64,000 nt of DNA from Spirochaetales bacterium. Lineage in GTDB: Bacteria; Spirochaetota; Spirochaetia; UBA9216. The stretch is from the NCBI GenBank assembly GCA_016839055.1, contig JAEKNX010000006.1, positions 242,864 through 306,863 on the forward strand, read 5' to 3'. The notes under the pieces were generated by a model, which was given only the letters and a program-made list of their open reading frames with translations, was not told where the DNA came from and did no database searches. The translations under genes were made by a program, and so were the position numbers. How positions within the stretch are numbered: position 1 is the first letter of the stretch; each line of letters opens with the position of its first letter. Of this stretch, positions 1 through 64,000 are shown one piece after another.

Positions 1-2301
1 TCCAGATCCCCGGGCGAAAAATGTATAGCTTCCCGAAGGAAGGCTTGTATAGGTGATATAATGACGATTTTGGGAGGATGTCCATTTGTCATTGAATCCT
101 TCCAGTTTGTATTCGAACCTGTTCTGCTTCGGAAATGAATAGTCGGTAGAATTAAGTACAATGTTTATATTGTTCTGATCATGACTAAGGTTGATTGTCC
201 CGTTTTTAATCGGAGAATTGGAACTTAAAAAATCCCGCCCGTCAATTTCAAGGGCGGTTATTCTTATTTCGGGTAAAAATTGAACCTCGTCATTAAATGT
301 TAAAGGAACGGCTGTAATTCCATTTGTTCCTCCGCAGAATATGAAATTGTCGGAAGTAAAGAGAAAGTTAGATGTCAGTTCTCCGTCAAGAATGCCCGAG
401 CTGCTGGTTATCTGCCTTATCGATCGAAACTCTGGTGTATATATTGAAATGCCGTTCTGTTCGGCTATCCAGATTTCGCCGCCTTCAACCGAATCAATAT
501 CGACGATTATATTACTCATGAGTCCGTCTTTACGGGTGAGATAGGTGAAGTTTCCGTCATCAGGATTTAATATGCTGATACCGCCGCCCATCGTTCCAAT
601 CCAGATTTTCCCGTCGCCGCTCTGGTAAAGACTCCTTATGTCGTTGTGGCTAATCGTGCCGGCTTCACCATGCATGTATCTAAAGAATGTTCCCGAGTTC
701 GAATTGAAGAGGTTGAGTCCGTGGTTTGTTGCTATCCATATCCGGCCGAGACTGTCCTGCATAATGTCGCGGATTAAGTTGTCACTGAGGCTCGACGGGT
801 CTCCTGATATATGTCTGTACTGCCTGAAGGTCTCCGTTTCGGGAGAATAGATTATAAGGCCGGAATTATAGGTTCCAATCCAGATTTCCCCGTTATTATC
901 TTCCGAAAGCCGGACGAAAATATTATCGGCCTGCTGCCTGGGGCTCGATGGATTGTAAATCCTCTTGAAGTTATCGGTTTCAGGAAGGTAGATACTTAAT
1001 CCGTTATTTGTTCCTATCCATAAGTTGCCTCGACTGTCTCTCATCATCGTGTTGACAATATTATTGCTGAGAGATTTATCGTCCTCCGGATTGTTGATGT
1101 ATCTGCTTATCTCTCCGCTGACCCTGTTGATTCTGTTTATTCCGTTTCCGTAGATTCCAACCCAAATATTCTTCAGCTCATCCTCAAGCATTGAGTATAT
1201 CTTGCCTTTTGAGAGTGACCTCTGTGTAGGTTTGAGATTCGGGTAATATTTGAATTGGTTTTGCCATCTTACATATTTGTTTAATCCGCCGCCGTTTGTT
1301 CCTATCCACATAACCCCGGAATGATCTTCGAAGAGCGAATAGATTACATCGTGGGAAAGATCTTCGGATGTCATGGTATTATGATTAATTATACTGCCTG
1401 TTTCAGGGTCAATAATCAGAATGCCCTGTCCCCAGGTGCCAGCCCAGAGGTTCCCATCGGAATTGAAGGTAATAGTGTAAATATTAAAGCCCGGGGTTTC
1501 TATTTTAAAGATCTTCCCGGTTTTTGTGTTCAGTTTGACAATTCCGCCGTCCCATAATCCCAGATAGAGATTATCCTTCTCAGAGTTCTGCGCTATGCTC
1601 ATGACGGCGTTTCCGGGTAGTCCTCCGGGCTCTTCTGAACTGGCGATGGTTTCGAAGAATCCGGTTATTTCATTATATTTCGATATTCCACCGTATGTAC
1701 CAATCCATATATTTCCGCTGCTGTCTTCGGTAATGGCTCTTATGACATTGCTTGGAAGGCTGCTCTTATTGCCTTCTTCCGGGAGGAACTGCCGGAAGGT
1801 TCCGTCGGCTTTCATCAGATTAAGACCGTTCATTGTTCCGACCCAGAGGCGGCCGGAGCTGTCTCTGAATATGCTTACTACAACACTATCGCTTAAGGTT
1901 GTACTGCTCCCTGTCTTACGCTGGTATCTCGTGAATCTTTCTGTCAGCGGATCAAACTGATTAAGACCATCATAGGTTCCCAGCCAGATGGAACCGTTTG
2001 TGTCGAGCATCATTGTCTGGATGAGATTATGACTGAGCGAGTTTTTATTAAAGGGATCCTGATTAAAAATCTGGAATCCGAAACCGTCATATCTGGCAAG
2101 TCCTCCCTGGGTTCCGAACCACAGATATTCATTATTATCCTGCAGGATTGAGGATACCGAGGGATTGGGCAGTCCGTCTTCGGTTGACAGCCGGTTCAGT
2201 CTAAACCGGGCTGTGTCATCTGTGAAAACAGGAACCGCTGCCAGGATGGTGAACAGGCCGCCCATCAGGAACATGAGCCGGCGTGAGGGGGTAATCAGCA
2301 T
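1..2301 (-). CDS. Ligand-binding sensor protein with two-component regulator beta-propeller repeats and a Y_Y_Y domain (partial, runs off the left edge)
   Basis: Absent from the ORF track because it has no stop in the window. Manual translation from ATG 2301 gives MLITPSRRLMFLMGGLFTILAAVPVF...RLSTEDGLPNPSVSSILQDNNEYLWFGTQGGLARYDG, with repeated 'lWiGT..GL' blades; the window edge reads FEYKLEGFNDKW...YITYTSLPSGSYTF (Y_Y_Y). Confidence 0.88.
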   Translation of the reverse strand, partial: MLITPSRRLMFLMGGLFTILAAVPVFTDDTARFRLNRLSTEDGLPNPSVSSILQDNNEYLWFGTQGGLARYDGFGFQIFNQDPFNKNSLSHNLIQTMMLDTNGSIWLGTYDGLNQFDPLTERFTRYQRKTGSSTTLSDSVVVSIFRDSSGRLWVGTMNGLNLMKADGTFRQFLPEEGNKSSLPSNVIRAITEDSSGNIWIGTYGGISKYNEITGFFETIASSEEPGGLPGNAVMSIAQNSEKDNLYLGLWDGGIVKLNTKTGKIFKIETPGFNIYTITFNSDGNLWAGTWGQGILIIDPETGSIINHNTMTSEDLSHDVIYSLFEDHSGVMWIGTNGGGLNKYVRWQNQFKYYPNLKPTQRSLSKGKIYSMLEDELKNIWVGIYGNGINRINRVSGEISRYINNPEDDKSLSNNIVNTMMRDSRGNLWIGTNNGLSIYLPETDNFKRIYNPSSPRQQADNIFVRLSEDNNGEIWIGTYNSGLIIYSPETETFRQYRHISGDPSSLSDNLIRDIMQDSLGRIWIATNHGLNLFNSNSGTFFRYMHGEAGTISHNDIRSLYQSGDGKIWIGTMGGGISILNPDDGNFTYLTRKDGLMSNIIVDIDSVEGGEIWIAEQNGISIYTPEFRSIRQITSSSGILDGELTSNFLFTSDNFIFCGGTNGITAVPLTFNDEVQFLPEIRITALEIDGRDFLSSNSPIKNGTINLSHDQNNINIVLNSTDYSFPKQNRFEYKLEGFNDKWTSSQNRHYITYTSLPSGSYTFFARGSG

Positions 2302-2445
2302 AATTAAAGACTAATGAAAATTGTTACAGCAATCAATACGAATATTTACTAATATACATATTTAATTTTGATTTTCATTCTTCGTGATATAATGGTCGAT
2401 AATAATAAAAATGCAATATTATACGTTCATTGTTATGGAGAGTTT

Positions 2446-4527
2446 ATGAAAAATCTTGTGGAAATTATTAGAATAGATGAGAAGAAATGTAATAACTGTC
2501 ACAAGTGTATATCCGTATGCCCGGTAAAATTCTGTATCGACGGAAGCGGGGATACTGTTGTCGTTAATCACAATCTTTGTATCGGCTGCGGAAGCTGTAT
2601 CGATGCATGCAGTAGTAATGCGAGAACATTTATTGATGATACTGAAGCTGCCTTTACAGCCCTTGATAATAGAGAAAAACTGATAGTAATATCGGCTCCC
2701 GCCCTTGTTAGTAATTTCAATACAAATTATAAAAATCTGATAGGATGGCTTAAGAGTCGCGGCGTGGCCGCTGTTTTTGACGTGAGCTTCGGTGCCGAGC
2801 TTACAGTGAGATCATACCTTGAGCATGTTAAGACTAATAAGCCGAAATGTGTTATTGCCCAGCCCTGTCCGGCCATCGTCTCTTATATCGAGATCTATAA
2901 ACCGGAACTGCTTAATATTCTTGCCCCCGCGGACAGTCCGATGCTTCATACCGCAAAAATGATCAGGGAGTTTTACCCCCAGTATAAGAACCATAAATTA
3001 ATTGTCCTCTCACCCTGTATTGCCAAGAGGCGTGAGTTCGCTGACACAGGTATATGTGACTATAATGTGACCCTGGCCGGACTAAGCAGAAGGATAGAAG
3101 AGGATGGAATTAATCTTGATAGATTTGAGCCTGCGGGTTTTGACAATCCTCCTGCAGAACGGGCAGCGCTTTTCTCTTCTCCCGGCGGATTAATGAAGAC
3201 CGTAATGCGTGAAAATCCCGCGGCCGGGGAGCTGATAAGAAAGATTGAAGGCCCATCGGAAATATACGAATATCTGGATACTCTTTCGGAATCCGTAAGA
3301 AAGGGAGTTAGTCCGCTGATTGTCGACTGTCTAAACTGTTCGAAGGGCTGCAACGGAGGAACCGGCACATTAAGCAGGGAAAGTTCCATTGATGAGCTGG
3401 AATTCTATATCTCAAAGCGGACCGAAGAGATGAAGTTGAAATACCGGAAACCGCTCTCGGTGAAAACTTCCAAGCGCAAATTAAACCGAGTGCTCGATAA
3501 GTACTGGAGGGCAGGTCTTTACGGAAGGACTTATCAGAACCGGGCTGAGAATAATACAATCAGGACACCCTCAAAAATGGAGATTGAAAAGATCTACACC
3601 GACATGCTCAAGGATACCGAAGCCGACTATCTGAATTGCGCGGCCTGTGGCTATAATTCCTGTGAGAGGATGGCAGTGGCTATTTTTAACGGCCTTAATA
3701 AAAAAGAAAACTGTCATCGCTATAAACATCGAATGGTCGAGATTGAGAAGAATGTTATTGATTCAATGAATCAGAAACTCGGAGACAGGATATCAGGATG
3801 CAAAGATCTTATCTTAACGGTTCAGGACTCACTAAAGATTGTTGATTCAAATATGCTGGAACAAAGCGGTTCACTCGAAGAATCCTCAGGTTCGGTAAAA
3901 CAGATGATTGATTCATTCAGTATTATCTCGGAAAGTTTTATGAAACAGAACTCTAATCTTAAGACCCTGATAGTGAAAGCCCGTGATGGAGAATATGAGC
4001 TCAAGGGCAGTTCCGGCGCTATTAAGAAGATTACTTCAGGAATAAGCAGAATAGGCGAGATGGTAGGAATGATCGATGATATATCCCAGCGGACAAACCT
4101 CCTTTCGATGAACGCGGCGATAGAGGCCGCTCATGCGGGAAGTTCAGGGAAGGGATTCGCGGTTGTTGCCCAGGAGATTAAGAAGCTTGCCGAGAATACA
4201 GCGGCGAAGGCGAAGGAAGTTGGTGAAACCCTCAATGGAATAATCTCCGAAGCCGGCACCACCAGCAGCAGTTCGGAACTTACAACAAGAGTTATTCTGG
4301 AAATAATCAGTGAAATTCATAAGCTGACAACGGATGTAAACAAGCTGGCTATCGATGTTGAGGGAATGGTTTTGGGAAGCAGCTCTATTATTTCATCTAT
4401 AGATGTCCTCAAATCGGATAACCGAAAAGTTCTTGACTCGGCTGCCGAGATTGGAGTACATATAAACCAGCTTGACAGTAATATGCAGGAGCTGATTACA
4501 ATTGCATCAGGCTATGAGGAGAATTAA
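2446..4527 (+). CDS. Sensory (group C-type) [FeFe]-hydrogenase-like domain fused to a methyl-accepting chemotaxis signalling domain
   Basis: N-terminal 2x[4Fe-4S] ([23 protein letters not shown]); H-cluster-like motifs [27 protein letters not shown]; FeS motif CAACGYNSC; MCP core [41 protein letters not shown] before ATG 2446. Confidence 0.88.
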
Positions 4528-4556
4528 TATTGAAAACAAAAAAAGGAGGCCGCTCA

Positions 4557-5093
4557 ATGAGAAGCAACTCTGACGGCAGGCGGCCGGTTATAAAAGGCTT
4601 TTCTCTTCTTGTAATTGTTTTCTTTATTGCATCACTGAACTTTACTCTCGACAGGCTTTCTAAAAATTATGCGGTAGAGCATATCAAAGGGCAGGGGACT
4701 ATTCAGGTTGTAGGTAATATTTTCATTCTTCATTATGCCGAGAATGACGGAGCCTTCCTCGGTTTCGGGGGGGGGCTTCCAAAACCCCTTAAAACATTTC
4801 TATTGATTCTTCTCCCGGTTGTGCTTATAGTCGCGTCAACAATTTATACCGCCTTCAGCGGCAGTCTTCCGCCCGGTCAGATAGTCTGTCTATCTTCAAT
4901 AATCGGAGGCGGTGCCGGCAACCTCTTTGATCGTATTTTCAACGACGGCACGGTGATAGATTTTCTTAATTTCGGAATAGGAGGTCTGCGGACTGGAATT
5001 TTAAATGTGGCCGACCTGTCGGTGACATTCGGTGCTGTTCTTCTGATTATCCTGCAGCTAAGGCAGTCAAAGGCCCAGGCCGCAGGAGATTAA
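4557..5093 (+). CDS. lspA: Lipoprotein signal peptidase II
   Basis: Motifs ENDGAFLG, GGGAGNLFDR, VIDF, LNVAD; AGGAGG RBS before ATG 4557. Confidence 0.9.
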   Translation: MRSNSDGRRPVIKGFSLLVIVFFIASLNFTLDRLSKNYAVEHIKGQGTIQVVGNIFILHYAENDGAFLGFGGGLPKPLKTFLLILLPVVLIVASTIYTAFSGSLPPGQIVCLSSIIGGGAGNLFDRIFNDGTVIDFLNFGIGGLRTGILNVADLSVTFGAVLLIILQLRQSKAQAAGD

Positions 5094-5104
5094 ATCAGAT
5101 TAAA

Positions 5105-6388
5105 TTAGGTTAATTCTTTTGAAATGGTTATTGCCGCTATGGTGCCGTCGGCGACCGCGGTAGTAATCTGTCTGAAAGCCTTTGTTCTGACATCACCCGC
5201 GGCAAAGACTCCCGGGATGTTTGTTTGCATATTTTCACCGGTTTTAAGATATCCCCATTGATCAAGTTCCATTTCATCATTGAACATTTCCAGATTAGGG
5301 ATGAAGCCGACGAAGACGAATATTCCGTTTGTTCTGATCTCTGTTGTTTCACCGGTCTTGAGATTCTCTACAACAACACCCATGTCCATGTTTCCGTATT
5401 TTTTAAACTCACGGGGCTCATGTTCGAACATGAACTTGATCTTTTTGTCTGCGAAAATTTTCTTCTGGGCTTCCTTGTTTGCCTGCAGGGTGTCGAACTG
5501 GTGGACTATTGTAATCTTGCTTGCAAATTTGGACAGAAAGAGTGATTCCTCGATGGACGAGTTTCCTCCGCCTATGACTACAATTTCCTTGTCATCATAG
5601 TATTTTCCGTCACAGGTCGCGCAGTAGCTTATTCCCTGCCCCTGGTATTCTTTTTCTCCCGGGACATTGAGAGGTCTGGGTCTTGAGCCGGTGGCGATTA
5701 CAATCTTCTTTGCTTCAATAGTCTCGAAACCGTCAACAAGAATACTTTTGTTTTTTAGATCAATCTTCGATACTTCGACCGCGGATCTGAACTCAACGCC
5801 GTTGGCCTTTGCCTGTTCTCCCATGAAGTGACTAAGCATGAATCCCGGCTGAGGTTCAATAAAGCCCGGATAGTTGGAAACCTGATGGGTTGTCGCTACA
5901 TAGCCGCCGGGCAGGGCTGTATCAATTAGTATAGTATTAAGGTGAGCCTGTGCAAGGTATATTCCCGCGGTGAGCCCTGCCGGACCACCGCCGAGGACGG
6001 CGACGTCACAGTTTGTAACAACCGGTTTGATGCTGCCGTGAATTTCTGCCGCCCTGTCTTCGGGAATCAGGGCGTCGAGTCCCTTCATTATTTCCGAGCG
6101 CTTGATTCCTCCGCTGAGCTTAGGGCCCGAAAGTCTGCCGTCCTGGTAGAACAGAAGGGTTGGAGAACTCGAAACATCAAGTTCTGCCGCGAGGTCACGG
6201 TTTCCCTGTCTGAATATTTTTACGAATGTTATGTCATCACCGTAAAGGGTACTGAGACTCTCATATTTAGAGGCCAGAGCCTCGCATGGCGGACATTCGG
6301 TTGAGTAGAAATCTACAACCGCCCTCTTTTTGCCGAGGACTTCCTTCTTGAATTCTGATGCCTGTATTTCCTTGATTTTCCCTGCCAT
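5105..6388 (-). CDS. trxB: Thioredoxin (N-terminal) - thioredoxin reductase fusion
   Basis: Trx domain VVDFYSTECPPC; TrxR motifs GGGPAGL, ISYCATCDG, GGGNS, FAAGDV. AAGGAG RBS before MAGKIKE (6388). Confidence 0.88.
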   Translation of the reverse strand: MAGKIKEIQASEFKKEVLGKKRAVVDFYSTECPPCEALASKYESLSTLYGDDITFVKIFRQGNRDLAAELDVSSSPTLLFYQDGRLSGPKLSGGIKRSEIMKGLDALIPEDRAAEIHGSIKPVVTNCDVAVLGGGPAGLTAGIYLAQAHLNTILIDTALPGGYVATTHQVSNYPGFIEPQPGFMLSHFMGEQAKANGVEFRSAVEVSKIDLKNKSILVDGFETIEAKKIVIATGSRPRPLNVPGEKEYQGQGISYCATCDGKYYDDKEIVVIGGGNSSIEESLFLSKFASKITIVHQFDTLQANKEAQKKIFADKKIKFMFEHEPREFKKYGNMDMGVVVENLKTGETTEIRTNGIFVFVGFIPNLEMFNDEMELDQWGYLKTGENMQTNIPGVFAAGDVRTKAFRQITTAVADGTIAAITISKELT

Positions 6389-6413
6389 TCTGTTCTCCTT
6401 TTTGTTAATATGA

Positions 6414-7742
6414 TTATTCTTCCGAGGCGGAATCATTGCCGAAGTAGATCGGCAGACCGAGTGATATTAGATCCTTGACCGGCCTGCAGTCCGGAGACAA
6501 GATTGTTCCGTTTTTATTTTTGGCCGCAGATCCGCATCCGCCCCCGCATGTAAGCTGCAGCTCACAGTTTCGGCATTCAGGGATTGAGGTTACGTCCCGG
6601 TCCTGCCAGCAGCTGACGGCTTCGCTGTTCAGAGTTTTCTCAGGATAAAAAGTACCGAGCTCTTCTCCATCTTTTCCAACGGTCGCAGTGCATGAGAATA
6701 TCCTGCCGCTGTAGTCAAAGGCCCATTCGGACTTACAGCCCGGGCATGAGTCAAAGAGGGGCGAGGGCATTTCTCCCTTATCGAAGAGGAATCTGGAAAT
6801 TGAAAATGCCGGCCGGTGAAACTCCATTATATCAGGATTCTTCTGTATCAGATGGTAGAGATCCTGATACATCGATATCCTGTCGTAGAGGCGTCCTGAA
6901 TTAGCCTGACAGTAGTGAAGCTCATAGTTTCGGCCTAGCTGAGTCTTGAAAATGGGGTTTTTAGTCCAGCCTTTTTCGATGGCAAAGTTTGCGAGTTCAG
7001 GAAGATGAGGCATATTCTCCTTGTCCATCACGGCTCTGAGGTTGACCGGTATTCCCTCTGCAAGGGTGGCGTCTATGCCCGAGACTACCTCGGTAAAGGT
7101 TCCCTTTCCGCCATGAAGCATTCTTCTGCTGTCATGAATTTTCTCGGGTCCGTCGAGAGTTATCTGAACTTCTCTGACCGATGCAGTCTTTAGAAGAGGA
7201 ATGTACTCAACAAGCGAATAGGCATTCGTGACAAAGGCCAGTGAAAGGCCGCGCTTGTTCGCCTCGATGATTATCTTCTGAATTTTTCTGCGGTGCTGTT
7301 CTCCGGGAAGCAGGGGTTCTCCTCCGAAAACGGTGATGTATTTTCTCCGTCCGGCGAATTCTGTATCTATATATTTAAAAAAGCTATCTATTACTTCATC
7401 ATGATCTATTTTTGGCTCATGGCTGTATCCTTCTTGATAGCAGTAAGAGCAATTGAAGTTACAGCTGTAGGTCGGCACATAGAAAAGCTGGATCTCCTCC
7501 TTGTCCCGTTCGTCGACGAAGTCGAGGTATGCCGCTCTGTAGATTTTCTGTTCCTCGGCGGGATCTACGAGGTATCCTTTTTCGGTCAGTTCATTTTCAT
7601 CGGGATATCTGCCGTCTTTAATTGCATCGGCGGCTTCGGCTGATATTATATCAGCATTTCGGCTGAGCGGATTGACTATGAAAAAGTCATCAGAGTCTTC
7701 AATTTTGGATATAATATTATGTTTTGATAGCTTTAATTCCAT
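6414..7742 (-). CDS. Radical SAM/SPASM-domain peptide maturase
   Basis: CNFNCSYC, FGGEPLL, QITLDG; SPASM cysteines CPGC...C...CRNCELQLTCGGGC...C; an N-terminal extension of about 80 aa resembling a RiPP recognition element. Confidence 0.9.
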   Translation of the reverse strand: MELKLSKHNIISKIEDSDDFFIVNPLSRNADIISAEAADAIKDGRYPDENELTEKGYLVDPAEEQKIYRAAYLDFVDERDKEEIQLFYVPTYSCNFNCSYCYQEGYSHEPKIDHDEVIDSFFKYIDTEFAGRRKYITVFGGEPLLPGEQHRRKIQKIIIEANKRGLSLAFVTNAYSLVEYIPLLKTASVREVQITLDGPEKIHDSRRMLHGGKGTFTEVVSGIDATLAEGIPVNLRAVMDKENMPHLPELANFAIEKGWTKNPIFKTQLGRNYELHYCQANSGRLYDRISMYQDLYHLIQKNPDIMEFHRPAFSISRFLFDKGEMPSPLFDSCPGCKSEWAFDYSGRIFSCTATVGKDGEELGTFYPEKTLNSEAVSCWQDRDVTSIPECRNCELQLTCGGGCGSAAKNKNGTILSPDCRPVKDLISLGLPIYFGNDSASEE

Positions 7743-7782
7743 CTGTTCCTCTTGTTTTAAGCATTAGATGATCATTGAAAGA

Positions 7783-7807
7783 TCCGGGCCTGAACTCCAG
7801 GCCCGGA
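7783..7807 (-). terminator. Stem-loop just downstream of the precursor peptide gene (leaky terminator or mRNA stabiliser)
   Basis: Perfect 10-bp inverted repeat tccgggcctg-aactc-caggcccgga with only a weak U tract (tctttc) on the minus strand. Confidence 0.65.
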
Positions 7808-7815
7808 AACGGAAA

Positions 7816-7911
7816 TTAATCGTGACAACCTGCCACAACCTTGGAGAGTTTGGCGCAGCACTGTGCAACAGTTGTGCCTGACTCCGGTTTCTTCTTGATA
7901 AGTGACTTCAT
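7816..7911 (-). CDS. Putative RiPP precursor peptide, 31 aa (MKSLIKKKPESGTTVAQCCAKLSKVVAGCHD)
   Basis: Strong RBS AAGGAGAG before ATG 7911; fills the gap between arsM and the radical SAM gene; Lys-rich leader-like N-terminus and a Cys-containing C-terminus. Confidence 0.85.
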   Translation of the reverse strand: MKSLIKKKPESGTTVAQCCAKLSKVVAGCHD

Positions 7912-7927
7912 TCGTCTCTCCTTATAA

Positions 7928-8590
7928 TTAGCTGCAGCAGCAACCGCCCGGTTTATAGCCGAGGATTGTCCAGCTGCTAACTTCAATTTTACCCTTGGGA
8001 TAGGGGGTGCTTTCTTCCAGTACCTCAACGGTTTTGAAACCTGAATTATCAAGCTGTTCCAGGTAGGCTTCGCGAGTTACCGATCCGGCCCAGCATTCAG
8101 CGACTGCTTCAGGATCGTTTTTGTATTCTTCCGGCACGGGAATGCTTGAATAGATATCGCTGACGACGAAACGTCCGCCTTTTTTCAATATTCTGTAGAC
8201 CTCATTCCAGACATTCTGTTTGTTCTCGGCATGGTTGATTACGCAGTTTGAGATAACAAGATCGGCACATCCGGATTCAAGCGGCATATTCTCGAGATCT
8301 GCCTTAAGGAATTTCACATTCTCAATTTTCAGCCTTGCGGCCGTTTTTTCCGCTTTCTCTATCATCCCGTCTGAAAGATCGAGGCCGTAAATCATTCCCT
8401 CCGGCCCTACTTCCTCGGCCAGTCTCATTGCGTCGGTTCCGCGGCCGCTGCCGAGGTCGACACATACTTCACCCGAGGCGGCCTTGCTGTGGGCAGCTGC
8501 TCCTCCGCAGGACAGGCAGCAGCTTGTCTCTGCCAGATCGGTGTATCTGATATTAATCGCGCTTTTTATTTCCGGTTTCGGCATGTTCAT
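7928..8590 (-). CDS. arsM: Arsenite S-adenosylmethionine methyltransferase-like protein
   Basis: VDLGSGRGTD SAM motif; ArsM-type Cys motifs LSCGG, ISNCVIN and ECWAG; C-terminal CCC. Confidence 0.82.
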   Translation of the reverse strand: MNMPKPEIKSAINIRYTDLAETSCCLSCGGAAAHSKAASGEVCVDLGSGRGTDAMRLAEEVGPEGMIYGLDLSDGMIEKAEKTAARLKIENVKFLKADLENMPLESGCADLVISNCVINHAENKQNVWNEVYRILKKGGRFVVSDIYSSIPVPEEYKNDPEAVAECWAGSVTREAYLEQLDNSGFKTVEVLEESTPYPKGKIEVSSWTILGYKPGGCCCS

Positions 8591-8597
8591 CAAGCTC

Positions 8598-8993
8598 CTA
8601 TATTTTATTCAGAAGTATTTTAAGTCCGCTTATGACTGTCTCTTTCTCTTCTTCTGAAAGTTTTGCGATGAGTTCATTCTCACAGCGTAATTTCTCTTTG
8701 TTAAGACCTTCAACGCATTTACGGCCGTTCTCCGTCAGGTTTAGATTGATTATTCTTCTGTCGTTTTCATCACGATTTATTGAAATTAGTCCTTTTAAGG
8801 TCAGCCCGGATATTACCCTGCTGCTTCGGGACGGAGACAGGCCGGATATTTCAGATAGACCCCTGGATGATATAGCACTGTCCTCCGCTATAGCTGTGAG
8901 AAATGTAAGTTCTCTGCCGTGTAGATTCATCGTTTCTCCGATTACATCATCAAATCTGCAGCGCTGTTTCACCTCGAGTAATAGATCTATCAC
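8598..8993 (-). CDS. MarR-family transcriptional regulator with three Cys
   Basis: wHTH LSPSRSSRVISGLTLKGLI...DENDRR...LTENG; GTG start with GGAGAG RBS. Confidence 0.88.
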   Translation of the reverse strand: MIDLLLEVKQRCRFDDVIGETMNLHGRELTFLTAIAEDSAISSRGLSEISGLSPSRSSRVISGLTLKGLISINRDENDRRIINLNLTENGRKCVEGLNKEKLRCENELIAKLSEEEKETVISGLKILLNKI

Positions 8994-9009
8994 TTATCTC
9001 TCCATGTCG

Positions 9010-9081
9010 TTGCGCGGGGCAAAAGTTGCTATGCGCAATTAAATATTTAATTAATATATACCGAATAAACAATATAGTCAA
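9010..9081 (-). promoter_or_regulatory. Sigma-70 promoter and tandem palindromic operator of the marR-arsM-peptide-rSAM-trx operon
   Basis: Minus strand TTGACT (9081-9076)-N17-TATATT (9058-9053); two TTGC-N5-GCAA palindromes at 9010-9022 and 9026-9038, just downstream of the predicted start site. Confidence 0.7.
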
Positions 9082-9142
9082 TCTTTTTTTTACAATCTTC
9101 AGGTCAGTTGAATAGTCCCGTATTTACCATTAGTATGCAGAG

Positions 9143-10171
9143 ATGGAAAACCAAGTCTCTGATTTTAATAAACTGACTCCTGATCTGGTCATTGACGCAG
9201 TGGAGGCCGCTGTTGATATTGAACTAACAAATTATACCCAGCCTATGCCGAGCTATATAAATAGGGTGTATGAGCTTAAGACAGAGGATGATAATTTTTA
9301 TATTGCGAAATTCTACCGTCCCGGTAGATGGAGCCACGCGGCACTCCTCGAAGAACACCGTTTTGTCCTTGATTGTGATGACGATGATATTCCCGTCGCG
9401 GCTCCGCTGCGGCTAACAGGACTCTCCGGCGGCGATGACGCTCCGACACTAGGTTCTGTTGAGGGGATTCCGTTTGCTGTTTTTCCAAGGAAAGGCGGCC
9501 GTCTATGGGAAGCCGAAAATTTCGACTATTGGATGAGAATCGGACGGCTGCTCGGACGGCTGCATAATACAGGAGCCGCCAGGGCCTCTCGCCACAGGAT
9601 AAGGCTTTCGGCCGGTCAGAGTTTTCTCTCCGATATAGAGACGTTGATGTCTTCCGACTGGATACACCCGGACCTGAAAGAAGAAGTCAGGCTTAACATC
9701 AAACGGCTCGAGACCCTTGTCTGCTCTTTATTCGAAGAGTATGGTGGAAATGAAAGTGACTATATAAGGGTTCACGGAGATTTTCATTCAGGAAACATCC
9801 TTGACCGGCCGGGTGAAGGCCTCTATCTGATGGACTTTGACGATATGGCAGTCTCTCTTCCTGTGCAGGATCTCTGGCTGCTGCTGCCGGACTACGCTCC
9901 CGAATCAGGTGCTGAGGCGGCGGCAATCATTGAAGGCTATCGCGAGTTTCGGCAATTCAAAACCGAGACAATGATGCTGATGGAGCCCCTTCGGGCGATG
10001 CGAATGATATATTTTCTCTGTTGGTGCGGAAAACAGAGAAATGATTTCAGGTTTCAGCATAGTTTCCCCGACTGGGGTGGAAAGGCATTCTGGCAGAGAG
10101 AGAGTCAGGATCTTTCAAATCAGCATGATCAGATTACCCGGGCTATAGAGGAGCAGACTCTCATTCCATAG
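9143..10171 (+). CDS. srkA: Stress-response Ser/Thr protein kinase (SrkA/RdoA/YihE family)
   Basis: SYINRVY, AKFYRPGRWS, RVHGDFHSGNIL, DFDD, VQDLWLLL, LRAMRMI motifs. Confidence 0.88.
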   Translation: MENQVSDFNKLTPDLVIDAVEAAVDIELTNYTQPMPSYINRVYELKTEDDNFYIAKFYRPGRWSHAALLEEHRFVLDCDDDDIPVAAPLRLTGLSGGDDAPTLGSVEGIPFAVFPRKGGRLWEAENFDYWMRIGRLLGRLHNTGAARASRHRIRLSAGQSFLSDIETLMSSDWIHPDLKEEVRLNIKRLETLVCSLFEEYGGNESDYIRVHGDFHSGNILDRPGEGLYLMDFDDMAVSLPVQDLWLLLPDYAPESGAEAAAIIEGYREFRQFKTETMMLMEPLRAMRMIYFLCWCGKQRNDFRFQHSFPDWGGKAFWQRESQDLSNQHDQITRAIEEQTLIP

Positions 10172-10194
10172 CCATTGGATTCACCCATCTTGAG

Positions 10195-10228
10195 AGGCGG
10201 CGCCCTCTCTCCTTTTAGAGGCGCCGCC
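10195..10228. terminator. GC-rich hairpin between the convergent srkA and NYN genes
   Basis: ggcggcgccctct...agaggcgccgcc imperfect inverted repeat. Confidence 0.5.
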
Positions 10229-10248
10229 GCTACTATTGCCGAGACCGG

Positions 10249-11283
10249 CTATTTCGTGAAGTGTTCATTTCCTTCGTCGGTAATCTCAACGTACCAGAAC
10301 TTTCCCTGACTTTCGCTTTTTACCAGTCCCCGTTTCTCGGCATCCTTTACCAGCTTCTTCATCTGCGAGTAGCCTGATTTTTTAATGTCGCTGCCTTCCT
10401 CAAGCATACGGTTATTAACTGAAGAGAAGGGGACTAGCTGTTTGCCGGTTTTGTCGGCGCAGTCTCTTATGGCTTTGAGCATGTTGTACATGATCTGCGG
10501 CAGCCTTGCCATATGCCCGCTGGGTTCTTTGTTGTCTATGTTCGCCAGGCTGATTATCTGATCATTCGCGGTATGTTCGAGTTCAATAGCACCCTGCTTT
10601 TCGGCAAAAAGGATGAAATTCTTCCAGCTCCTGAAGCCCAGACGGTTTTCATCGAAGGTGTCGTTCAGCAGCTTCATTCTGACCTTTACCGCACCGAGGG
10701 TCGTGACCTTCTTGCGTCTGTTCATGACAGTTATTGCTTCCTTGAGCAGGACAAGTGCCTCGGGAAGACTTATAGCATGTTTGGCTTCCTGGTTATTGTT
10801 TTCATCAGTCCCATGATCGTCCTCTTCCTCGGTGTCAGGAATCAGGTCTCTGAAGTCTTTATACTCATCGGCAAGCAGGAGCAGATCCTCACTTGCGCTC
10901 TGTGAGTCACAGATGATTATTGTTTCAATGCCGTGCTTTCTAAGACTTTGAAGCAGCGGCCTGAAATCGGCGTCTCCGGTTACAAGGATCATCTTCCTGA
11001 TGTGAGGGTACTGATAAATAAGTTCTACAGCATGTGTGGTTAGTGCCATATCAGCGCTGTTTTTCTGTTTTTTATTATATGGCACATGTACCATTTCAAA
11101 TGAGTGTTCGGCCAGAGATTCAGAGGTTTTCCTGATTGAGCCTCTTGCCCAGTCTCCGTAAGCGGTCGCAACCGAAACCTTACCGAGTTCACTTGCATAT
11201 TCCATAAGACCGTTTACAAACAGTGAATCTGATCTCGGTGTAACATTCTCTATATCCCAAAGTATCGCAATTGATTCTTTCAT
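10249..11283 (-). CDS. NYN (LabA/DUF88, PIN-like) domain protein with C-terminal OST-HTH/LOTUS-like domains
   Basis: ILWDIENV, AYGDW, KNSADMAL, LVTGDADF motifs; FDENRLGFRSW and GYSQMKKLV LOTUS-like segments. Confidence 0.85.
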   Translation of the reverse strand: MKESIAILWDIENVTPRSDSLFVNGLMEYASELGKVSVATAYGDWARGSIRKTSESLAEHSFEMVHVPYNKKQKNSADMALTTHAVELIYQYPHIRKMILVTGDADFRPLLQSLRKHGIETIIICDSQSASEDLLLLADEYKDFRDLIPDTEEEDDHGTDENNNQEAKHAISLPEALVLLKEAITVMNRRKKVTTLGAVKVRMKLLNDTFDENRLGFRSWKNFILFAEKQGAIELEHTANDQIISLANIDNKEPSGHMARLPQIMYNMLKAIRDCADKTGKQLVPFSSVNNRMLEEGSDIKKSGYSQMKKLVKDAEKRGLVKSESQGKFWYVEITDEGNEHFTK

Positions 11284-11396
11284 TACATTCCTTTCGTTTT
11301 GTTTTTGTCTCTCCATTATAGAACATATAATTATTTTTTTGTATACTAAAATTATACGGTATTAAATTCAGCACAAATCTATTAGAAGGAGATTAT

Positions 11397-11882
11397 ATGT
11401 CTTGTATTGATTGCGGTGACGCTGTCATGAAAGAAGCAAGGGAAATCGTTGAGAAGATAGGTTCAGAACCTGAAAAGGTGATTCCCCTTCTCCAGGAAAT
11501 CCAGAACCGGCATGGTTATCTATCACAGGATCTTGTAGAGGCGGTTGCGGAGGTTGTGGAAATTCCTGTTTCTCGCTTATACGGTGTAGCTACTTTTTAT
11601 TCCCAGTTCAGATTCACTCCTATGGGAAAAAATCTTGTTAAGATATGTAAGGGAACTGCCTGCCATGTTGGGGGAGCCGAGAAGGTTTACTCAATTATTA
11701 CAGAGGAACTCGGAGTTGGTGAAGGCGGGACAACCGCGGACGGTCTCTTTACTGTTGAGGCGGTAGCCTGCCTGGGATGTTGTTCTCTGGCGCCGGTTGT
11801 AATGATAAATGATAATATCTACGGAAAAATATCCCCGGCAAAAATGGGTAAAATACTGAAGGAATATGCGGATGGAAAATAG
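11397..11882 (+). CDS. NuoE/HydC-like [2Fe-2S] subunit
   Basis: VATFYSQF, CKGTACH, ACLGCCSLAP. Confidence 0.9.
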   Translation: MSCIDCGDAVMKEAREIVEKIGSEPEKVIPLLQEIQNRHGYLSQDLVEAVAEVVEIPVSRLYGVATFYSQFRFTPMGKNLVKICKGTACHVGGAEKVYSIITEELGVGEGGTTADGLFTVEAVACLGCCSLAPVVMINDNIYGKISPAKMGKILKEYADGK

Positions 11883-13629
11883 CGGCAGGATAATTGTTGG
11901 CATGGGATCCTGCGGAATTGCCGCGGGTGCGAAGGCTGTGTACCAGCAGCTTGAAAAGGCTGATTTAGGTATCCCTCTTGGTCTCACCTCCTGCGTAGGA
12001 ATGTGTTTTGCAGAGCCTATTGTAGAGGTTGAGTCTCTTTCAGGCAGAATCATGTACGGGAATGTGGATGCGGCCTTTGCCGATAAACTGATTGAAAGTT
12101 TGAAAACCGGTACAGAAAATCTTCCCGCTGAAAACAGAATCAAGGAAAGCTCTGACGGGAAAAAATATCTCGACAGACAGGTGAAAATCGCACTCAAAAA
12201 TTGCGGGGTAATCGATCCGGAGAATATTGATGAATACATTGCCGCAGGCGGGTATGACGCGATAAAAAAATGCATAGAGAGTATGAAGCCTGATGAGGTA
12301 ATTGAAACGGTTAAAGAGTCGGGTCTCCGGGGCCGCGGCGGAGCCGGGTTTACTACCGGAATAAAATGGTCTTTTCTTGCGGGAGCGAAGGGGGACCCTA
12401 AATACCTGGTCTGCAATGCTGATGAGGGTGATCCGGGCGCGTTCATGGACAGGGCCGTTCTCGAGGGCGACCCGCATTCAGTAATCGAGGGAATGCTGGT
12501 AGCCGCCTACTCAACCGGTGCGTCCCTCGGATATGTTTACTGTCGTGCCGAGTATCCTCTTGCAATCAAGCGGCTTATAAAGGCTATAGCCGATGCCGAA
12601 GAGCGGAACCTTATGGGTGATAACATCCTTGGAACGGAATTTTCTTTCCATCTCAAGGTTAAGGAAGGAGCCGGAGCCTTTGTCTGCGGTGAAGAGACCG
12701 CCCTCATGGCGTCAATCGAAGGCCGTCGGGGCATGCCCGCTCTCCGGCCTCCATTTCCGGCTGAAGCAGGAATTAAGGGCAAACCGACGAATATCAACAA
12801 TGTTGAAACCTATGCGAATGTTCCTTTTATAATACGGGAAGGGCCTTCGTCTTTTAACAAATACTCATACGGCAGCAGTGTAGGAACCAAGGTTTTTGCC
12901 CTGGCCGGGAAAATAAAGAGAGTAGGCCTTGTCGAGGTTCCTATGGGAATCTCTATTAGAGAAATTATCGAGGAGATAGGCGGCGGAAGCGCTACCGGAA
13001 ATCCGATAAAGGCTGTTCAGCTTGGCGGCCCAGCCGGCGGATGTATTCCCGAGAGCCTCTTTGACACCCCCATTGACTATGATTCAATTAACGCCACGGG
13101 CGCAATAATGGGTTCCGGCGGAATGGTTGTAATGGATGACCAGACCTGTATGGTTGATGTTGCCCGGTACTTCCTGAACTTTACCCAAAAGGAAAGCTGT
13201 GGTAAGTGTACATTCTGTAGAATTGGAACGAAACGAATGCTTGAAATTCTGACAAGGATTACCGACGGAAAGGGTGTTGAAAATGACATCAGCCTGCTCG
13301 AAGAGCTAGCCGGTCATATTAAAAAAACTTCGCTCTGCGGTCTAGGTCAGCTTGCTCCGAACCCGGTTCTCACCACCCTCAAATATTTCAGGGATGAGTA
13401 TGAGGCTCATATTGTCGATAAGAAATGTCCGGCCGGAGTCTGCAAACCGCTTATCACCTTCACTGTTAATCCGGAAAACTGTGTAGGCTGTACCGCCTGC
13501 GCGAAGGCCTGCCCTACGAAGTGTATCAGCGGCGAAAGAAAAGAGGTTCATTTTATTGATCCTGAGAAATGCGTTAAATGCGGAATCTGTCGCGATACCT
13601 GTAAATTTGACGCAATTGATGTTGAGTAG
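11872..13629 (+). CDS. NuoF/HydB-like FMN/NADH-binding subunit (alternative start 11866)
   Basis: N-terminal thioredoxin-like FeS (CGIAAGA...CVGMC); GRGGAGF, NADEGDPGAFMDR, GAFVCGEETAL, SCGKCTFCR; C-terminal 2x[4Fe-4S]. Confidence 0.9.
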   Translation: MENSGRIIVGMGSCGIAAGAKAVYQQLEKADLGIPLGLTSCVGMCFAEPIVEVESLSGRIMYGNVDAAFADKLIESLKTGTENLPAENRIKESSDGKKYLDRQVKIALKNCGVIDPENIDEYIAAGGYDAIKKCIESMKPDEVIETVKESGLRGRGGAGFTTGIKWSFLAGAKGDPKYLVCNADEGDPGAFMDRAVLEGDPHSVIEGMLVAAYSTGASLGYVYCRAEYPLAIKRLIKAIADAEERNLMGDNILGTEFSFHLKVKEGAGAFVCGEETALMASIEGRRGMPALRPPFPAEAGIKGKPTNINNVETYANVPFIIREGPSSFNKYSYGSSVGTKVFALAGKIKRVGLVEVPMGISIREIIEEIGGGSATGNPIKAVQLGGPAGGCIPESLFDTPIDYDSINATGAIMGSGGMVVMDDQTCMVDVARYFLNFTQKESCGKCTFCRIGTKRMLEILTRITDGKGVENDISLLEELAGHIKKTSLCGLGQLAPNPVLTTLKYFRDEYEAHIVDKKCPAGVCKPLITFTVNPENCVGCTACAKACPTKCISGERKEVHFIDPEKCVKCGICRDTCKFDAIDVE

Positions 13630-13639
13630 AGGAAAAAAC

Positions 13640-15703
13640 ATGTCTGATGTTACAGTAAAAATAAATGATGTTGAGGTGCGGATAGAAACCGGAGCAACCA
13701 TTCTTGATGCCGCGCGAAAAGCCGGATTTGATATTCCGACCTTCTGTCACTCCGAGACTCTTGTGCCCTTTACAAGCTGTTTTATGTGCGCTGTGAAGGT
13801 TGAAGGCGGACGTGGGAATCTTGTTCCCTCCTGTGCCACCAAGGTGCGGGACGGCATGGCCGTCACGGTTGAATCCGAAGAAATTGACGCGGCAAGAAGA
13901 ATGTGTCTGAATCTTCTTCTGTCTGACCACTGCGGTGACTGCCTTCCTCCATGTGAGGACGCATGTCCCGCATCTATTGATATTAAAGGATTCATGGGGC
14001 TCGTAGCCGAAGGCCGTGAGCTTGAAGCAGCAAAACTCATCAGAGAAAAAGCGCCCATAGGAGGAATTCTCGGACGAATATGTCCGCGCCCCTGTGAGGA
14101 CAGCTGCCGCCGAAGCCGGGTAGAGGACTCGATGTCCATCTGTTATATGAAGCGGTATATCTCCGATTATGAGATGAAGGAGCTCGGGCGCAGGGATTTT
14201 CCTGAAGCAGCGCCCTCGAGTGGAAAGAAAATTGCAGTAATCGGTGCCGGGCCTGCCGGAATGTCGGCCGCCTATTTTCTCAGGCTGAAAGGGCATGAGG
14301 TAACCGTCTTCGAGGCTCATAAGAAATCCGGCGGAATGCTCCGCTACGGAATTCCCTATTACCGCCTTCCGGATGAAATCCTTTGCGACGAGCTGGGAGC
14401 TATTGAGGAGTTGGGAGTAAAGGTCAGGTATGAAACCTTAGTCGGCAGAGACGTTTCTGTTAAAGAACTTGAGAAGGATTATGATTCACTCCTTCTTGCA
14501 ATAGGCGCCCAGGGAGCCTCCTCCATCAGGGTTCCCGGCGAAGATCTCGACGGGGTTTACTCTGGAATTGACTACCTCGGCAAACTCGCCGATGGAGATG
14601 AGCCGGAAATAGGCAACAGGGTAGTCGTAATCGGAGGCGGAAATACCGCAATCGACGTTGCGCGCTCGGCGGTGAGAAAGGGAGCTGAGGTTACTATTCT
14701 TTACCGAAGGACCCGGGCCGAGATGCCGGCGAGTGACTTTGAGATTGATGAAGCCCTCCACGAGGGAGTCAAGATTGAATACCTCGCGGCGCCGACCGCC
14801 ATAGAGAAGGACGGGGAAGGTCTTTCTGTCCAGTGCATCAGGATGGAACTCGGTGAAGCCGACGCAAGCGGCCGCCGTAGACCCGTTCCCGTTAAAGGTT
14901 CGGAGCACAGAATAGGCGCAAGCTCCGTCATCGGTGCGATCGGACAGAAGGTTGTGCCCGATTCGGTAACGCAGCTGGGAGTGGAGCTTACCAGGTGGGG
15001 CTCGATTCTCACCGACGAGAGAACATATATGACCGGCCGACCTGGAGTCTTCGCCTGCGGAGACTGTCAGACCGGCGCCGATATTGCCGTTAGAGCTGCA
15101 GGCGCGGGCCGGAAGGCCGCGTATTCGATTGATCAGTATCTCGAAGGCGAAGAGGTTACCGGAGAACCCGTTCTTTTTAACTCAAAAATGGGGGAACTCA
15201 ATGGTGTCAGCGAAAAACTCTTTGAAGGCGTTGCAGCCCGGGACAAGGTTGAGATGCCGCTAATTGGTGACCAGCGGCGAGTGACAACCTTCGATGAAAT
15301 CGAGACAGGTTTCACCACTCAGGCGGCGCGGAAAGAGGCTGAACGCTGTCTTAAGTGCGGCTGTGATGCTGCCGATGACTGCAAGCTTCGTGATTACTCT
15401 ACCCGCTACGGGGCCGATCAGGAGTATTTTCAGGGCGAACGCCGTGAATATGATATCGATAAAACCCATGAACTTGTCAAAATGGAGTTTAATAAGTGTA
15501 TCAACTGCGGAAACTGTGTCCGGGCATGTGCCGAAGTTAAGGGGCTCGATGTTTTCTCCTATGTTGACCGGGGATTTGTAACCAGGATGAGGGCGCCTTT
15601 CGGCAAGTCGCTGGTGGACACCTCCTGTGACGGCTGCGGCGAATGCGTCAAGGTTTGTCCAACTGCAGCTGTAATGATGAAAAAAGAACCTCAGCCTGTC
15701 TGA
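13640..15703 (+). CDS. NuoG/HydA-like FeS scaffold with an inserted GltD/NfnB-type FAD/NADPH domain; no H-cluster or molybdopterin domain
   Basis: [2Fe-2S] PTFCH..SCFMC..PSC; HCGDC; GRICPRPCEDSC; GAGPAG; GGGNTAIDVAR and YRR (NADPH-type); ends after 2x[4Fe-4S] (CINCGNCVRAC, CDGCGECVKVCP). AGGA RBS before ATG 13640. Confidence 0.85.
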   Translation: MSDVTVKINDVEVRIETGATILDAARKAGFDIPTFCHSETLVPFTSCFMCAVKVEGGRGNLVPSCATKVRDGMAVTVESEEIDAARRMCLNLLLSDHCGDCLPPCEDACPASIDIKGFMGLVAEGRELEAAKLIREKAPIGGILGRICPRPCEDSCRRSRVEDSMSICYMKRYISDYEMKELGRRDFPEAAPSSGKKIAVIGAGPAGMSAAYFLRLKGHEVTVFEAHKKSGGMLRYGIPYYRLPDEILCDELGAIEELGVKVRYETLVGRDVSVKELEKDYDSLLLAIGAQGASSIRVPGEDLDGVYSGIDYLGKLADGDEPEIGNRVVVIGGGNTAIDVARSAVRKGAEVTILYRRTRAEMPASDFEIDEALHEGVKIEYLAAPTAIEKDGEGLSVQCIRMELGEADASGRRRPVPVKGSEHRIGASSVIGAIGQKVVPDSVTQLGVELTRWGSILTDERTYMTGRPGVFACGDCQTGADIAVRAAGAGRKAAYSIDQYLEGEEVTGEPVLFNSKMGELNGVSEKLFEGVAARDKVEMPLIGDQRRVTTFDEIETGFTTQAARKEAERCLKCGCDAADDCKLRDYSTRYGADQEYFQGERREYDIDKTHELVKMEFNKCINCGNCVRACAEVKGLDVFSYVDRGFVTRMRAPFGKSLVDTSCDGCGECVKVCPTAAVMMKKEPQPV

Positions 15704-15752
15704 GGTTTATGATTGTCCCCCTTTCGGGGAGCTGATATTTAAGGAGTGGTAA

Positions 15753-17723
15753 ATGAATTTAAATGGAATTAAGGCGTCTGCAACGAGCATAAGGGCTCTT
15801 TCAATGGACGCAGTACAGGCGGCCAACTCGGGTCATCCGGGAATGCCGATGGGAAACGCGGAACTTGCGGCGGTCCTCTATGGTGAGGTAATGAAATATA
15901 ATCCGGCTGATTCAAGCTGGGTAGACCGTGACAGATTTGTTCTTTCGGCAGGTCATGGATCGATGCTTCTGTATTCAATCCTTCATCTTGCAGGATATAA
16001 AATATCTTTAAATGATCTTAAGAATTTCAGGCAGCTCGGCTCAAAGACTCCCGGGCATCCCGAATATAAATTTACCGACGGTGTTGATACGACTACCGGG
16101 CCTCTAGGCGCCGGTATTAGTAATGCTGTGGGTATGGCTGTTGCCGAGACAATTCTCGCAGATAAATTCAATACAGCCGAAAATAAGATAGTAGATCATT
16201 ATACCTATGCACTCTGCGGCGACGGCTGCATGATGGAAGGTGTAGCCTCTGAGGCGGCTTCTTTTGCCGGTCATCAGGGCCTTGGTAAACTGGTTCTTTT
16301 CTATGATTCAAATAGAATTACAATTGAGGGTAAAACAGATATTGCCTTCTCTGAAGATGTTGCAAAAAGATATGAGGCCTACGGTTGGCAGGTGCTTAAT
16401 GGGAACGCCTTCGAGCCTGCTCAGATTCTTGAGCTTGTAGAAAAGGCAAAAGCTGACGAGCTCAGACCATCCCTGATTATTCTCGAGGGAACTATCGGCA
16501 AGGGCGCCGCGACACTCGAAGGAAGTCACGAAACCCACGGTGCTCCTCTAGGTGCTGAGGAGATAAAGGCGACAAGGGCAAAGCTCGGAATTCCCGTGGA
16601 TCAGGATTTTTATGTTGCTCCCGAAGCCCGAGAATATTTTAAAACTGTTCAGCAGCGCTGCGAGGCGGGTGCAGAACAGTGGAGTAAAAATTTCGACGCA
16701 TGGGCCGCGGCAAACACCGGACTCAAGGCTGAATGGGACAACTGGTTTGCCGCTGATCTTTCCGTTTCCAATGCCGCCATGCCTGAGTATAAAATCGGTG
16801 ACAGCATAGCTACCCGCTCGGCCGGAGAGAAGGCTATTAACGCTGTTGCTGCTGCGGTTCCCAATTTCTACGGCGGCTCTGCAGACCTCGGCCCATCAAA
16901 CAAGACCGTACTCAAAGGCTTAGGTGATTATTCAATCGAAAACAGAAGCGGAAGGAATTTTCATTTCGGAATCCGTGAGCACGGAATGGGAGGAATAGTA
17001 AACGGTATGGTTCTCCACGGCGGTCTCAGGGCTTACGGCGCTACCTTCCTGGTCTTTGCCGACTATATGAGACCTCCATTAAGACTATCGGCTCTGATGG
17101 GAATACCTTCGGTCTTTGTTTTTACCCACGATTCAATCTTTGTCGGGGAAGACGGTCCCACTCACCAGCCGATAGAGCATCTGGCCTCTCTCCGGATAAT
17201 TCCGAATCTTCAAGTGCTGAGACCTGCGGACGGTGAAGAGACGAATGTCGCCTGGCAGATGGCCATTGAGGCCACAAACAAACCTACGGTTATTGCTCTT
17301 TCAAGACAGAATCTGACAGTATTTCCGAAGGCTGATTCAAACTGGAAGACGAATATGAGAAAGGGTGCCTATATAGTTAAGGACTGCGCCGGCACGCCTG
17401 ATTTGGTGATAGCCGCAACTGGTTCTGAGGTAAATCTTGCGCTCGATGCGGCCGAAGGCTCAACAAAGAAGATAAGAATTGTATCAATAACTGAGCTGAA
17501 CCTCTTCATGAATCAAGACAAGTCGTTCAGAGAGAGTGTTATTCCCCTAGGCGTCAGGGTTGTTACAGCCGAAGCCGGAGTGTCATACGGCTGGGAAAAA
17601 CTGGCTACATCCACCGAGGATGTTTTCTGTATTGAACGCTTCGGAGAATCAGGCCCCCCATCCAAAGTTGCCGAGCATCTTGGTTTTACCGCAAGCGATC
17701 TTAAGACTGTAATTGAAAGATAG
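15753..17723 (+). CDS. tkt: Transketolase
   Basis: SGHPG, DRFVLSAGH, TTGPLG, GDGCMMEG, FGIREH, THDSIFVGEDGPTHQP. Confidence 0.97.
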   Translation: MNLNGIKASATSIRALSMDAVQAANSGHPGMPMGNAELAAVLYGEVMKYNPADSSWVDRDRFVLSAGHGSMLLYSILHLAGYKISLNDLKNFRQLGSKTPGHPEYKFTDGVDTTTGPLGAGISNAVGMAVAETILADKFNTAENKIVDHYTYALCGDGCMMEGVASEAASFAGHQGLGKLVLFYDSNRITIEGKTDIAFSEDVAKRYEAYGWQVLNGNAFEPAQILELVEKAKADELRPSLIILEGTIGKGAATLEGSHETHGAPLGAEEIKATRAKLGIPVDQDFYVAPEAREYFKTVQQRCEAGAEQWSKNFDAWAAANTGLKAEWDNWFAADLSVSNAAMPEYKIGDSIATRSAGEKAINAVAAAVPNFYGGSADLGPSNKTVLKGLGDYSIENRSGRNFHFGIREHGMGGIVNGMVLHGGLRAYGATFLVFADYMRPPLRLSALMGIPSVFVFTHDSIFVGEDGPTHQPIEHLASLRIIPNLQVLRPADGEETNVAWQMAIEATNKPTVIALSRQNLTVFPKADSNWKTNMRKGAYIVKDCAGTPDLVIAATGSEVNLALDAAEGSTKKIRIVSITELNLFMNQDKSFRESVIPLGVRVVTAEAGVSYGWEKLATSTEDVFCIERFGESGPPSKVAEHLGFTASDLKTVIER

Positions 17724-17754
17724 TTAAAGACGGGGCGGCTGCCCCTATATAGCG

Positions 17755-17790
17755 AAGGCTGCCGGTTTATGGAATCGGCAGCCTTTTTTT
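17755..17790 (+). terminator. Rho-independent terminator after tkt
   Basis: aaggctgccggtt...aatcggcagcctt followed by a T run. Confidence 0.8.
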
Positions 17791-17793
17791 GAT

Positions 17794-19722
17794 CTATTCT
17801 TCTGTTTTCGGACCGGCAGTCTCATCTTCAGCCGCGCCGGCATCGGTACTCTCTTCCGGTTTGGGCGGCAGGGGAGCCGGCTTGTCGGTATATATTAGAA
17901 TCTCTTCGGTGTCGGTTCGGTGTCTTATTTTTACGTACAAAGTCTGGGTGTCCCTGTCATACCACCATCCGCTGAAATACTGCAGGAAGCGGTGATCCGC
18001 GTTCCATTTGTATCCGAGAAGGTTCATCTGGTAGAAGGGTTTTATATTTCTGACCGCGAAAGTATGAATTTGTCCGGCTGGGAACTTGAAGGTCATCTTG
18101 TAGCCGAAGTCTGTTTTTTCGGTATTGAAAGTCTCAGCCTGGTTCAGAACGGTCAGCTTTTCCCCCGTCTCGCTGAAGAAGTAGTCTTTGGCAGGATAAT
18201 ACGGATTATCTGAAAGAAGAGGATAAATATGCTCCGGTGGAATATTGTTTTCGGTAAGAAGGTTTCCGCTCTCTCCCTCCCAGGCGGTCTTTGGGAGAAA
18301 CCCGAGATTATCCGAGATTGACAGGGCTGAATTAATAATTTCCCTGCCGAGTGAGTTGATGTTACTCAAGCCGTCTTTTTCTTTTATACCCTTCATGACA
18401 ATTCCTGTTTTAAGAGAGAGGAGGATGTCCGCGTTTTTCTTATCATCAACTATAAACAGCCGGTCGGAGACTACTTCAATAGACGGAAGAATTATTTTTT
18501 CCACGACATTTAGAAGCGGGGCGAATTTGCTGCCTAATTCGGCGTATGCGTTATTAATTTCCCAGTAAAACCAGAGCATCCCCGATGCCTCTCGGATATT
18601 TATATCGGCTTCTGGGAGTGAATCGGCCATTTTTAGAAGATTTTTGGTTAATACATCTGAATCTTCGGATAGAACAAGGGTGCTGAGATCCTCATCAGTG
18701 AAAACTGAGTAGTCATGGTTAGCTGTTCGTCGCTCAAGGCTCGAGAGTTTCCGTTCAAGATTTCGGTTGTATGCCCACCCTTCGTTCACAATATTTCCAA
18801 AGAGGGATGAACTGAGTATCCCGAGATCATCACTATACTTCTCCGCACTACGATCCAGAGAACTCTTTGCCCTAGGATATTCGGCTTTACCGATCTGTTC
18901 GGAGACGGCGGCAACCAGTGCTTCTTCGTTGAATTCAGGCAGGCCGGTCTTGGATGTCCAGGTTCCGCTTTCTTCTTTAAACCTAATATCCATAAACCCT
19001 GAGATTGTTTTCTCAAGGTAGGAGGCTATGTTGTTCTCGAGTGCCTCAGCCGAGACGAGTTTTGAATTGCCGCTGAACCAGTAGGTGAATGCATCGAGGG
19101 ACGTGTTCACGGATTTCTCGAAGCTGAGATCTGAAAACCCGCCGCCCTCGGGCAGAAGTTGAAGATTTCCTGTTTCAGCATCGAATGAAACACCCTCGGG
19201 CAGGGATAGAAAGTACCTGCTGTCGTCGGAAGTAGTAACCGAGAGCACTGGAACCCCTTCAAGCATCTCTATCACAGAGCCTTTGGCTTCAATGAGGGGA
19301 ATTTCTATAGATTTAATAGAATCCGGATCTCCTGCCGAAAGGCTGATGTTTATAATATTCTCGCTGTTCTGCGGAGCGGAAAAACTGATGCTGATATCTT
19401 TATTCAGCCGGAGGTCAATACTCGTCGCCGTTATCCGGTAATTTATCGGAACGGTATTATGGGTTAATCCGTCACGGGAGTAGACGAGCATCGGATTTCC
19501 CTCGTCGAATGAAAAAGAGATGCCGTTACAGCTCACCTGGAGAGCGGATATGTAATCTCCCCTTCCGGGAGCTCCTGCATGAGTTCTGCCGGATACTTTA
19601 ATTCCGGAAACCTCGGCGGAAAATCCCCGGGAACCGGAAAACTGCACATATAATAAAGAAATAATTACTGCCGCATAAATTACCGGAATAAGAAAATATG
19701 CTTTGTTCACTTTGGTATTCAT
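17794..19722 (-). CDS. Hypothetical membrane-anchored protein (642 aa)
   Basis: Long ORF with one N-terminal TM segment and a Pro/Glu-rich tail; no recognisable motif. Confidence 0.75.
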   Translation of the reverse strand: MNTKVNKAYFLIPVIYAAVIISLLYVQFSGSRGFSAEVSGIKVSGRTHAGAPGRGDYISALQVSCNGISFSFDEGNPMLVYSRDGLTHNTVPINYRITATSIDLRLNKDISISFSAPQNSENIINISLSAGDPDSIKSIEIPLIEAKGSVIEMLEGVPVLSVTTSDDSRYFLSLPEGVSFDAETGNLQLLPEGGGFSDLSFEKSVNTSLDAFTYWFSGNSKLVSAEALENNIASYLEKTISGFMDIRFKEESGTWTSKTGLPEFNEEALVAAVSEQIGKAEYPRAKSSLDRSAEKYSDDLGILSSSLFGNIVNEGWAYNRNLERKLSSLERRTANHDYSVFTDEDLSTLVLSEDSDVLTKNLLKMADSLPEADINIREASGMLWFYWEINNAYAELGSKFAPLLNVVEKIILPSIEVVSDRLFIVDDKKNADILLSLKTGIVMKGIKEKDGLSNINSLGREIINSALSISDNLGFLPKTAWEGESGNLLTENNIPPEHIYPLLSDNPYYPAKDYFFSETGEKLTVLNQAETFNTEKTDFGYKMTFKFPAGQIHTFAVRNIKPFYQMNLLGYKWNADHRFLQYFSGWWYDRDTQTLYVKIRHRTDTEEILIYTDKPAPLPPKPEESTDAGAAEDETAGPKTEE

Positions 19723-19932
19723 AATCGGCTTATCTTATCAAGGCTGATGCAAAGATTCAACAGAAAAATGAATTGTTACTCTTGCATTCTGATAATAGAA
19801 CGCGTATGATTAATCAGACATTTGATTTATTTAATAATCCTGATTATATTCTTATTAAAGCTTTTTTAGCTAATCATTACTATTATAATAAGTAATTGAT
19901 ATTAACATCAGCAAAACACACCAATTAATAGT

Positions 19933-19948
19933 TGGCATGTTTCTTGCT
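19933..19948 (+). promoter_or_regulatory. Sigma-54 (-24/-12) promoter
   Basis: TGGCATGTTTCTTGCT matches TGGCAC/TG-N4-TTGCW with exact spacing, 40 bp upstream of ATG 19989, after a long AT-rich region. Confidence 0.7.
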
Positions 19949-19988
19949 TGTTAATATTACCGACATGAAATTTTTTTAGGAGGCAGCC

Positions 19989-21398
19989 ATGAGAAGGTTA
20001 CTGTTTACTTTATTACTAATAAGTGTAATTACGCTGGGTGCATTCGCTGAGGTTACTATCAACCTGCAGCCGACTGCCATTCCGGTTAATCCAAACCTTG
20101 CGGGGCAGGGCGGATCGTTTACCGCTAACGCAAAAGGTTATAACTCATTGTTCAAGAATCCAGCGGGATTCGCAATGGACGGAGGATCTTTCACTCTCCT
20201 CAGCATTAATTCCTGGGTTTTTGCCGATCAGTCACTGATCGATTTTGCTACAAACCCCGAGGGGGTCGAAGGCTACTATCAGGATATCGGTACTCAGCTA
20301 GCCGAGGTTGACCAGGCGGATATTGAGGCCTGGGTGGATACTACTTCTGAAGCCGAGATGCTTGAAATGCTTGAGACCGCGGGCTTCGATCCTGCAGCAT
20401 TTGAGACGAATCCTCAGGGCTATATAGAGAGTCTGGGACTAGAGAGCATTGCCTCGGACCCGCAGACAGCGCTCAGCGACGGAACAATCTCAGTTGAAAT
20501 GATTAATCTTGCGACAGCTGTAATAGAAGATATAGCCGGCGTCGAACTGCTTCCTTCTGGAAACCTGAGAATAGGAACCAACATAGGCCTTCTTGGAGGC
20601 GTAGGCGGAGGATTCGGTTTTGGAATAAACCTGAATGCTGATGCATACCTGAAGGGACCGACAATTATCAGCGCAGAAGGCTACGCGGCACTGACGGCGA
20701 CGGTCACGGCAGGCTATGCTCTTGAGCTCCTTCCTGACTTCCTTTATATCGGTGCCGACCTGAGGCCGCTGTACCGTGTATATCTTCCTGTTTCGGGAGA
20801 ACAGGCTCTTTCTCTTATGACGGATTTCTCCGACATAACTGCGACGATGAATGCATACAGCGCTTATGCAGGCTGGGGGCTGGGAATTGATGCCGGTGCC
20901 ATTATAAAGCTTGGCGATCTGAAACTTGGTCTGACGGTGACTGATATTCTTGACACAAAGATGAATTACACCGCCATGTCGGTGGGAGAGCTTCTCGCGA
21001 GTGCCGCAGCCATGAGTATTCCGGCAGGTACAGAGATAGCGAATGAGATGTTCGTTATTCCGATGGACGTGCTTCTGGGAGCGGCTTATACCCTCAATTT
21101 CGCAGATGATATCTATCTTGATATTCATGCTGAGGTCTCTAATGTCGTCAGAGGATTCAGAGCCCTGCAGGATGGAGACGACTATGATTACTTGTCGCTT
21201 CTTCATGCAGGAGCGGAATTCTCACTCTGGAATTTCATCGGACTCCGGGGCGGATACAATGAAGGATATCTAAGCGCAGGGGCCTCAATTAAGCTATTTT
21301 TTATCGAGGTTGCTGCTTCCGGATTCATGAAGGCTAACACAGCGTCTGTTGGTTATTCTGATTTTGGTGCAAGTGTCGAAGCTGCAATCCGCTTTTAA
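19989..21398 (+). CDS. Outer-membrane beta-barrel protein, FadL/TraF-like
   Basis: Signal peptide (..GAFA); N-terminal hatch motif SLFKNPAG; alternating beta strands (GLGIDAGAIIK, LHAGAEF, GLRGGYN); C-terminal Phe; AGGAGG RBS. Confidence 0.72.
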   Translation: MRRLLFTLLLISVITLGAFAEVTINLQPTAIPVNPNLAGQGGSFTANAKGYNSLFKNPAGFAMDGGSFTLLSINSWVFADQSLIDFATNPEGVEGYYQDIGTQLAEVDQADIEAWVDTTSEAEMLEMLETAGFDPAAFETNPQGYIESLGLESIASDPQTALSDGTISVEMINLATAVIEDIAGVELLPSGNLRIGTNIGLLGGVGGGFGFGINLNADAYLKGPTIISAEGYAALTATVTAGYALELLPDFLYIGADLRPLYRVYLPVSGEQALSLMTDFSDITATMNAYSAYAGWGLGIDAGAIIKLGDLKLGLTVTDILDTKMNYTAMSVGELLASAAAMSIPAGTEIANEMFVIPMDVLLGAAYTLNFADDIYLDIHAEVSNVVRGFRALQDGDDYDYLSLLHAGAEFSLWNFIGLRGGYNEGYLSAGASIKLFFIEVAASGFMKANTASVGYSDFGASVEAAIRF

Positions 21399-21418
21399 TA
21401 AAATCCATTAATTAAACA

Positions 21419-21453
21419 GAAGCGTCTTTTCAGTTGAAAAGGCGCTTTTTTTT
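21419..21453 (+). terminator. Rho-independent terminator
   Basis: aagcgtcttttca-gt-tgaaaaggcgctt followed by a T run. Confidence 0.8.
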
Positions 21454-21471
21454 GAGTATCATCCCTTTACC

Positions 21472-23544
21472 ATGGAAATACCTGTAAGCTGTAATAAAGA
21501 CTGCGGAGGCGGATGCCCCCTAAGTGCCATTGTCGAAGACGGCAGAATAGTACGAATTACCGACAGCCGTCACAGGGGGCCCTGGATGAGCGGTTGTCTC
21601 AGGGGCTACCGGGCGCACAGGCTCACATATCATCCCGACAGGATAAAGACTCCGCTTTTAAAAGACCGCAGGACGGGAAGCTTCCGGAAAGTAAGCTGGG
21701 ATGATGCACTGGATCACACGGCCGAGAGGCTGTCGGCTTTAAGGGAAGAATCGGGTCCGCTGACGGTGATGAGACTCGGCGGAAGCGGTTCCTGCCGGGG
21801 GGCTCTTCATAATACGTCGAAGCTCGCTATGCGGTTTCTAAATCTCTACGGGGGTTATACGGAGACAACAGGTTCCTACAGTTCGGCCGCCGTCAGCTTT
21901 GTTACCCCCTTCGTCTACGGTACCTCGAACGCGGCAATTGATGCCGGGTCACTGGAGAATTCGAAATTTATATTTTTACCAGGCGCGAACATTGCTGACC
22001 TGCGCTTCGGGTCCGAGCTCGGAAACAGGCTTGTTGATGCTCGGAAGCGCGGCGTTGAGATGATAGTCGCCGATCCGAGGAGAACACGTACGGTCGACCT
22101 GCTCGGCGCAAGATGGATGAAGATTCGTCCCGGCACCGATGGTGCTTTTATTGCCGCCCTTATCTTTGATCTATGTGAGAACGGCGGAATTGATGAGACC
22201 TATATAGCAAAATACTGCCACGGCTTTGACATGTTCAGAAATTGGCTTTTTTGCGCCCCCGCCAAGACTCCTGAATGGGCGTCCGGCATCTGCGGAACCC
22301 CGGCTGGAGATATTCGTTATCTTGCCGGCTGCTACAGGCGGTATAAACCGTCTGCCCTCATCCCTGGTTTGTCAATACAGCGGAACCTGGGCGGTGAGGA
22401 TTCGGCCAGGATGGCAATGGTTCTTCAGGCGGTTACCGGAAATACCGGAATTGCCGGCGGGTCGAGCGGGGCCAATATCTGGGGGACAATGCCAAATCCT
22501 GCCTGCGGGAAGATAGATCCGAACCCCGGCAGCGCGGAGGGCAGGGTGAAACGCTATTTTCCGGTCTACAGCTGGGCAGATGAAGTGCTGAACCCGCTAA
22601 ATAATCCGCCTGTAAGGGCCCTTTATAACTGCGGCGGCAACTATATTACGCAGGGTGCCGATACGGCGAAGGCGAAAGCTGCCTTCGCGGCAGCGGATTT
22701 TTCTGTAACTCATGATTTTTTCATGACTCCGACCGCGGCCGCTTCGGATGTTGTCTTCCCCGTCGCCGATTTTCTTGAGCGCAGCGATATCGTCTTCCCT
22801 GAGGGGAATTTTCTCCTGTATTCCGCGCAGGCGGTAGAGGCCTCTCCTGGTGTAAAGACCGATTATGAGATATTCAGCCTTCTGTCTGAACGGCTTGGCT
22901 TCGGCGCTGCCTTTACCGAAGGCCGCAGCGAAGAGCAGTGGCTGTCGTATTTTCTGGATAATTCCGATGTCTGGGACAGGGCGGCATTTAAAGAAAGCGG
23001 AATCTTCTTCGGCGATGACAACCGGAGGGTGGCCCTTTCTGAGTTTATTTCTGATCCGGAGGCGTGCCGGCTTGGCACTCCCTCGGGGAAAATTGAAATC
23101 AGTTCTGAAGCATACGCGTTAACGGGCGCGTCGCCCTTTCCGGTGTACACCGATTACCGAATCAAGGACAAGATTCAGCTTATTACGCCTCATTCCAGGA
23201 TGAGAATTAACTCGCAATTTTCGAATTTGTCTGATGAGCGCAATAATCTTTTGATGAATACCGCCGATGCTGCACAGCGCGGGATAGAAGACGGACAGAC
23301 CGTGATTATCCGGGGCGGCAGCGGCAGAATAGAAACCGGGGTCAGGCTGATAGATGATATAATGAGCGGCACAGCCTGTCTCGAAGCAGGCAAGTGGGCG
23401 GACTTTGATGATGGAAGCGGAGCGGATACCAGGGGTTCGGCAAATGTTGTTACTTCCTCCGTTCCGACTATGCCGTCCGGCGGAGCCCGGACCAATTCAA
23501 CCTGGGTTGAAATATTAGCCCTGCGGCCGGAGGATGATGAATGA
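21472..23544 (+). CDS. Cytoplasmic molybdopterin oxidoreductase of the DMSO reductase (DmsA/BisC-like) family
   Basis: CNKDCGGGC...C FeS motif; GSYSSAA (Ser-ligand region); DPRRT; IRPGTD; TPSGKIEI; no Tat signal. Confidence 0.85.
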   Translation: MEIPVSCNKDCGGGCPLSAIVEDGRIVRITDSRHRGPWMSGCLRGYRAHRLTYHPDRIKTPLLKDRRTGSFRKVSWDDALDHTAERLSALREESGPLTVMRLGGSGSCRGALHNTSKLAMRFLNLYGGYTETTGSYSSAAVSFVTPFVYGTSNAAIDAGSLENSKFIFLPGANIADLRFGSELGNRLVDARKRGVEMIVADPRRTRTVDLLGARWMKIRPGTDGAFIAALIFDLCENGGIDETYIAKYCHGFDMFRNWLFCAPAKTPEWASGICGTPAGDIRYLAGCYRRYKPSALIPGLSIQRNLGGEDSARMAMVLQAVTGNTGIAGGSSGANIWGTMPNPACGKIDPNPGSAEGRVKRYFPVYSWADEVLNPLNNPPVRALYNCGGNYITQGADTAKAKAAFAAADFSVTHDFFMTPTAAASDVVFPVADFLERSDIVFPEGNFLLYSAQAVEASPGVKTDYEIFSLLSERLGFGAAFTEGRSEEQWLSYFLDNSDVWDRAAFKESGIFFGDDNRRVALSEFISDPEACRLGTPSGKIEISSEAYALTGASPFPVYTDYRIKDKIQLITPHSRMRINSQFSNLSDERNNLLMNTADAAQRGIEDGQTVIIRGGSGRIETGVRLIDDIMSGTACLEAGKWADFDDGSGADTRGSANVVTSSVPTMPSGGARTNSTWVEILALRPEDDE

Positions 23545-24707
23545 GTATGAGTATCGAGAAATTGAAGAAGGCCGCGCTGGACGCAATTGAGCGCGAGAGG
23601 GATGATATCTTCAGACTGAGCCGCCAGATAAACCGGAACCCCGAACTCTCCTACATGGAAAGGCTTGCGTCATCCGAGCTTGTCTCATTTTTTGAGAAGA
23701 GGGGGTTCGAGACAGAAAGTCCGTACGGGGGCCTGGATACGGCATTTTTAGCCGAATACAACTGCCGGAATCGGCAGAGCGTTCCGGCTTTTATTGCCGA
23801 ATATGACGCGCTGGCTTCTATAGGCCACGGCTGCGGACATAATCTGATAGCCGCGGCGGCAGCGGCAGCGGCAGTTGGAACGGCCGAGGCCGTAAGATCC
23901 GCCAAGGCTGACGGAGGATACGGCGATGTTTCCGGTTTCAGGGTTATAGGCACTCCGGGCGAAGAAGTAGTTGACAGTATCTCCGGCAAAACCCGAATGC
24001 TCGAAGAAGGGGCGTTTATCGGGATAAGTCATGCTTTGATGTTCCATCCATGGACGAGCACCGGTGTCGCGAAGAAGGATCTCGGGTATTCAGCCTACAG
24101 GATAACCTTCCGCGGACGTCCGGCCCATGCCGCGGCTGATCCCTGGAACGGCAGAAATGCTCTGGACGCGGCTGTCCTCTTCTATAACGCGGTCAGCATG
24201 CTGCGTCAACAGCTGTCTCCGGGAATGAGGATGCACTGCATTCTGCCTGAAGCCGGAGCCGCTCTTAACATTATTCCGGAATACTGCACGGCCGAGGTGA
24301 TGATCCGTTCTACCGAACTTGACTATTTGAAAAAAACCGAGAGGAATCTCAATGACTGTGCCGGGGGAGCTGCCTCTGCTGCCCTTTGCTCCTATGAGAT
24401 GGAGTTGCTGTCTTCGGTTAAACCAATTCTATTCAGCCGTGATTTATTTATATCGTTAATGGGGAATATGAAGGCCCAAGATGAAGAACTTGAGGAAATG
24501 CCCCTATGGGAAGCCTCTTCCGATTTCGGTGATGTCAGCCGCGAAATTCCTTCAATATGCCTCCTGTATAAGACTCATGATGCTTCGACCTGCTGGCATT
24601 CAAGGGAGGCCGCAAGAGAAGCTGATACCGAAAAAGCGAATGAGGCTATGCTTCGAGCCGCCGGTTTTCTTGCGCTTACCGCGATCGATTTAATGTTTAC
24701 GAAATAA
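23541..24707 (+). CDS. M20 family amidohydrolase (AbgB/ACY1L2-like)
   Basis: PELSYME, AEYDAL, GHGCGHNLI, GTPGEE, AHAAADPWNGRNALDA, SSDFGDVS; ATGA overlap with the upstream gene. Confidence 0.88.
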   Translation: MSMSIEKLKKAALDAIERERDDIFRLSRQINRNPELSYMERLASSELVSFFEKRGFETESPYGGLDTAFLAEYNCRNRQSVPAFIAEYDALASIGHGCGHNLIAAAAAAAAVGTAEAVRSAKADGGYGDVSGFRVIGTPGEEVVDSISGKTRMLEEGAFIGISHALMFHPWTSTGVAKKDLGYSAYRITFRGRPAHAAADPWNGRNALDAAVLFYNAVSMLRQQLSPGMRMHCILPEAGAALNIIPEYCTAEVMIRSTELDYLKKTERNLNDCAGGAASAALCSYEMELLSSVKPILFSRDLFISLMGNMKAQDEELEEMPLWEASSDFGDVSREIPSICLLYKTHDASTCWHSREAAREADTEKANEAMLRAAGFLALTAIDLMFTK

Positions 24708-24723
24708 TTTTTATATCGATAAC

Positions 24724-24770
24724 TTGACACTGAATAAATAAAACGCTATTTTTAGATAGAAAAATATCTA
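24724..24770 (+). promoter_or_regulatory. Sigma-70 promoter with a downstream palindrome
   Basis: TTGACA (24724)-N17-TATTTT, then TAGATA-N6-TATCTA (24753-24770). Confidence 0.5.
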
Positions 24771-24785
24771 TATAGGCGAGGTTCC

Positions 24786-27296
24786 ATGAAAGTAATAATA
24801 GTAGGCGGAGTGGCCGGAGGAGCGAGTGCCGCGGCAAGGCTCCGGCGTCTCGATGAAAATGCCGAAATAATAATGTTCGAAAAAGGTCCATATATTTCTT
24901 TTGCAAATTGCGGCCTTCCGTATTATATCAGTGAAACAATTTCTGATCGGGAAAATCTCCTGCTTCAGACTCCTGAGAAATTTAATGCCAGGTTCAATGT
25001 TGACGTTCGAGTCTTCAGTGAAGTCACTGTTGTCAACCGAAGCGAGAAGACGGTCGATATCCGTCAGACTTCGCCGGATGGTGAAGTTCTTCGGGAGTAC
25101 AGTGAGAGCTATGACAAGCTAATTCTCTCTCCGGGGTCAAAACCCCTCACTCCCCCGATACCGGGAATAGAGCGTGAGAATATTTTTACCCTCTGGACTG
25201 TTCCCGATGTTGATAAAATTAAGGGTTTTCTCGATGAAAATGAATCCTGCCATGCCGTTGTCGTAGGCGGGGGCTTTATAGGGCTTGAGGTAGCTGAAAA
25301 TCTCGCTGAGAGAAATATTCATGTGGATCTTGTAGAAGCGGCAGATCAGGTTATGATGCCGCTTGATTTCGAAATGGCGCAGATTGCCCACCGGCATCTG
25401 AATGAAGAGGGAGTTGATGTTCATCTCGGCTGTGCTGTCAAGGCTTTTGAAGCCGCTGAGAATCCGGCTAAGACAGTTGTCGTACTTGCTGACGGAACCA
25501 GGATTGAGGCTGATGTGGTCATGCTGGCAATCGGAGTACGGCCGCAGACTGAACTTGCGGGAGCTGCCGGGCTTGAACTTAATAAGCGCGGCGGAATCAT
25601 CGTTGATGAGCATCTGAGGACCTCCGATCCGGACATTTATGCCGTGGGTGACGCAATTGAAGTTAAAAACTTCGTTACAGGCGAGCTGACCATGATTCCA
25701 CTAGCGGGTCCTGCGAACAAACAGGGGCGTATGGTAGCGGCCAATGTTCTCGGAGGTTCGAAGTCCTATAAGGGTACCCAAGGAACCAGTATAGTCAAGG
25801 TTTTTAATATAACCGTTGCCGCGACAGGTCTCAATGAGAAGAGCCTCATCGCGGCCGGCAAGGAATACGGAAAAGATTACCTGTATACCATGACTCACTC
25901 AAAATCTCATGCAAGTTATTATCCCGGCGCCTTTCCGATGGACATAAAGATGATCTTCGAACCTTCCACCAAAAAGATCCTCGGAGCCCAGATAGTCGGA
26001 TGGGAGGGTGTTGATAAGAGGATTGATGTTCTTGCTACTGTTATTAGAATGGGCGGAACCGTTGATGTCCTGACCGATCTCGAACTTGCATACGCACCTC
26101 CGTACTCCTCCGCGAAAGACCCTGTTAATATGGCAGGCTTTGTAGCAGAGAATATGCTTGAAGGGATTGTTGATAATATCAACTGGAACCAGCTTGACAT
26201 GATTCCGGATGCAGTCCTGCTCGACGTAAGGAACAAGGAAGAGGTGGAGCTTGGCTCAATCGCTGGTTCGGTACTCATCCCTGTTGATGAACTTCGGGGA
26301 AGACTCAGGGGACTTGATAAAGAGAAAACTTATATCATCTACTGTGCGACAGGGATTAGAGCCTATATTGCTGCCAGGATTATGGTTCAGAGTGGTTTTA
26401 AGAATGTTAAAAACCTAGCCGGGGGTTTTGCCACCTGGCAGCCTGCCAACTGGAATAAGGCTGATGCATGCGGGCCGGTGAACGCGGGACTGAAAACAAT
26501 TGATCTTAAGGAGGTAGCGGCGAAGATGGCTGATATACATAAAGGAAACGTACTGGTGCTGGACGCCTGCGGGCTCTCATGTCCCGGGCCTATAAAGAAG
26601 GTTTACGAGAAGATAGCCGAGATAAAAGATGGCGACGTGCTTGAAGTTCATGTAACTGACCCCGGATTCAAATCTGACATCGCGGCCTGGTGCAAACGCA
26701 CCGGAAATACTCTTCTTAATGTAGAGAAGAAAGAAAAAGCGATTGTTGCAAGAATCAGGAAGGGTGATCTTGAAAGCTCCCTTCATGAGCTCGGAGGCCG
26801 CCATCAGGCTGTAGTTAAAGAAATGTTAAACGATAAGACAATGGTATGCTTCAGCGGAGATCTGGACAAGGCTATTGCGTCCTTCATCATAGCAAACGGC
26901 GCCCTTGCAATGGGCCGTAAGGTAACCATGTTTTTCACCTTTTGGGGACTGAATATCATCAGGCGTCATGAGAAGGTTAAGGTAGAGAAAGATTTTATCA
27001 GCACAATGTTCGGCGGAATGATGCCGCGGGGTGCCCGGAACCTGAAACTGTCCAATATGAATATGGGTGGTATGGGAGCCGGCATGATTAAGGGCCTTAT
27101 GAAGAAGAACAACGTGCCGCTTCTTGAAGAGCTTATCGAGCAGGCTGTCGAAGGCGGAGCTAAGATAATTGCCTGCAACATGAGTATGGATCTAATGGGT
27201 ATCAAGGCGGAAGAGCTTATCGATGGAATAGAGCTCGGCGGCGTCGCCGCTTACCTCGATGCCGCCGAAGACGCGAATGTTAACCTGTTTATTTAA
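24786..27296 (+). CDS. CoA-disulfide/persulfide reductase fused to rhodanese, TusA/SirA and DsrE-like domains
   Basis: GGVAGG, SFANCGLPY, YAPPYSSAKDPVN; rhodanese LDVR...YCATGIR; TusA CGLSCPGP; DsrE FFTFWGL...ACNMSMD. Confidence 0.9.
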   Translation: MKVIIVGGVAGGASAAARLRRLDENAEIIMFEKGPYISFANCGLPYYISETISDRENLLLQTPEKFNARFNVDVRVFSEVTVVNRSEKTVDIRQTSPDGEVLREYSESYDKLILSPGSKPLTPPIPGIERENIFTLWTVPDVDKIKGFLDENESCHAVVVGGGFIGLEVAENLAERNIHVDLVEAADQVMMPLDFEMAQIAHRHLNEEGVDVHLGCAVKAFEAAENPAKTVVVLADGTRIEADVVMLAIGVRPQTELAGAAGLELNKRGGIIVDEHLRTSDPDIYAVGDAIEVKNFVTGELTMIPLAGPANKQGRMVAANVLGGSKSYKGTQGTSIVKVFNITVAATGLNEKSLIAAGKEYGKDYLYTMTHSKSHASYYPGAFPMDIKMIFEPSTKKILGAQIVGWEGVDKRIDVLATVIRMGGTVDVLTDLELAYAPPYSSAKDPVNMAGFVAENMLEGIVDNINWNQLDMIPDAVLLDVRNKEEVELGSIAGSVLIPVDELRGRLRGLDKEKTYIIYCATGIRAYIAARIMVQSGFKNVKNLAGGFATWQPANWNKADACGPVNAGLKTIDLKEVAAKMADIHKGNVLVLDACGLSCPGPIKKVYEKIAEIKDGDVLEVHVTDPGFKSDIAAWCKRTGNTLLNVEKKEKAIVARIRKGDLESSLHELGGRHQAVVKEMLNDKTMVCFSGDLDKAIASFIIANGALAMGRKVTMFFTFWGLNIIRRHEKVKVEKDFISTMFGGMMPRGARNLKLSNMNMGGMGAGMIKGLMKKNNVPLLEELIEQAVEGGAKIIACNMSMDLMGIKAEELIDGIELGGVAAYLDAAEDANVNLFI

Positions 27297-27715
27297 TCAG
27301 ACAGGATTGTAATAACTATCCTGCGGGCGCCGCCATCTCTGCGGTGTTCGCAGAGATATATTCCCTGCCATGTTCCGAGATTAAATCGGCCGGATGTTAC
27401 AGGAACTGTGAGACTCTGTCCGAGGATAGAGCTCTTCGCGTGAGCCGGCATATCATCCGAACCCTCCAAAGTATGCACATAATAAGGTTCATTTTCCGGA
27501 ACAAGATGGCTGAATATTGATTCCATATCGGTTCTGACATCCGGGTCGGCGTTTTCATTCATCGTGAGTGATGCAGATGTATGTTTAAGATGAATGAATG
27601 CCAGGCCCGACTCTGTCTCCGCTATTTCGGGGATGCCGGAGATGAGCTCGGAGGTTATCAGATGGAAGCCCCGAGCTCTGGGTTTTAGTCTTAGTTCTTT
27701 CTGAATTATTTTCAT
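27293..27715 (-). CDS. yjbQ: YjbQ/UPF0047 family protein
   Basis: HTSASLTMNENADPDV, DDMPAH, LGTWQGIYLCEH. Confidence 0.92.
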   Translation of the reverse strand: MKIIQKELRLKPRARGFHLITSELISGIPEIAETESGLAFIHLKHTSASLTMNENADPDVRTDMESIFSHLVPENEPYYVHTLEGSDDMPAHAKSSILGQSLTVPVTSGRFNLGTWQGIYLCEHRRDGGARRIVITILSD

Positions 27716-27724
27716 TCGTCTATT

Positions 27725-29944
27725 TTAACTGATACCGAGTATTCTCTCAATCTCATAAATGGAAGAGTGCTCAAGCGCCGCATCGGCAATAATTTCGGCC
27801 TCTGTTATGCTGGTTTCTGAGATGATTCTCTGTGTCTGGTTGAGAAAGCTTGTTGAGACGCTGAATTGCCGTATGCCGATTCCGAGCAGAAACGGAAGAT
27901 ATTCCTTCTGATGGGCCATTTCACCGCAGATAGTGAGTTCAACATTGTGTTTTATGCAGGCTTCCGCTATCTGATTGAGGGCGCGGAGAACCGACGGGTT
28001 ATGCGGAACATAGTATTCACTCATTTTTTCATTATTCCTGTCCACTGCCAGCATGTACTGGACGAAATCATTAGATCCAATTGAAAGAAAATCCACTTCA
28101 TCGCAGAGGTGGTCGAGAATGCCCAGGAGCGAAGGAATTTCTATCATCGCGCCTATTTCAGGCATTATTGAAGGGATGCCACTCATCTGAAGATCCTCAT
28201 GGCATTCCTGCACAAGTACTCTGGCCGAACGCAATTCTTCCATCGTGGAGATCATCGGAAACATCAGCTTTATCTTCCTCTTCCCTGCGGCCCTGAGGAT
28301 TGCCCGGAGCTGCTGGCGAAAGACCGCTGGATTTTTCAGACAGAAGCGGATGGACCTTAGTCCAAGGAAGGGATTCTCCTCGGTGTAGTCCTTGTAATAT
28401 GAGAGAATTTTGTCTCCGCCGACATCAAGAGTCCTGAAGGTTATTGGTTTATCGGGGGCAAGCTCGATTACCTGCTTATAGACAGCATACTGCTCTTCCT
28501 CGGTTGGAAAACTGGAGCGCAGTAGGAACGGAAATTCTGTGCGGTACAGGCCTACCCCGCCGGCATTCATCCGCATCGCTTCCTCGAGATCCGGAATGAG
28601 ATTTATGTTTGTAAACAGGTTAACCCTTGTGCCGTCTCTCGATGTAATCAGATCAGGCAGCATCATTTCTTCAGGATTCGCCTGTCTGTCTGCCTGAATA
28701 CTCTGGAATTCCATGATAATTCTTTTTCCGGGATTTATACATAGTTTTCCGGTTTGGCCGTCTATGAGAATAGGGAGAGGCTTGTCTGTTTTAATAAGAT
28801 CGGGAAAATCGATTATGACCAGAGGCATTTTAAGAGATTGCGCGAGGATTGCGATGTGGGCCGTTATTCCACCGGTTACAAGGAGTATTCCGGCAGCCTT
28901 TTCCGAGGCGAGCATGAGCATGTCCGATGGGTACAGGCTTTTTGAGATAACAACCCTGCCCTCAACATTCACCGGCGCGCTGCTGTCGCCTATCATGTTT
29001 GAGAAAATTCTCTGAACAAGGTCTTCAAGGTCCTCGACCTTCTCTTTGACAAATGGATTCTCACTTTCCGAAAAAGCCTTTATATAGTTTTCAGTTACCG
29101 CGAGAAGGGCGGCGGGGGCGTTGTTTCCGTTGTTTATTCTTGTCTTTATCTCGGTTCTAAAGCTGTTGTCTTTCAGTATCAGCAGATGGGATGTGAATAT
29201 CAGCGAGGCGCTGTCGGAAAGATTTTCCTCGACGTTTTTCTGCAGTTCGAGAAGCTGCTCCTCAGTTTTTTCGATTGCCTTTTCGAGTTCGCCGAGGGTG
29301 TAGACCTTGTCGTATTTTATTCTTCTTAGTTCGGTGAAGCTGCGTTGCCGGTCCAGGGTGTAGCTGTCACCGAAGGCTGTGCCTGGGGCTCCGGCTATTC
29401 CCTGAAGGATTATCTGGGAGCTGAACTCGAGGGAATGTTGTCCCGGCTCAAGATATGAGTTTCTATTTCCGCTATAGAAAAGTTTGGCGTTTTCGAGAAT
29501 ATTCGCAAGTTGGGAGGTGAGTACTCTGATTACTCCCTCATCAATTATGCTAAACGGCCTTTTTGCCCGTTCCAGGTTCAGTACACCGACAGGAATACTT
29601 CCCCTCTGTATCGGGGCTGCCATTACAAGGCGTCTTTTGCTGCCGTATTCGATACTTCCTGAATCAATCGCTCTTCCGCAGACCCCCTGGCCTTTTCGGA
29701 TGTTCAGGCCGGTGAATTCGCCGTTTCGAAACGGGGCCTGATCGACGGTCTTCTCTGAGGCCATGAAGATAAGCTGTTCCGAACTTTCATCCCAGAGATA
29801 GATTGAACATCCTGTAATATTCATGTGTTTGTAAATTAAATCGATAATGCGTTTCAGGAAAGCATCGATATCTTCTGAATCATGAAAGAGCCAGTCCAGT
29901 TCGCTGAACTCGAAGAGCATGTGGTATCTATGTCTGAGAATCAT
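27725..29944 (-). CDS. ptsP: GAF-containing PEP-protein phosphotransferase (enzyme I-Ntr-like)
   Basis: N-terminal GAF; phospho-His TAHIAIL; GLYRTEF, RTLDVGGDK, EENPFLGLR, SIGSND, ICGEMA. Confidence 0.9.
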   Translation of the reverse strand: MILRHRYHMLFEFSELDWLFHDSEDIDAFLKRIIDLIYKHMNITGCSIYLWDESSEQLIFMASEKTVDQAPFRNGEFTGLNIRKGQGVCGRAIDSGSIEYGSKRRLVMAAPIQRGSIPVGVLNLERAKRPFSIIDEGVIRVLTSQLANILENAKLFYSGNRNSYLEPGQHSLEFSSQIILQGIAGAPGTAFGDSYTLDRQRSFTELRRIKYDKVYTLGELEKAIEKTEEQLLELQKNVEENLSDSASLIFTSHLLILKDNSFRTEIKTRINNGNNAPAALLAVTENYIKAFSESENPFVKEKVEDLEDLVQRIFSNMIGDSSAPVNVEGRVVISKSLYPSDMLMLASEKAAGILLVTGGITAHIAILAQSLKMPLVIIDFPDLIKTDKPLPILIDGQTGKLCINPGKRIIMEFQSIQADRQANPEEMMLPDLITSRDGTRVNLFTNINLIPDLEEAMRMNAGGVGLYRTEFPFLLRSSFPTEEEQYAVYKQVIELAPDKPITFRTLDVGGDKILSYYKDYTEENPFLGLRSIRFCLKNPAVFRQQLRAILRAAGKRKIKLMFPMISTMEELRSARVLVQECHEDLQMSGIPSIMPEIGAMIEIPSLLGILDHLCDEVDFLSIGSNDFVQYMLAVDRNNEKMSEYYVPHNPSVLRALNQIAEACIKHNVELTICGEMAHQKEYLPFLLGIGIRQFSVSTSFLNQTQRIISETSITEAEIIADAALEHSSIYEIERILGIS

Positions 29945-30022
29945 GATTTTAATATACTAAAGAAAGTTGTGAAATACTAACAAAAATAATGGAAAAAGCG
30001 CAGGGAGATTTTTGAAAGGGCC

Positions 30023-31297
30023 TTATTTAATAAAACCATCTGCAGCCCTTATGCCGCTGGCCCAGGCTGCCGTTATTCCCCTGCTTGTTCCTGCGCCGTC
30101 GCCGATGAGGTAGATATTTTTATAGGCCTGAAAATTATCATCAATAAAGCTGGGTTTATTTGCGTACAGTTTTATTTCCGGATAGTACATAATTGTACCG
30201 GGATGGAGTACTCCGGGAATGATGGTGTCGAGGGCTTTCATGGATTTCCAGATTCCGCGGAGTATCTTCGCCGGCATACAGAGGCTTATGTCGCCGGGCG
30301 TGCAGTTCGGCTGGGTCGGCCTGAAATTGTAGAGATCGTCATTGAACCCCTCGGCCTTGGAGCGCTTTCCCAGCCTGAAGTCGCCGACGCGCTGCATGAT
30401 TGGTTTTCCCCCTCCCATAAGCATAGCCTGCAGGCCGAGGTTTTCTGCGAATTCCTGCCCGCTTGCAAGCGGCTGGGTGAATTCTACCGTCTTGAGCATT
30501 GCGAAGTTGACGAGCCCGTTCGGTTTCTTCTCGCCGGAGAAGGCATGACCGTTCACGCTGTAATATGGCTTTCCGGCCGAGCTGTGATACTTCTCCATGA
30601 CGACATGGGCGGCTCCGCTGTTGGTGCAGAATGTTCTCACCTTGTCTGGAAATATGAACTTCGGATCATAATAGTCGCTTACGATGGGGTAGTTCTCCTG
30701 CTTTGTCTCGATTCTGACTCCGATATCAACTATGTGGTCGATGTAGGAAACATTTAAGCTGTCCATGATTGTTTGAAGAAACCTGAAACCCTGTCTGCCC
30801 GGGGCTATGATTAGGTGTTCATAGCCGAATGTTCCCCTGTCGGTAACAATCTGCCCGGAGTCAGGATTCACCGCAGTCAAGCAGTGCTCAAGCCTGATGT
30901 CTACCCCCAGATCGCCGAGCTTGGCAATCAATTTTTTAATAAGCTCAAGCCCGCCGTCTGTTCCGAGGTGGGTCTGCTTGATATCCAGAAGCGCGACACC
31001 GAGATTCTCTGCCCGCTTGAAGTAGGTAGAGATATTCCTTTTCTGAAGAATCTCCGGTTCAAGCTCTTTTATGACCAGTTCAAGATAGTTTTCCGCCTGA
31101 GTCCTGGTCCAGTTTTCAAGCGGGAATCCTATAGGGAAGGTGAAATTCATCTTGCAGTCATTTCGAAGGCCTCCGGTTGAGACCTTTTCCCGGTCAATCA
31201 TCAGAATCCTCATTTTCGGATTATGGCGTATCAGGCGAAAGGCAGCGCCGAGTCCGGCCGGGCCTGTGCCTCCAATAATAACATCGAATTTTTCCAA
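30023..31297 (-). CDS. FAD/NAD-dependent oxidoreductase (uncharacterised COG2509-like)
   Basis: GTGPAGL, HLGTD, VRTFCTN, VNGH, PEIKLY, GDGAGTSRGI; TTG start with GGAGG RBS. Confidence 0.82.
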   Translation of the reverse strand: MEKFDVIIGGTGPAGLGAAFRLIRHNPKMRILMIDREKVSTGGLRNDCKMNFTFPIGFPLENWTRTQAENYLELVIKELEPEILQKRNISTYFKRAENLGVALLDIKQTHLGTDGGLELIKKLIAKLGDLGVDIRLEHCLTAVNPDSGQIVTDRGTFGYEHLIIAPGRQGFRFLQTIMDSLNVSYIDHIVDIGVRIETKQENYPIVSDYYDPKFIFPDKVRTFCTNSGAAHVVMEKYHSSAGKPYYSVNGHAFSGEKKPNGLVNFAMLKTVEFTQPLASGQEFAENLGLQAMLMGGGKPIMQRVGDFRLGKRSKAEGFNDDLYNFRPTQPNCTPGDISLCMPAKILRGIWKSMKALDTIIPGVLHPGTIMYYPEIKLYANKPSFIDDNFQAYKNIYLIGDGAGTSRGITAAWASGIRAADGFIK

Positions 31298-31338
31298 AAG
31301 ATCCTCCGTTGTTGTCTAAAAAATATTGTTAATGTTTA

Positions 31339-32679
31339 TCAGAGCTTCGGCAATGTGTAGTCAGGGAAGAACTCATAGGAGAGGCTGTCTTTTGTCCTGG
31401 TGAGTCCGGTGCTATTGACCTCCACATCCATCTCAACGCTCTGGTAACCATTCTTTGATATGGTGATGTGGTACAGCCCTTCTCCCGTCAGAAACCGGAA
31501 TGACCCGTCTTTAGCCGAATTGCCGGCAAGTTTATTATACTCTTTGGCAATAAAGGCTCTCGAGGCTGCCCCGGTGTAATCAAGGCTTATGACCGCGTCT
31601 TCTACAGGGCTGAGGTTTGAGTCAATGATGATTCCGCCGCTGCCGAGTTCTGCTTTTTTAATTAATTCGAGCATCGCTGCCTTATGAGAGCTCCATGTCT
31701 CGTCGAGAAGATAGCTGTCATCGGTGGTGAAATTTTGAGCTCCGTAGAGTTCTATTGTATAGGACACCGCGCCTGAGGTTCCCATTGCCCAGTCGGCCAT
31801 GGAGCCGTTCATCAGGTACCAGTCTCCGCCCTCTTCGTAATGGAAATAATTATTGAAAGGGTAGGGGTTGTTATTTGAAACGGTGTCGGCATAGCTGCTG
31901 CCAATAGTCTTTATGATCTGGTAATTTGGAAGGTAGGTTTCGATAAAATCTGAAGTAGTAGAATCAATCGCGTCCCAGGGGGCATAGATTCCGATATTAC
32001 TTGTATATGCCGCGGTATGAAGGTTAATCGCGAGGCTGTAACCTTCTTCGGTGAAATCGTCTCTGACCGCGGCGCTTTCGGCCTGATCAAAGGCCGCCTC
32101 ACCGTTATTGAACTCACTCTCATCCCAGTTGTAGCCGAAGTTTCTGTTTAGATCCACATAGTTTGAGTTAAGCCTCTCGCCTGATGCTAGCCCGTCCGGA
32201 TTAATGGCGGGCAGGATGTGGATTTTAAAATTTTCTATAAGATAACCTGCCTGTTCCACTTCGGCCTCTGAGAATATAGTCTGATCCGGGTCCGGATTAA
32301 GGTAATAATCATAAGCGGTGAGCAGGTGCTCGATTAGCTTCAGGCAGATTCCAGCTGATAGCTGTTCATCCCCGTGAATTGCACCGTTTATCAGTACTGC
32401 CGGCTCTTCTTCACTGTAGGATGGAGAATCTGATAATTCAATTACGTAGATAGGCCGTCCGTCTTCGGAGCTGCCGATATTCCTGAGGTTGGTGAATTGT
32501 GGATATTCGCCCCACACCCATTCTAGATAGGTTTCAACTCCGTCAGGATCACAGAAACAGCTTCCGGGGCTCGGCGGGTTGCCGAAGTCCTTGGCGTCAC
32601 CAATGCCTCCGCTGCATGAGAGGCTGAAAACGAGAATTATCAGGACAATGAGGGTTGGAACTATATGCTTATTCCTCAT
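31339..32679 (-). CDS. M14 zinc carboxypeptidase lipoprotein
   Basis: Lipobox FSLSC; AIHGDE, NPDG, RLNSNYVDLNRNF, INLH, GSMADW, YTIEL. Confidence 0.88.
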   Translation of the reverse strand: MRNKHIVPTLIVLIILVFSLSCSGGIGDAKDFGNPPSPGSCFCDPDGVETYLEWVWGEYPQFTNLRNIGSSEDGRPIYVIELSDSPSYSEEEPAVLINGAIHGDEQLSAGICLKLIEHLLTAYDYYLNPDPDQTIFSEAEVEQAGYLIENFKIHILPAINPDGLASGERLNSNYVDLNRNFGYNWDESEFNNGEAAFDQAESAAVRDDFTEEGYSLAINLHTAAYTSNIGIYAPWDAIDSTTSDFIETYLPNYQIIKTIGSSYADTVSNNNPYPFNNYFHYEEGGDWYLMNGSMADWAMGTSGAVSYTIELYGAQNFTTDDSYLLDETWSSHKAAMLELIKKAELGSGGIIIDSNLSPVEDAVISLDYTGAASRAFIAKEYNKLAGNSAKDGSFRFLTGEGLYHITISKNGYQSVEMDVEVNSTGLTRTKDSLSYEFFPDYTLPKL

Positions 32680-32764
32680 ACTATAGATGATACTGCTCCG
32701 GGACGCAAAATTCAAGTCCAGCTTGTTCTTGACCCCAATTCATAAAAGTTTTACCATGAGTAAT

Positions 32765-33406
32765 ATGGATACATTAATCAGAAAACCATTCAGATATACT
32801 TTTACAAATATGTCTTTCATCCTGATCGGAATAAATCTCCTTGTTTTCATGCTTAACATGATATTTCCGAAATCGCTTTACTATCTTGCAATGATTCCGT
32901 CCTTCGTTCTTAACGGAATGGTATGGCAGTTTCTAACATACATGTTTGTGCATTCGGGAATTTCTCATATCGCATTTAATATGCTGGCCCTCTTTTTCTT
33001 CGGTCAGGCGGTTGAGCGGAGGATTGGAAGCCGTGAGTTTCTGCTGTTTTATCTGCTGACAGGTACTCTGGCCGGAATCTTTTCATTTATTGTGTATTTT
33101 TTCACCGGCTCAAACGTGATTCTCCTCGGTGCATCGGGTGCCGTCTACGCGGTTCTTTTTGCGTATGCCGTATATTTTCCCGATTCAAAAATATTTATTT
33201 TTGGAATTCTCCCTGTCAAGGCGCCTAAGCTTGTGCTTATCTATACAGCGATAGCGCTGTTTTCACAGATTTCCAGTCTCAGGGGCGGGGTTGCGCATCT
33301 GACCCACCTTGCCGGTTTTGTCTTTGCCTTTTTATATTTCATTGTCCGGCTTGGAATTAATCCTATAGATGTATTTCGGGGAAAAAACAGGAATGGATGG
33401 AATTGA
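32765..33406 (+). CDS. Rhomboid family intramembrane serine protease (start 32756 or 32765)
   Basis: WQFLTYMFVH, HIAFNM, GASG, AHLTHLAG. Confidence 0.9.
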   Translation: MDTLIRKPFRYTFTNMSFILIGINLLVFMLNMIFPKSLYYLAMIPSFVLNGMVWQFLTYMFVHSGISHIAFNMLALFFFGQAVERRIGSREFLLFYLLTGTLAGIFSFIVYFFTGSNVILLGASGAVYAVLFAYAVYFPDSKIFIFGILPVKAPKLVLIYTAIALFSQISSLRGGVAHLTHLAGFVFAFLYFIVRLGINPIDVFRGKNRNGWN

Positions 33407-33409
33407 CGA

Positions 33410-34090
33410 GTGACAAGGAAATTTCCTCCAATAATCTTGTTTCTGACTGTTTTCGCGGTACTAGGCCATTCATACAGTGACCCGGAATGGGATCCGGTTG
33501 TCTACAGCGGTACTTTTTTTGTACTGCTGGAGGACTCGGACCCTCTTGACCCCCATCTCTACGATGAGGATGAGGCAATAACGAGGCTTCTCGAAGAAGC
33601 CCGCTGGGTTTTTTCCTCGATGATCTACGGATTCCGGTTTGAATATGTTCCGTCTGACGTGGCAAGAGCGGTGGAAGAAGAGTTTCGCCTTGATCAGGTA
33701 CATCAGATTCCATGGGGAGATCCCGGACTCTCGGTTTCAGGCGGAAGATATGAAGGCGGTATCTACTACGCGGACATATCATATAAGGTGAATGAGGATC
33801 AGATTCCATGGGTGCATAGCTGGGAGACTAATATCCTGAGCGACATCATAAGCAGCGGAGGGGGCTCCCTGTTTTCAGGACTCGATGGGAAGATTGAATC
33901 AATCCGAAATACTGTTAAGCAGGCTCTGCGTGATTATCTCCGGCCGCGCATCTATGATAAGCCTCGGAAGGTGAGCGGTACTGGCCGGCTTTCTTCGGTT
34001 CCCACCTATGCGATGACGGCGGGAGAATACCGCTGCAAGGCCGGGGTCACCATTGATTTTGACGAAATTCTCGAATACAGGATATACTGA
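33410..34090 (+). CDS. Hypothetical exported protein
   Basis: 226-aa ORF with a signal-like N-terminus, 3 bp after the rhomboid gene. Confidence 0.7.
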   Translation: MTRKFPPIILFLTVFAVLGHSYSDPEWDPVVYSGTFFVLLEDSDPLDPHLYDEDEAITRLLEEARWVFSSMIYGFRFEYVPSDVARAVEEEFRLDQVHQIPWGDPGLSVSGGRYEGGIYYADISYKVNEDQIPWVHSWETNILSDIISSGGGSLFSGLDGKIESIRNTVKQALRDYLRPRIYDKPRKVSGTGRLSSVPTYAMTAGEYRCKAGVTIDFDEILEYRIY

Positions 34091-34211
34091 CATTGAATAC
34101 TTCCGGATACTTTAAATGCTTCTGCAGCGGAGAATGCTGTAGAAGCGACAGGTGCGTTTGTCTCTATCTCGAAGAACAGATGATACAGGAAATGTACTAC
34201 AGGAAAGCAAG

Positions 34212-35225
34212 GTGTATTCATTAAGAGCTACGACGGGTAGAGATCTCGTCTTTCAGAGTAACGGAAAGTGGCTCTATCCTCTATTTGAACTGGAAGAACA
34301 TATTAAAAGGCATTGTATAACTCCCGGGGATATTTATCTTGAAGACAAGATTGCCGGACGTGCCGCGGCTTCCCTGATGATCAGGATGGGTATAAAGAGG
34401 GTTAGAATAAGGCTCCTCAGCCGTTACGCTCTCGATCTGTTTGAAAAACATGATGTAAACTGCAGCTATGATAAGCTTGTCGACAAAATTGATTGTCGCA
34501 CCGAAGACCTCATCACGGCAGGGATGTCGATAGATGATACTTATAGATTCTTAAGAAAGCGGGCGGGATTTATTGCGGGACTTTCTCTGAAGATTGATAA
34601 TATAACCGCCGGCTATGACGGCAGGGATGTACTTTCCGGATTGTCGCTTGAGCTCGAAGCGGGCGGACAGCTTATTGTTACAGGAGAGAACGGGAGCGGG
34701 AAATCAACTCTGCTCAGGGCCGTTCTCGGACTTGTTCCGGTTAGGGCAGGTGCGGTACTGATAGACGGAAAGCCCGCCCTGACCGAAGTCGCGGGAGGGA
34801 AGGCGGCCTATCTGAACCAGATAGACAATTCAAACAGAGACCCCGTATCGGCTGAAGAGGTTGTCCGCATAGGTTTTGCTTCAAAACGTCTCCGGAAGGA
34901 TGAGGCGGACTATAAGCTTGAACTCGCGATGCGCAGGACCGGATGTTTCGACCTTGCCGCACGCGATTTTCATGAGCTCTCGGGAGGTGAAAAGCAGAAG
35001 GTCTCTCTATCCAGATGTCTCTGTCAAGAACCCGGCATTTTTTTGATGGATGAGCCTACGTCATTTCTCGATTCCGGGGCCAACCGGGAGTTTGTATCCA
35101 TTCTCGGAGAACTTCTACTCGTTGAGATGCCGACGATCATCATAGTAAGCCATGACCGCGGTTTGATAGGGTCTATCGGCTGGTCTGTAAAACATCTATC
35201 AGGCGGACGGCTGTCAGATGATTAG
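34212..35225 (+). CDS. DUF1893 (TM1506-like) domain fused to a Zn/Mn-type ABC ATPase (start uncertain, 34152-34212)
   Basis: N-terminal DKIAGRAAASLM...LSRYALDLFEKH...CRTE resembles TM1506; C-terminal GENGSGKST, LSGGEKQK, MDEP, VSHD. Confidence 0.75.
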   Translation: MYSLRATTGRDLVFQSNGKWLYPLFELEEHIKRHCITPGDIYLEDKIAGRAAASLMIRMGIKRVRIRLLSRYALDLFEKHDVNCSYDKLVDKIDCRTEDLITAGMSIDDTYRFLRKRAGFIAGLSLKIDNITAGYDGRDVLSGLSLELEAGGQLIVTGENGSGKSTLLRAVLGLVPVRAGAVLIDGKPALTEVAGGKAAYLNQIDNSNRDPVSAEEVVRIGFASKRLRKDEADYKLELAMRRTGCFDLAARDFHELSGGEKQKVSLSRCLCQEPGIFLMDEPTSFLDSGANREFVSILGELLLVEMPTIIIVSHDRGLIGSIGWSVKHLSGGRLSDD

Positions 35226-36030
35226 TTCCATGCTTGAAATAATCCTTCTCCCGCCTGTTATGAAGGGCTTTATCTCGCTCATGGTCGTTTCAGCCGTTTT
35301 TCCGATTTCCGGGGTCATGATTCTCCGGATGAATCTGCTGCAGATGAGGTTTATGCTGACCCACGGTGTTATCCTCGGCGGAGCCCTCTCGTTGGTTATA
35401 GGCGCGCCTCAGCTGCCGGTAATCATTGCTGTCAACCTTCTTGTTGTACTGCTGCTTATTAAGCTGTCGGATGATGATTCTGGAAATCCGGGAAGGATAA
35501 GCGTTTTACTCATGGTTCTTACTATCGGTCTCGCCGGAATTTTGATGCACAAGTTCAAGGTTGCAGCCCGTGATACCCTTTCGATTCTCTGGGGCAGTCC
35601 ATTTACCCTGAATGTCTCGGATATGATTATCATTTTGTTTATCGCCGCCGTCCTGCTTATTTATGCAATTGCCGGATTCAGTAGAATGAACGCGGTGTTC
35701 TTTAATGCAGATCTGGCGCAGAGCGCCGGTGTGAATGTCCGTCTGCACCGAACTATGATAATTATTATTATTTCTCTAACAACCGCGGCGGCTATCAAGC
35801 TTATGGGGGCTTTACTCGTGGATGCTCTGATTATTCTGCCGGCCTTCATTGCCGCATCATTCTCGGGCAGTCTGAAAAAATCATTGATTAATGCCTCGCT
35901 TTTAGGCGCGGTATTCGGTTTCGGCGGGTTTTACCTGTCTGTTCAATTTGATCTGCCTCTGAGCGGCAGTATTTCAATCCTCGGCGGAGCAGCCTACCTA
36001 TTAGTGCGGCTTAGAAGGAAGAGTTTATGA
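35218..36030 (+). CDS. Metal ABC transporter permease (ZnuB/TroCD-like)
   Basis: Multi-TM; LTHGVILG, ILWGS, FNADLAQSAGVN, MGALLVDALIILPA. Confidence 0.85.
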   Translation: MISSMLEIILLPPVMKGFISLMVVSAVFPISGVMILRMNLLQMRFMLTHGVILGGALSLVIGAPQLPVIIAVNLLVVLLLIKLSDDDSGNPGRISVLLMVLTIGLAGILMHKFKVAARDTLSILWGSPFTLNVSDMIIILFIAAVLLIYAIAGFSRMNAVFFNADLAQSAGVNVRLHRTMIIIIISLTTAAAIKLMGALLVDALIILPAFIAASFSGSLKKSLINASLLGAVFGFGGFYLSVQFDLPLSGSISILGGAAYLLVRLRRKSL

Positions 36031-36797
36031 GATTACAAAAGAAAATAGGGGGAACTTTTACTGCCCTCCTGATTTTATTTATCAGTGTTTCTGCAGGAAC
36101 CGCCGATGCGGAATCAATTATTGCCACCACCAGCTGGACAGCGGCATTCGCCCTGGCTGCAGGAGCCGAATATGTTGCGGTACTTGCCCCTGCGGAGATG
36201 CTGCATCCATCCGAGTATGAACTGACGCCGGCTGATATATTGAAGCTGAAAAAGGCTGATCTGATAATATATGCAGGTTACGAGGTCATGGTAGGGGCGC
36301 TGAAAGAGAGTCTTGGTATTCCTGAAGAAAAATTACTGCAGATTGAAACCAGGCATGATATAAAGACAATAGAGCAATCGCTCATGAAAATAGGACATAG
36401 GCTCGGAACAGTCTCTGAAGCCGAAAAAAATATATCCGATATCACGAAGGTAATTATCGCCGGGCGCGAATCACTATCGGGGGCGGGTATAGTGAAAAGC
36501 AGCACCTGGGTTCATTCTTTTCAGCGGCCACTGGCCGGAAGTCTCGGCCTTGGTTTTTCATATGCCTTCGGTCCGCAGCCTCTGACCGCTGTTGAAATAG
36601 CGGGTGCCGGGAAGCAGGAGGTGAAGCTGGTGATCGACAATGTGCACAATCCCGTCTCGGGACCTCTAAGCGCCGCCTTTCCGGATGTTAAAACGGCGGT
36701 CTGGAGGAATTTTCCTGAGGTTCTGTCTGATTCTGCATTAAAGGATGTTATCAGCGGAAACATTGAAAGGCTGAAAATACTCTATGGTGTTGAATAA
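36027..36797 (+). CDS. Metal ABC substrate-binding protein (ZnuA/TroA-like, short)
   Basis: Signal peptide; HPSEYELTPADILKLKKADLIIYAGYE motif. Confidence 0.75.
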   Translation: MRLQKKIGGTFTALLILFISVSAGTADAESIIATTSWTAAFALAAGAEYVAVLAPAEMLHPSEYELTPADILKLKKADLIIYAGYEVMVGALKESLGIPEEKLLQIETRHDIKTIEQSLMKIGHRLGTVSEAEKNISDITKVIIAGRESLSGAGIVKSSTWVHSFQRPLAGSLGLGFSYAFGPQPLTAVEIAGAGKQEVKLVIDNVHNPVSGPLSAAFPDVKTAVWRNFPEVLSDSALKDVISGNIERLKILYGVE

Positions 36798-36803
36798 GAA
36801 AGC

Positions 36804-37205
36804 GTGGCTGATTATAAAGAGATAGGAGTAATTCCTTATTATTATAAAAACAACTCTTACAGGTTTGTTCTCGTAACAAGCAGGAAGAAACCGTCCTCCT
36901 GGATCTTTCCGAAGGGCCAGCCTGAAGATGAGCGGACAGACCGGGAAATTGCCATTAACGAGGCTTTTGAGGAGGCCGGAGTAATCGGTACTATTCAGGG
37001 TAAGGCCATTAAGGTGACAGTCCAGGAGAAGAATCGCTTGGTTCTCTATAAGCTTTATCCTTTCAAAATCAGCCGAATCTGTCAGATGTGGCCGGAACGA
37101 AAGCTTCGGCGGCGGTGTTTTCTCCGGCCCGAGAATGCGCTGAAAGAGCTTCGCAGGAAGCCCTATGCCCAGGCTCTTTCGCTTTTCCTGGACGAGAGGC
37201 GCTGA
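36804..37205 (+). CDS. NUDIX hydrolase (Ap6A/diphosphoinositol-polyphosphate phosphohydrolase-like)
   Basis: LVTSRK, WIFPKG, NUDIX box AINEAFEEAGV, WPE. Confidence 0.85.
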   Translation: MADYKEIGVIPYYYKNNSYRFVLVTSRKKPSSWIFPKGQPEDERTDREIAINEAFEEAGVIGTIQGKAIKVTVQEKNRLVLYKLYPFKISRICQMWPERKLRRRCFLRPENALKELRRKPYAQALSLFLDERR

Positions 37206-39272
37206 TTATTCTATTTTATTCGTCTTAACCAGATAGTCGTACACTGCGTCCTGTGACCGGACAATCTTAGTCTCCTTGTCGGCATGTTTTACCAGGTTGC
37301 TCATTTCCGGGTCGAGAATTCTTGCCTTATAATTATCCTGCCATTGAATCTCGAAAATATCCTTCAGCTTTTTTTTCAGGTTCGACTGATAGATAGGGCA
37401 GGTTACTTCGACTCGGCGGTCAATGTTCCTCGTCTGCCAGTCTGCGGAGCCGATGAAGGTCAGATTTTCTCCCTCATGGCTGAAGATGCAGAACCGCGAA
37501 TGTTCGAGGTATTTATCTACAATGCTTATGGCCTCGATGTTTTCACTTAATCCGGAGATTCCCGGGGTCATTATAAATCTGCTGCGACAGATGAGTTGGA
37601 TCTTTACCCCGACTTGTGAGGCCTCATAGAGTTTTTCTCCAAGCTGCTTATCGGCAAGGTTGTTGATCTTTATTTTAATCCAGGCTTCTTTATTCATTTT
37701 TGCCTGTTTAATCTCAAAATCAATAAGAGAGTTCAATCTTTTTCGCGCGTTTACGGGGGAAACGAGAAGGTGCTTGAATATTCCGTTGTAATTAATATTT
37801 CTTTCCAGAAAATCAAAGAGATTACTAACCTCATTGCCAATTTCCTGATCAGAAGTCAGGAGGCAACAGTCGGTGTAGAGTCTAGCTGTATCCTCATTGA
37901 AATTGCCTGTCCCGATACTGCAGTAGCGTACAAGCTGCTTTTTCTCTCTCCGGGTGATCATGCAGAGTTTTGAATGTACCTTGAGCCCGCTTATGCCAAA
38001 GAGAATTTTCACTCCTTCGTTCTTAAGTCTGTTTGCCCAGTATATATTGTTTTCTTCATCAAATCGGGCCTGGAGCTCAAGCAGTACGGTAACATCCTTT
38101 CCATTTCTTCTTGCGTTTATCAGCGCATTTGCGATACTTGAGAACTTGGCAACCCGGTATAGGGTTATTTTAATACTCTCTACTCCCGGATCAATCGATG
38201 CATCTCTGATGAAATCGATCATCGTGCTGAAAGTGTGGTATGGAAAAAACAGGAGAATATCCCGCTTCTTAATTGAAGAGAATATCCGCTTCGACTGGTC
38301 GATGCTGGAATGCCTGAAGGGCTGATTGAGGGTAGTTGTCGGTAGACCGGCAACAGCTGGAAGGCTCAGAAGATCTTTAAGTTTATGATACCGGCCTCCT
38401 GCTGACAGAGTGTCCAGCCGGTGCATTCTGTTCTTTTTGATGAAAAGGTTCAGCATTTTGGCAGGCATTTTCTGATCATAAACGAGCCGGATTATACCAC
38501 CCTCTTTTCTCCTTCTAACTCCTTCAGAGATCTTGTTCAGATAACTTACTGAGATGTCATCCTCATCAATGTCTAGTTCGGCGTCCCGGGTGATTTTGAA
38601 ATTATAGGAGTGATAGCTGTTGAAGTTGTGAACCGAGTAGATGCCCGGAAGTCCGAATCTTACGACCTCGTCTATCATTATTATGTGGGTCTCATCTTCT
38701 GAGTAGGGAAGCCTAAGGAAGCGGGGCAGGGCCCTCGTTGGTATTTCGATGATACTATATTTGGTTGTTGATTTGTTTTTCTTCTGCAGCTCGACGGCAA
38801 GATATAATGAATTATCTTTCAGATATGGAAACTCAAAACGGTTATCCAGGATCATCGGGAAAATCTGAGGTCTGACATGGTCGTAAAAATAATTAAGGAC
38901 AAATTCCTGCTGTTTTTCATTCAGTTTGTTTTTATTAAGGATGAAGATTTTTTCATCTTTCAGTTCTTCCATTAATCCTGCATACAGTGTTTCGGTACGC
39001 TCACGCTGCTCGTGAACAATTCGCTGGACTTCCCGCATGACTTCCTCAGGATCCTCGGCGAGATAGCGTCGGTTGTTACCGCTCATTAAGCAAAACTTCT
39101 TTAGCATAGCAACTCTTACCCTGAAAAATTCATCCTGGTTGGATGAGAATATGCCGAGAAATTTTATTCTGTCTCCAAGAAGGTTTCGCTTGTCTTCGGC
39201 TTCCTGGAGGACTCTTTCATTGAAGGAGAGCCAGCTGACTTCTTTATTGATAAAACGCTTGTTTGTTTCCAT
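37206..39272 (-). CDS. ppk1: Polyphosphate kinase 1
   Basis: SWLSFNERVL, DEFFRVRVA, TLYRVA, ELQARFDEENN, LKVHSK, GTGNFN, LEHSR, RRVE. Confidence 0.96.
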   Translation of the reverse strand: METNKRFINKEVSWLSFNERVLQEAEDKRNLLGDRIKFLGIFSSNQDEFFRVRVAMLKKFCLMSGNNRRYLAEDPEEVMREVQRIVHEQRERTETLYAGLMEELKDEKIFILNKNKLNEKQQEFVLNYFYDHVRPQIFPMILDNRFEFPYLKDNSLYLAVELQKKNKSTTKYSIIEIPTRALPRFLRLPYSEDETHIIMIDEVVRFGLPGIYSVHNFNSYHSYNFKITRDAELDIDEDDISVSYLNKISEGVRRRKEGGIIRLVYDQKMPAKMLNLFIKKNRMHRLDTLSAGGRYHKLKDLLSLPAVAGLPTTTLNQPFRHSSIDQSKRIFSSIKKRDILLFFPYHTFSTMIDFIRDASIDPGVESIKITLYRVAKFSSIANALINARRNGKDVTVLLELQARFDEENNIYWANRLKNEGVKILFGISGLKVHSKLCMITRREKKQLVRYCSIGTGNFNEDTARLYTDCCLLTSDQEIGNEVSNLFDFLERNINYNGIFKHLLVSPVNARKRLNSLIDFEIKQAKMNKEAWIKIKINNLADKQLGEKLYEASQVGVKIQLICRSRFIMTPGISGLSENIEAISIVDKYLEHSRFCIFSHEGENLTFIGSADWQTRNIDRRVEVTCPIYQSNLKKKLKDIFEIQWQDNYKARILDPEMSNLVKHADKETKIVRSQDAVYDYLVKTNKIE

Positions 39273-39290
39273 TCTTTAACTTCTTCCGGA

Positions 39291-40352
39291 TTAGAGTTTC
39301 GCGCCGAAGCAGGTGTCCAGTGAGCGCGCGTGCTGAATAAGAGGGTAATCATCAGGAACAAGTTTCAGTTTACCTGCCACCTCGCTAAGCGGCAGTGATA
39401 TCAGCTTTCGGTTATGGATAGCCGCCATCTCACCAAATTTTCCTTCAGAAATCATCTGCGCGGCATGAGCACCGAGTTCGGTTGCAAGTATCCTGTCCGC
39501 GGGAGATGGGGACCCCCCCCTCTGGATGTAGCCGAGGATTGTTTCTCTGGTTTCAAGACCTGTATCGCTCTGGATCAGATCTGAGATATAGGCCCCCGCA
39601 GAGATATGCCGCTTATTCTCTGTTTTTTTCAGGGGGATTTTGATGCCTTCCGCGACAACAACAATAGAATACGGCTTGCCTTCGTCATAGCGTCTGAGTA
39701 TGTAATTTTTAATAATTTCCCGCTTAAACGGAATTTCCGGAATAAGGATGACGTCACCCCCGCCCGCGACTCCAGAGAAGAGGGTGAGCCAGCCGGCCTG
39801 ATGACCCATCACCTCAACAACCATTATCCGTTTATGGGAGTTGGCGGTTGAATGAACCCGGTCTATGGCTTCGGTGGCAATATTGACTGCAGAATCGAAC
39901 CCAAACGTAACGTCTGTTCCCCATACATCATTATCGATGGTTTTAGGAATGCCTATCGTATTTATTCCGGCTTCATATAGTTTTGAGGCGGTTTTCATTG
40001 TACCGTTGCCTCCTATGCAGACCACACAGTCAAGGCCGAGATTGTTGTAGTTTTCTTTTATCTGTTCCGGTTTGCTTTGTACGTAGTTGTTGTATTCATC
40101 ATGTTTGAAGGGCTTTTCTCTCGAAGTTCCAAGGATGGTGCCGCCGACAGTCAGTATGCCGGAGAGATCTCTGACTGACAGTTTTTTAAACTCGCCGTTT
40201 ACAAGGCCGAGATAGCCTGATGAAAAACCATAGACCTCCATTCCGTATTTCAGTGCTGCCGTCTTTCCGACGCCTCTAATCGCGGCGTTTAGTCCGGGAC
40301 AGTCGCCGCCTGCTGTCAGGATTCCAATTTTCATTCCCTTTGTTGAGGTCAT
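39291..40352 (-). CDS. pfkA: 6-phosphofructokinase (group III / mixed-substrate type)
   Basis: GGDCPGLNA, GGTILGTSR, GGNGT, PKTIDND, EVMG, LGYIQRGG. Confidence 0.92.
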   Translation of the reverse strand: MTSTKGMKIGILTAGGDCPGLNAAIRGVGKTAALKYGMEVYGFSSGYLGLVNGEFKKLSVRDLSGILTVGGTILGTSREKPFKHDEYNNYVQSKPEQIKENYNNLGLDCVVCIGGNGTMKTASKLYEAGINTIGIPKTIDNDVWGTDVTFGFDSAVNIATEAIDRVHSTANSHKRIMVVEVMGHQAGWLTLFSGVAGGGDVILIPEIPFKREIIKNYILRRYDEGKPYSIVVVAEGIKIPLKKTENKRHISAGAYISDLIQSDTGLETRETILGYIQRGGSPSPADRILATELGAHAAQMISEGKFGEMAAIHNRKLISLPLSEVAGKLKLVPDDYPLIQHARSLDTCFGAKL

Positions 40353-40452
40353 GGCTTCACTCCGTTTTATTGGTTCAACTCTAATTCTAATTCTATTTAA
40401 AATTGATAGATTATGCCAATTAATTATTCATGAATATCAATCATTTCGCGAA

Positions 40453-41358
40453 TTAGCGCGATGTAGGGGATATTACCGGAACGCAGATATCGACAATCGA
40501 ACTGTATTTATCAGGATTATCTATTTTGTTCGGATAGAGTTCGAAGCAGTGTCCATCCGCCGGCAGGAGTCCGAGCTTCGGCAGCCAGTATCGGTAGACC
40601 TGGTTCCAGGCCGTTCCGTACTGATCATCTCTCAGGCGATATCTACAGACAAGATATTCGCCGCCCTGAAGCTGCATCTTGTCGAAGTCGCCTCCGGTTT
40701 TTGTTGTCTCGGGAACTGATATTCCAAGCGATATCCTGAGGCGGTTGTCGTCGGTAATCTCGGTCGGATCATTATAGACTACGATATTTTCACATTCCGG
40801 TGTCAGCAGGTTTTTGGATGCGGCCCAGGATGTGAGTTTATTGTAGAGATAGATAAAAAGCGATGAATCACCGGCATAGGCGCCGGTGTGCCGGATGAAG
40901 GCAATGGAAAAACCGTCAAGTTTCCTTATCTCGAAGGACAGGGCCTTGACTTCTCCGTCAACCTTTTTCCCCGGCCTGATTGCAGGATAAGCCGCTTCCA
41001 GCTCTCCCTGATGTCCTGTTTTGTTTTTATTCTTTCTCCATCCTGAAGGCGAGATTGAAAATCTCTTTTTAAATGCCGCGCTGAACCCTGTTGCGTCTTC
41101 AAATCCGGAGGCAAGGGCAAGGTTTGCAATTGATACTGATGAATCGGTTAAAAGAGTTTCTGCCGCTTTTTCGATACTCAGTCTAACTATGGTTTCATAG
41201 AGTGATTCATCGGTGAAAGCATGGAATATACGGTGGAAATGGAATTTTGACAAACCCGCCGCATCGGAGATCTCTTCGAGGCTGAGTTTTCTTCCTAGAT
41301 TATTCCTGATAAAATCAATCGTTGAATTTATTTTTTCTATATATATTTTCTCACTCAT
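40453..41358 (-). CDS. AraC-family regulator with a GyrI-like effector domain
   Basis: LSKFHFHRIF, GFEDATGFSAAFKKRFSISPS; C-terminal RHTGAY...WLP...FELY. Confidence 0.88.
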   Translation of the reverse strand: MSEKIYIEKINSTIDFIRNNLGRKLSLEEISDAAGLSKFHFHRIFHAFTDESLYETIVRLSIEKAAETLLTDSSVSIANLALASGFEDATGFSAAFKKRFSISPSGWRKNKNKTGHQGELEAAYPAIRPGKKVDGEVKALSFEIRKLDGFSIAFIRHTGAYAGDSSLFIYLYNKLTSWAASKNLLTPECENIVVYNDPTEITDDNRLRISLGISVPETTKTGGDFDKMQLQGGEYLVCRYRLRDDQYGTAWNQVYRYWLPKLGLLPADGHCFELYPNKIDNPDKYSSIVDICVPVISPTSR

Positions 41359-41516
41359 TATTATCATTATATCATAATAAAAAGAGTCAGTTATACCGAA
41401 TTAAGCGGCAGCTGGATATTTTTTAAGCTTTGAATTGACGCCTTCCCGCCCTTGCGTCCTCCCGAGACCGCTGCCGAACTCTATCTGAAGCAGATCCTCC
41501 GGGTTCCTTTCGATTC

Positions 41517-41556
41517 AAAACGGTGATAGTTCCTCCTGTCGGATTAACTATCACCG
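41517..41556 (-). terminator. Rho-independent terminator of the lipoprotein gene
   Basis: cggtgatagtt...aactatcaccg 11-bp inverted repeat, followed by TTTT on the minus strand. Confidence 0.7.
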
Positions 41557-41573
41557 CCGAGAATGAGTTAATC

Positions 41574-42728
41574 TTAGTCCGCGAGGAAGGTGAAGGTTGT
41601 CCCGGGAGCCGAGCTCAGGGCCTTGATTGCGGCAGGAGTCAGCGAGAAGGTCAGCGTCCCGGTGTCTCCAAGAACATAGGCTGCGTCGGCCGGAAAGGTT
41701 GTTGCGTTTCCCATATAACCTGCAACCGAATCGTAGGCTATAGGGTTGGTCAGGCTGAGCACGAACTCTATGTCATCAGGAATATCCGCCGTATCCATAC
41801 CGGATAGTGTCGTTCCAAGGCTTGTTCCGTCCGTGATTGTTCCGGGAGTCTGGCTAAGCAGTGAATCAAGATCCACACTATTTTCAGTTTCGAGCCATAT
41901 AAACAGAATATCGAGAAATGAGTTTTTGATATTCTGTGCTTCGGTTACAGTCGTCACCGTTGAGAGAGGGAAGTAGAGGGCCACCTTTGCCTTTGTGCCG
42001 TCGCTGCTTGTGAATGCCTTGAACATATAGGTCCGGTCGGAGGTATAGTTCTGGGTATAAGTTACGTGTCCGCCGAAGACGAAGTTGTAACTCACCCCGC
42101 CCTCGAAGATGATATTGCCTGAGGCATTCTTGGTCGCGTTAAAGTATAGGCTGACAGGGTAGGTGTCCTCGGCCGTGCCTGGGCTTATTATCATCCAGCC
42201 TTGTAATACCGGAAAGGTTCCTGTCTCATCATAAAAAACCTTAATCTTCTCGAGAGAGCTCGTCGCGTCTTCCTCGCTGTAGTATATTACTCCCTTCACC
42301 GTGCCTGGTGTGTAGTTAATCTGAAGATAGGGGGCTACCGATCCGCTCGAAGTGAACTCAATTCTTTTGGAATAAACGCGTGCGGTTTCTGTTGTAACAA
42401 CAACGGTGTCGCCATTGTCCTGAGTTCCTGTCCATGAATCCGGAACGACCACCGCGTTTAGGGCATCTATTATACTATTGACGTTTGTAAGGACTTCTTC
42501 CGCAATTTTGAGTGAGTTGCGAAACGGTTCAAAGAAATCATCTGCGGTTCCTCCTGCAGATGTTGCCCTGGATGCTCCTTTTGCCTCTGGCTCGGTGAGG
42601 GCCTCCGGAACAGAAAGTGAAGATTTAGGAATATCACCAGTTGTGAGCGCTCCGTCACCGCAAGAAAAGAACATCGTCGAGAATGCGGCGATGAGAAATA
42701 ATAATAAAATATTTTTGGAAATTTTCAT
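41574..42728 (-). CDS. Hypothetical lipoprotein (Thr/Ser-rich)
   Basis: Lipobox MFFSC after a basic plus hydrophobic signal; AGGAGAGG RBS. Confidence 0.78.
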   Translation of the reverse strand: MKISKNILLLFLIAAFSTMFFSCGDGALTTGDIPKSSLSVPEALTEPEAKGASRATSAGGTADDFFEPFRNSLKIAEEVLTNVNSIIDALNAVVVPDSWTGTQDNGDTVVVTTETARVYSKRIEFTSSGSVAPYLQINYTPGTVKGVIYYSEEDATSSLEKIKVFYDETGTFPVLQGWMIISPGTAEDTYPVSLYFNATKNASGNIIFEGGVSYNFVFGGHVTYTQNYTSDRTYMFKAFTSSDGTKAKVALYFPLSTVTTVTEAQNIKNSFLDILFIWLETENSVDLDSLLSQTPGTITDGTSLGTTLSGMDTADIPDDIEFVLSLTNPIAYDSVAGYMGNATTFPADAAYVLGDTGTLTFSLTPAAIKALSSAPGTTFTFLAD

Positions 42729-42858
42729 AATCCTCTCCTGTAAATTAAATTAAATTCACATCCTGCTAATCAGATTATCAAGTATGTATAAGTGTAATAC
42801 ATATAGTTATTAATTCAAGTTTAGATGAGGGGAAAGTCGAGGGTTTTATCGGTCGGCG

Positions 42859-43743
42859 TTAAAATCCGGAAAGAACTTCAGTGATTGCCTCTACAAAGCC
42901 GGTTTCCCTGCCTAATCCTAGCATGCGGAGCCGCGAGGTATCAAGATGAGCGTCTAACGGCCGGGGAGCGGCATCCGGATCAGGGGTCGCCCTTTGAATC
43001 AGGTTTTTATCTATACCGAGGGCCTCGGCCATTACCAGGGCTATCTCGTATTTGGTGTAGGGTGTCTCGGCGCTCCAGTGGTAGATTCCGCTTATATCCT
43101 CACCCTGATAAAGCCTCTCGGCCATGCCGGTGATTACTTCCGCGATATCCTCGGTATGGGTCGGGTATCTGACAGCCTCATCATCATGAAACGAAGGTTT
43201 GTCGTAGGTTATGTTTTCGGCAATTACGGTAACGGCGCTTTCACCCAGGTGTTCGACATTACCATACAGAATTGGAAGGCGGAGAATTATCTGCCGGGAA
43301 CAGGTTGTAAGGCATATTATTTCCCCTTCCAGTTTCATTCTGCCGTAGGTGTTCAGCGGGTTCGGCTCGTCTTCGGTTCCATAGGGAGGATTAGTACCGT
43401 CGAAGACATAGTCGGTGGACAAGTAGAGAATGGCCGCCCCCCGGGCTTCTGCTGCTTCTGCGAGCGTGCTGACGGCCGAGACATTCAGTTTTTCGGCATC
43501 CGCCGGATTTTTTTTGACAACATCGGGACGACGTTCCGCGGCACAGTGGATTATCAGATCCGGGGACAGGTCAGACACCGCCTTTATAACTGCGCTGCTG
43601 TCTGTCAGGTTCAGTTTAATGAGATTGTCCGAGCTGCGTGAAAAGAATGTCCCTGCAAGCTCAAAACCCGCAGCACTTTCAGATAGAGATTTATAGACAG
43701 CTCTTCCGAGCAGGCCGGATGCCCCGGTTAGAAGTATTTTCAT
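42859..43743 (-). CDS. RmlD/MAT2B-like extended SDR oxidoreductase
   Basis: TGASGLLG, HCAAERRPD, STDYVFDG, YGRMK, LRLPILYG. Confidence 0.88.
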   Translation of the reverse strand: MKILLTGASGLLGRAVYKSLSESAAGFELAGTFFSRSSDNLIKLNLTDSSAVIKAVSDLSPDLIIHCAAERRPDVVKKNPADAEKLNVSAVSTLAEAAEARGAAILYLSTDYVFDGTNPPYGTEDEPNPLNTYGRMKLEGEIICLTTCSRQIILRLPILYGNVEHLGESAVTVIAENITYDKPSFHDDEAVRYPTHTEDIAEVITGMAERLYQGEDISGIYHWSAETPYTKYEIALVMAEALGIDKNLIQRATPDPDAAPRPLDAHLDTSRLRMLGLGRETGFVEAITEVLSGF

Positions 43744-43775
43744 GTCAGCTATTATATCATAGGTAGAGTCCCTTG

Positions 43776-45257
43776 TCAGAAGCTTAAGAAATAAGAAGTG
43801 CCGCTTTGGTTCTCTATTTTGAGTTTTCCCTCTATCTGGGCGGCGAGACTGCGGATAAGGTTCAGTCCGAGCCCCGGCGATTGTTCGTGAAGGATCCTGT
43901 CCGGAATTCCCCGGCCGTTGTCCGAGAGAACCAGGTGTTTGACTGGGCCTTCGGAAGAGAGTCTTATCGAGATTTTTAAGTCCGGATTGTCCGGGGCGGC
44001 ATATTTTACCGAATTTGTGATTATTTCGTTAGTCAAGAGTCCTATGCTCACGGCTTGCTCTATGCTGAAATCCATCTCTTCAATATTGAGCTCGAGGTTT
44101 ATTTTCTCGTCCATTCCGAGACTGTGGATTAAATATCTGGCCAGCTGTTTGAGATAAATACTGCTTGAAATACTCGAGAGATTGTCGCCCTGGTAGAGCA
44201 TCTGATGAATCAGACTGATTGATTCCATTCGGCCTATGCTTTCATTATAGGAATCTTTCAGCTCGCGGCTGGCGGATTTATCCTTCTGAAGGTTAAGGAG
44301 TGATATTACAATCTGCAGATTGTTCTTAATCCTATGGTTCATTTCCTTAATCAGCAGTTCCTTCTCTTCAAGGGAATTCTCCATTATCCGGAGATTTTCT
44401 TCTTTTATCTTGTCCCGCTCCGCAGCGGTTTTAATGAGTGTATTGTTTTTATCCGACATACTCCGGATTGTTTTATCGAAATTCTGCAATAGTAGTTCGG
44501 CATCGCTGTTTTTTTTAAACTTCGATGTCTCGATGTGAAGATTATCAAGATTAGGATCATCCTGAACCTTCAAAAAGCATGACGCAATGTACTGGACGGC
44601 AGATATAATCGGAGTAAGAACTACGGCGATGCTTGAAAAAAAGATGATAACAGAAAGTAGAAAGAATAAAATAGTCTGTCTGAAGTAGAATTTTCTGATT
44701 TGATCGAGATCTATGAAGTATAAACCCGTACCGATATAACATTCGAATTCTGGTAGTCCTACCACGTAGGATATTTTCGGATAGGGGCGGTTGGAGCCCG
44801 GCGGGAAATAACTGTAGGAGACATACCCCGGTTCAATCTTCGCCTGTCTGATAAGTTCGCGGATAATGTATTTACCGTCGGGATCTACTAACTCAAGCTG
44901 ATTGGATCCTTCGAGTGCTCTCTGGTAAGGCTGAACGAGCATGGTTCCGTCGTAGGAACTCATGAAGAGGTAGTTAGGCTGAATTGTATCTTCGTATGTG
45001 AACAATCTAATGTGATCGGTTATAAGACCCAGGGCCTTTTCTTTTGTAATATCTCCATCGGCGTATTGAGTCCGGTATACATCTATGCTGTTTAAACCTA
45101 GTGACACAAGTCTTTTCAGTTCATCCTTTCTGAGTTGGGTGCTCGATTGTTTAAACTGGACATCGAGCACTAAGATGAAAGAAATTAGTATGATAATATT
45201 AAGCAGACCGATTATGAGTAAATTTCTGGATGTTTTCTTAAGAGCAGAATATAGCAT
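43776..45257 (-). CDS. Cache-domain sensor histidine kinase (HisKA_2 type)
   Basis: Two TMs flanking a sCache-like domain (DPDGKYIIREL); EMNHRIKNNLQ; NEIITNSVKYA; DNGRG; GLGL. Confidence 0.88.
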   Translation of the reverse strand: MLYSALKKTSRNLLIIGLLNIIILISFILVLDVQFKQSSTQLRKDELKRLVSLGLNSIDVYRTQYADGDITKEKALGLITDHIRLFTYEDTIQPNYLFMSSYDGTMLVQPYQRALEGSNQLELVDPDGKYIIRELIRQAKIEPGYVSYSYFPPGSNRPYPKISYVVGLPEFECYIGTGLYFIDLDQIRKFYFRQTILFFLLSVIIFFSSIAVVLTPIISAVQYIASCFLKVQDDPNLDNLHIETSKFKKNSDAELLLQNFDKTIRSMSDKNNTLIKTAAERDKIKEENLRIMENSLEEKELLIKEMNHRIKNNLQIVISLLNLQKDKSASRELKDSYNESIGRMESISLIHQMLYQGDNLSSISSSIYLKQLARYLIHSLGMDEKINLELNIEEMDFSIEQAVSIGLLTNEIITNSVKYAAPDNPDLKISIRLSSEGPVKHLVLSDNGRGIPDRILHEQSPGLGLNLIRSLAAQIEGKLKIENQSGTSYFLSF

Positions 45258-45312
45258 ATACTATAGATTAGTAAATGACTTCCCAAATATCAATAAGATT
45301 TGGAAATTACCG

Positions 45313-45347
45313 AAAAAAAATCCGCAGATCCACCGGATCTGCGGATT
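45313..45347 (-). terminator. Rho-independent terminator after the ABC permease
   Basis: aatccgcagatcc-acc-ggatctgcggatt with a T run on the minus strand. Confidence 0.82.
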
Positions 45348-45357
45348 GAAAAGATTG

Positions 45358-46104
45358 TTAACTGTTGTCTTTCCTGTTGTCCCACCTGAAGAAGATGAGG
45401 GATAGAATAAGGGCTGCCGTACCCGTTCCCGTGAGAACAGCAATTGAAACAGCCGGACTGATGGAGGCTTCAGTCTGATACATGAAGGTTTTAAACAGGT
45501 TCATGCTGTGAGTCGACGGGAGGAATAATGCGAAGGGCTGAACCGAAGGTGGAAGCATCTTATACGGAATCATCAGCCCGCCGATAATCATCGAGGGGAT
45601 GAAGAAAACCTGTGACAGCATTGTCGCGGCCCTCGTGCTTGTCGAAATAACTCCTATAAGTACGCTGATTCCCGCGCAGCAGAATACGGTCAGAAGAAGT
45701 AAGGGTAGAATCGGCAGTATTGAGGCCGGGAATGGTGCACCGAACAAAAGCGGGGACAAAATTAGTATTACCGTTGACATAATGAGCATGTGGATTACCG
45801 ATGATAAGACCGGAAGGCTGATCAGGAAAATAGAAGGAACTCTGTTTACCCTGTAGCCCCTGTAGATTCCGCTTGTTCTGTCGTTTACTATCGGGTCGGG
45901 TATTCCGAGAAAGGTTGAAGCCATAACCGAGAAGATCAGCATTGCCGGAATCATGTCGTCAAGGAAGAGCGGGTTAAGCTGAGGCATTATGGCTCCCATC
46001 ATCAGGAAGAATCCCAGCGGGAAGAAATAATTCAGAAACAGCTGCTGTTTCTTTCTGAATCCTGACTTTGTTTCAAAAATGAAATGGAGGATGAAGGCTT
46101 TCAT
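45358..46104 (-). CDS. ABC-2 type exporter permease
   Basis: Six TM segments; PYKMLP...FLPSTH; overlaps the ATPase stop. Confidence 0.85.
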   Translation of the reverse strand: MKAFILHFIFETKSGFRKKQQLFLNYFFPLGFFLMMGAIMPQLNPLFLDDMIPAMLIFSVMASTFLGIPDPIVNDRTSGIYRGYRVNRVPSIFLISLPVLSSVIHMLIMSTVILILSPLLFGAPFPASILPILPLLLLTVFCCAGISVLIGVISTSTRAATMLSQVFFIPSMIIGGLMIPYKMLPPSVQPFALFLPSTHSMNLFKTFMYQTEASISPAVSIAVLTGTGTAALILSLIFFRWDNRKDNS

Positions 46105-47036
46105 GATACTACCTCTTTTATTTGTCCGCTGCCGTTTGTGATTTCTACGAATCTTTCTTCGAGAGACGGCCGCTCTATTCGGAGATCTATCAGCCTGTCG
46201 TCTTCGCGTTTGATGGTTTTAAGCAGGGCTGATATTGTTTTTTCAATATCGCGGCTGAACAGAACCGAATAATCATCATTGTGGTGGAAGCTCTCCACCT
46301 CAGGAATCTGCATGCTTAGGCCTGCTATTGTCTGCTTTTCGGTCTGCACTGTGATTCTTGAGAGCGAGCTGCCCGTCGCTGTGATTTCAACCGGAGAGCC
46401 TTCAGCCGCTACTCTGCCGTGGAGCAGAATTATTATCCTGTCTGAAAGGCTTTCCGCTTCGGCCATGTCATGGGTGGCAAGGATCACTGTTGTTCCTCCA
46501 GCCTTCAGTTCTCCGATAATTTTGTGAAGTTCAAGGCGGCTCTGCACATCCAGACCGGCTGTTGGTTCATCCAGAAACAGAATCTCGGGATTGTGGATTA
46601 TCGCCAGAGCGAGAGATAGTCTTCTTTTCTGTCCCGTGGACAGGTTGCAGTACTGGGTTTTTAGCTTTTCATGCAGCCCGAATCTGACGAGCAGATCCGT
46701 TCTGGCGGGAATTCCGCGATAGCCGCAGAAGAGGCGCATTGCCTCATCTACCGTGAGGTTCGAGGGCAGGGCGGAACTCTGGAGCTGAATTCCGACTCTA
46801 CCGTCTGTCCATCCGCGGCGGCTCCGGCCTAGGGGTTCTCCGTTTATTTCAATGCTTCCCCCATCGGCTCTCAAGATCCCTTCCATGCATTCAAGGCTCG
46901 TAGTTTTTCCGGCGCCGTTAGGTCCGAGAATACTCACGAGCTTTCCGCGCTCAATATTAAAACTTACACCGTCAACGGCTTTTGTTATGCCGTAATTTTT
47001 TTCCAGGTTCTTAACCCTGATAATATAATCTGTCAT
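46101..47036 (-). CDS. ABC exporter ATP-binding protein
   Basis: GPNGAGKTT, LSTGQKRR, LDEPTAGLD, THDMAEA, PSLEERF. Confidence 0.92.
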   Translation of the reverse strand: MTDYIIRVKNLEKNYGITKAVDGVSFNIERGKLVSILGPNGAGKTTSLECMEGILRADGGSIEINGEPLGRSRRGWTDGRVGIQLQSSALPSNLTVDEAMRLFCGYRGIPARTDLLVRFGLHEKLKTQYCNLSTGQKRRLSLALAIIHNPEILFLDEPTAGLDVQSRLELHKIIGELKAGGTTVILATHDMAEAESLSDRIIILLHGRVAAEGSPVEITATGSSLSRITVQTEKQTIAGLSMQIPEVESFHHNDDYSVLFSRDIEKTISALLKTIKREDDRLIDLRIERPSLEERFVEITNGSGQIKEVVS

Positions 47037-47183
47037 GGTTTTCTCCTTGTAAAGTTATTAAAACATACACAGCCTGTCTTCGCATCGTCCTGACTTCGAG
47101 AATCACCCTGTACCTTCGGACACTGTCCTTTATTTCTTTTTATCAAGGGTGACAATTCTCCCGGGCCGACTTATAATTTCATT

Positions 47184-48389
47184 ATGAAAACGGATGAACT
47201 GGAAGATAAAGAAACGATTCCTTTTTTTATTATTGTAATTACGGTAATGGTCTTCATGTATGCCATGACTCTTTATTTAACGCCATGGCTGCGAAAGCCC
47301 CCTGCGCTGATATATTTCACTGCCGGAATGGCGCTGCACACGATTCTCCACTGGATGTACCGTAAATTTTCCCGAGAACGTCGGCAGGCGGTTGTCTATT
47401 TCTGTTTTCAGTCCTTGCTTGCGGGTGTTCTGATAATTTATGCCGGAGAAATAAGTCTGGTCTTTGGGCTCTATATGGCCCTCCTTGGTGAGGAGGTCGG
47501 ATTATTCAGGAGTATTCGATCGATTATTATAAGTGTGACGGTCAATGTCCTTTTGATAGTATTAACACTCCTCTTTATTCAGCGTTCCTCCGGTTTTAAT
47601 GGTTTTTTTTATATTGGGCTCATTCCCATGATTCTCTTTGTCATAATCTATGTAAATCTTTACAGCAGGCAGCTCGAGGCGAGAATCAAAGCCCAGAACC
47701 TGTTGTCGGAACTTGAGCAGACTAATATTAAACTATCGCTGTCCAACGCCAGAGTGGAAGAGCTTACCCGGGATAAAGAGAGGCAGCGGATTGCGAGGGA
47801 GCTTCATGATACGCTGGCTCAGGGGCTGAGCGGGATCATCCTTCAGCTTGAAGCGGTAAACGCCTATATGGATGAACAGAAAACAGAGAGGGCAAGGGAG
47901 ATAATAAATAAATCTATGATGAAGGCTAGAGAGACCCTTGCCGACGCAAGGCGTGTCATCGATGATCTTCGGGAACCCCGTTCCGGAGAAATTGTTTTCG
48001 AGGAGTTCCTCCACTCCGAGGCCGAGGCCGCAGGGGCGAGGGGCGGGTTCTGTGTCGACACCGATATCGATTCGGCTGTCCTTATTCCGCCTGATGTAAA
48101 GATGCATCTGCAGAAGATTGCCGCCGAAGGCCTGGGGAACTGCGCCGAACATTCGGGCGCTGCTAATGTGAAGCTGAGCCTTTCCCTGTCTGGGGGAAGG
48201 CTCGCTCTCGTCATCAGCGATGACGGGATCGGCTTTAATCCTACCGCGGTTGAAGCCGGGCACTACGGACTCGTCGGCATTAAAGAACGGTGCGCTCTGT
48301 TAGGGGGACGGTTGTCGATTGATAGTTCGCCCGGTCATGGGACGCGGCTGACAGTAGTTATTCCGGGAGAGCTGAATGGGCGGCAGTGA
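47184..48389 (+). CDS. Membrane sensor histidine kinase (HisKA_3, YdfH/NarX-like)
   Basis: Multi-TM N-terminus; ERQRIARELHDTLAQGL; DDGIGF; GHYGLVGIKER. Confidence 0.9.
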   Translation: MKTDELEDKETIPFFIIVITVMVFMYAMTLYLTPWLRKPPALIYFTAGMALHTILHWMYRKFSRERRQAVVYFCFQSLLAGVLIIYAGEISLVFGLYMALLGEEVGLFRSIRSIIISVTVNVLLIVLTLLFIQRSSGFNGFFYIGLIPMILFVIIYVNLYSRQLEARIKAQNLLSELEQTNIKLSLSNARVEELTRDKERQRIARELHDTLAQGLSGIILQLEAVNAYMDEQKTERAREIINKSMMKARETLADARRVIDDLREPRSGEIVFEEFLHSEAEAAGARGGFCVDTDIDSAVLIPPDVKMHLQKIAAEGLGNCAEHSGAANVKLSLSLSGGRLALVISDDGIGFNPTAVEAGHYGLVGIKERCALLGGRLSIDSSPGHGTRLTVVIPGELNGRQ

Positions 48390-49008
48390 AATAAGGGTAT
48401 TAATCGCCGACGACCATTTAATTATCAGGGAGGGACTCCGTCTTATTATTGAGACTGCCGACGGCATTTGCGTAGCCGGTGAGGCGCGGGACGGACTCGA
48501 GGCTGTTAAAATGTCGGAGGAGCTCGAGCCGGACGTTATTCTGATGGATCTGCGGATGCCGGAGATGGACGGCCTTACCGCTATCGGGATAATTAGAGAA
48601 AACCGTCCCGACTCGGCGGTTATAATATTAACGACCTTCAATGAAGATGATCTGATGCGCCAGGGGATGGCTCTGGGGGCCCGGGGCTTCCTTCTGAAAG
48701 ATACCGACCGGAAAACCCTTATAGAGAATATCAGGGCAGCCGCGGCGGGAAATACCCTGATAAGTCCGGATATTATTGAGAGGCTGTTGTCAAAGAAGAC
48801 AATACTGTCAGGAAATGCCGCCCTTACCGCACGTGAGATGGAAATCTTAAGAAGAGCGGCGGACGGGCTTCGGAGTAAGGAAATTGCCTGGGAGCTTAAG
48901 ATAACCGAACGTACGGTTAAGGCTCATCTGTCGAACATATACAATAAACTCGGAGTTGATTCAAAAACCGCGGCAGTCGCCGAAGCCGCCCGCCGCGGAT
49001 GGCTTTAG
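48376..49008 (+). CDS. NarL/LuxR-family response regulator
   Basis: IADDH, LMDLRMP, LTTF, LTAREMEIL, TVKAHLSNIYNKLGV. Confidence 0.93.
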   Translation: MGGSEIRVLIADDHLIIREGLRLIIETADGICVAGEARDGLEAVKMSEELEPDVILMDLRMPEMDGLTAIGIIRENRPDSAVIILTTFNEDDLMRQGMALGARGFLLKDTDRKTLIENIRAAAAGNTLISPDIIERLLSKKTILSGNAALTAREMEILRRAADGLRSKEIAWELKITERTVKAHLSNIYNKLGVDSKTAAVAEAARRGWL

Positions 49009-49820
49009 AAATCAAAATTCTCGGGGTTAGGACCCTTTCTCAGGTTCTGATTCAGGGAATCGATGTGCTTCAGATCATCAAATTCAATTTTGAAATCAAA
49101 GATTCTGAAGTTTTCCTTTATCCGTTCCGGATTGGTAGATTTAGGAATATTTATGACTCCGTTCTGATAGTTCCATCTTAGAATTATCTGGGCGGCAGTT
49201 TTTCCGTATTTCTCGGCAAGCTTAAGAAGTTCTGTATTTTTCAGCAACTCTCCAACCATGAATCCGGACCATGCGGTCAGTGAAATTTCTTTTGAGTCAC
49301 AGTATTTTAGAAGCGGTTTTTGAGTAAACAGAGGATGCAGTTCAACCTGATTGATTACCGGTTTTACCCTGCAAAGGGGAAGAAGCTCATCGAGCATCCT
49401 CATAGTGAAATTCGAGACTCCAATATTTTTCACGAGTCCTTCATCGTATAGTTCCTCGAAAACTGACCAGTACTCCGTGTATTTTCCTGTCGGCCAGTGT
49501 ACGAGGAGCAGATCGATGTAATCAACCTTCAGTCTCTCGAGACTTTCTGCGAAAGCCTCTCTGATTCTCCCGTTTCTCAGTTCATCGTTCCAGATTTTTG
49601 TCGTAAGGAAAATATCTTTGCGGTTAATTCCGCTATCAATGAGTCCCCTTCCGACGCCTTCTTCATTGCCGTAGATTGCGGCAGTGTCGATATGCCGGTA
49701 TCCTGCCTCGATGGCTGCTCTGACAGTATTGGCAGCGACGCTCTGATCCTCGATTCTGAAGGTTCCCAGACCGATGGCCGGAACCAGGTTTCCGTTTGAT
49801 AGAGTAAAATCGGTTTTCAT
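49005..49820 (-). CDS. Aldo/keto reductase
   Basis: GLGTF, GYRHIDTAAIYGNE, TTKIW, DLLLVHWP, IGVSNF, NQVELHP, IPKS. Confidence 0.93.
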   Translation of the reverse strand: MKTDFTLSNGNLVPAIGLGTFRIEDQSVAANTVRAAIEAGYRHIDTAAIYGNEEGVGRGLIDSGINRKDIFLTTKIWNDELRNGRIREAFAESLERLKVDYIDLLLVHWPTGKYTEYWSVFEELYDEGLVKNIGVSNFTMRMLDELLPLCRVKPVINQVELHPLFTQKPLLKYCDSKEISLTAWSGFMVGELLKNTELLKLAEKYGKTAAQIILRWNYQNGVINIPKSTNPERIKENFRIFDFKIEFDDLKHIDSLNQNLRKGPNPENFDF

Positions 49821-49907
49821 AAACACTCCTTGCTTTAGAGGGAATTTCAAAAATCAGGGATCTATAAAATTCCTACTTTAGATTTATATTAAGCATAAAT
49901 GTTGCAC

Positions 49908-49965
49908 TTGACAATGCTGGGCTTCGGGATTAATATATATTGTACTAGCAACCAATATATATTAA
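49908..49965 (+). promoter_or_regulatory. Promoter overlapped by a 13-bp perfect inverted repeat (probable TetR operator)
   Basis: TTGACA at 49908; ttaatatatattg-N10-caatatatattaa at 49930-49965. Confidence 0.65.
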
Positions 49966-49979
49966 GTAAAAGGATTGAA

Positions 49980-50582
49980 ATGGGTAGGAAAAGCAAGGCT
50001 GATGAGAGAAAACCGGAGATTCTCAGAAGCGCGTATGAGGTAGTAAAGCAGGAGGGACTGGAAAACACAACTCTTGCCAGAATTGCCGAGCATATGGGCG
50101 TTGCTACGAGCCTTCTTACACATTATTTCAAGTCAAAGGAAGAGATAATCAGGCAGCTTGCCGACTACATGGTAGGTATCTACGATGAATCAGTGCTTCT
50201 TGATTACAGCAAGATAACTGATCCGAAGAAGCGGATTGAGGCCATTCTTGATGCTCGTCTGTGGGAGTTTTCCCGCCAGGTGGTGGAAGACCGGGTATGG
50301 TATGATGTATATAATCTCAGTCTTCGAAACGAGCGGATAAAAAAATATTTTAAAGATCTGTATCAGCGGGATGCATCAGCAGTTAAACGTGAGCTGGACA
50401 TTGTGCTGAAAGATGCTCCTGATTCCATTGATACTGAAGCCTTGTCGGTAGCAGTGATAACGATGAGTGAAGGTTTAGGTTATTATAATTCAATTATTAA
50501 TGATGATAAGCATGTAGATGCCGCTGCGGCTCTGATGAAAGACATGTTTATGACATATTTTGAGAAATTAAAGAATAATTAA
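49980..50582 (+). CDS. TetR-family regulator (BetI-like)
   Basis: HTH TTLARIAEHMGVATSLLTHYFKSKEE. Confidence 0.88.
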   Translation: MGRKSKADERKPEILRSAYEVVKQEGLENTTLARIAEHMGVATSLLTHYFKSKEEIIRQLADYMVGIYDESVLLDYSKITDPKKRIEAILDARLWEFSRQVVEDRVWYDVYNLSLRNERIKKYFKDLYQRDASAVKRELDIVLKDAPDSIDTEALSVAVITMSEGLGYYNSIINDDKHVDAAAALMKDMFMTYFEKLKNN

Positions 50583-50633
50583 TATTTTTATTATATATAT
50601 TGATTGTGCAGACAAACAAATTAAGGAGGTTTT

Positions 50634-51908
50634 ATGAAAATATTATTAGTTGGTTCCGGTGGAGTAGGTACCGCAATCGCATCAATCGCATCAAAAAATG
50701 ATCCTAAGGGTGAATGGCTCGAGCAGATGGTCGTATCAGACTACAATCAGAGCAGGGCGGAAGAAGTAGCAGCAGGACTTAAAGACAAAAGGTTTATTGC
50801 TGAGAAGATCGATGCTGGAAACAAGGCTGAGATTATTGCCCTGGCGAAGAGGTACGATGTAGATTTCATTATGAACGCCTGTGACCCGGTGTTCAATATG
50901 CCTATTTTTGAGGCGGCTTTTGAGACGGGATGTACCTACATGGACATGGCAATGAGTCTTTCTGTCCGGGATGAAAAAGATCCCTACGGAACAGTCGCCT
51001 TAAAGCTCGGAGATCTTCAGTACGCCAAGGATGAAGAGTGGAAGAAGAAAAATCTGCTGGCAGTCTGCGGTTCGGGTGTCGAACCTGGAATGGTTAACGT
51101 GTTCGCCCGTTATGCCGATGATCATCTCTTCGATGAGATTCATGAGCTCAACGTTCGTGATGCGGATAACCTGGTAGTTGAAGGGCTCGATGTCGCATTC
51201 GGGTTCTCAATCTGGACTACTATAGAAGAATGTCTAAATCCCCCCGTCATCTGGGAGAAGGATAAGGGCTGGTTTGTAACCGAGTCATTTTCCGAGCCTG
51301 AGATGTTCAGATTTCCGGATCCCGTAGGAGATCAGGAAGTGATCAATGTCGAGCATGAGGAAGTGCTGATGCTGCCACGTTATTTCAAGGATAAGGGCCT
51401 CCGGCGCGCAACCTTCAAGTTCGGCGTTGATCGTGACATGAGACGGGTATTGAAGACTCTCGAAGCACTCGGGCTTGATAAGACCGAGAAGGTCATGGTT
51501 AAGGGAGTTTCAGTCTCGCCAAGAGATGTTGTTGCCGCCTGTTCACCAGACCCCGCGCTGATTGGCGACCGAATGAAGGGCCAGCTTTCTGCAGGTCTCT
51601 GGGTAAAGGGACTTAAGGATGGAAAAGAACGTTCAGTATATATCTATCAGCTTGTTGACAATGAAGACTGTATGAAACGCTACGGCAGTCAGGCAGTTGT
51701 CGCCCAGACTGCTTTTAATCCGGTAATAATGATGGAACTGCTTGCGAAAGGAATATGGAAGGGCTCCGGTGTCAACGGACCTGAAAACTTTCCTGCCGAA
51801 CCATTCATGGAACGGATGGAGAGTTACCAATTTCCTGCGGGAATGATGGAAATGGAGTCGGAATACAAGAATGCTCTGGATGAAGAGAACCTGAAGACTG
51901 GATTCTAA
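50634..51908 (+). CDS. Saccharopine dehydrogenase / carboxynorspermidine dehydrogenase-like oxidoreductase
   Basis: GSGGVG, YMDMA, GVEPG, FSIWTTIEECLNP, EHEEV, PRDVV, QTA; AAGGAGG RBS. Confidence 0.85.
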   Translation: MKILLVGSGGVGTAIASIASKNDPKGEWLEQMVVSDYNQSRAEEVAAGLKDKRFIAEKIDAGNKAEIIALAKRYDVDFIMNACDPVFNMPIFEAAFETGCTYMDMAMSLSVRDEKDPYGTVALKLGDLQYAKDEEWKKKNLLAVCGSGVEPGMVNVFARYADDHLFDEIHELNVRDADNLVVEGLDVAFGFSIWTTIEECLNPPVIWEKDKGWFVTESFSEPEMFRFPDPVGDQEVINVEHEEVLMLPRYFKDKGLRRATFKFGVDRDMRRVLKTLEALGLDKTEKVMVKGVSVSPRDVVAACSPDPALIGDRMKGQLSAGLWVKGLKDGKERSVYIYQLVDNEDCMKRYGSQAVVAQTAFNPVIMMELLAKGIWKGSGVNGPENFPAEPFMERMESYQFPAGMMEMESEYKNALDEENLKTGF

Positions 51909-51944
51909 TAATAATCCCAGATTTATAAGAAAGGTAATCTTTTT

Positions 51945-51978
51945 AAGACCGTCCGGTTAAATTGGACGGTCTTTTTTT
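51945..51978 (+). terminator. Rho-independent terminator
   Basis: aagaccgtcc...ggacggtctt followed by a T run. Confidence 0.82.
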
Positions 51979-52024
51979 ATTCTTGATTTGAAGACTTCAT
52001 GGATATACTATTGTAAATTGAGAG

Positions 52025-52069
52025 AATTTCAGAAAGTTGGAGATTTTCAATCTCTGACTTTCTGAAATT
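52025..52069 (+). repeat. 21-bp inverted repeat in the leader of the MCP gene
   Basis: aatttcagaaagttggagatt-ttc-aatctctgactttctgaaatt; both deviations are G-U pairs on the + strand. Confidence 0.7.
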
Positions 52070-52178
52070 AGAGCCTTAGATGAAAATGGAGTATTTTCAG
52101 CAACTTTTTATGCAGAAATTATTTATTAAAATGGTTTTGAAGAAACACAATTATAAAAATCAATGAAGGTGGGCTGTA

Positions 52179-53804
52179 ATGACATTTTTTAAAAAGCTTA
52201 AAAATGTATATAAAGATAAAAATGAAAATTTCAGGGAGAAGGCGGTAACGCTCTTTCTTATAAACGCAATTGTCTGCGTGTTTTTTCTCGTTTTTGCTTT
52301 TCTAAGGATTTCCTCCGGAGATATTGCCGTGGGCATCGGTGAAGCAGTTATTTCACTTATTCTGGTTTTTAATATAATCATGCTTCGCCGAGGGTTTTAC
52401 CGGCTGAGCAGTTTTGTCAGCATTTTTCTATTTGTGACTGCGGCCTTTGTCATTTTTCTTATTCAGAAGCATAATGAACTCGATGATCTTTACAAATTTT
52501 CCACCTATATAATTTCCGTCATCTGCTTTGCGCCTCTATTGTCATATAAGTTATGGCAGATGGTTGCTGTTGTTGTTTCTGGACTCATAGGTCAGGCTGT
52601 TTTCTATGTTTTGATTTTTATTCCCATTGCCAAAGCTCAAAACGTCCTGGATACCTCTGGTGAGTTTATTATATCGATAGCTTTTCTTTTAATGGCTGGC
52701 TCCTTTGCTGTTATGGTATTCCGTATGCAGCTCCGAACCATCGATGCCGCTCAGAAAGAAAAGGACATCTCTGACAGGAACCTTAGGCAGGTAAATGATG
52801 TTATCGAAAAGATGAAAAAATCATTTAACGTCGGGGAGAGGCTTCTTGATGCAGCAGATGGAACAAATGCGCGGGCAGAAAAAATATCAGGAGAAGGAGA
52901 AGAGCTTTTGACTTTCGCGCGGGATCTGGAGAAATCAACGAATATTGCCGATACGGCAAACAGGCAAATTCAGAGTTCGGAGATGCATGTAAAAGAGAAT
53001 ATGAAAATGCAGACCGAGGCGATAGGAATATCTTCAGACTCAGTCGATGCGATGTTATCAAAGATTTCAGCCGCAGGAGTATTGACGCGTGAAAAGATAG
53101 AACATCTGTTTGAACTTACCAATGTATCAAAACAGGGGGAGGCAATGCTCGATGAGTCTCTTGAATCTTTAGGAAGACTTTCAGAATCGACAGACAATAT
53201 CTTGGAGATAATCGAAGTAATTGAAACAATTTCTGAGCGAACCAACCTTCTTGCCATGAATGCCGCGATAGAGGCTGCCCACGCTGGAGAAGCCGGAAGG
53301 GGGTTTTCAGTTGTGGCTGAGGAAATCAGGAAGCTGTCTGAGGAAACTTCTCATAATTCAGAAGCCGTTCGGGTTAGTCTGAAAAATAACAACGAACATT
53401 TCACAGATTCAAACCGCTCAGTCCAGGCTTTGAAGAGGGTCTTTGCCGAGCTTATCTCTCAGATTGATAATATGGGACTCGCTCTCTCTGAAATTGCCGG
53501 CAGTATGGATAACCTTGCCGAAAGTACGGATGCAATATCTTCATCTATAAATAATCTTCACACATCCAATAATGATGTTCAGCAGTCGCTTGGCTCCATG
53601 GAAAACGATATCGGACTAGCTCAGCAGAGTATCGTAGGTATATTAAAAGCGGTAGCCGGAACAAAGGCGCGGATAGAAGAGCTTCGATCACTAGGCTTGG
53701 GAATTGTTACAGATTCCTCAGAATTGAAAAATATTGGATTAGAGAACAAAGAGGGAATAGAAGTCCTGAATTTTGAACTGGAAAAAGTAAGAAGTAGAAG
53801 TTGA
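52179..53804 (+). CDS. Methyl-accepting chemotaxis protein with a multi-TM sensor
   Basis: About six TM segments; [35 protein letters not shown]. Confidence 0.92.
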
Positions 53805-53956
53805 AATTTATTGTAATCTGTCATCCATGTGAAGTACAGCCTCCGCGTTCGAATATGCCTCACTTTGAAAATTCCCTCAATAATAATAAAATATGTGCAG
53901 TCATTGATTTTGTATATGCTATAGTGAGCGAGATTCATAATCTATAGGAGAAAAGT

Positions 53957-54727
53957 ATGAGAAAAATCTTATTACTCACATTGGTAATTACCCTATTTGC
54001 ACTCTCGGGCTGCGCAATCTTCGGTTCGGATGAAGCATATATAACAGGTGTCACTGTAGACGAAATTGTCGGTGCAGCTGCGATTGACCTTATATCTCAT
54101 ACTGTAATAATTACTGTTGAACCAATGGATCTCTCTGCACTAGATCCTGAATTTAGAATTTCGGACAAAGCTGTTCTGACAAAACCTGATTCAATTGAAG
54201 ACGGCGTGGCGGCAATCTACACAGTTACCGCCGAGAATGGATCTGAAGTCAAATGGTCAGTAACAGTTAATGTTCAGTACGGAGTTTCGCTCGTGGTCGG
54301 CGGAGAAAAGTTTGTGTTATCATTCGGTATGATGGACAGCTCTTTAATTCTTCAAAGCGCTCTCGATGGTACTGCTTATGCAGTAATAGCTGAAAATTCA
54401 ACCGGCAGTCATGGCATGGCCAGTGATTCATTAGAATTCTCCGGTTCGGGAAGAGGTCCCGACTCCGACATCCTGTATAGTTATTTTGATTTCACAATAG
54501 CCGGAAAAACAGACGGAATATATAATAATTCTGAATCCACTTTTTTTGATAAGCCGAATTCGATTACTTATATTTTTAATACCGATTTTGTTGTAACTAA
54601 ATACGGCGCAGCGGGCGAAGATTTCAGGGCAACTTTTACCGGAGCAGAGCAAGCTGCAGACAGGTCCGGCGCTGCCCTCACTCATGGATATGCTAAGCTT
54701 TTGGTAATTGAGGAACCCGAAGCCTGA
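53957..54727 (+). CDS. Hypothetical lipoprotein with an Ig-like (DUF5018-like) N-terminal domain
   Basis: Lipobox LSGC; YTVTAENGSEVKWSVTV motif. Confidence 0.72.
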   Translation: MRKILLLTLVITLFALSGCAIFGSDEAYITGVTVDEIVGAAAIDLISHTVIITVEPMDLSALDPEFRISDKAVLTKPDSIEDGVAAIYTVTAENGSEVKWSVTVNVQYGVSLVVGGEKFVLSFGMMDSSLILQSALDGTAYAVIAENSTGSHGMASDSLEFSGSGRGPDSDILYSYFDFTIAGKTDGIYNNSESTFFDKPNSITYIFNTDFVVTKYGAAGEDFRATFTGAEQAADRSGAALTHGYAKLLVIEEPEA

Positions 54728-54740
54728 TTTGAATGAAAAC

Positions 54741-54933
54741 AGCGGTAAATATGCATAAAAAGCGGGATTTGGCTGCTTTTTTTATGCCGCCGCTGGGGGC
54801 CCCGGTGCCGTCAGGGAAAATTGAGGTCTTCTGAACCTTTTTCTGATGGTATCGGGGTCAGCAAGGGCCGACATTCGGGGGAATTGCAGCCAAATTCAGA
54901 CCTGCTGAATATGCATAAAAAGCGGAATTTGGC
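54741..54933 (+). repeat. Structured intergenic element: 26-bp direct repeat flanking long hairpins
   Basis: aatatgcataaaaagcggRatttggc at 54748-54773 and 54908-54933 (25/26 identical); 22-bp stem 54798-54819/54838-54859 with six G-U pairs and no mismatches. Confidence 0.7.
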
Positions 54934-54971
54934 CTATCTTCCATCCTATGCCGGGCCCGTTTTTTCCGGCT

Positions 54972-55760
54972 TTACAATATAGGGATACTGAGGCCCCCGT
55001 CGACAGGAATCACCGAACCGGTTGAAAAATTGAAATTATCACTTAGCAGTCCGCTTACGGTGCGCCCGATGTCTTCCGGCAGCCCCCAGCGTTTCTGAGG
55101 GACCAGTCCGTTCTCAATCAGGCCGTCATATTTGCTGACAACTCCTGAGGTCATGTCAGTTTTAATTATTCCGGGTCTTACCTCGTATACAAAAATATTC
55201 TCAGGCGCAAGCCTTACGGCAAAGAGTTTAGCAGCCATTGAAATGCCCGCCTTGCTAATGCAGTATTCGCCGCGGTTAAGAGAGACCGTTTCGGCTGATA
55301 TTGATGAAACAAAAATAATTTTCCGGGGAGATGTTTCTGTATTTGGCGGAGACGTGCTAACCCAGCCTGACGCAACCTTCTGGCTGAGAAAGAAAGCTCC
55401 GCGTAGGTTGATATCAAGTACATGGTCAAATGATTCTCTGGTCATCTCCAGAAGATCCATTCTTTCTTTAGGCGCTATTCCAGCGTTATTTACCAGCGCC
55501 GTCAAAGGGCCCATGGTGTTACTGATTTCGGTAAGCATTGTATCAATTTCAGTGGACTTACTGATATCGGCTCTGAAGATACCGAATTCCTGGGAGGTCG
55601 GCAGTTTTGCTTCAATGCGGCAGAGTTTCATGCACTCAACAGCTGCTGCCTGATTTTCTGCATAATTAATTGCTACCGACCAGCCTTTTTTAGCCAGTTC
55701 AATGCAGAGTCCTCTTCCTATCCCGCGGCTTCCGCCGGTAACGAGTACTGTGGGTGCCAT
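54972..55760 (-). CDS. Short-chain dehydrogenase/reductase (3-ketoacyl-ACP reductase-like)
   Basis: TGGSRGIG, NNAG, YCISK, PGII, VDGG; AGGAG RBS before ATG 55760. Confidence 0.9.
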   Translation of the reverse strand: MAPTVLVTGGSRGIGRGLCIELAKKGWSVAINYAENQAAAVECMKLCRIEAKLPTSQEFGIFRADISKSTEIDTMLTEISNTMGPLTALVNNAGIAPKERMDLLEMTRESFDHVLDINLRGAFFLSQKVASGWVSTSPPNTETSPRKIIFVSSISAETVSLNRGEYCISKAGISMAAKLFAVRLAPENIFVYEVRPGIIKTDMTSGVVSKYDGLIENGLVPQKRWGLPEDIGRTVSGLLSDNFNFSTGSVIPVDGGLSIPIL

Positions 55761-55769
55761 GTTATCTCC

Positions 55770-55951
55770 TTTTATTGCATGCAACAAATGAATTATCTGA
55801 TAAGGCCGGGTTTTTGTCAAGCTGAAAACGTTGAGGAGCGAATCATGTTAACTAATCCAGACTGCATCTGTATAAAATCAAATGGAAAAAACTTGACAGC
55901 ATTCATATTTCGTTTTATAGTTGTTGCATGCAATAAAACAGTTGCATGCAA
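55770..55951. promoter_or_regulatory. Divergent sigma-70 promoters with three TTGCATGCAA palindromic operators
   Basis: Plus: TTGACA (55893)-N17-TATAGT. Minus: TTGACA (55820-55815)-N17-GATAAT. Palindromes at 55775-55784, 55924-55933 and 55942-55951. Confidence 0.8.
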
Positions 55952-55971
55952 CAAAACAATAGGAAGTTTCA

Positions 55972-57123
55972 ATGACTGAATATCCCAATTTATACAGCAG
56001 CGGATCTCTTGGAGGCAAAACAGCCCCTAACAGAATTGTATCTCAGCCTATGGAAGGCAATGACAGTGACAGCGGGGATGTATCTCAAAGAACAATTGAT
56101 CGCTATGCCCATCTGGCCATTGGCGGCTGGGGAACCATTATTATAGAGGCTGTTTCAATAACTGATAACTGCCTTGCTAGAAAGAATCAGTTGGTTATAA
56201 AGCAATCGAACCTGGACGGATATAAAAAGCTTGTTGACACGATTAAAAAAGAGGCTCCGGATACACTGGTTCAATTCCAGATTACCCATTCAGGCAGGAA
56301 GGGCGGAAAGGCTTTTTCAAATCCTTATGCTATGTATTCTCCCGGGGATGGCGAGCGTCTTCTTGTTTCAGATGATCTTGAGCGGATTAAGGATGACTTT
56401 ATTGCAAAAACGCTGCTCTTTGAAAAAACCGGAGCCGACGGAGTAGACTTTAAGCTCTGTCATGGCTACCTCGGCTGTGAAATGCTCAGGCCGGCCAATA
56501 TCCGGAATGATAAATGGGGCGGCTCATTTGAAAACAGAACGAGAATGCTTCGCGAATGTATTTCCGCTATCAGAGACAGCCAGAAGAGCGACAATTTCAT
56601 CCTTGGCGGGCGAATTTCGCTGTATGAAGGAATACGCGGCGGCTGCGGTACAGAAGGCTCTGATGAACTGACCGAAGACTTTACCGAGATGGACTCTCTT
56701 ATAGGACTTATGAATGAACTTAAGATGGATTATGTAAATGTATCGGCAGGAATTCCTGGCTTGACATCGGAAATTACACGGCCGACCCGTACTTCCAGAC
56801 TGTTTTATCTTCATCAGTTCAGATATGCCCGCAGAATCAGCGAAATTTCCCGGAATTTAAAGGTGATTGGTTCGGCATATTCTGTCCTCGAAGAGGTGGC
56901 CCTTGAGCTTGCTGATGAAAATATCCGTAAGGGCTACGCCGACTTTGCAGGTTGGGGACGTCAGTCCCTCGCTGATCCGCACTTTCCTGCGAAAGTAACA
57001 GCAGGTAAGCCGGTAGATTACTGTAAGGCATGCTCCGGATGCTCAAAACTTATGATTAAACAGGTTCATGTCGGATGTACCGTATTCAATGAGTATTACC
57101 GTAGTCAGCTGAAAGGGGCCTGA
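55972..57123 (+). CDS. NADH:flavin oxidoreductase (Old Yellow Enzyme family) with a C-terminal Cys cluster
   Basis: NRIVSQPM, QITHSGR, CHGYL, RNDKWGGSFENRTR, GRQSLADP, CKACSGC...C. Confidence 0.87.
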   Translation: MTEYPNLYSSGSLGGKTAPNRIVSQPMEGNDSDSGDVSQRTIDRYAHLAIGGWGTIIIEAVSITDNCLARKNQLVIKQSNLDGYKKLVDTIKKEAPDTLVQFQITHSGRKGGKAFSNPYAMYSPGDGERLLVSDDLERIKDDFIAKTLLFEKTGADGVDFKLCHGYLGCEMLRPANIRNDKWGGSFENRTRMLRECISAIRDSQKSDNFILGGRISLYEGIRGGCGTEGSDELTEDFTEMDSLIGLMNELKMDYVNVSAGIPGLTSEITRPTRTSRLFYLHQFRYARRISEISRNLKVIGSAYSVLEEVALELADENIRKGYADFAGWGRQSLADPHFPAKVTAGKPVDYCKACSGCSKLMIKQVHVGCTVFNEYYRSQLKGA

Positions 57124-57124
57124 G

Positions 57125-58120
57125 ATGTCAATAAAAAAGGTAACAGTTTACGATATTGCTGAAGAACTTGGAATCTCATCGAGCACCGTTTCAAGAGTAC
57201 TTAATAACTCCAGCCTCATTGGTGATGACCGCAGGAAGATGATTCTTGATACTGCACAGAGGCTTGGTTACAAAAAGCGAACGATAAAAAAACAGAGCGG
57301 CAGGGCCATTTTGAATATCAGATTGTTCCTGCCTCCGGCAAAGTATAATTACATCCATCTTTTTTATGATGTGGCGGAATTGATTCTAGGGCTCCAGAAG
57401 GGCTTCGATGACGTAAAGGCTAATATCATCACCAGCATAAATGATGGTGATCTGTCGCTGATTGAATCTAAAAAACTCGGTGACATTGACGGCTGCGTTT
57501 TTGCGTTTACCGTGCCGTCCGATGAACTAGAATCATACCTCGAAGAAAAGCAGATTCCCATCATTCTCCTCAACCGTGAACAGCCTGAAAACAATTATGT
57601 GATGATCGATAATAAAACCGGGATGCAGAAACTGGCAGATGCTGTCATCAAAAAAAGAGGTGATGTAAAACCCTGTTATATAGGGTTTAATCCGATAGAG
57701 AGGGTCTCGCAGAAGAGACAGCAGGGTCTGATCGAAGCATTCAAGGCAAAAGGCCAGGTAATAGCAGAGGAGGATATATTTAATGTAACTGAGATTACCG
57801 AAATATCCGAATCTGTCATCGGCACTATTTTAAAGCGGGGGTACAACGCGGTATTCTGTTTTAATGATATCGTAGCTGTTGCAATGTATCATGCTGTTTT
57901 GCATGAAGGACTAAGCCTTCCTGACTGTTTCAGCCTCACCGGTTTTGATAATTCTCCAGTATTAAAGCTTCTTGATAAACCAATTAACACAATAAACTTT
58001 TCTGTCGAAACACTCGGCTATGAGGCAGGCGTCTGGCTGCGTTCCTGGGTTGTAGAACGAAAATGTGAAAGCATGCAGAAAAAAATTGACGGCGAATATA
58101 TTCAGGGAGAAACGGTTTAA
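57125..58120 (+). CDS. LacI-family transcriptional regulator
   Basis: TVYDIAEELGISSSTVSRVLN; IDNKTG; FCFNDIVA; GFDN. Confidence 0.9.
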   Translation: MSIKKVTVYDIAEELGISSSTVSRVLNNSSLIGDDRRKMILDTAQRLGYKKRTIKKQSGRAILNIRLFLPPAKYNYIHLFYDVAELILGLQKGFDDVKANIITSINDGDLSLIESKKLGDIDGCVFAFTVPSDELESYLEEKQIPIILLNREQPENNYVMIDNKTGMQKLADAVIKKRGDVKPCYIGFNPIERVSQKRQQGLIEAFKAKGQVIAEEDIFNVTEITEISESVIGTILKRGYNAVFCFNDIVAVAMYHAVLHEGLSLPDCFSLTGFDNSPVLKLLDKPINTINFSVETLGYEAGVWLRSWVVERKCESMQKKIDGEYIQGETV

Positions 58121-58121
58121 T

Positions 58122-60194
58122 ATGGCGCAGCTTACCTGCTCGGTTACCGCCGACGGTTTAGAAATTCCTGTTTACAGGACTAAAGTTCTAATAGCCGGCT
58201 CCGGGGCCGCCTCTCTCTCCTGTGCGCTTCATCTGAGCCGAATGGGAGAAGAAGATGTCCTTGTTGTAACCGACAACCTTAATGGCGGAACATCTCGTAA
58301 TACCGGCTCAGACAAGCAGACCTACTATAAGCTGTCAGACAGCACCCTTGAGCCTGATTCAGCCTACGATATGGCAGAAGCTCTGGCTGGCTGTGGATGT
58401 GTGAACGGAGACATAGCTCTAGTTGAGGCTGTATGTTCCTCCCGGGCTTTTTACAATCTTGTAAATATCGGTGTTCCCTTTCCTCATAATCGCTATGGCG
58501 GATATACAGGATATAAAACAGATCATGATCCGGCAAGCCGAGGGACATCCACAGGACCATTCACGTCAAAACTGATGGTTGAGTGTCTGCTCGATGAGGT
58601 TAATCGCTACGGAACCGAAATATGGAACTCGCATGATGTGGTCAGAATTTTGAGCCTTGACGGCGAGCAGCATACTGCTGATAGATCCGGAGCAAAGATA
58701 GCCGGCGTCCTGGTTATGGATAAACATCAGCTTAACAATGGCAGCTTTGGCCTGAAGATTATTCTGACCGACAATCTGGTTCTGGGGCTCGGTGGACCTG
58801 CTGGGCTCTATGAATCATCTGTCTATCCGAAGATTCATACCGGTGGAATCGGGTTGGCCCTCGAAATTGGCGCCGAAGCAGCAAATTTGACTGAATCCCA
58901 GTTCGGAATTGCCTCGATTAAGCATAGGTGGAATCTCTCAGGCAGTTATCAGCAGGTTATCCCCGCCTACTACAGTACTGATGAGGACGGCAGTAACCGT
59001 AATGATTTTCTCCTCCCGTATTTTAGTTCCTATGAAGCTTATACCAAAGCGGTTTTTCTGAAAGGTTATCAATGGCCCTTTGATTCATCTAAGGCTATCG
59101 GCGGGTCATCAATTATCGATCTGCTGATTTATATAGAAAGAATGAATGGCCGCAGAGTTTTTATGGATTTCCGTGAAAATCCCGCCGGAAAAGCGTCCTG
59201 GGGCGATTTTAATCGAAACTGCGTATCAAAAACAGCCCTCGAATATCTTGATAACTCCGCCGCCTGGGCAAAGACGCCGATCAGGCGGCTTGGCAAACTG
59301 AATCCAGATTCAATTGAGCTTTACAGAATGTTCGGGATCAATCTCGAAACTGAAGCTCTCGAGATTGATGTCTGCGCCCAGCATAATAACGGCGGGCTCG
59401 CGGGAGATATCTGGTGGGAGTCTACTAACATAAGCAGGTTGTTTCCAATCGGTGAAATCAACGGTTCACACGGCATAAGCCGGCCCGGCGGCTCGGCCTT
59501 GAACTCCGGTCAGGTTGGGGCCCTCAGGGCTGCCCAGCGCATCGTCTCTTACAGCAGTGAAACCAGAGAGATGGGCCCATCGCCGTCTGAGCGCACCGAG
59601 GTTCTCTCTGCTTTTTTGCCGCAGATAGAGTCAATTGTAGCCTTCATCAGGACCTGCACCGGGGGCTCTGATGAAGCAGGCCGTGAAGATGATCTATCAC
59701 CCGAGGACTTCCGGCAGGAATACCGCAGGCGGATGAGCATTTACGGCGGAATGGTTCGCGACCCACAGAGCATGAGTGAAACTCTTGCATCGGCCGCCTC
59801 TCAGATGGAGAGGGCTTCACATCAGCGGTGTTCCGAAGTTGAATGTCTGCCTCAGGTTCTCAAAAACCGGCACATGGTGATTACGCATTTTTGCTACCTT
59901 GCCGCGATGGCTGATTATCTTGAAAACGGCGGTGGAAGCCGCGGCAGCTGTATTGTGCTTGATTCGGAAGGTTCTGAAATCCACGGTCTTCTTGGTGAAC
60001 GATGGAAACTGAGGCCTGAAAATATTGAAAAGAGAAATTTAATCCAGATAATTAGACTGAAATCTGAAGGTGGTAAAGCTTCTACAATAGTCAGTGAATA
60101 TCGTAGAGCCCGTCCAATTCCGATGGAGACTTACTGGTTCGAAAAGGTCTGGTCTGATTTTAAGTCTAATAGTCATATTAAGGAGAAAAAATAA
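58122..60194 (+). CDS. FAD-binding oxidoreductase of the SdhA/FrdA/NadB superfamily, unknown substrate
   Basis: GSGAA, GTSRNTGSDKQTYYK, QHNNGG, IGEINGSHG..RPGGSAL, SRG. Confidence 0.82.
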   Translation: MAQLTCSVTADGLEIPVYRTKVLIAGSGAASLSCALHLSRMGEEDVLVVTDNLNGGTSRNTGSDKQTYYKLSDSTLEPDSAYDMAEALAGCGCVNGDIALVEAVCSSRAFYNLVNIGVPFPHNRYGGYTGYKTDHDPASRGTSTGPFTSKLMVECLLDEVNRYGTEIWNSHDVVRILSLDGEQHTADRSGAKIAGVLVMDKHQLNNGSFGLKIILTDNLVLGLGGPAGLYESSVYPKIHTGGIGLALEIGAEAANLTESQFGIASIKHRWNLSGSYQQVIPAYYSTDEDGSNRNDFLLPYFSSYEAYTKAVFLKGYQWPFDSSKAIGGSSIIDLLIYIERMNGRRVFMDFRENPAGKASWGDFNRNCVSKTALEYLDNSAAWAKTPIRRLGKLNPDSIELYRMFGINLETEALEIDVCAQHNNGGLAGDIWWESTNISRLFPIGEINGSHGISRPGGSALNSGQVGALRAAQRIVSYSSETREMGPSPSERTEVLSAFLPQIESIVAFIRTCTGGSDEAGREDDLSPEDFRQEYRRRMSIYGGMVRDPQSMSETLASAASQMERASHQRCSEVECLPQVLKNRHMVITHFCYLAAMADYLENGGGSRGSCIVLDSEGSEIHGLLGERWKLRPENIEKRNLIQIIRLKSEGGKASTIVSEYRRARPIPMETYWFEKVWSDFKSNSHIKEKK

Positions 60195-61072
60195 TGCTTA
60201 TTCAGCAATTATTGAATGGTATTTCACTAGGTGCGGTATATGCGATCATTGCGGTTGGTTTTGCGCTGGTTTTTAATATCCTGAAGTTCAGTAATTTTTC
60301 ACACGGTGGTGTTTTGACCGTGACCGCTTACGCAGGCTTCCTGATTTCATCAAAACTGAATCTCGGTTTTGTTCCAACAATTTTGCTGACGGCAGTTGCC
60401 GGAGGTTTGATTGCAATGGGCATTGAGAGGGTTGCGTTCCGAAGGCTCAGAAAGAAGGGAAGCCCGATAATCTTGTATTTTGTTTCATCAATAACAATGG
60501 GTATGCTGCTTGAAAATCTTATTACAGTTTTTTTCTCCAGCAATTTTTACTCATATCCGAAATTTTTTGAAAAGTCGTCTTTTACTATTTTCGGGCTGAA
60601 TATGGCGGTGACCGATGCGCTGATGCTGATTATCAGTATTGTTTCACTAACCATCCTAATGGTTGTAATCTATAAGACGAGACTCGGCATAGCCATAAGG
60701 GCATTGTCGATGGATACAAATACTACGAGTCTGATGGGAATAAACGTGAACGCGGTAATTGCGGCAACCTTCTTTGTTGTCGGTTGTCTAGGAGGAATTG
60801 CGGGTGTTTTTCTCGGGCTTAATTACACGCTGTACCCCCAGCTGGGACAACTTATTGTTAAGGGTTTTATTGCATCAGTGCTTGGAGGTCTTGGAAATCT
60901 ATTCGGCGCGGTTCTCGGCGCAATCCTTTTAGGGGTGCTCGAAGTTACTCTTACTAATATACCATTTATCGGAGCCGGATTATCACCGGTCGTTATTTTT
61001 GTAATCATGCTGATCTTTCTAATCCTTCGCCCTCAGGGCATTGCAGGAAAGATTGTGCATGAAAAGGCATAG
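60194..61072 (+). CDS. livH: Branched-chain amino acid-type ABC permease
   Basis: QQLLNGISLGAVYAIIAVG, NFSHG, GIAIRA, RPQG. Confidence 0.9.
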   Translation: MLIQQLLNGISLGAVYAIIAVGFALVFNILKFSNFSHGGVLTVTAYAGFLISSKLNLGFVPTILLTAVAGGLIAMGIERVAFRRLRKKGSPIILYFVSSITMGMLLENLITVFFSSNFYSYPKFFEKSSFTIFGLNMAVTDALMLIISIVSLTILMVVIYKTRLGIAIRALSMDTNTTSLMGINVNAVIAATFFVVGCLGGIAGVFLGLNYTLYPQLGQLIVKGFIASVLGGLGNLFGAVLGAILLGVLEVTLTNIPFIGAGLSPVVIFVIMLIFLILRPQGIAGKIVHEKA

Positions 61073-61081
61073 AGGACTGCA

Positions 61082-61942
61082 ATGGGTTTATTATTCTCTG
61101 TTTTAACATTTACATCGATTACGATAATCGGCGTTATCAGTATTTTTATAATAACCGGACTCACCGGATTGTTCTCACTCGGTCAAGCTTCGTTTATGGC
61201 TATCGGGGCATATACCTCTGGCCTGCTTGTCACAAAGCTGGGAATGCCGTTTCCGCTGGCAATTATCATCTCGGTTGCCATGGGCGTACTATTCGGTCTG
61301 ATTGTTGGGCTGCCGACTATCCGGCTCCGGCGTGACTACATCGCCCTTGTTACTTTCGGATTCGGCGAGGCTATTATTGCGGTTCTTAATAATATGACAA
61401 GCGTAACCGGCGGGGCAACCGGAATGGCGGGGCTTCCCCAATATACTAATTTAGCTCTTGCAGGCGGATCAGCTGTGGTCTGTATTTTCATGGCACGAAA
61501 TTTTAAATATTCACGTTTCGGCAGGCAATGTCTTGCCCTCAAGACTGATGAACTAGCCGCAAAAAGCATCGGTATTAATGTAACACGATTAAAGCTTACA
61601 GCTTTTCTTGTTTCGGCTGGAATGACGGCATATGCCGGGGTTCTGTTCGGTTTTTATACCACCTATGTCGACCCGGGAATCTTTAACTGGACCAAGTCTG
61701 CTGAGTGGATAATCATGGTCTTCTTCGGCGGAATAGGCAGTCTCACTGGCGCCATAGTCTCAGCTCTCATCCTTGGGACACTGCCGGAAATCCTGCGTTT
61801 TGCCTCGGAATGGCGGATAGTTATCTATAGTGTCACGGTTCTGATAATTATCAATTACAGACCGAAGGGGCTGCTCGGAGAAAGAGAACTCAAGCTTGCC
61901 GACATCAAAAAGCTGTTTTCATCATGGAGGAAGGCATTATGA
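61082..61942 (+). CDS. livM: Branched-chain amino acid-type ABC permease
   Basis: GLFSLGQASFMAIGAY, RLRRDYIALVTFGFGE, DELAAKSIG, RPKGLLG. Confidence 0.9.
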   Translation: MGLLFSVLTFTSITIIGVISIFIITGLTGLFSLGQASFMAIGAYTSGLLVTKLGMPFPLAIIISVAMGVLFGLIVGLPTIRLRRDYIALVTFGFGEAIIAVLNNMTSVTGGATGMAGLPQYTNLALAGGSAVVCIFMARNFKYSRFGRQCLALKTDELAAKSIGINVTRLKLTAFLVSAGMTAYAGVLFGFYTTYVDPGIFNWTKSAEWIIMVFFGGIGSLTGAIVSALILGTLPEILRFASEWRIVIYSVTVLIIINYRPKGLLGERELKLADIKKLFSSWRKAL

Positions 61943-62709
61943 GTATTCTGAAGACAGAAAATATAGCAAAACATTTCGGCGGAATTTACGCTATTAAAGA
62001 TATATCAATTGAGCTTGGACGTAATGATCTTGTAAGCATCATTGGACCCAACGGAGCAGGTAAAACAACCCTGTTCAATCTGATATCAGGCGTTTATAAA
62101 CCAGAACATGGAAAGGTCATTTTTCAGGATAGTGATATTACAACTCAGCCCCCGCATATGAGATCGCGCGGCGGTATTTCGCGGACATTTCAGAATATCA
62201 GGTTGTTTGAAGGACTTAGCGTAAAGGAGAATATCCTTGCGGCAATGGATCCAAGGTCGAAGTATAACCTTTTTGACGCCTTTTTTCTTACACCGGCCAG
62301 GATGAAACAAGATAAGGAGAATGTTGAAAAAGCACATGAGCTGCTTGATATAATCGGACTATGGAACGAGCGCGACAAGCAGCCGGGTAATCTTCCTTAC
62401 GGCCTCCAAAGAAAACTTGAAATAGCCCGGGCTCTTGCCTCTGAACCGGCGGTCCTTCTTCTTGATGAACCTGCCGCAGGTCTTAACCCCAGTGAAGTGA
62501 GAGATTTTATCGACCTTATTCATAAAATAAAGGAGGACTTTGGTCTTTCCATCCTTCTCATTGAGCACCGGATGCAGGTTGTAATGGAGATGTCGAGGTG
62601 GATTTATGTTATTAACTTTGGAGAGCTGCTTGCACAGGGAAAGCCCGATGAAATACAGAAAAATCCAGAGGTTATAAAGGCCTACATCGGCGAGGAGGAA
62701 GCATGCTGA
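61939..62709 (+). CDS. livG: Branched-chain amino acid-type ABC ATPase
   Basis: GPNGAGKTT, RTFQNIRLF, LPYGLQRKLEIARAL, LDEPAAG, IEH. Confidence 0.92.
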   Translation: MSILKTENIAKHFGGIYAIKDISIELGRNDLVSIIGPNGAGKTTLFNLISGVYKPEHGKVIFQDSDITTQPPHMRSRGGISRTFQNIRLFEGLSVKENILAAMDPRSKYNLFDAFFLTPARMKQDKENVEKAHELLDIIGLWNERDKQPGNLPYGLQRKLEIARALASEPAVLLLDEPAAGLNPSEVRDFIDLIHKIKEDFGLSILLIEHRMQVVMEMSRWIYVINFGELLAQGKPDEIQKNPEVIKAYIGEEEAC

Positions 62710-63449
62710 AAATATCAAATCTATCAGCCTCATACGATCATATTGATGCCCTGCATAATGTAAACATCGAAGTCGCCGAAGGAAGTATTGTCAGTATTAT
62801 CGGCTCAAATGGTGCCGGAAAAACAACCCTTCTAAATACTATAAGCGGGCTGGTTCCGGCAAAAGAGGGAGCTATAACCTATAAGGGGGTACCTCTGGAA
62901 AAAATTGCTCACATCATTGTCCAGAAAGGAATTGTACAGGTTCCTGAGGGTCGGAAAATCTTTGCCGGACTCAGCGTACGGGAAAACCTTATCCTTGGCG
63001 GCTTCCACCTGGGTAAGCATGAGCGCAGGGTGAAGATTGAAGAGATGTTCAAAAGATTTCCAAGACTGAAGGAACGAGAAAGCCAGCAGGCCGGAACAAT
63101 GAGCGGCGGAGAGCAGCAGATGCTGGCAATATGCCGGGGCCTGATGTCGAATCCGAAACTCATCCTTCTTGATGAGCCTTCGCTCGGTCTGGCACCCGTA
63201 CTCGTATCCGATGTGTTCAAGCAGATTGCCGAAATCCGCAGGATGGGAATTACCGTGCTCTTAGTCGAACAGAACGCCCGAAAGGCCTTGTCTATGTGTG
63301 ATTACGCCTATGTTCTGGAGAACGGGCGGGTCATTCTTCAGGGCCGAGGTGAAGAACTCCTGTGCAATGAAGCAATCAGCAAAGCCTATCTCGGAGAATC
63401 TCAGGGGTGCAAAGAAGATGCAGGCGCCGATGATGAAGGAAAGCTTTAA
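62703..63449 (+). CDS. livF: Branched-chain amino acid-type ABC ATPase
   Basis: GSNGAGKTT, VPEGRKIF, MSGGEQQMLA, LDEPSLGLAP, VEQNA. Confidence 0.93.
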   Translation: MLKISNLSASYDHIDALHNVNIEVAEGSIVSIIGSNGAGKTTLLNTISGLVPAKEGAITYKGVPLEKIAHIIVQKGIVQVPEGRKIFAGLSVRENLILGGFHLGKHERRVKIEEMFKRFPRLKERESQQAGTMSGGEQQMLAICRGLMSNPKLILLDEPSLGLAPVLVSDVFKQIAEIRRMGITVLLVEQNARKALSMCDYAYVLENGRVILQGRGEELLCNEAISKAYLGESQGCKEDAGADDEGKL

Positions 63450-64000
63450 TGCTGTGCTCTCCGGTTGTCTATGAGCATGCGGCTCGCTTTATCGGGCGCA
63501 GCCCCTATGAGGTTTCGCAGTCCGCTAAGCTCCTTTCTGATGCGCACATAGCCGCCTGGCGGTACTATAAACATTCTCCTGTAACTATAGGAATAGACAT
63601 CTACAATCTTGAGGCCGAGGCATTCGGCTCGAAGGTAGACATTCCTGAAGGAAATGAAGTGCCTGGGATCTCCGGCAGTATTATAGGCAGTCTTGATGAG
63701 CTCCTGACGCTTCGGCCCCTAAGTCTTAATGAGTCCGGCCGGTATCCGCTTCACATAGAGGCGGCCCGAAGGGTTAGGGCCGAGCTCCCTGAGGCTGATG
63801 TGCGGCTGCCGCTGTCAGGACCTTTCTCAATCGCGTCAAACCTGCTTGGTTTTGAGAAACTGCTGATGGCCTCAATCATGGAGCAGGATAAAACCCGGGC
63901 CGTCCTCGAGCATATCACAGGACTGCAGATTGAACTCGCAAGGCAGATTGTAGAGAGCGGGTTTGAGGTAAGCTTCTTTGAGTCGGCTGCCGCGCCGCCG
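63449..64000 (+). CDS. Uroporphyrinogen decarboxylase / MtaA-CmuA family TIM-barrel protein (partial, runs off the right edge)
   Basis: Not in the ORF track. TAATG overlap with livF; translation MLCSPVVYEHAARFIG...GIDIYNLEAEAFG...LSGPFSIASNLLGFEKL...FFESAAAPP. Confidence 0.78.
   Translation, partial: MLCSPVVYEHAARFIGRSPYEVSQSAKLLSDAHIAAWRYYKHSPVTIGIDIYNLEAEAFGSKVDIPEGNEVPGISGSIIGSLDELLTLRPLSLNESGRYPLHIEAARRVRAELPEADVRLPLSGPFSIASNLLGFEKLLMASIMEQDKTRAVLEHITGLQIELARQIVESGFEVSFFESAAAPP

Follow-up and report, generated by a model that had tools for sequence, protein, structure and literature searches.

An overlooked gene beside a radical SAM/SPASM enzyme encodes a conserved three-cysteine peptide, probably the precursor of an intracellular thiol cofactor or carrier

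A 31-codon open reading frame (ORF) lies between a gene for an ArsM-like methyltransferase and a gene for a radical SAM (rSAM)/SPASM enzyme in a 64,000-nucleotide stretch of DNA from a Spirochaetales bacterium (GCA_016839055.1, contig JAEKNX010000006.1, positions 242,864 to 306,863; hereafter the window). The arrangement raises the question of whether so short a frame is a gene at all and, if it is, which enzyme its product serves and for what purpose. Comparison with related loci confirmed that the small ORF is a real gene that had been overlooked. Its product probably represents a new RiPP-like family and probably functions as an intracellular thiol cofactor or carrier, although both the chemistry and the link to arsenic are inferred. 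The features of the locus are collected in Table 1.

Table 1. Features of the peptide locus, numbered from the first letter of the window
Feature	Position	Strand	Basis or remark
Thioredoxin (CPPC) fused to thioredoxin reductase (CATC), 443 aa	5105..6436	-	In 42/49 related loci
Radical SAM/SPASM enzyme, 442 aa, N-terminal RRE-like winged-helix domain, presumed maturase	6414..7742	-	PF04055, motifs, structure match
GC-rich stem-loop, 10-bp, between peptide stop and rSAM start	7783..7807	-	Folding
Precursor peptide gene, 31 codons	7816..7911	-	Stop at 7816-7818; sequence, conservation, codon pattern, profile search, binding model
Shine-Dalgarno-like AAGGAGAG	7916..7923	-	Four bases 5' of ATG 7911
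ArsM-like SAM methyltransferase, 221 aa from TTG	7928..8593	-	N-terminal CCLSCGG, C-terminal GCCCS tail
MarR-family regulator, operon head	8598..8993	-	In 4/49 loci
Promoter-like site	9081..9053	-	Upstream of MarR gene

The peptide frame runs from ATG to TAA and translates as MKSLIKKKPESGTTVAQCCAKLSKVVAGCHD. A preliminary description of this DNA had proposed an unannotated peptide with its own ribosome binding site and start codon, hidden within a spurious 78-aa ORF that overlaps arsM, and had predicted that gene callers would probably miss it. Each of these points holds. The ribosome binding site and the ATG can be read directly from the DNA, and GGAG-type motifs likewise precede the peptide ORF in loci from outside the Bacteroidota (for example L006, L012, L023, L040 and L045). 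The only call at this position in the ORF listing of the window is a 78-aa frame opening with TTG (7816-8052), which overlaps the methyltransferase gene at its 3' end. In many related loci, such as L002, L009 and L044, a stop codon lies within 0-7 codons upstream of the MKSL start and closes the upstream frame, which identifies ATG 7911 as the conserved start. The 78-aa ORF was rejected because its upstream frame is unconserved and closed by stops in relatives. Across 49 loci the start codon of the peptide ORF is ATG in 46 and GTG in two, with none in the remaining locus (L032). A search of a collection of 15 billion proteins returned no match to the exact window peptide, and yet the same collection holds a methyltransferase and an rSAM enzyme that are each 100% identical to those of the window. 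Relatives of the peptide are present in the collection, and six of the seven that we looked up are entered as "hypothetical protein" or are unnamed. Gene callers drop the peptide gene in some genomes, including that of the window.

The length of 31 codons alone is not beyond chance, and the significance of the ORF comes instead from its conservation. The peptide adjoins the rSAM gene in all 49 loci in which the enzyme is at least 36% identical to that of the window, compared with none of 31 loci in which identity is 31% or less, so that the conserved small ORF anticipated at homologous rSAM loci was found throughout the close ones. Among 301 genomes from the phylum of the window, 33 carry the peptide and 34 the rSAM enzyme; in all 33 peptide-bearing genomes the rSAM gene is on the same contig, and the one genome with the enzyme but no peptide is 71% complete and contributes only an rSAM fragment. 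Sequence diversity in the core of the peptide is 0.16, 0.175 and 0.598 at codon positions 1, 2 and 3, respectively, from which we infer, in the absence of expression data, that the ORF is translated. All four codons are in use for its invariant alanine and for its invariant glycine. The median dN/dS of the gene is 0.10; of 400 pairs sampled for this value, only 73 met the filter of 0<dS<5 and were used. On these comparative grounds the peptide gene is genuine, is under purifying selection and strictly co-occurs with the rSAM gene. Loci with the peptide are labelled Spirochaetota, Bacteroidota, Fibrobacteria, Elusimicrobiota, Clostridia, Polyangiaceae and Neomarinimicrobiota, and the core is almost invariant across them. 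Carriers include isolates rather than metagenome-assembled genomes alone, namely Carboxylicivirga linearis, C. caseinilyticus and Roseimarinus sediminis DSM 28824. A relative of the rSAM enzyme with 61% identity is also found in a protein record of Marispirochaeta aestuarii, for which we have the enzyme only and no data on the locus.

The peptide is composed of a leader motif with MKSL at its start (residues 1-8), a variable spacer (9-15) and an invariant core (16-31) of the form AQCCAK-x-S-x4-GCH(D/N)-stop, the window version ending in GCHD. This agrees with an earlier reading of the single sequence as a leader-like N-terminus and a three-cysteine core with CC and GCHD, both parts of which are conserved in the alignment. 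M1, A16, C18, C19, K21, G28, C29 and H30 are invariant, L4, Q17, A20, S23 and D31 are conserved at 90% or more, and in every aligned peptide the stop codon directly follows the final D or N. The alignment omits L008 and L028, which are identical to L005 and L021, and L032, which has no start codon. A profile search gave 142 cluster representatives out of 1.84 billion at E<=1e-3, nearly all of 30-62 aa with the core at the end and a spacer of very variable length. Four entries were set aside: a 437-aa MATE-like protein in a peptide cluster, taken as a clustering artefact (P0021); a 243-aa protein with four degenerate core-like repeats among the protein-search matches (P0156); and P0133 and P0171, which look like frameshifted read-throughs. 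The comparison with known families that had been suggested as a check gave no model for the peptide: no NCBIfam family matches it at E<=0.01, and no Pfam family matches any of four peptides at E<=10. In the literature searched, which did not extend to supplementary files, we found no description of the peptide or of the cassette, and the sole match to the string "QCCAK" was an unrelated venom proteome paper. The combination of a three-cysteine peptide, an rSAM enzyme and an arsenic-type methyltransferase appears to be previously undescribed insofar as no description was found.

The enzyme encoded downstream falls outside the curated families that match it best. Its best NCBIfam family, TIGR04463, scores 133.9 bits against a cut-off of 525, and all of the best 25 of 72 matches are below their curated cut-offs; its chemistry can therefore not be transferred by homology. 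In an alignment of 39 sequences, the radical SAM cysteines C94/C98/C101 (CX3CX2C) are invariant, as are the SPASM positions C333-x12-G346-x4-C351, C390-x2-C393-x5-C399-x3-C403 and C419. From this alignment we dropped L003, which has an in-frame TAG in the rSAM gene, as well as L008, L014, L022, L026, L028, L032, L041, L044, L048 and L055, which are duplicate, partial or broken, and we shifted the start of L018 by two codons. The closest solved structure is CteB (5wgg), by both sequence (E 4.4e-11) and fold (TM 0.67). The AF2 model has a pLDDT of 90.6, and in it the N-terminal domain consists of three strands and three helices, although Pfam reports no PqqD/RRE match in the protein. Binding of the peptide to this domain had been proposed as a check and is supported by prediction only. 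The predicted complex of peptide and enzyme scored 0.81 in each of three runs, compared with 0.01 for the best of three controls; in a benchmark, 58 of 80 solved complexes reach this mark, as do 2 of 110 mismatched pairs. At least 40% of contacts are shared between runs, and the pLDDT of the partner is 43-49. Confident contacts join peptide residues 1-8 to rSAM residues 21-23, 28-33, 37, 48, 51, 55, 319, 323-325, 430 and 434, which include the conserved A30 and D31 and lie beside the invariant N24 and L26. The model is confident for the leader only and does not place the core. Leader-RRE complexes of the related enzymes CteB and SuiB have already been solved, and the successful prediction may therefore partly reflect likeness to them. 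Recognition of the leader by the RRE-like domain thus remains a modelled result. The proposal that the ORF is a precursor for the adjacent enzyme draws support from strict co-occurrence, from purifying selection and from a complex prediction that passes its controls. The neighbouring rSAM enzyme thus appears to have the peptide as its substrate, the modification itself being inferred.

On the other side of the peptide gene, the arsM label given to the methyltransferase is a reasonable one. Its best solved relatives are arsenite methyltransferases, and three of its cysteines, C29, C117 and C167, correspond in alignment to CmArsM C72, C174 and C224 and occur in every one of 55 sequences (an alignment without L032 and L041, whose C-termini are broken, and without the partial L011, L014, L022, L038 and L048). 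A protein of 218 aa in the collection is 100% identical over 99% of the window enzyme, from which we infer that ATG 8584 is the start. Canonical ArsM depends on four cysteines; As(III) reaches it from As(GS)3 through thiol transfer, and thioredoxin returns it to the reduced state (PMC6138428). The first of the four is here plausibly provided by the pair C25/C26, which lies three residues before C29, but this region does not align with C44 of CmArsM and the pair is absent from all six clade-B sequences, compared with its presence in 48 to 49 of the 49 in clade A. All six clade-B loci, in which the methyltransferase has no N-terminal CC, carry a second CC motif in the peptide; as these form a single clade, the covariation counts as one evolutionary event. 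A cysteine-rich tail is found in 28 of the 49 clade-A methyltransferases and is absent from the other 21 and from all of clade B. Among 30 close copies of the methyltransferase, two are without the peptide, one of them a deletion remnant and the other a solo second copy. Against the arsenite methyltransferase model NF008823 the window enzyme scores 188.8 bits, below the cut-off of 263, and in a scan of the whole genome it is the best match to that model at 187.2 bits. Scores against the AST and arsenosugar ArsM models are lower still relative to their cut-offs (113 vs 500, 103 vs 240 and 70 vs 400). There is no ars gene among the conserved neighbours of the cassette, and the Acr3 of this genome is on another contig. 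Given the absence of ars linkage and a score below the cut-off, arsenic is no more than a guess based on homology.

The cassette is completed by the thioredoxin-thioredoxin reductase (Trx-TrxR) fusion. In the 49 loci, the rSAM gene is present in all, the methyltransferase in 48 and the Trx-TrxR fusion in 42, while no conserved protease, exporter or transporter, or immunity gene occurs among their neighbours. The near-invariance of the core, the absence of export and protease genes and the Trx-TrxR partner had not been foreseen in the preliminary description. The MarR gene, given its presence in just four loci, is a lineage-specific regulator; other lineages have a sigma-54 activator instead. 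The stem-loop between the peptide and rSAM genes folds at -21.7 kcal/mol (z -4.24), and none of 200 shuffles folds as well. A simple terminator scan did not call it and returned three other sites against 5.0 expected; with its weak T tract, the element is likely an attenuator or transcript-stabilising element and not a full terminator. Across loci, 42 intergenic regions could be folded and 33 of them contain a comparable hairpin, with z-scores based on 60 mononucleotide shuffles of the first 90 nt. No Rfam family matched at E<=0.1 within 5000-9200.

Our preferred reading, to which we give a probability of roughly 0.7, is that the ORF encodes the precursor of an undescribed rSAM/SPASM system with leader docking, likely modification of cysteine and an intracellular carrier role. 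The MKSL motif would bind in strand form to the RRE-like domain at the N-terminus of the enzyme, and the variable-length spacer would let the core, which ends in a free carboxylate after GCH(D/N), reach the active site. There the enzyme would most likely apply 5'-deoxyadenosyl radical chemistry on or next to the core cysteines, and by likeness to CteB the outcome may be one or more thioether crosslinks, a step that is itself inferred. The product would probably remain in the cell, given that no protease or exporter is conserved, and the same absence, together with a core that is nearly invariant across phyla and with the Trx-TrxR partner, points to an intracellular cofactor or carrier rather than an antibiotic. 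Its probable partners would be the ArsM-type methyltransferase, which keeps its metalloid-binding cysteine triad, and the Trx-TrxR fusion. As a dedicated thiol cofactor or carrier, the peptide could present a metalloid to the methyltransferase, or exchange metalloid or redox equivalents with it, in the role that As(GS)3, glutathione and thioredoxin hold for canonical ArsM. What the modification is, that the peptide acts inside the cell and that arsenic is the substrate are all inferences. Of the two chemical options raised in the preliminary description, As(III) coordination and sacti/ranthi-type crosslinks, the in silico evidence favours neither. A more specific proposal, which we regard as possible but tentative, is peptide-cofactor-dependent metalloid methylation, in which a tri-thiol carrier shaped by the rSAM enzyme hands a thiophilic metalloid such as As(III) to a compact methyltransferase of the ArsM type and is recycled by the Trx-TrxR fusion, replacing glutathione or As(GS)3 in anaerobes. 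In its boldest version, which is not excluded, the peptide would end up covalently bearing a methylated arsenical. It is important to point out that cysteines all turned into thioethers could not bind a metalloid.

Several known systems resemble this one in part. CteA-CteB (SCIFF/ranthipeptide) and PapA-PapB likewise pair a small cysteine peptide with an adjacently encoded rSAM/SPASM enzyme that carries an RRE at its N-terminus, and the SCIFF peptide is also highly conserved with no exporter linked. However, the window peptide has three cysteines in a 16-residue core and not six, it matches no SCIFF or other peptide model, and the enzyme scores only 64.3 bits against the SCIFF maturase model TIGR03974 (cut-off 425) and 102.3 against PapB (cut-off 340). 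In the ranthipeptide literature that we searched, no fixed partnership with an ArsM-like methyltransferase and Trx-TrxR was found. The best curated families for the enzyme, TIGR04463 ("rSAM vs C-rich") and CefA/CefB (Cys-every-fifth; 130.2 bits for CefB), are named for cysteine-rich or cysteine-periodic peptides; the CefB cut-off of 600 is, like that of TIGR04463, far above the score, and the window peptide does not have the periodic pattern of CefA. Mycofactocin (MftA/MftC) and PQQ (PqqA/PqqE) offer a likeness of another kind, in that a peptide of ~30 aa with an invariant C-terminal core is recognized by an rSAM/SPASM enzyme through RRE-type recognition, the core is conserved across phyla and the product functions inside the cell. 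PqqE (6c8v) is among the fold matches of the window enzyme, but there is no sequence relation to MftC or PqqE, neither of which is in its best 25 NCBIfam matches, and the core here is built on Cys, His and Asp as opposed to Val-Tyr (mycofactocin) or Glu-Tyr (PQQ). ArsL and ArsS are rSAM enzymes that act on small molecules and are not known to have a precursor peptide, whereas the window enzyme is of the peptide-maturase type with RRE and SPASM. What the ArsL/ArsM (arsinothricin) and ArsS/ArsM (arsenosugar) systems have in common with the cassette is an rSAM gene accompanied by an ArsM-type gene (PMC8552651). Compared with canonical ArsM/AS3MT, the methyltransferase shares the three aligned cysteines but is shorter, at ~215 aa, and its first cysteine motif is compressed to CCLSCGG. 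Finally, ArsD binds As(III) through the vicinal Cys12/Cys13 and Cys18 (PMC12415280); the vicinal pair plus third cysteine is a pattern that the peptide shares without homology (Pfam E<=10).

Alternative explanations differ in how much of this evidence they can accommodate. Short ORFs occur by chance, and the stable hairpin directly 3' of this one would suit a regulatory leader ORF that controls the hairpin and so rSAM expression, but we give almost no credence to either idea. The amino acids are conserved while third codon positions are free, invariant residues other than cysteine include A16, K21, G28 and H30, and the family amounts to 142 cluster representatives; the hairpin, for its part, follows the stop codon, is not conserved in sequence, has a spacer of under 25 nt to occupy in 8 loci and is not strong in 9 of the 42 longer spacers. 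If the peptide is real but never modified, it could be a metal or metalloid chaperone whose three cysteines, with His and Asp, bind As(III) or a thiophilic ion and pass it to the methyltransferase, the substrate of the rSAM enzyme then lying elsewhere, for example in the cysteine tail of the methyltransferase. The ArsD-like pattern and the occurrence of that tail in over half of clade A would fit, and a SPASM enzyme has been reported to crosslink a full-size cysteine-rich protein (PMC13692751). We nevertheless regard this chaperone reading as highly unlikely: peptide and rSAM enzyme are inseparable while the tail is missing from so many methyltransferases, and the MKSL leader is predicted to sit on the RRE-like domain with a score far above the controls.

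A secreted antimicrobial or signalling ranthipeptide or sactipeptide is likewise conceivable, with the methyltransferase as a tailoring enzyme (S-, N- or O-methylation) and Trx-TrxR holding the cysteines in reduced form until they are crosslinked. Tailoring of RiPPs by methyltransferases is common, and the closest relatives of the rSAM enzyme (TIGR04463, CefB, PapB, CteB) mature thioether or cysteine-rich peptides. AS3MT, moreover, is able to methylate its own cysteines in vitro (PMC9013690). Such a product is unlikely, however, as the core is almost invariant across phyla, unlike that of diversifying antibiotics, as protease, ABC exporter and immunity genes are not conserved, and as a tailoring enzyme has no need of the ArsM cysteine triad that is kept in every sequence aligned. 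The peptide might instead become an organoarsenical RiPP, its thiols holding As(III) while a peptide carbon radical generated by the SPASM enzyme bonds to the arsenic, which the ArsM-like enzyme methylates. To our knowledge, no formation of a C-As bond on a peptide has been described. The intact triad and the ArsD-like arrangement of CC plus C are consistent with such a product, the weak NCBIfam matches of the methyltransferase include the arsenosugar-biosynthesis and arsinothricin-biosynthesis ArsM families, and organoarsenicals made by rSAM and ArsM pairs are known from the arsinothricin arsQML cluster (PMC8552651). The window enzyme, in contrast, is a CteB/anSME-like SPASM protein with an RRE, ArsS and ArsL are not in its 25 best NCBIfam matches, the scores of the methyltransferase fall far short of the cut-offs for the AST and arsenosugar ArsM models, and ars genes are not linked to the cassette, all of which makes an organoarsenical product very unlikely. 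We therefore retain the reading of an rSAM-modified peptide that acts inside the cell as a thiol cofactor or carrier.

The locus brings to light a widespread and unnamed peptide family, with 142 cluster representatives and partner enzymes that number thousands of proteins, in anaerobic Spirochaetota, Bacteroidota and other phyla. Its fixed partners connect rSAM chemistry on peptides with a methyltransferase of the arsenic type and with a thioredoxin system of its own. Given that isolate genomes (Carboxylicivirga, Roseimarinus) carry it, the system is open to direct testing. Should the peptide be a cofactor or carrier, RiPP-derived cofactors would gain a third example besides PQQ and mycofactocin. 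As a carrier, it could also explain how metalloid is supplied to ArsM-like enzymes in anaerobes that are presumed to be without glutathione, an open point in anaerobic arsenic methylation.

On the minus strand, positions 7911 to 7816 read from ATG to TAA and encode MKSLIKKKPESGTTVAQCCAKLSKVVAGCHD, with AAGGAGAG at 7923-7916, 4 bases upstream of the ATG. At this locus a mechanical ORF list holds only a 78-aa TTG ORF (7816-8052) that overlaps the 3' end of the ArsM-like methyltransferase gene, which bears out the preliminary description of a small gene with its own start and AAGGAGAG, masked by the longer frame. It had also been claimed that gene callers would miss the peptide, and here this is true: the exact sequence is not in a 15-billion-protein collection that has a methyltransferase and a radical SAM/SPASM enzyme (rSAM) 100% identical to those of the window, indicating that gene calling passed over it. 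Six of seven related peptides that we looked up are in the same collection, labelled "hypothetical protein" or lacking a name.

By itself, an ORF of 31 codons is no more than would be expected by chance, and on sequence grounds it is conservation that settles the matter. The rSAM protein was scanned against one genome per species and the 80 resulting loci were examined by tblastn with five window proteins. The peptide was found in 49/49 loci at which rSAM identity reaches 36% (L001-L048 and L055), thereby passing the preliminary description's own test of a small ORF conserved at homologous rSAM loci, and in 0/31 loci at which identity is 31% or less. The start codon is ATG at 46 of the 49 loci and GTG at two; the last (L032) has none, with the core present. 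The layout begins with a conserved M-K-S-L motif at the N-terminus, continues through a lysine-rich spacer that varies in length, and ends in an invariant C-terminal core, AQCCAK-x-S-x4-GCH(D/N), with a stop codon directly after the terminal D/N at every locus. In an alignment of 47 sequences M1, A16, C18, C19, K21, G28, C29 and H30 are invariant, and L4, Q17, A20, S23 and D31 are conserved in at least 90%. Across the 16 codons of the core (49 distinct DNA sequences out of 50), pairwise diversity at codon positions 1, 2 and 3 is 0.16, 0.175 and 0.598, all four codons are used for the invariant Ala and Gly and both codon families for Ser, and median dN/dS is 0.10 (73 of 400 sampled pairs passing filters). 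Such a pattern marks a translated gene under purifying selection.

In a sample of 301 genomes from the window's phylum, probably Spirochaetota on the basis of the nearest locus (L001), the peptide profile matches 33 and the rSAM (E<=1e-60) matches 34; peptide and rSAM share a contig in all 33 peptide-bearing genomes, and the 34th rSAM genome, at 71% completeness, has no more than an rSAM fragment. Against 1.84 billion cluster representatives the profile gave 142 matches at E<=1e-3, nearly all of 30-62 aa with the core at the end, and those inspected have the N-terminal motif and core of the window peptide with spacers of very different lengths. One match of 243 aa (P0156) contains four tandem degenerate core-like copies (ATCCVKTPT-x-SSGCRD) within repeats of about 60 residues, and may be a translated DNA repeat.

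Gene families accompanying the peptide were counted by clustering all ORFs of the 49 peptide loci, and no conserved protease or transporter family is among them.

Operon members and hairpin in the window, with counts of clustered gene families at the peptide loci
Feature	Position	Strand	Loci (ORF clustering)	Remark
MarR regulator	8598-8993	-	4/49	operon member
ArsM-like SAM methyltransferase	7928-8593	-	48/49	operon member
Peptide	7816-7911	-		operon member
10-bp GC-rich hairpin	7783-7807	-		directly 3' of peptide stop; -21.7 kcal/mol, z -4.24, 0/200 shuffles as stable
Radical SAM/SPASM enzyme (rSAM)	6414-7742	-	49/49	operon member
Thioredoxin (CPPC) fused to thioredoxin reductase (CATC) (Trx-TrxR)	5105-6436	-	42/49	operon member
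DUF1847 (PF08901) protein			15/49	directly upstream of methyltransferase, e.g. L042:2579-3169
Sigma-54 activator			10/49	
Histidine kinase			9/49	
YceI			6/49	

The DUF1847 gene of the window's genome lies outside the cassette on another contig (G000:C10:204837-205259). At a single locus, L099 (G057:C75), the peptide gene was seen apart from the rSAM, about 2.2 kb off and on the opposite strand; its peptide has an extra CC in the spacer and its methyltransferase a tail reading ACCCKG. Genome G136 carries methyltransferase, peptide and rSAM each complete in two copies (contigs C91 and C92). Among metagenome-assembled genomes, four loci have apparent defects, for which assembly error and decay could not be told apart: residue 259 of the L003 rSAM is an in-frame TAG, L032 lacks the peptide start codon and has a broken methyltransferase frame, L048 matches the rSAM in pieces only, and the tblastn range of L018 has TAA as its second codon, so that its start is likely mis-set. 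Elsewhere in the window, a 719-aa protein at 2368-4527 (+), in which a methyl-accepting chemotaxis signalling domain occurs together with ferredoxin-like 4Fe-4S motifs and a domain resembling the [FeFe]-hydrogenase large subunit, looks like a hydrogenase-like sensory transducer.

The hairpin that follows the peptide gene has a weak T tract and was not called as a terminator by a simple terminator scan, and no Rfam family matches within 5000-9200. Of 42 intergenic regions with 25 nt or more, 33 have a strong hairpin 3' of the peptide gene (the spacer is shorter at 8 loci), its structure being kept and its sequence not. A hairpin after the precursor gene is known from other RiPP operons, in which it favours excess precursor transcript.

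The rSAM has a CX3CX2C motif (C94, C98, C101) and a complete SPASM motif of seven cysteines (C333, C351, C390, C393, C399, C403, C419), all invariant in 39 sequences. Its closest solved structure is CteB (5wgg), a thioether-forming SCIFF maturase (sequence E 4.4e-11; fold E 5.8e-18, TM 0.67), followed by anSME and SuiB. In an AF2 model (pLDDT 90.6, pTM 0.88) the N-terminus forms strands at 10-13, 20-24 and 29-33 and helices at 35-42, 49-54 and 61-79, a modelled topology that is that of an RRE-type winged helix. Prediction of the rSAM-peptide complex, given both alignments, SAM and three 4Fe-4S clusters, scored 0.81 in each of three runs; the three controls scored 0.01 at best. Of 80 solved complexes 58 reach that mark, as do 2 of 110 mismatched pairs, counts that are only rough here given the custom alignments and added ligands. 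At least 40% of contacts agree between runs, and partner pLDDT is no lower than 43. The contacts predicted with confidence are confined to peptide residues 1-8, which touch rSAM residues 21-23, 28-33, 37, 48, 51, 55, 319, 323-325, 430 and 434; these include the conserved A30 and D31 and adjoin the invariant N24 and L26. The core is not confidently placed in the active site. Leader-RRE complexes of CteB and SuiB have already been solved, so part of this result may reflect likeness, and the model supports binding of the peptide to the rSAM without demonstrating it.

The best solved relatives of the methyltransferase are the arsenite methyltransferases 8xt7 and CmArsM (4fr0/4kw7; E 1e-20 to 1e-22). 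Its C29, C117 and C167, invariant in 55/55 cassette methyltransferases, align with C72, C174 and C224 of CmArsM, and 48-49 of the 49 members of the main group, clade A, carry a CC pair three residues upstream of C29 (motif CCLSCGG). A Cys-rich C-terminal tail occurs in 28/49 clade A members and in none of the six divergent loci of clade B. The protein is the sole strong match to the arsenite methyltransferase model in the window's genome, and it scores 188.8 bits against a cut-off of 263. Of 30 close short-form copies (at least 45% identity) in the phylum sample, 28 share a contig with the peptide, a few hundred bases apart. One exception (L107, G040:C132) runs from the methyltransferase directly into the last 76 residues of Trx-TrxR and looks like a deletion remnant that lost most of the reductase together with peptide and rSAM; the other (L108, G115:C16) is a second, isolated copy that has neither peptide nor rSAM within 3.7 kb, in a genome that has a full cassette elsewhere. 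ArsM-like genes of the longer, canonical size (33-41% identity) in this sample are not at peptide loci. In five genomes of one genus of the same class (G015, G042, G065, G085, G215), such canonical-size genes share 35-36% identity with the cassette methyltransferase, none is at a peptide locus, and each has one in-frame TGA, which fits the selenoprotein ArsM variants named by NCBIfam.

We infer that the rSAM, on whose RRE-like domain the MKSL-type leader is predicted to dock, would modify the core at or near its cysteines, most likely, by analogy with CteB, through thioether crosslinking. The product would stay inside the cell, given that the core hardly varies between loci assigned to seven or more higher taxa and that no export or protease genes are conserved. 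From canonical ArsM logic we further infer that the modified peptide would serve as a dedicated thiol cofactor or carrier for the methyltransferase and Trx-TrxR: canonical ArsM has four cysteines, accepts As(III) by thiol transfer from As(GS)3, a tri-thiolate, and relies on thioredoxin to reduce its disulfides (PMC6138428). The peptide's CC...C pattern is also that by which ArsD binds As(III), through two adjacent cysteines and a third one (PMC12415280), and the terminal Cys-His-Asp-COOH would supply further metal-binding residues. In clade B (L046, L047 (=L096), L094, L095, L097, L098; rSAM 36-41% identical), the methyltransferase has lost its CC pair, S-L-G-C replacing CCLSCGG, and all six peptides have a second CC motif in the spacer; extra spacer Cys pairs are sporadic elsewhere (L035, L099, P0153, P0158, P0160, P0170). 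This covariation fits peptide thiols acting alongside or replacing those of the methyltransferase, and is weak evidence because it is essentially a single evolutionary event.

Arsenic itself as the substrate is a homology-based guess, since the methyltransferase falls below the family cut-off. No ars genes are among the conserved neighbours of the 49 loci, and Acr3 in the window's genome is on another contig than the cassette. Thioethers on all three cysteines would abolish metalloid binding. It is also possible that the methyltransferase tailors the peptide itself; AS3MT is reported to methylate its own cysteines in vitro (PMC9013690).

The cassette shares its conservation pattern and its absence of export genes with cofactor-type RiPPs such as mycofactocin and PQQ. 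The system operates like an RRE-dependent rSAM/SPASM RiPP pathway, with SCIFF/ranthipeptide enzymes as its closest known relatives. The proposed HMM comparison with known peptide families was run against NCBIfam and Pfam, and no model matches the peptide; the rSAM is far below cut-off in each of the best 25 of 72 NCBIfam matches (top TIGR04463, 133.9 bits vs 525), and its relatives are publicly named only "radical SAM protein" or "uncharacterized protein". As judged by these models, the system belongs to no curated family. To our knowledge, the rSAMs of organoarsenical biosynthesis are small-molecule enzymes without a peptide, unlike this cassette. That pathway, in the arsinothricin arsQML cluster, likewise pairs an rSAM with an ArsM-type enzyme (PMC8552651). 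No description of the peptide or cassette was found in searches of full-text literature; subscription-only papers and supplements were outside their scope, and an earlier mention, for example in a large rSAM similarity-network survey, is not excluded.

The peptide gene is thus confirmed as real, and its reading as the unannotated precursor of the rSAM is supported: that it is translated, conserved and inseparable from the rSAM, and that its leader, by prediction, docks on the RRE-like domain, is shown or strongly supported. This is a new family in a known sort of system, with a partner set that is unprecedented and tightly conserved. The modification chemistry and the link to metalloids stand as hypotheses, which cultured carriers would allow to be tested directly.
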